From Candidatus Methylomirabilota bacterium (lineage in GTDB: Bacteria; Methylomirabilota; Methylomirabilia; Rokubacteriales; CSP1-6), in the NCBI GenBank assembly GCA_046726415.1, contig JBKPAK010000037.1, forward strand, positions 1-10,185: DNA of 10,185 nt. The letters are read 5' to 3'. Every line of letters begins with the position of its first letter. Positions within the stretch are counted from its first letter, which is position 1. Below, one piece after another: positions 1 to 10,185 of the stretch. The notes beneath the pieces are model-generated. The model was given only the letters and a program-made list of their open reading frames with translations. It was not told where the DNA came from and ran no database searches. A program made the translations under genes and the position numbers.

Positions 1-276
1 GGTGATGCGATCGGCGGCATCAATCGTGCCCTCAGCGGCGTTCGTCGCGAGGCGCCCCACGTCGCCTCCGATCTCCTCCGCCGCACGGATGGAACCGCGG
101 ACCGCACTGACGGCGACGGCCCCGACCTCCGCCCCGACATCGCGGGCGCCGTTGAGCGCAGTCACGACAGTATCGCGCACAAGGTTCACGACTCCGGTGG
201 CAACACCGGTTGCGTTCGCCCGCGCGGGCGTCCGTGGCTTCGGTGACTCGGATGCCGTCTGTCTCTTCTTTGCCAT
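1..276 (-). CDS. Uncharacterised 22-aa-repeat protein (3' end outside window); paralog of 577..1326
   Basis: Not in the ORF track. Manual translation from ATG at 276 (G-rich SD GGGGGG upstream): MAKKRQTASESPKPRTPARANATGVATGVVNLVRDTVVTALNGARDVGAEVGAVAVSAVRGSIRAAEEIGGDVGRLATNAAEGTIDAADRIT..., open to the window edge. 29/46 identity to the 577..1326 product over TGVVNL..IGGD. Confidence 0.85.
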   Translation of the reverse strand, partial: MAKKRQTASESPKPRTPARANATGVATGVVNLVRDTVVTALNGARDVGAEVGAVAVSAVRGSIRAAEEIGGDVGRLATNAAEGTIDAADRIT

Positions 277-576
277 GACTGCCCCCCTTTGCGCGGCGCC
301 TCCGCCTCGAACGTCGCGGCAAGCTTAGCCAATTGCCGCAGGCGCGTCAACGCGCGCGGCCGGAGACGGCGCATCCCAACGCCCACGGGTGGAACTCCCT
401 GACCCGAGTGCGTACCTCCGCGCATACGTAGCCGCCCCGTAATGTGTCTCTCGATATCCTCCCGTTACGCGTTCGGCCGCCGGCCCCCGGACGCGGCCAG
501 GTCGCCGGGCGAGGGACCAACTGGGACCCGCGCATTGCCAAGACCCGCAACACTCAGCCGCTCCAAGGAGGTCGCG

Positions 577-1326
577 ATGGCACAGGTACGGAAGCGCAGG
601 GCTAGGCAGGGGACCAAGCGAGTGGCCCGTGCCGCCCCCGCCCATCGGAACGCCAACCGCATGGAGCGGGGTGTTCGCACCACGATCACGGCTGGTGAGA
701 TCATCACCACGGGGGTCGTCAACCTCGTGCGCACCACGCTGGTCTCCTCAGTCGCCGGCGTGCGCGACGTGGGCGGCGAGATCGAGGTCACCGCCATCAG
801 CGCGGTTCGGAGCGCGATCAGGGCGGGGACCGAGATCGGCGGCGATCTCGATGCGGTGGTCAAGCAGGCGCTGAAGGGGACAGTGCAAGCCACCACGCAG
901 ATCGGCGGCGATGTCGGCAGCGTGGTCCACGCCGGCGCCCGGGGGGCAGTCCGCACCGCGGAGCAACTCGGAGAAAACGTCGGCACGGTGGCGCGACGCG
1001 CCGTCGAGGGGACCGTCGAAGCGGCTCGCGAAATCGGTGGCGATGTCATGAGCTTGGCCCAGAACGCCGCCGAGGGAGCGGTCGAGGCCGCCGATCGGAT
1101 CTCCACAGCGGCCGGCCGCACGGTACGCGACACCCTCTCCGGGAGCATCGCCGGAATTCGCGGTCTCGCGCGCGAGGGGGCGGAAGGGCGAGGGCGGTCC
1201 GCGGCGCCCCACCTCAAGCGACAGAGAGTCGTCGGGACCACCCGGCGACGAGGCGCGGCTCGGGCTCGCGCATCCCGCCGCAAGGGGACGACGCAACGCC
1301 CGGCCTCATCGTCTCGAGAATCGTAG
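577..1326 (+). CDS. Uncharacterised 249-aa protein with about seven 22-aa amphipathic repeats and Arg/Lys-rich termini
   Basis: Strong SD AAGGAGGT before ATG 577, in frame with ORF 442..1326. Repeats end in VGGE/IGGD/IGGD/LGEN/IGGD at an exact 22-residue period. Confidence 0.88.
   Translation: MAQVRKRRARQGTKRVARAAPAHRNANRMERGVRTTITAGEIITTGVVNLVRTTLVSSVAGVRDVGGEIEVTAISAVRSAIRAGTEIGGDLDAVVKQALKGTVQATTQIGGDVGSVVHAGARGAVRTAEQLGENVGTVARRAVEGTVEAAREIGGDVMSLAQNAAEGAVEAADRISTAAGRTVRDTLSGSIAGIRGLAREGAEGRGRSAAPHLKRQRVVGTTRRRGAARARASRRKGTTQRPASSSRES
715..1176 (+). repeat. Coding tandem repeat, 66-bp (22-aa) period, about 7 diverged units
   Basis: VVNLVRTTLVSSVAGVRDVGGE / IEVTAISAVRSAIRAGTEIGGD / LDAVVKQALKGTVQATTQIGGD / VGSVVHAGARGAVRTAEQLGEN / VGTVARRAVEGTVEAAREIGGD / VMSLAQNAAEGAVEAADRISTA / AGRTVRDTLSGSIAGIRGLARE. 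Confidence 0.85.
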
Positions 1327-1382
1327 GATCTCGCGATGACCCCGGCCGCGCCCGAGGAACGACCACGAGTTGGAGCCAATGC

Positions 1383-1533
1383 ATGAAGCTCGTTCTGATA
1401 TCCGACACGCATCTGACGCCCCGCGCGGCGGCATACCGCGACAACTGGTACATCGTGGCCGCCTGGATCGAGGCGATTGCTCCGGATCTTGTCGTCCATC
1501 TCGGAGATATCACCGCCGACGGCGCGCACGATA
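1383..1533 (+). pseudogene. Calcineurin-like metallophosphoesterase (Icc/CpdA-like), N-terminal ~50 aa only
   Basis: GGAG SD, then MKLVLISDTHL (DxH motif) and PDLVVHLGDITADG (GDxxD-like motif). GNHD and later motifs are absent, and the frame runs into the antisense of pstA. Confidence 0.8.
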
Positions 1534-1822
1534 TCCCGATCCCGACCATCACGATCGTCCCCAGCAGGGCATTGCCGAAGCCCCCGCCCATCTCGAACCC
1601 GGCCGGCGGAAGCTCGGTGAAGATCTCCCAGTGGAGCCGTGATCCTCCCCGCACGATGAGCATGTACAGCACCGAGATCAGGGGGATGGCGGCAATGATC
1701 GCGGCGATCCAGGCACCCGTAGTCAGCAGCAGGCTCTTCAAAGCCCGCGGCTCGAACGCAGACCGTCGAAGACTGGGAAGCGCGAGCGTTGCCGGCGCCA
1801 CCGCGACGTCCCGCTCGCTCAT
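1534..1822 (-). pseudogene. pstA: Phosphate ABC transporter permease PstA, 3'-truncated (~96 aa)
   Basis: ATGA overlap with the pstC stop. Sequence IPLISVLYMLIVRGG...ELPP...GGGFGNALLGTIVMVGIG matches the PstA N-terminus, and similarity stops abruptly near 1534. Confidence 0.85.
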
Positions 1823-2820
1823 TTCCCCCTCGCCTCCTTCGAAGCCAGAGCCATGATCGCTTCGCCGATGATGTTGACCAGGAGGGTGATGGCGAGCAGC
1901 ACGAGCGCGGCGTACATCAGCACCTGCACCTGGCGTGACCCGGCCTCGGGGAAGTTCAGGGCCAGCAGAGCGGCCAGGGTATTAGCGGGCGAGAAAAGCG
2001 ACAACGTCATCTGGTTCGAGTTGCCGATCAGCATGGCCAGGGCCATGGTCTCGCCGAGCGCCCGGCCGAATCCGAGCACGAGGGCGCCGAAGATCCCGGT
2101 GGCGGCGGTGGGGAGCATCACGCGGAGGATCGCCTCCCACCGTGTGGTCCCCATGCCGTAGGCCGCCTCCTTCACTTTGTAGGGAACCAGCCGCAGGGCA
2201 TCCTGAGACACGGCGGCGACGGTGGGCAGAACCATGATGCCCAGCACCAGGGCCGCCGGGGCCAGGCCAGGTCCACTGAGCGTCGTGCCGAAGAACGGGA
2301 TCCAGGCCAGTCGGCCGTACAGCCAATCCGCGACGGGCCGCATCGCCGGCACCACCACGAACAGCCCCCACAGTCCGTACACCACGCTGGGGATGGCGGC
2401 CAGCAACTCCACGATGGTTCGGAAGACCTGGGCCAATCGGGGCGGCAGGAAGTCCTGAGTGAGAAAGATGGCCATGACCACGCCGAAGAAGCCACCGACC
2501 AACAATGCCAGGAAAGAACTATAGAGAGTTCCCCAGATCTCCGGCAGGATCCCGTACAGGTTCTTGTTCGTGTCCCACGTGGTCGACGTCAGAAAACCCA
2601 GGCCGAATTCCCGGATGCCTGGCCACGCCTTGCCGGCGATCTCCCAGAGGATGAGGGCCACCAGAAGGAGGATGACCCACACCCCCGCCTGGGCGAGGGC
2701 GCGGAACGCGCGGTCGGCGACGTAGTCCCAGGCAGACGGCGGGCCCGACACCGATCGCCCTTGAGCGAGAGGGTCGAGCTCACCCGCCCTCATGGTCGCG
2801 GAACCGCCGCCGCGAGCCAT
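1819..2820 (-). CDS. pstC: Phosphate ABC transporter permease PstC
   Basis: Motifs IWGTLYSS, VELLAAIPSVVYGLWG, EAA loop KEAAYGMGTTRWEAI and GRALGETMA. Start abuts the pstS stop (TAG-ATG); alternative ATG at 2793. Confidence 0.95.
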   Translation of the reverse strand: MARGGGSATMRAGELDPLAQGRSVSGPPSAWDYVADRAFRALAQAGVWVILLLVALILWEIAGKAWPGIREFGLGFLTSTTWDTNKNLYGILPEIWGTLYSSFLALLVGGFFGVVMAIFLTQDFLPPRLAQVFRTIVELLAAIPSVVYGLWGLFVVVPAMRPVADWLYGRLAWIPFFGTTLSGPGLAPAALVLGIMVLPTVAAVSQDALRLVPYKVKEAAYGMGTTRWEAILRVMLPTAATGIFGALVLGFGRALGETMALAMLIGNSNQMTLSLFSPANTLAALLALNFPEAGSRQVQVLMYAALVLLAITLLVNIIGEAIMALASKEARGK

Positions 2821-3854
2821 CTACTGGATGCTGCTCGAGGCCTTCCGGACGGCAGCCACCACGTCCGCCGGGAGCGGGATGTAGCCCATCTGCTCGCTCA
2901 TCTTCTGGCCTTCGGCCAGGCAGTAGTCGACCAGCTCGCGCAAGGCGGCCGCCTTCTTCGGGTCCTTGTTGTCCTTGTAGAAGAGCATCCACGTGTAGGT
3001 CGCGATCGGGTAAGACCCCGCGCCCTCCGGATCCGTGATCCATGCGCGGAGATCGGCGGGCAGCTTCACGCTGGCGAGCGCTTCGGCCCCGCCGTGGCCA
3101 CCCGGCCCGACGTATTGCCCGGCCTTGTTCTGGAGGAGTGCCATCTCGATCTTCGAGAACTTCGCGAACGCGTACTCGATGTAGCCGATGGAGCCGGGGG
3201 TCTGCTTGATCGTCGCGGTCACCCCGTCGTTCTTCGGCGAGGCCACGAACTTGTCGCTCTTGGGCCAGTTGACGGTGGTGCCCGCCCCGGGGCCCTTCTT
3301 CCACCCTCGCTGATGGCGCTGAGATGCTGGGTGAAGACGAACGTCGTCCCGCTGGCGTCGGCGCGGCGCACCACGGTGATGTCGCTATCGGGAAGGTTGA
3401 TCCCGGGGTTGGCCGCCTTCAGCTTGGGGTCGCTCCATTTGGTGATCTTGCCTAGGAAGATGGCGACGTAAACGTCCCGGGGGAGCTTGAGGCCCTTGGG
3501 GTTGCCGGGGAGGTTGTAGCCGAGGACGATCTCTCCGGCGGTCATCGGGAGGAGCTGCACGCCACCCGGGACCTTGGCCATGTCGGCATCGGTCATGGCC
3601 GCGTCACTCGCGGCGAAATCGACGGTCCGATTGATGAAGTCCTGGATGCCCGCGCCGCTGCCCTTCGCCTGGTAGTCGACGGTGACGCTCTTGTGCTCGC
3701 TGCTGAACGCCTTGAACCACGCCGAGTAGAGAGGGAAGGGAAAGCTCGCCCCCGATCCGGTGAGCCGCATGCGGTCCTGCGCGAAGGTCGGCGTCGTGAC
3801 CAGCACGGCGAAGCCGAAGCCAAGAGTCAGTGGCGCGCTCAATCGATGCTTCAC
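2821..3854 (-). pseudogene. pstS: Phosphate ABC transporter substrate-binding protein PstS with a 1-bp frameshift near 3304-3305 (real lesion or sequence error)
   Basis: GGAGGT SD, GTG start, signal peptide, GSGASFP, GSGAG, DFAASD, RADASGTT. After AISE the sequence continues in another frame as WKKGPGAGTTVNWPKSDKFVASPKNDGV...GSIGYIEY...SYPIATYTW...GYIPLP. Confidence 0.92.
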
Positions 3855-3916
3855 CCGAGGACCTCCGTCTGTGGCGATATCGAGGCTGTGGTCGGAAAGG
3901 ACCTACTCGTGCCGCC

Positions 3917-3972
3917 ATAGTAGGCGGGCTGACGTTACGTAATCGACACAAGATCGCGTCGAACGCGTTACG
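3917..3972 (-). promoter_or_regulatory. Putative PhoB-type promoter of the pst operon
   Basis: On the minus strand CGTAACG occurs at 3972-3966 and 3939-3933 (33 nt = 3x11 apart), followed 10 nt later by the -10-like TACTAT (3922-3917), 63 nt upstream of pstS. Confidence 0.45.
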
Positions 3973-4085
3973 CGTCGGTCGGCCGATCAATGCCGCCGGC
4001 GGAGGAGGCCGAAGAGGCGCGACACAGCTCTTCAGGACGCTTCGAAAGTGGCCGCGGCCCGCCTCTCCGGGGAGAAGGATCCGCG

Positions 4086-4481
4086 TCAGTCTGTGTCGGC
4101 GTCCATCCTACTGGTCTCGAGCGGACGCCCGTACCGTTCGATCCGAGCCTGGCACCCGACACACGTCTCGACTTCAGGCAGTGCCCGCAGCCTGGCCACC
4201 GCAATCGGCTGACCGCACTCCCGGCAGACTCCGTACTCACCGCTGCTTAGTCGGGTCAGGGCCGCCGTGATCTGGTTGACGCGGTTGACCAGAAGCTCTC
4301 GCGTCCCGAATCGGACCTCGCGCTCCTCGCGCGCTACCATCTCGTCACTTTCGTCGGCGAAGGGCGTGTTGCTCCCGGTCGGACCACAGAGCTCATCCAC
4401 GTCCACGGCTGATCTCATCTGGCGAAGGCGACTCATCGTCAGGGCCAAATCGTCCTCCAAGCGCTTTCGCATTTCTCTCAT
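4086..4481 (-). CDS. DksA/TraR family C4-type zinc finger protein (131 aa)
   Basis: AGGAG SD before ATG 4481. Coiled coil with acidic tip FADESDE, then ALTRLSSGEYGVCRECGQPIAVARLRALPEVETCVGCQ (CxxC-x17-CxxC). Confidence 0.92.
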   Translation of the reverse strand: MREMRKRLEDDLALTMSRLRQMRSAVDVDELCGPTGSNTPFADESDEMVAREEREVRFGTRELLVNRVNQITAALTRLSSGEYGVCRECGQPIAVARLRALPEVETCVGCQARIERYGRPLETSRMDADTD

Positions 4482-4597
4482 CGACCGTCTCCTGTCTTTG
4501 TGTCCTCGCCCCGGTCGGCGCCTTGCAGACCGACGTTGGCGTCGCGAGGACGGGCGACCCGCCCTCGCGCTCATCAGGACGTCGATGCGGCGTCGAG

Positions 4598-4671
4598 CGT
4601 TTACCCCAACGTTTCACTTCATCGGCCCCCCGTTTACCGCCACATTCCTCTTCATCGGCCCGGCGTTTATC
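4598..4671. repeat. Intergenic 33-bp tandem repeat (about 2.25 units)
   Basis: cgtttacc-ccaacgtttca-cttcatcggccccc (4598), cgtttacc-gccacattcct-cttcatcggcccgg (4631), cgtttatc (4664). Confidence 0.85.
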
Positions 4672-4775
4672 CTGACCCGCGAAAAACCCAGCAGCCCGGA
4701 GCGAGGTCCGGCAGAGTATGTCGATGTGGGCTCGGAGGCCTACCGGGCGGTTGCCGCGTACACGGAGGACGGATC

Positions 4776-5171
4776 ATGTCTCACATCGAAAAGTTCTGCG
4801 CACCAGGCGTCTACGACCCCCCTGGTTACAGCCAGGGCATCAAGGTCACCGGGGTCCACACCATCCTCTTTCTCGCTGGCCAGGTTCCATACGATGAGCA
4901 TGGCGGCGTGAACCATCGCGGCAACTTCAAAGGACAAGCCCGGCAGGTGTTCGGGGCGGTCGAGGCGCTCGTGAAAGCCGGCGGCGGCACCCTCGCCGAC
5001 GTCGTCAAGATCACCACGTACGTGACCGACGTGCGTTATCGCGCCGACTTTCGTGCGGTTCGAGAAGAGTTCTTCGGTGCCAAGGGCCCCGCGTCCACGA
5101 TGGTCGAGGTCCGCTCGCTCTCACACCCCGACTATCTGATCGAGGTAGAAGCGATCGCGGTCGTTGGGTGA
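4776..5171 (+). CDS. RidA/YjgF/YER057c/UK114 (Rid) family protein, Arg105-less type (131 aa)
   Basis: GGAGG SD before ATG 4776. Motifs YSQG, LFLAGQV, LADVVKITTYV, PAST and LIEVEAIA. Confidence 0.93.
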   Translation: MSHIEKFCAPGVYDPPGYSQGIKVTGVHTILFLAGQVPYDEHGGVNHRGNFKGQARQVFGAVEALVKAGGGTLADVVKITTYVTDVRYRADFRAVREEFFGAKGPASTMVEVRSLSHPDYLIEVEAIAVVG

Positions 5172-5236
5172 GATGGCGGACCCCTCGATGGCCTTGGGGG
5201 CCCCTGGCCTGAGCCCAAGCCCAAGCCTGGTGCTTG

Positions 5237-5292
5237 CGGATCAGCTCGCTCAGGCGCTCGCGCGAGCCCGGATCAGCTCGCTCAGGCGTTCG
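5237..5292. repeat. 24-bp direct repeat (1 mismatch, 32-bp period) overlapping the Mo-hydroxylase stop codon
   Basis: cggatcagctcgctcaggcgctcg (5237-5260) versus cggatcagctcgctcaggcgttcg (5269-5292). Confidence 0.9.
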
Positions 5293-7571
5293 GGCCGCAA
5301 TGGCAATGCCTTGATCTCGACGCCGAGCGGGGCCAGGGCGTCGGCCACCGCGTTCGCGATAGCGCCGCCCGCCGCGGTGATCCCGTCCTCGCCTGCACCC
5401 TTCACCCCGAGCGGGTTCGTGGGCGAGCGATCCTCCTCGCGCATCCACAGCTCGACCGGCGGCATGTCGGCGGCCACCGGAATGTAGTACTCCATCAGCG
5501 TCCCTGTTGCGAGCTGGCCCTCCGCGTCGTAGACCAACTCCTCGTGGAGCGCGGCGCCCAGCCCCTGGGCCAGACCGCCGAAGAGCTGGCCCTCCACGAG
5601 CATCGGATTGATGGAGCGGCCGACATCGTAGGCGACGACATAGCGCAGGATCCGCGGCACGCCGGTCTCTCCGTCGACCTCGACGACGACGAGGTGCAGC
5701 CCATGGCTGTAGGTCATCCGGTCCTGCTGGTAGTACTCGAGCGCTTCCAGGCCGGGCTCCCTCCCGGCCGCCAGTGCGCGGGCCGGCGACGCTGCCCGGG
5801 CCACGTCGCGCAGCGACAGCGCGCGGTCGGCGACGCCTCGAACGTGCACCGCGCCGGTTCGCAGCTCCAGGTCCTGTGGATGCGCCTCCAGTTCGTGGGC
5901 GGCCACCGCCAGGATCTTGTCGCGCACGCGTTCGGCCGCGCGCACCACCGCGTTCCCGCCCATGACGGTGCCCCGGCTGCCAAAGGCGCCGACGCTGTCC
6001 GGCAGCATATTGGTATCGCCATAGCGGACGGTGACGTCGTCGTAGGACACGCCGAGCACGTCCGCGCAGATTTGGGCGAAGACGGTCTCCACGCCCTGGC
6101 CGACGGACGGGACCCCAGTGTACACGGCAACTTTGCCAGAGCCGTCCACGAGCACGCGAGCGGCCTCCCAGGGCCCGAGTCCCGACTTCTCCACGGCGTA
6201 CCCGAGCCCGATGCCGAAATGGCGGCCAGCCTGCCGGGCCCGCGCCTGCTCCTCGCGCAGCTCGCGGTAGCCCGCGCGATCGAGCGCCCACGCAAAGAGC
6301 CGTGGGTAATTGCCGCTGTCGTAGACGACCTTGCTGCCGAGCGTGGCCGTGCCGACTTCGTACGGCATCGCGTCGGGCAGGATGAAGTTGCGGCGCCGGA
6401 TCTCGGCCGGGTCCATCCCGAGTGCGCGGGCCGCCATGTCGACGAGGCGCTCGCGCACGAAATTCGCCTCGAACCGACCAGGCGCGCGGTAGGTGCCGGA
6501 CGGCGTTTTGTTGGTCACCACGCACGTGACCTCGGCCCGATAGTGGGGAATGCGGTAGGCACCGGGCAGGTAGCCCGCTGTATTGTTGGGCACCGTGGCG
6601 CCGTGGGTGCGGACGTAGGCGCCCAGGTTGCTCCAGAACCGGTCATGCATCCCGACGATTCCCCCGTCGCGGCGGAGGGCGATCGCAATCTCGTGGTACT
6701 GCTCCCGGGAGTGGTTGATAGCCTGAAGGTGCTCACGGCGGTCCTCTATCCAGAGGACCGGTCGCCGCGTGCGGATCGCCAGCAGGGCGACGAGGAAATC
6801 CTCGGGATACAACTCGCCTCGCGCCCCGAATCCGCCGCCGACGTCCGTCTGGAGGAAGTGGACGCTGTGCTCGGGCAGGCCAATGTGCTCGGCCAGGACA
6901 CGCCGGTTGAAGTGCGGCACCTTTGTCATGCCCCACATGCTCAGCACGCCGCGGCCGGGATCCCATTCGCCGAGCGCGCCGCGCGTCTCCATGGGCACCG
7001 CCGTGTGTCGCTGTACATAGAAGGTATCGCGCACGACGAGGTCTGCCTCGCGAAAGGCCCCGTCCACATCGCCATAGGCGACGTCATAGGTGACGACGGC
7101 GTTGGTCCCCTCCGCCTCGAACAGGAGCGGAGCTCCTGGCTCGCTAGCCCCTCGGGTGTCGACGAGCGCAGGCAGGGCCTCATACTCCACCTTGACGTGG
7201 TCGAGGGCGTCTTCCGCCAGGTAGCGGTCCTCGGCCACGATGGCCGCTATAGGCTCCCCAACGTAGCGGGCTTTGTCTCGCGCCAGCGGGTGCTGCAGAT
7301 AGCGGTTCATGCGGCCGCCGCGGTCGGACAGCCGCATGGGGATCGGGCGCGCCAGCTCCCGCAGGTCGACAAAGGTGACGGCGTCGACAACGCCCGGGCG
7401 CACGCGAGCCGAGGCCACGTCGACGGCCCGGATCCGCGCGTGGGCGTGCGGGCTCCGGACGATCGCGAGATGGAGGGTGCCGGGCCGTCGAATATCCGCG
7501 ACGAAGCGACCGTGGCCTTGCAGCAGGCGTCCGTCCTCACGCCGCTTGAGGCTCTGACCGACATAGCTCAT
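5250..7571 (-). CDS. Xanthine dehydrogenase family molybdopterin-binding subunit (CoxL/CutL-like, 773 aa)
   Basis: Family-typical N-terminus MSYVGQSLKRREDGRLLQGHGRFVADI and RSPHAHARI. Also PMETRG, VGGGFG, YRAPGR, GQGVET, GAFGSRG, INPMLVEGQLFGGLAQGLG and GVKGAGE (catalytic Glu). Confidence 0.95.
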   Translation of the reverse strand: MSYVGQSLKRREDGRLLQGHGRFVADIRRPGTLHLAIVRSPHAHARIRAVDVASARVRPGVVDAVTFVDLRELARPIPMRLSDRGGRMNRYLQHPLARDKARYVGEPIAAIVAEDRYLAEDALDHVKVEYEALPALVDTRGASEPGAPLLFEAEGTNAVVTYDVAYGDVDGAFREADLVVRDTFYVQRHTAVPMETRGALGEWDPGRGVLSMWGMTKVPHFNRRVLAEHIGLPEHSVHFLQTDVGGGFGARGELYPEDFLVALLAIRTRRPVLWIEDRREHLQAINHSREQYHEIAIALRRDGGIVGMHDRFWSNLGAYVRTHGATVPNNTAGYLPGAYRIPHYRAEVTCVVTNKTPSGTYRAPGRFEANFVRERLVDMAARALGMDPAEIRRRNFILPDAMPYEVGTATLGSKVVYDSGNYPRLFAWALDRAGYRELREEQARARQAGRHFGIGLGYAVEKSGLGPWEAARVLVDGSGKVAVYTGVPSVGQGVETVFAQICADVLGVSYDDVTVRYGDTNMLPDSVGAFGSRGTVMGGNAVVRAAERVRDKILAVAAHELEAHPQDLELRTGAVHVRGVADRALSLRDVARAASPARALAAGREPGLEALEYYQQDRMTYSHGLHLVVVEVDGETGVPRILRYVVAYDVGRSINPMLVEGQLFGGLAQGLGAALHEELVYDAEGQLATGTLMEYYIPVAADMPPVELWMREEDRSPTNPLGVKGAGEDGITAAGGAIANAVADALAPLGVEIKALPLRPERLSELIRARASA

Positions 7572-7633
7572 GGGCAATGCCCGTTTGACGAGGTCGCCAT
7601 CGTGCCGCGAGCGATGGTCGCTCGAATGTCCGG

Positions 7634-7663
7634 AGGATAGCCGAACCGCCAAAGGCGGGTCAA
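7634..7663 (-). promoter_or_regulatory. Putative sigma70 promoter for the Mo-hydroxylase gene
   Basis: Minus strand TTGACC (7663-7658), N18, TATCCT (7639-7634), about 60 nt upstream of ATG 7571. Confidence 0.45.
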
Positions 7664-7767
7664 TGCTCGCGCCCTTCAGCCGCGGCCATGTCGGGAGGGC
7701 GGCGTGGACGGAGCGGCCCCCCTTGTGGTGGTGGTGGAAAATCTCCCGCTGCGTGACGGGCTCGCGT

Positions 7768-7959
7768 CTAGGTTGCCAAAGCAACGTCAGACCAGGTGCG
7801 ATCCCATCCCCGGTCATAGGCTGCCTGGAGCAGACGCTGTCTCCCTCGCTCATCGAGCTTCCCGACGAGACGCTCGTATAGTGTCAGCAGATCTTCCGTG
7901 CCGATCTCATCTGGTGTGAGAAGCGCCGCGCCCATGCAACGAAGGTGATGCCGTGCCAT
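7768..7959 (-). CDS. Uncharacterised 63-aa protein; paralog of 9195..9428
   Basis: MARHHLRCMGAALLTPDEIGTEDLLTLYERLVGKLDERGRQRLLQAAYDRGWDRTWSDVALAT. SD-like AGGGGGGT, upstream sigma54 motif, and 20/29 identity to the paralog core. Confidence 0.75.
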   Translation of the reverse strand: MARHHLRCMGAALLTPDEIGTEDLLTLYERLVGKLDERGRQRLLQAAYDRGWDRTWSDVALAT

Positions 7960-8015
7960 GTGCCACCCCCCTGTTCCGCGGCCCTGCTTGAAGCTGTGAC
8001 TCTCTCGCGAGAGAC

Positions 8016-8032
8016 GTGCATCTCGTTTGCCA
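8016..8032 (-). promoter_or_regulatory. sigma54 (-24/-12) promoter
   Basis: Minus strand TGGCAAACGAGATGCAC = GG-N10-GC, conserved in sequence and distance with 9485-9501. Confidence 0.7.
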
Positions 8033-8056
8033 AAAGCCGCGGCGCTGGGGCCTCGC

Positions 8057-8085
8057 TTGACAGGCGGTGTCCCGGCAACGATGAT
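8057..8085 (+). promoter_or_regulatory. Putative sigma70 promoter for the HD-domain gene
   Basis: Perfect TTGACA (8057-8062), N17, GATGAT (8080-8085). Confidence 0.5.
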
Positions 8086-8133
8086 CGCGGCATCACGACC
8101 ATACTCGAACGCGCCGAAGCCGCCGAGCATGCC

Positions 8134-8828
8134 ATGAGCCAAGAGCTCGATCGACTCGTCGTGGTGAAGTCTGTCATCTACATCTCGGGCGAGCGCGATC
8201 CCAGGGAGCCGGTCCAGCGGCCTCCGGACGAGGGCAAGCGCTATCTCATGGGGCACGACCTGCGGCTGCCGCGCATGCCCGAGAAGCCCACCCTGTTCGA
8301 TTTCTTCAAGTATCGCTTCGGCCCTGCCAATCACCTTCTCCAGTCAGCGCGACTCGCGCAGGCGCCGGCGAAAAGCTCGTGCTGGCGTGCCTGGTGCACG
8401 ACATCGCCATCGCCGGCTTCATCCGAGGCGACCATGGCTACTGGGCCGCCGAGATGGTCGAACCCTACGTCGACGCAGAAGTGAGCTGGGCGATCCGGTA
8501 TCACCAGGCACTGCGCTTCTACCCCGACGAGTCCGTGGGTTACAAGTATCCGGAGCTCTACACGAAGCTCTTCGGAGACAACTATCAGCCCGACGCCTAC
8601 ATCGAGCGGGACTACCGCTACGCGCGCGAGCACAAGTGGTACATGACAGCGCGCCTGCTGACGGTCAACGACCTCTATGCTTTCGACCCTACCGTGAAGG
8701 TCGAGCTAGAGGAGTTCACGGACGTGGTGGGCCGGAACTTCAGGCAGCCCAAGGAGGGGCTGGGCTTCGACGCGACCCCGTCGGCGCACATGTGGCGCAC
8801 CATCATGTGGCCGACGAAGTACCTGTAG
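8134..8828 (+). pseudogene. HD-domain protein (PhnZ/MIOX-like motif pattern) with a frameshift near 8360-8375; start may lie upstream (8092)
   Basis: First frame: ...FDFFKYRFGPANHLLQSARLAQ. Second frame: EKLVLACLVHDIA...DHGYWAAEMVEPYV...WAIRYHQ...NDLYAFDP. Together these give the H..HD..H..H..D ligand series. Confidence 0.8.
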
Positions 8829-8945
8829 GACACCGCTGAATTCTCAACCGGGGCGGAGCCCGCCCGCGCGGGCGCTGCGGTCTAGCGCCTGTTTCGCGAG
8901 GAGCATCACGGGCCAGTGCTCGGACCTCCTGCCCGGGAGGCCAGT

Positions 8946-9098
8946 TCAGATGCGACCGGCCAACAATAGGATGACAATGATGAGGAGCACCAAGCCCAGC
9001 CCGCCACTGGGGTAGTACCCCCAGCCCGAGCTGTAGGGCCACAACGGCAGCGCACCGATCAGCAACAGAATCAAAATGATGAGAAGGATCGTGCTCAT
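8946..9098 (-). CDS. DUF3309-like small membrane protein (50 aa)
   Basis: Not in the ORF track. GGAGG SD, then MSTILLIILILLLIGALPLWPYSSGWGYYPSGGLGLVLLIIVILLLAGRI, containing the characteristic GALPxWPYSxxWGYYPSGGLG motif. Confidence 0.93.
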   Translation of the reverse strand: MSTILLIILILLLIGALPLWPYSSGWGYYPSGGLGLVLLIIVILLLAGRI

Positions 9099-9194
9099 CT
9101 GCAAGCCTCCATTCGTTGCAACATCTACAAGAAATCACCGAGGGATCGAGCCGAGCCGAACAGCCTGAACCACACCTGAAGGTGTCCTCCCTGG

Positions 9195-9428
9195 CTACGC
9201 GGCGACCTCCACTTCGCCTGCGTTTCGATCGCATCTCTGCTGCCGTGCCTTGAGTGGGCGCTGTCTGCCGTGGTGGTCGAGTGCGGCCTTGAGTAGGCGC
9301 TGTTTGCCCTGGTGGTCGAGCTTTCCGATGTAGTGTTCGTACAGAGTGAGTAGGTCCTTCGTATCAAGCCTGGCCAGTGTTTTCAAAAGGGTCAGCTGGC
9401 GTATGGCCGGGACGCGATGCGGTGCCAT
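9195..9428 (-). CDS. Uncharacterised 77-aa protein; paralog of 7768..7959
   Basis: Strong SD AGGAGGT, then MAPHRVPAIRQLTLLKTLARLDTKDLLTLYEHYIGKLDHQGKQRLLKAALDHHGRQRPLKARQQRCDRNAGEVEVAA. Upstream sigma54 motif. Confidence 0.8.
   Translation of the reverse strand: MAPHRVPAIRQLTLLKTLARLDTKDLLTLYEHYIGKLDHQGKQRLLKAALDHHGRQRPLKARQQRCDRNAGEVEVAA
9247..9320. repeat. 35-bp direct repeat, 39-bp period (in-frame 13-aa duplication)
   Basis: gccttgagtgggcgctgtctgccgtggtggtcgag (9247-9281) versus gccttgagtaggcgctgtttgccctggtggtcgag (9286-9320), 3 mismatches. Confidence 0.92.
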
Positions 9429-9473
9429 GTACCACCTCCTGTTCGGAACCACGGAGGAAATATATCCTCTCGA

Positions 9474-9501
9474 TGGCAATACAAGTGCATCTCTCTTGCC
9501 A
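9474..9501. promoter_or_regulatory. Overlapping bidirectional sigma54 promoters sharing one TGCA -12 element
   Basis: TGGCA-ATACAAG-TGCA-TCTCTCT-TGCCA reads GG-N10-GC on both strands and lies between divergent ATGs at 9428 (-) and 9534 (+). Confidence 0.7.
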
Positions 9502-9533
9502 GGAGCCCGCGAAGGGAGGTGCCGGGACGGATC

Positions 9534-9755
9534 ATGAAACCACTCGTGATCGTGGGGATCATCCTGATCGCGATCGGCGTCATCGCGTTGGCCTACGGAG
9601 GCCTGAGCTTCACCACCAGCGAAAAGGTGGCGGAGATTGGCCCGTTGAAAGTCGAGAAGGAGAAGACGCGGACTGTCCCTCTGCCTCCTCTGCTGGGCGG
9701 GGTGGCCCTCGCCGGGGGCATCGTGTTGCTCGTCGTGGGTGCCCGCAAGCGCTGA
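9534..9755 (+). CDS. DUF3185-like small two-TM membrane protein (73 aa)
   Basis: MKPLVIVGIILIAIGVIALAYGGLSFTTSEKVAEIGPLKVEKEKTRTVPLPPLLGGVALAGGIVLLVVGARKR: TM, IGPL beta segment, PLPP, TM. GGGAGGT upstream. Confidence 0.88.
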   Translation: MKPLVIVGIILIAIGVIALAYGGLSFTTSEKVAEIGPLKVEKEKTRTVPLPPLLGGVALAGGIVLLVVGARKR

Positions 9756-9952
9756 GGAGTGAGCCGGGTTCCGCGAGGCGCGTTTCTAGGTCTCCCATCT
9801 CGCTAGCCCAAGGGAGCGCCCGGCCTCCGCGGCGAAGCGCTCCAGCGCCGGCGCATCCATCTGAGGGCGGGGCCTCAGGATCAACCGGCGGACTCCGGCC
9901 GCCGCATAGGCCTCGACTGTCGTTTTGTCCGGCAGATCGAGACCCGGCGGGG

Positions 9953-10021
9953 TCACGCTGGTCTCCAGTGGGCCCAGTTCCGGCGGTCGCGGACACTGTC
10001 CGAGTGCAATCCGAATTTCAC
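9953..10021 (-). other. 22-codon ORF behind a perfect SD (small peptide or gene remnant)
   Basis: GAGGAGGT, 6 nt, then GTG AAA TTC GGA TTG..., translating to MKFGLHSDSVRDRRNWAHWRPA*. Confidence 0.35.
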
Positions 10022-10185
10022 CAGGGCACCTCCTCAGTTCATGGCGCGATCACTGGCATCACCGGTGGCCGCGGTTGCGTTTTCGCGGCGAGCCGGGGTG
10101 AGCCGTGATCCATGCGCGGGCTCACGAGCGGCCGGATGTGTGGTCGCGATTGCGTGTTATAGCACGAACGCGCGATCGCCTCTGT

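Follow-up and report, generated by a model that had tools for sequence, protein, structure and literature searches.

Two unequal members of an unnamed small-protein family behind sigma54-type promoters in a Methylomirabilota genome

Small, conditionally transcribed proteins that bind a signalling or proteolysis component are familiar as connectors and anti-adaptors, for example PmrD and IraP/IraM/IraD. In the phage-shock response, the sigma54-dependent helical protein PspA feeds back on its own activator, PspF. Sda, the 46-aa checkpoint inhibitor of KinA in Bacillus subtilis (PF08970), is cleared by ClpXP via its C-terminal residues. Members of the Rokubacteria/Methylomirabilota abound in soil but are uncultured; their large genomes encode a great many sigma54 activators, and to our knowledge almost nothing is known about the targets of these activators. 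One account describes Sda as two helices and a connecting loop, with a hydrophobic patch that binds the DHp domain of KinA (PMC10730256). In an unbiased E. coli screen, alanine at both of the last two positions emerged as the distinguishing mark of strong C-terminal degrons that depend on ClpXP (PMC10862746).

The locus that we compare with these systems lies in the window, by which we mean the whole 10,185-nt stretch of DNA analysed, and comprises the following features:

7768..7959, minus strand: ORF1, 63 aa; GWDRTW motif intact; end ...VALAT, without -AA; family-profile E 1.2e-23
7960..7976, minus strand: conserved leader/SD block of copy 1, GAACAGGGGGGTGGCAC; abuts the ATG
8016..8032, minus strand: sigma54-type -24/-12 promoter of copy 1, TGGCAAACGAGATGCAC; GG 8031-8030, GC 8019-8018; inferred start ~8006
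8946..9098, minus strand: gene for a DUF3309 small membrane protein (PF11752), 96 nt downstream of ORF2
9195..9428, minus strand: ORF2, 77 aa; core helices kept; GWDRTW degenerated to RCDRNA; end ...VEVAA
9237..9314, minus strand: tandem duplication of 2 x 39 nt inside ORF2, HQGKQRLLKAALD / HHGRQRPLKARQQ; 28/39 nt identical
9429..9444, minus strand: conserved leader/SD block of copy 2, GAACAGGAGGTGGTAC
9485..9501, minus strand: sigma54-type -24/-12 promoter of copy 2, TGGCAAGAGAGATGCAC; GG 9500-9499, GC 9488-9487; inferred start ~9475
9537..9755, plus strand: divergent two-TM protein, 72 aa, starting 36 nt from the copy-2 promoter; weak, sub-cut-off matches to DUF202, DUF308 and DUF3185

Both minus-strand ORFs that an earlier note had described from the sequence are present (7959-7768, 63 aa; 9428-9195, 77 aa), and the protein core in which it had counted 20/29 identities aligns in BLASTP with 20/31 identities (E 7e-13; IGTEDLLTLYERLVGKLDERGRQRLLQAAYD / LDTKDLLTLYEHYIGKLDHQGKQRLLKAALD, ORF1 versus ORF2), the DR....V..A. 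tails of the two proteins falling in register. Its argument that both are real genes is borne out by the way in which the copies differ: the core differences lie mostly at third codon positions (7/6/20), pS being 0.82 and pN 0.20, whereas the other two frames have the opposite pattern, with pS below pN. This third-position excess, together with the gap between pS and pN, means that the reading frame is under selection, and the ORF1/ORF2 frame is under purifying selection. The two copies are unequal, ORF1 having kept GWDRTW and lost the -AA end, whereas ORF2 has kept -AA and has a degenerate and internally duplicated tail. The 39-nt duplication is absent from the TRF output; the 64-aa ORF2 alleles (P0003 and P0004, among P0001-P0006) lack one of its units.

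The element TGGCAA-N2-GAGATGCAC is common to both copies, as the earlier note had claimed, and stands at an equal distance from the ATG: 58 nt separate the -12 C from the A of the ATG in each, which is the same spacing as the 57 nt formerly counted from the end of the 17-mer. Matches to TGGCAANNGAGATGCAC occur at exactly two minus-strand sites in the window (8032-8016 and 9501-9485), and none of 200 shuffles (0/200) gave two of them. In the 7.6-Mb genome the 16-mer promoter element has two exact copies, namely these, and two more at one mismatch (L006 and L007), which were set aside as look-alikes that have no family gene downstream, L007 being upstream of an unrelated ORF. Scored against the flanking consensus TGGCAC-N5-TTGCW, the window promoters have five and six of the eight positions (with ATGCA for TTGCA), and relatives have up to 7/8, as in CGGCACGGCGGTTGCA. 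Although synonymous sites are saturated between the copies, 15 of the 17 promoter bases and the spacing have been kept. The common leader GAACAGG(G/A)GGTGG(C/T)AC-ATGGCAC is likewise found at 7976-7960 and 9444-9429, and the DNA between promoter and SD has indeed diverged, its 35-40 nt aligning poorly. The extra G reported for copy 1 is there in the window, in a run of six (G6, 7971-7966), but is missing from near-identical contigs of two soil runs, which points to strain variation or a homopolymer error. In near-identical contigs from the soil DNA runs X2 and X3, positions 8017-8032 are invariant and 8003, 8015, 8016, 8041 and 8047 vary. The sequencing runs were compared as contigs, so that transcript starts are not readable from them; the sole RNA run matching the window covers 8262-8510 only, outside the small ORFs and promoters. 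The two leaders fold no better than shuffled sequences (z 1.14 and -0.25), and Rfam gave no match over threshold, only three sub-threshold chance matches at E <= 1. Upstream of the two promoters we found no shared motif longer than 10 nt that could be an activator site, and within the window no activator gene; the genome does carry rpoN (PF04552, two matches over the cut-off) and 41 matches to the sigma54-activator domain PF00158, about 30 of them full-length.

The earlier note had spoken of a duplicated cassette. There are two copies here, but the family is not merely local: it extends through the lineage and is single-copy in all 26 other matching genomes. Of 158 other genomes from a single taxonomic family, a profile search found it in 26, spread over 10 genera with E values of 1e-14 to 1e-26, and in 0/93 genomes from the phylum's other families; protein-level matches in the other genera have 25-45% identity. 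In the databases it comprises 115 clusters, all of 42-125 aa (typically 50-65 residues) and all annotated "hypothetical". The protein family is unnamed, and was found here only in one family of Rokubacteria/Methylomirabilota. Consistent with the earlier failure to recognise any family, searches of Pfam, NCBIfam, PHROGs, PADLOC and PDB sequences gave no recognised family shared by several members. Pfam yielded nothing at E <= 1 for ORF1 or ORF2 and no family common to more than one of 25 members; phrog_8426, which is without annotation, matched 3/37 members (E 4.7e-4), and the curated-family searches (Pfam-A, NCBIfam, PHROGs, PADLOC, PDB) otherwise returned, at best, single-member matches at E of at least 0.026 and a lone PDB chain with an E value of 1.8. 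The ESM Atlas gave no usable match, and a single marginal marine match among metagenome contigs (49% over 33 residues) was left unused. The long proteins P0008, P0012 and P0023 were rejected as relatives, since they are repeat proteins in which a few residues matched many times. Our literature search found nothing that joins Rokubacteria with sigma-54, nor anything on GWDRTW.

Lack of the promoter in homologues had been named beforehand as what would count against the sigma54 reading; homologues in other genera retain it. With a criterion of GG-N10-GC plus five or more of the eight flanking consensus positions within 120 nt upstream, an element was found at 21 of 26 family loci, against 25 of 1287 control windows (1.9%), the controls including coding DNA; weak genome matches inside long ORFs, judged spurious (L014, L016-L027, L060 and L061), had been excluded ahead of this count. 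At four loci of the genus labelled g34, TGGCGCG-N4-CTTGCA or TGGTCCG-N4-CTTGCA lies ahead of an upstream DUF308 gene whose stop overlaps the start of the small gene. A sigma54-type element therefore precedes the gene or its two-gene operon at 25/26 loci and in 9/10 genera, genus g14 (L047) having GG-N10-GA only; kinship inflates these counts and those of the -AA end, since a single genus supplies 11 of the 26 loci.

Besides helix 1, the most conserved feature of the family is its C-terminal -AA, present in 111 of 115 members (70 LAA, 24 RAA) and, in two alignments, in 29/37 and 72/80 sequences; among the long ORFs of this genome the background is 79/4227 (1.9%). The residues before it differ between subfamilies, with tails such as LLAA, GLAA, VRAA, PIAA and VEVAA. 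The genome encodes ClpX, and its own tmRNA tag is ADTQLALAA, ending in LALAA. By analogy with E. coli, the family end may be a degron. It is missing from ORF1 (...LAT), from a same-genus homologue (...PPHA) and from one ORF2 allele (...VAV), so a degron would not be essential in this genus. As the earlier note had supposed, the protein is predicted to be short and helical: models give a helix-loop-helix hairpin, followed by the short Trp-rich GWDRTW motif and a disordered tail. AF2 models the ORF2 hairpin with pLDDT 86-90, and the tails are predicted with pLDDT below 50 (residues 58-63 of ORF1, 67-77 of ORF2). Foldseek against the PDB returned nothing at E <= 0.001, and VIA-align wide gave generic helical matches only (best Z 2.9). 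A homodimer prediction for two ORF1 copies with alignment scored 0.02, which is evidence neither way.

The DUF3309-like neighbour noticed earlier is confirmed as PF11752 (E 4.8e-22): it scores 78.3 bits, where the gathering cut-off is 22.3, and spans the whole profile (positions 1-50 of 50). A search of the 96-nt gap between it and ORF2 revealed no terminator-like site, and from the sequence their co-transcription is possible. ORF1 is followed on the same strand by a xanthine-dehydrogenase-family gene starting at 7568, again with no terminator-like site found, and a sigma70-like site lies between them at 7663-7634. Elsewhere the neighbours of the family gene vary by genus. In g47 and g27 it has a divergent nitroreductase-family gene on one side and a convergent IF-2B-family gene on the other; these variable neighbours and the convergent next gene support a stand-alone gene. 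Sensor kinases adjoin the family gene in g34 and L059.

The best explanation, which we hold to be probable though by no means secure, is that ORF1 and ORF2, paralogues that diverged long ago, belong to one unnamed family of 50-65-residue cytoplasmic proteins that act as sigma54-induced, protease-timed small regulators. The regulatory or adaptor role put forward by the earlier note is an inference, and the combination of a sigma-54 promoter with an -AA end in nearly every member makes a short-lived stress-pulse regulator probable. Transcription by sigma54-RNAP with an enhancer-binding protein would restrict synthesis of the protein to times when a specific signal is present, and an exposed ssrA-like -(L/V/R)AA end, recognised by ClpXP or by another AAA+ protease related to it, would remove it soon after induction stops. 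The hairpin and the Trp motif would bind another protein, perhaps a sensor kinase or even the sigma54 activator, and the whole might thereby act as a pulse-type regulator or connector. At this locus one promoter type would drive two unequal copies, ORF2 possibly being co-transcribed with DUF3309; with its putative degron lost, ORF1 is probably stable. A bolder version, which we put forward as speculation and think unlikely as it stands, has the pulse regulator bind its own activator, in a PspA-like negative feedback, or a neighbouring kinase, in an Sda-like inhibition. It would run at two speeds here, with a long-lived ORF1 and a short-lived ORF2 behind the same type of promoter, and the transcript of g47, in which the ATG stands 13-17 nt after the -12 C, would be leaderless.

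Of the other explanations, one that is unlikely but carries some weight holds that ORF1 alone is functional and that ORF2 is a decaying duplicate whose promoter has been kept since it drives DUF3309. The loss of GWDRTW (to RCDRNA), the 39-nt internal duplication, the alleles of 77, 64 and 49 aa, one of them ending in AV, and the proximity of DUF3309, 96 nt on with no terminator-like site found between, all speak for this; however, the core has a pN of 0.20 against a pS of 0.82, the window copy has an intact SD, ATG and -AA end, the frame is maintained in alleles of 81-97% identity from several contigs, and AF2 still predicts the hairpin. It is distinctly improbable that -AA is instead a docking end, for example one that occupies ClpX or an adaptor competitively and makes the protein a modulator of the protease and no substrate. 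The same -AA statistics would apply, and an alternative sigma factor would be a fitting inducer for a modulator of stress-time proteolysis; known ssrA-like ends behave as substrates (PMC10862746), although the present data do not separate a substrate from an inhibitor.

That the small ORFs are regulatory uORFs, encoding leader peptides that control the xanthine-dehydrogenase-family gene (ORF1) and DUF3309 (ORF2), would agree with the same-strand gene that follows each copy with no terminator-like site found, but we regard it as very improbable. The family gene of g47 and g27 has divergent and convergent neighbours, unrelated genes lie downstream elsewhere, the sigma70-like site separates ORF1 from the next gene, and conservation of the peptide and its -AA over 10 genera is unexpected for a leader peptide. 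The idea that what is conserved is non-coding, either an sRNA or a repeat, and that the ORFs are accidental is in practice refuted: long accidental ORFs are common in GC-rich genomes and conservation of the leader block is seen in its nucleotide sequence, but the third-position excess, with pS far above pN, occurs in the ORF frame only, the protein profile matches in other genera at the identities given above, and neither Rfam nor the folding of the leaders indicates a structured RNA.

If the sigma54-induced, protease-timed regulator is what we have here, the family would report on one sigma54 circuit in a compact and almost unchanging form, and would show transcriptional gating and a built-in ssrA-like end joined in a natural protein. 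Because it is missing from Pfam and NCBIfam, its members are annotated "hypothetical" or are not called. Were the degron and a partner confirmed, it would constitute a new class of small connector proteins and a promoter-plus-degron module from an unexplored phylum; since there is no cultured host, the tests must be heterologous.

Among the known systems, Sda resembles the family as a small cytoplasmic helical hairpin with a dedicated, signal-dependent promoter, and the sensor kinases that adjoin the gene in g34 and L059 add to the likeness. Nevertheless, the family has no Pfam match and Sda is missing from the fold match lists; its promoter is of the sigma54 type whereas that of Sda is DnaA-controlled, and it has GWDRTW and -AA and belongs to another phylum. 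PspA is similarly sigma54-dependent, helical and associated with small membrane proteins, to which the DUF308 gene in the g34 operon, and DUF3309 and the two-TM protein on either side of ORF2, offer parallels; however, there is no homology, the family protein is a quarter of the size of PspA and no PspF-like gene is adjacent. The likeness to PmrD and IraP/IraM/IraD is in size and conditional transcription, with no homology. Finally, the ssrA tag and the natural ssrA-like ClpXP degrons share with the family a disordered tail that finishes with a non-polar residue and then Ala-Ala-COOH; in contrast to the tag, the family end is encoded in the genome as part of a conserved small protein, and ORF1 does without it.

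The window, an entire contig (C37) of 10,185 bp, is part of a 7.6-Mb genome of 352 contigs that is 98% complete. It carries two diverged copies of a small gene belonging to a new, lineage-restricted protein family, in which two regulatory signatures recur with unusual consistency: an ssrA-like end and, before the gene, a sigma54 promoter. The features concerned, and others discussed with them, are:

2821-3854, minus strand: pstS (phosphate-binding protein), split into two ORFs
4086-4574, minus strand: DksA/TraR-type zinc-finger protein (PF01258, E 2.4e-12)
7634-7663, minus strand: sigma70-like site TTGACC-18-TATCCT, between ORF1 and the start (7568) of a xanthine-dehydrogenase-family gene
7959-7768, minus strand: ORF1, the first copy, 63 aa
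8134-8828, plus strand: HD-domain-like gene (weak PF01966 match, E 0.019)
9428-9195, minus strand: ORF2, the second copy, 77 aa

The protein core that an earlier note, made from the sequence alone, had described as shared by ORF1 and ORF2 is indeed present and beyond chance (20 identities over 31 aligned residues, BLASTP E 7e-13). Over these 31 codons the differences by codon position are 7/6/20, with a saturated pS of 0.82 and a pN of 0.20; in the other two frames of the same DNA the relation is reversed (pS 0.26 and 0.22, below pN 0.38 and 0.41). This pattern argues that the duplication is old and that the frame is under purifying selection, which bears out the earlier view that both copies are real genes; that they belong to a protein-coding family seems to us practically certain. 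ORF1 is a regular member of the type bearing the Trp motif GWDRTW. In ORF2 this position reads RCDRNA, and the gene holds an internal duplication of 2 x 39 nt (units 28/39 identical), public alleles being 77, 64 (minus one unit) and 49 aa long.

The 17-mer TGGCAA-NN-GAGATGCAC lies at 8032-8016 and 9501-9485; two such matches arose in none of 200 shuffles, and exact 16-mer matches in the genome are confined to these two sites. The distance from the -12 C to the ATG is equal in both copies, the leader block GAACAGG.GGTGG.AC-ATGGCAC is common to them, and the stretch from promoter to SD (35-40 nt) aligns poorly, so that the motif, spacing, leader and diverged intervening DNA reported earlier all stand, beyond chance. 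Since promoter bases (15/17), spacing and SD block have survived despite saturated silent sites, selection on these non-coding parts is implied; alternatively, localised gene conversion could have kept them alike. Nearly identical contigs of two soil runs keep positions 8017-8032 as they are and vary at flanking positions. No activator site common to the DNA upstream of both window promoters was found, and the sole RNA run with matching words covers only 8262-8510. The additional G in the leader of copy 1 sits in a six-G run (7966-7971, minus strand) that is one G shorter in contigs of the soil runs X2 and X3; strain variation or a homopolymer error is the probable cause, and a one-G change there shifts the promoter-ATG spacing by 1.

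With respect to the extent of the family, word-indexed searches with single ORFs returned near-identical proteins only, and searching 61 related genomes with a profile gave diverged homologues of 50-65 aa. An all-against-library HMMER search yielded 21 proteins at E <= 0.001, three of which, long repeat proteins matching spuriously, were rejected as relatives. A 37-sequence profile found 115 clusters (42-125 aa), whose sole name in any source is "hypothetical protein" and which, where an organism is named, are assigned to Candidatus Rokuibacteriota or Methylomirabilota only. MAGs of Rokubacteria/Methylomirabilota also account for all six named genome records with a convincing match. The family occurs in uncultured organisms. 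Across 251 genomes of the phylum, many of them incomplete and with 24 candidates scored per genome, 26 of the 158 other genomes in the window's own taxonomic family had a match, versus none of 93 from other families, with one copy in each other matching genome and two in the window genome only. Aligned members follow the consensus (basic N-terminus)-L[ST]T.[EQ]LL..[YH]ER.FG.L[DE]P.A[KR].RI..AA...GWDRTW.D...(L)AA, and three subfamilies are visible: the GWDRTW type, a ...W.GMDGLAA type and a CPATKRRIV...[LIVP]AA type.

The sigma54 flanking consensus is TGGCACG-N4-TTGCW, and we scored GG-N10-GC sites by agreement with its eight flanking positions at 26 loci (the two window copies and 24 loci of the 251-genome survey), weak matches L060 and L061 and those from the 61-genome profile search having been excluded beforehand as spurious. 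In the 120 nt before the start, 21 of the 26 loci have a site scoring >=5, a raw count that overstates independence because 11 of the 26 come from the single genus g47, versus 25 of 1287 control windows of 120 nt from the same loci (1.9%); by genus, 9 of 10 have a sigma54-type element. In the four g34 exceptions (L055-L058) the ATG of the small gene overlaps the DUF308 stop (GTGATG), and each has, directly before DUF308, a site with a score of 6-7 (TGGCGCG-N4-CTTGCA or TGGTCCG-N4-CTTGCA), the small gene being the second of a sigma54-type operon. Locus L047 (genus g14) has GG-N10-GA only. In g47 (L035-L040, L042-L046) the element is CGGCAT-N5-GTTGCA and only 13-17 nt separate the -12 C from the ATG, with the SD missing, so that the sigma54 transcript is predicted to have little or no leader. 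The window genome encodes about 30 full-length activator domains and has rpoN, with two matches to the sigma54 DNA-binding domain. These (G000:C125:3521-3994 and G000:C271:16337-16810, E 2e-61 and 4e-59) are either two rpoN paralogues or contamination (bin estimate 4.66%). Sigma54 dependence of the family is, in our judgement, very probable.

The other signature is at the C-terminus. Ala-Ala ends 111 of the 115 database members (70 LAA, 24 RAA, 6 IAA, 4 PAA, 3 VAA, others) and 29/37 and 72/80 aligned sequences; as the preceding residues and the tail length vary between subfamilies, AA itself is what is kept. In the genome background it terminates 79 of 4227 long, GC3-filtered ORFs (1.9%; [LVIA]AA 0.5%). 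The genome's own tmRNA tag is ADTQLALAA, and ClpX is encoded. In an unbiased C-terminal pentapeptide screen in E. coli, Ala was enriched ~7-fold at the last two positions, and the strongest degrons were ClpXP-dependent and ssrA-like (PMC10862746). From these observations together we infer that members of the family are designed to persist only briefly, and the -AA end is more likely than not a degron. ORF1 ends in LAT, a same-genus homologue in PPHA and one ORF2 allele in VAV, so in the window genus -AA is eroding or was lost in one paralogue.

No match to ORF1 or ORF2 was found in Pfam at E <= 1, any given Pfam family was matched by at most one of 25 members, NCBIfam likewise gave no family in common, and PADLOC gave no match; PHROGs gave one unannotated family, matched by 3/37 members, and the PDB sequences a single chain (E 1.8). 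The earlier note likewise recognised no family, and a literature search found nothing on it in print. The "short helical" protein expected earlier also agrees with AlphaFold2, which predicts a hairpin: with the family alignment, helices 21-31 and 37-50 in ORF1 (pLDDT 88-92 in the core, <50 over the last six residues), and in ORF2 helices 8-20, 23-33 and 39-52, then a tail of low confidence. Foldseek and VIA-align returned only generic helical matches, none at E <= 0.001 (best Z 2.9).

No neighbour conserved throughout the family loci was found. In g47 and g27 the gene has a divergent gene of the nitroreductase family on one side and a convergent one of the IF-2B family on the other; in g34, where it follows DUF308 (HdeD-like membrane protein), a hybrid histidine kinase adjoins; L059 has a Cache-HAMP kinase downstream on the same strand, and L053 an adjoining receiver-domain protein. 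In the window, DUF3309 starts 96 nt after ORF2, and ORF2 faces a two-TM protein weakly similar to DUF308, DUF202 and DUF3185. That small membrane proteins and sensor kinases recur as neighbours is a hint only. The xanthine-dehydrogenase-family molybdopterin subunit gene, 200 nt after ORF1, has its own sigma70-like site and so may be independent of the sigma54 promoter.

Elsewhere on the contig, the HD-domain-like gene is spread over two frames, with the break near 8360-8480. Two soil DNA runs and one RNA-library run contain nearly identical contigs in which 7 extra bases (GAAGAGC) after 8360 would join the frames, so the window copy reflects either an allele with a frameshift or an error of assembly. 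The pstS pieces match PBP_like_2 at positions 7-155 (ORF 3219-3854) and 170-264 (ORF 2821-3246), a second frameshift that suggests consensus indel errors. ORFs at 442-1326 (plus) and 1-276 (minus) repeat the motif ...GGD(V/L)G...A(V/I)...G and match nothing in Pfam, and the DksA/TraR-type protein has an unusually long Arg-rich N-terminal extension (~60 residues).

The conserved coding frame, family, promoter element, -AA end and predicted hairpin can be combined in one scheme: activator-dependent sigma54 transcription would deliver the small hairpin protein in a burst; the protein would bind a partner with its Trp motif and amphipathic helices, and an AAA+ protease would clear it through its exposed AA end. 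We lean modestly towards this composite explanation. The interpretation in the earlier note, a duplicated sigma54-driven small-protein cassette, largely holds; a regulator or connector role for the protein is a tentative suggestion that we would not favour outright.

Among known systems, Sda is a protein turned over by ClpXP. Sda of B. subtilis is the closest functional analogue, a helical hairpin blocking KinA (PMC10730256). Membership of the Sda family is rejected, there being no sequence or fold match, another promoter type and another phylum. A second analogy is PspA-type feedback on a sigma54 activator.

Follow-up and report, generated by a model that had tools for sequence, protein, structure and literature searches.

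Pairs of sigma-54 promoters that fire outward from a common region have a precedent in E. coli, where Lutz et al. are said to have described, in 1990, divergent back-to-back sigma-54 promoters in the hydrogenase-3 cluster (cited in PMC3844500). Sigma-54 holoenzyme forms a long-lived closed complex at its promoter until an ATP-driven activator fires it. To our knowledge, a logic in which two orientations compete at one symmetric promoter has not been described for sigma-54, and in the literature that we searched, in which subscription journals are thinly covered, no sigma-54 promoters sharing a -12 element are described. Bidirectional promoters that owe their two directions to a symmetric -10 element are known for sigma-70 (PMC12825309; bioRxiv 10.1101/2020.01.31.928960). 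In the accessible part of PMC12825309, the basal transcription of the five promoters tested is given as too low for polymerase competition, and sigma-54 or RpoN has 0 occurrences.

The locus described here lies in a window of 10,185 bases, which is the whole of contig C37 in a genome of 7,604,788 bases (67.5% GC, 352 contigs). A pattern scan of the window finds an exact match to TGGCA-N7-TGCA-N7-TGCCA, TGGCAATACAAGTGCATCTCTCTTGCCA, at 9474-9501, a 28-bp palindrome with a perfect core that presents a -24/-12 element on both strands. A sequence-only reading of the window had called it two -24 boxes that share one -12 element, and its motif and coordinates are exact in the sequence, as are the GG at 9475-76 and GC at 9487-88 that it gave for the plus strand and, for the minus strand, the GG at 9500-9499, which goes with that same GC. 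The plus-strand element, TGGCAA-TACAA-GTGCA (9474-9489), has a predicted start near 9500, with an ATG at 9534, 34 nt further on; the minus-strand element, TGGCAA-GAGAG-ATGCA (9486-9501), has a predicted start near 9475, with an ATG at 9428, 47 nt further on. Both starts had been placed on the opposite promoter's -24 box, which agrees with the arithmetic of 12 nt past the GC, and by this geometry the two divergent starts would be ∼25 bp apart with TGCA common to both. The distance from GG to GC is exactly 10 bases on both strands, and the same distance is found in the minus-strand site of a second, related cassette (cassette B) discussed below. The two half-sites are identical at 10 of 14 symmetric positions, and their likeness past the core consists of TGGCAA and an alternating A, while the counterpart in cassette B is a weaker palindrome (8 of 14).

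None of 200 shuffled versions of the window holds any match to the palindrome, even with one mismatch permitted, and the window itself holds the single match described above; for the shorter TGGCA-N7-TGC the window has 3 occurrences where 0.45 are expected, a count reached or exceeded in 5 of 200 shuffles. When forward and reverse sites were compared across offsets, the best two-sided score belonged to the window's palindrome, in a comparison in which shared bases inflate offsets 0 and -11. The 28-base pattern has one exact occurrence in the whole 7.6-Mb genome, where base composition leads, by arithmetic, to an expectation of ∼0.02. At the N7/N7 spacing the genome contains 1 exact, 0 one-mismatch and 20 two-mismatch matches (including cassette B, 8005-8032), compared with 8-20 two-mismatch matches at control spacings from N4 to N10. 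The palindrome is a real feature and not a random one, yet it stands alone and does not represent a class.

The genome-wide scan was widened to the phylum and to prokaryotes at large, and the symmetric form, for which the sequence-only reading had suggested a scan between divergent genes, showed no excess. With both spacers left free between 5 and 9, the 251 genomes of the phylum yielded 54 sites, 33 of which have at least one 7-base spacer by hand tabulation, as would be expected if many of them are ordinary sigma-54 promoters. The 7/7 combination is represented by the window's site alone, where a uniform spread would give ∼2, and a reversed-pattern control returned ∼99 sites by hand count. 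A collection of 185,579 prokaryotic species contains at least 80 loci with the pattern. Among the 80 matches listed, long open frames contain 67 and a crude test puts 6 between ORFs that face outward; no comparable symmetric divergent promoter was found among them. The best candidate of that scan, L190, was rejected as it is not a divergent pair: at 260-380 of this Acidobacteriota locus the 28-bp pattern is flanked on either side by long inverted arrays of a CACTCAGCA-like repeat, and the site looks like the hairpin of a repeat element and not like a promoter pair.

We asked how sigma-54 is used in this genome by comparing motif counts at the sigma-54 spacing with counts at other spacings, taking DNA outside crude gene calls (27% of the genome) as non-coding-like. 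The sigma-54 gene, rpoN, is present: the Sigma54_DBD profile matches two loci with 208 and 201 bits (C125:3521-3994 and C271:16337-16810 of G000), one of which could be foreign because the contamination of the genome is 4.66%. The copy on C271 lies ∼2 kb from an activator gene (13028-14293), and the genome as a whole has 32 strong Sigma54_activat stretches, corresponding to ∼30 enhancer-binding-protein genes. Genome-wide, the sigma-54 spacing of TGGCA-N6-TTGC is found 60 times and each of nine control spacings 19-28 times, and in the non-coding-like DNA the counts for GGCA-N6-TTGC are 106 versus 44-52; the looser GGCA-N7-TGC has 434 occurrences against a mean of 343 (sd 26), which leaves ∼90 real sites. 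The genome clearly uses correctly spaced -24/-12 promoters, and its favoured -12 element is TTGC with C, G or T as the next base. Other -12 variants after TGGCA equal or exceed their highest control counts, with 18 for ATGC (controls 6-15) and 25 for GTGC (controls 9-24), and GGCA-N4-AGATGC occurs 10 times versus 3-5 at control spacings.

The particular -12 element of the palindrome is not one of the favoured kinds. TGGCA-N7-TGCA is not enriched as a class (27 versus 15-40), and TGGCAA-N6-TGCA occurs three times in the genome, each time inside the window. In these three sites the T before GGCA fits the genome's usage, and the A that follows GGCA and the A that follows TGC are the bases least used at their positions. 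A G before TGC, counted after bare GGCA, shows no excess (109 versus 106.8), while an A there is enriched. From these noisy counts a crude, sequence-only posterior comes to ∼0.67 for each of the two sites on the minus strand; for the plus half it is 0.09.

The minus half faces an orphan gene of 77 aa, gene A (9195-9428, minus strand), whose product is predicted to be all-helical. Its paralogue in cassette B, gene B (63 aa; 7768-7959, minus strand), is preceded by its own -24/-12 element, TGGCAA-ACGAG-ATGCA (TGGCAAACGAGATGCA; 8017-8032, minus strand), and the genome has no copies besides A and B. Across 37 aligned codons A and B have identities of 0.73, 0.73 and 0.35 at the first, second and third codon positions, and differing codons encode 14 of the 22 residues that are conserved, a pattern by which A and B are, to judge from their coding sequences, real and old paralogues under protein-level selection with saturated synonymous sites. 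When the upstream regions are aligned, TGGCAA..GAGATGCAC is identical at 14 of 16 positions between the two cassettes and the RBS and start are also kept; the remaining leader is not conserved, and the minus half is the best-conserved non-coding block that the cassettes have in common. This conservation follows the -24/-12 positions of a single strand and does not extend to both half-sites, and against such a saturated background an identity of 14 of 16 has the look of a selected -24/-12 element. The spacer (A/C)GAGATGC is shared by cassette A, cassette B and a further site at 9230-9245; sigma-54 itself does not need the GAGA.

On the other strand of cassette B, the sequence-only reading had noted TCGCG in the place of the plus-strand -24 box and a TTGACA promoter for the divergent HD gene, and both are there: TCGCG is found at 8005-8009 and a sigma-70-like TTGACA-17-GATGAT at 8057-8085 (plus strand), facing the HD-domain gene. 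The same reading took the TCGCG for decay, and the plus half may equally be a gain in cassette A as a loss in cassette B. The HD-domain gene itself (8134-8828) spans two frames, with its N-terminal part running from ATG 8134 and its HD part from ∼8360-8375, near GCGAAAAGC, and the change of frame is either a frameshift or an assembly error.

The product of gene A reaches the cut-off of no Pfam family, and profile and Atlas searches found no recognisable DNA-binding domain in gene A and no usable Atlas match for it; its AlphaFold model is of low confidence (pLDDT 56.7). Gene A had no homologue in any of 60 related genomes or in a collection of genome contigs and, in a large protein collection, was matched by six near-identical proteins only. 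Gene A contains a 39-nt tandem duplication at 9247-9320 with 35-nt copies that are 91% alike; two related proteins (P0003 and P0004) are without 13 residues at this duplication, and two others (P0005 and P0006) are cut to 49 aa. The single metagenome hit (L005) was rejected as a relative, the match being spurious and lying within another gene, whose product presumably is a TsaC/Sua5 protein.

Behind gene A, on its 3′ side, lies a small membrane-protein gene of the DUF3309 family (8946-9098, minus strand; 78.3 bits), with homologues in 63 of the family's 159 genomes (genome G011 in the tally). A forward sigma-54-like site scoring at least 17 is present 40-82 nt upstream of DUF3309 in 18 of 27 loci other than our own, and 11 of the 27 have a site scoring at least 18.5; both are raw counts among kin that are not independent, from a set that leaves out L107 (G011) and L129, where the upstream sequence is too short. 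In the same-genus genome G002 the site CGGCAGGCAAGTTGCA lies 90 nt upstream of the gene. In the window, DUF3309 is probably read through from the palindrome, co-transcribed with gene A, or else transcribed from the weak third -24/-12-like site, CGGCAGCAGAGATGCG, at 9230-9245 (minus strand), which is within the 3′ end of gene A and ∼130-140 nt before DUF3309. The motif at this third site is GGCA-N-AGAGATGC. Upstream of another DUF3309 homologue (L122, G157:C322), the palindromic octamer GGTGCACC occurs twice, ∼30 nt apart, and overlaps the -12 box; we take it to resemble NtrC half-sites.

The plus half faces a gene for a small membrane protein of 73 aa (9534-9755, plus strand). Its earlier label, 'DUF3185-like', holds loosely, in that the protein is small with two hydrophobic segments and scores 15.5 bits where the family cut-off is 25.3, and no Pfam family is found above cut-off. 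Homologues are present in 80 of 159 genomes of the family (G011 in the tally). We collected 90 homologue loci beyond the window's own, made up of 29 and 60 from relatives and the genome's own paralogue on C146 (G011 is absent here), and a forward sigma-54 site scoring at least 18.5 of a possible 20.5 lies 25-70 nt upstream of the start in 14 of these 90, which are kin and not independent, spread over five genera (g47, g53, g15, g5 and g20). Shuffled controls gave 0.12 such loci (never more than 2 in any of 200 rounds), and the count on the reverse strand, over the final 80 nt, was 0. The window's plus-strand site scores 18.5 and lies 60 nt upstream of the start, and a G before TGCA, as in this half, or a C there also occurs in the -12 boxes of relatives (CGGCACGAGACGTGCA in L076, with G before TGCA, and TGGCATCGGTGGTGCA in L122). 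A strong sigma-54 site is absent in 76 of the 90 loci, and neither the nearest homologue locus (L012, 68% identity) nor the C146 paralogue has a sigma-54 site. In the window, the 105-bp gap between the two start codons (9429-9533) contains no sigma-70-like site, and the plus half is the sole promoter-like element found before the 73-aa gene. Judged by the predicted sites of their homologues, DUF3309 and the DUF3185-like gene, the two conserved genes on either side of the palindrome, come under sigma-54 repeatedly in related genomes.

The homologues also show other upstream arrangements. In genus g50 the homologue of the 73-aa gene directly follows, at a distance of a few bases, another gene, the DNA of which ends, in 13 of the loci (L016, L018-L020, L022, L025, L030, L031, L035-L038 and L040), in a conserved gtcaactgggaagtcgtcgagcag...ttctga that in a by-eye translation resembles the C-terminus of a superoxide dismutase. 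In ten further loci (L013-L015, L017, L021, L024, L027, L028, L039 and L047), GTGTCAAG(A/G) is conserved upstream of the homologue; this is probably the -35 box of a neighbour's divergent sigma-70 promoter, because its reverse complement holds TTGACA.

A related arrangement was found in genus g53, where at five loci (L065, L072, L073, L077 and L081) a gene of the same membrane-protein family is divergent from csbD. In this pair each gene has one sigma-54 site, the two sites being back to back and ∼97 bp apart, and an activator gene lies ∼1.2 kb off in 4 of the 4 g53 genomes searched (G223, G227, G228 and G229). In G229 the domains are those of CsbD (72.4 bits), of an NtrC-type activator (REC-AAA+-HTH_8) and, past the membrane-protein gene, of a hybrid kinase. 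At L131 (G229:C7:587800-592300), L132 and L133 the activator gene and csbD share a strand, and the membrane-protein gene is read from the other, with the hybrid histidine kinase beyond it; TACC(C/G)GGTA is found just upstream of one of the two sigma-54 sites of the module. A further predicted sigma-54 promoter in the family, TGGCAC-N5-ATGCA, precedes pilA in genus g50, beside a response-regulator gene. Pairs of sigma-54 promoters that point outward to small stress-type genes recur in this family, and by its sequence the arrangement in the window looks like a g53-type pair that has been compressed until the -12 elements coincide.

The elements that could bring an activator to the palindrome were searched for in the window. 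The window lacks the TACCSGGTA motif of the g53 promoters, a search of it for enhancer-like repeats gave none, and the 10-kb contig holds no activator gene. An enhancer upstream of either promoter would fall inside the opposite gene. The nearest match in the same genome to the g53 activator is 53% identical and lies on C271; at this identity it is not a clear orthologue, and we rejected it as the window's activator. The sequence-only reading had proposed an either/or switch set by enhancer position, and this proposal is not supported by what we found: no enhancer site was seen, and co-regulation by one activator is favoured over a direction switch because the g53 relatives keep two separate promoters beside one activator gene.

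Material from sequencing runs also touches the locus. Soil and sediment metagenome runs contain near-identical words of the window, and one DNA contig (run X1) covers 9466-9852 with 2 differences. In one small soil RNA library (run X20), a contig covers 9524-9681 on the 73-aa gene with 1 difference in 158 nt, and a more divergent one covers 8994-9090 on DUF3309. The X20 contigs are a weak hint of expression that carries no start or strand, and they speak neither for nor against the promoter reading.

Setting the motif and its uniqueness beside the sigma-54 machinery of the genome, the conservation between the paralogues and the sigma-54 sites at relatives' genes, all of which are observed, we propose that the palindrome may be two interleaved sigma-54 promoters on opposite strands with one common -12 core, a reading that, on comparisons of sequence, we think has about equal chances of being right and wrong. 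The self-complementary TGCA would serve as the -12 core of both. The minus promoter would drive gene A and probably DUF3309, and the plus promoter would drive the small membrane-protein gene at 9534. In the family, DUF3309, the DUF3185-like protein and CsbD would belong to a group of small stress-type proteins that come under sigma-54 and an NtrC-type activator. Because the GC pair is common and each -24 box lies on the other's predicted start site, we infer that a single orientation could be occupied at a time, and each -24 box would lie in the region that the other promoter melts. The most likely behaviour, as we infer it, would be co-induction of both directions by one common activator, with the orientations competing at each binding event; a direction switch, for which we found no evidence, seems less likely than co-induction. 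A more specific version, in which long-lived closed complexes in two orientations compete at a natural, perfectly symmetric promoter and one activator fires whichever is bound, such that the two stress operons are induced together in the population but are mutually exclusive and anticorrelated in single cells, is offered tentatively, as a possibility that we regard with some doubt.

The serious rival to this proposal holds that the minus half works alone, that the plus-strand TGGCA is there by chance or through a constraint on the leader of gene A, and that the membrane-protein gene has another, unrecognised promoter. We consider this unlikely, if still deserving real weight. Cassette B keeps the minus half and not the plus GG, the posterior given above is far higher for the minus sites than for the plus half, most homologue loci of the membrane-protein gene have no strong sigma-54 site, and, as TGCA is self-complementary, the palindrome is completed by just five more bases on the opposite side. 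A constraint on the leader is suggested by an AT-centred inverted repeat, GAGGAAATATATCCTC, at 9454-9469, 4 nt upstream of the plus-strand -24 box, which folds into a hairpin in the leader predicted for gene A (-20.8 kcal/mol, z -2.09, a fold matched by 4 of 200 shuffles) with the TGG of the plus box pairing at its base, but this hairpin has no counterpart in cassette B. An exact TGGCA at the required position would arise by chance ∼1 time in 1000 by arithmetic, and the palindrome is unique in 7.6 Mb. The likeness of the half-sites, moreover, goes beyond the core, no alternative promoter-like element precedes the membrane-protein gene, and its family is a recurrent sigma-54 target, all of which argue for a plus half that functions.

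Two further explanations take the palindrome away from sigma-54 in whole or in part. Its chief role could be that of an operator for a dimeric transcription factor, which might be the gene A product in control of its own promoter, and the sigma-54 likeness would be secondary. A 28-bp inverted repeat with this degree of symmetry, placed where the gene for a small helical protein of no assigned function has its promoter region, is what such an operator might look like, and the weaker palindrome beside the paralogue and the GAGA spacer, kept in both cassettes and at 9230-9245 beyond what sigma-54 needs, point the same way. We nevertheless think it quite improbable: TGGCA-N18-TGCCA is not enriched in the genome (4 versus 1-10 at other spacings), gene A has neither a recognisable DNA-binding domain nor a confident model, the conservation between cassettes A and B tracks the -24/-12 positions of one strand, and the homologous genes elsewhere have ordinary one-way sigma-54 sites. 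That neither half works, the palindrome being a chance or structural feature such as a scar of recombination or duplication, is in our view more improbable still; it would suit a single instance whose -12 variants are atypical for the genome, but not a unique site that is conserved across saturated paralogues and correctly placed for two genes, both of whose families have sigma-54 sites in relatives.

If the palindrome is indeed two interleaved sigma-54 promoters, the choice of orientation at the common -12 core could become a real regulatory step, and its 28 bp with two GG dinucleotides would make a compact test bed. The otherwise uncharacterised families of small proteins, for their part, gain a regulatory context, with DUF3309, the DUF3185-like protein and CsbD as recurrent sigma-54 targets in a family of soil bacteria and, in g53, with a dedicated two-component activator beside such small stress-type genes.

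Among the closest described systems are the symmetric sigma-70 promoters of PMC12825309, as far as its accessible part describes them: there, as would be the case here, one pseudo-symmetric core is read both ways with a fixed short distance to the start and mutually exclusive binding. In the palindrome, the shared element is a sigma-54 -12 TGCA with two -24 boxes, not a -10 hexamer. The palindrome would work like a symmetry-based bidirectional promoter but is not a member of that class, given that 9429-9533 is free of sigma-70-like sites. Competition between orientations could matter more at the window's site than at those promoters because sigma-54 needs an ATP-driven activator and its closed complexes are long-lived. 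The (methyl)phenol catabolic system (PMC5175336), from what the accessible part of that paper gives, resembles the present locus in that divergent promoters in one intergenic region affect each other; it differs in that its promoters are of sigma-54 and sigma-70 type and do not overlap, and in that the coupling is driven by transcription and not by competition for a single site.

Also close, by the type of promoter, are the g53 pairs and the hydrogenase-3 cluster, where two sigma-54 promoters fire outward, presumably under one activator, as is proposed here, and the g53 pairs have in addition the same membrane-protein gene family on one side. In contrast to such back-to-back pairs, which in g53 leave room for an enhancer between promoters that can both be occupied, the promoters of the window interleave and share a GC pair. 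The type IV pilin promoter of g50 has the same -24/-12 spacing and the ATGCA -12 element of the minus half, and it differs in a spacing of 7/9, not 7/7, and in having no mirror -24 box. If it is a two-way sigma-54 promoter, the palindrome would be a rare type, supported in silico, with each of its halves backed separately by comparison.
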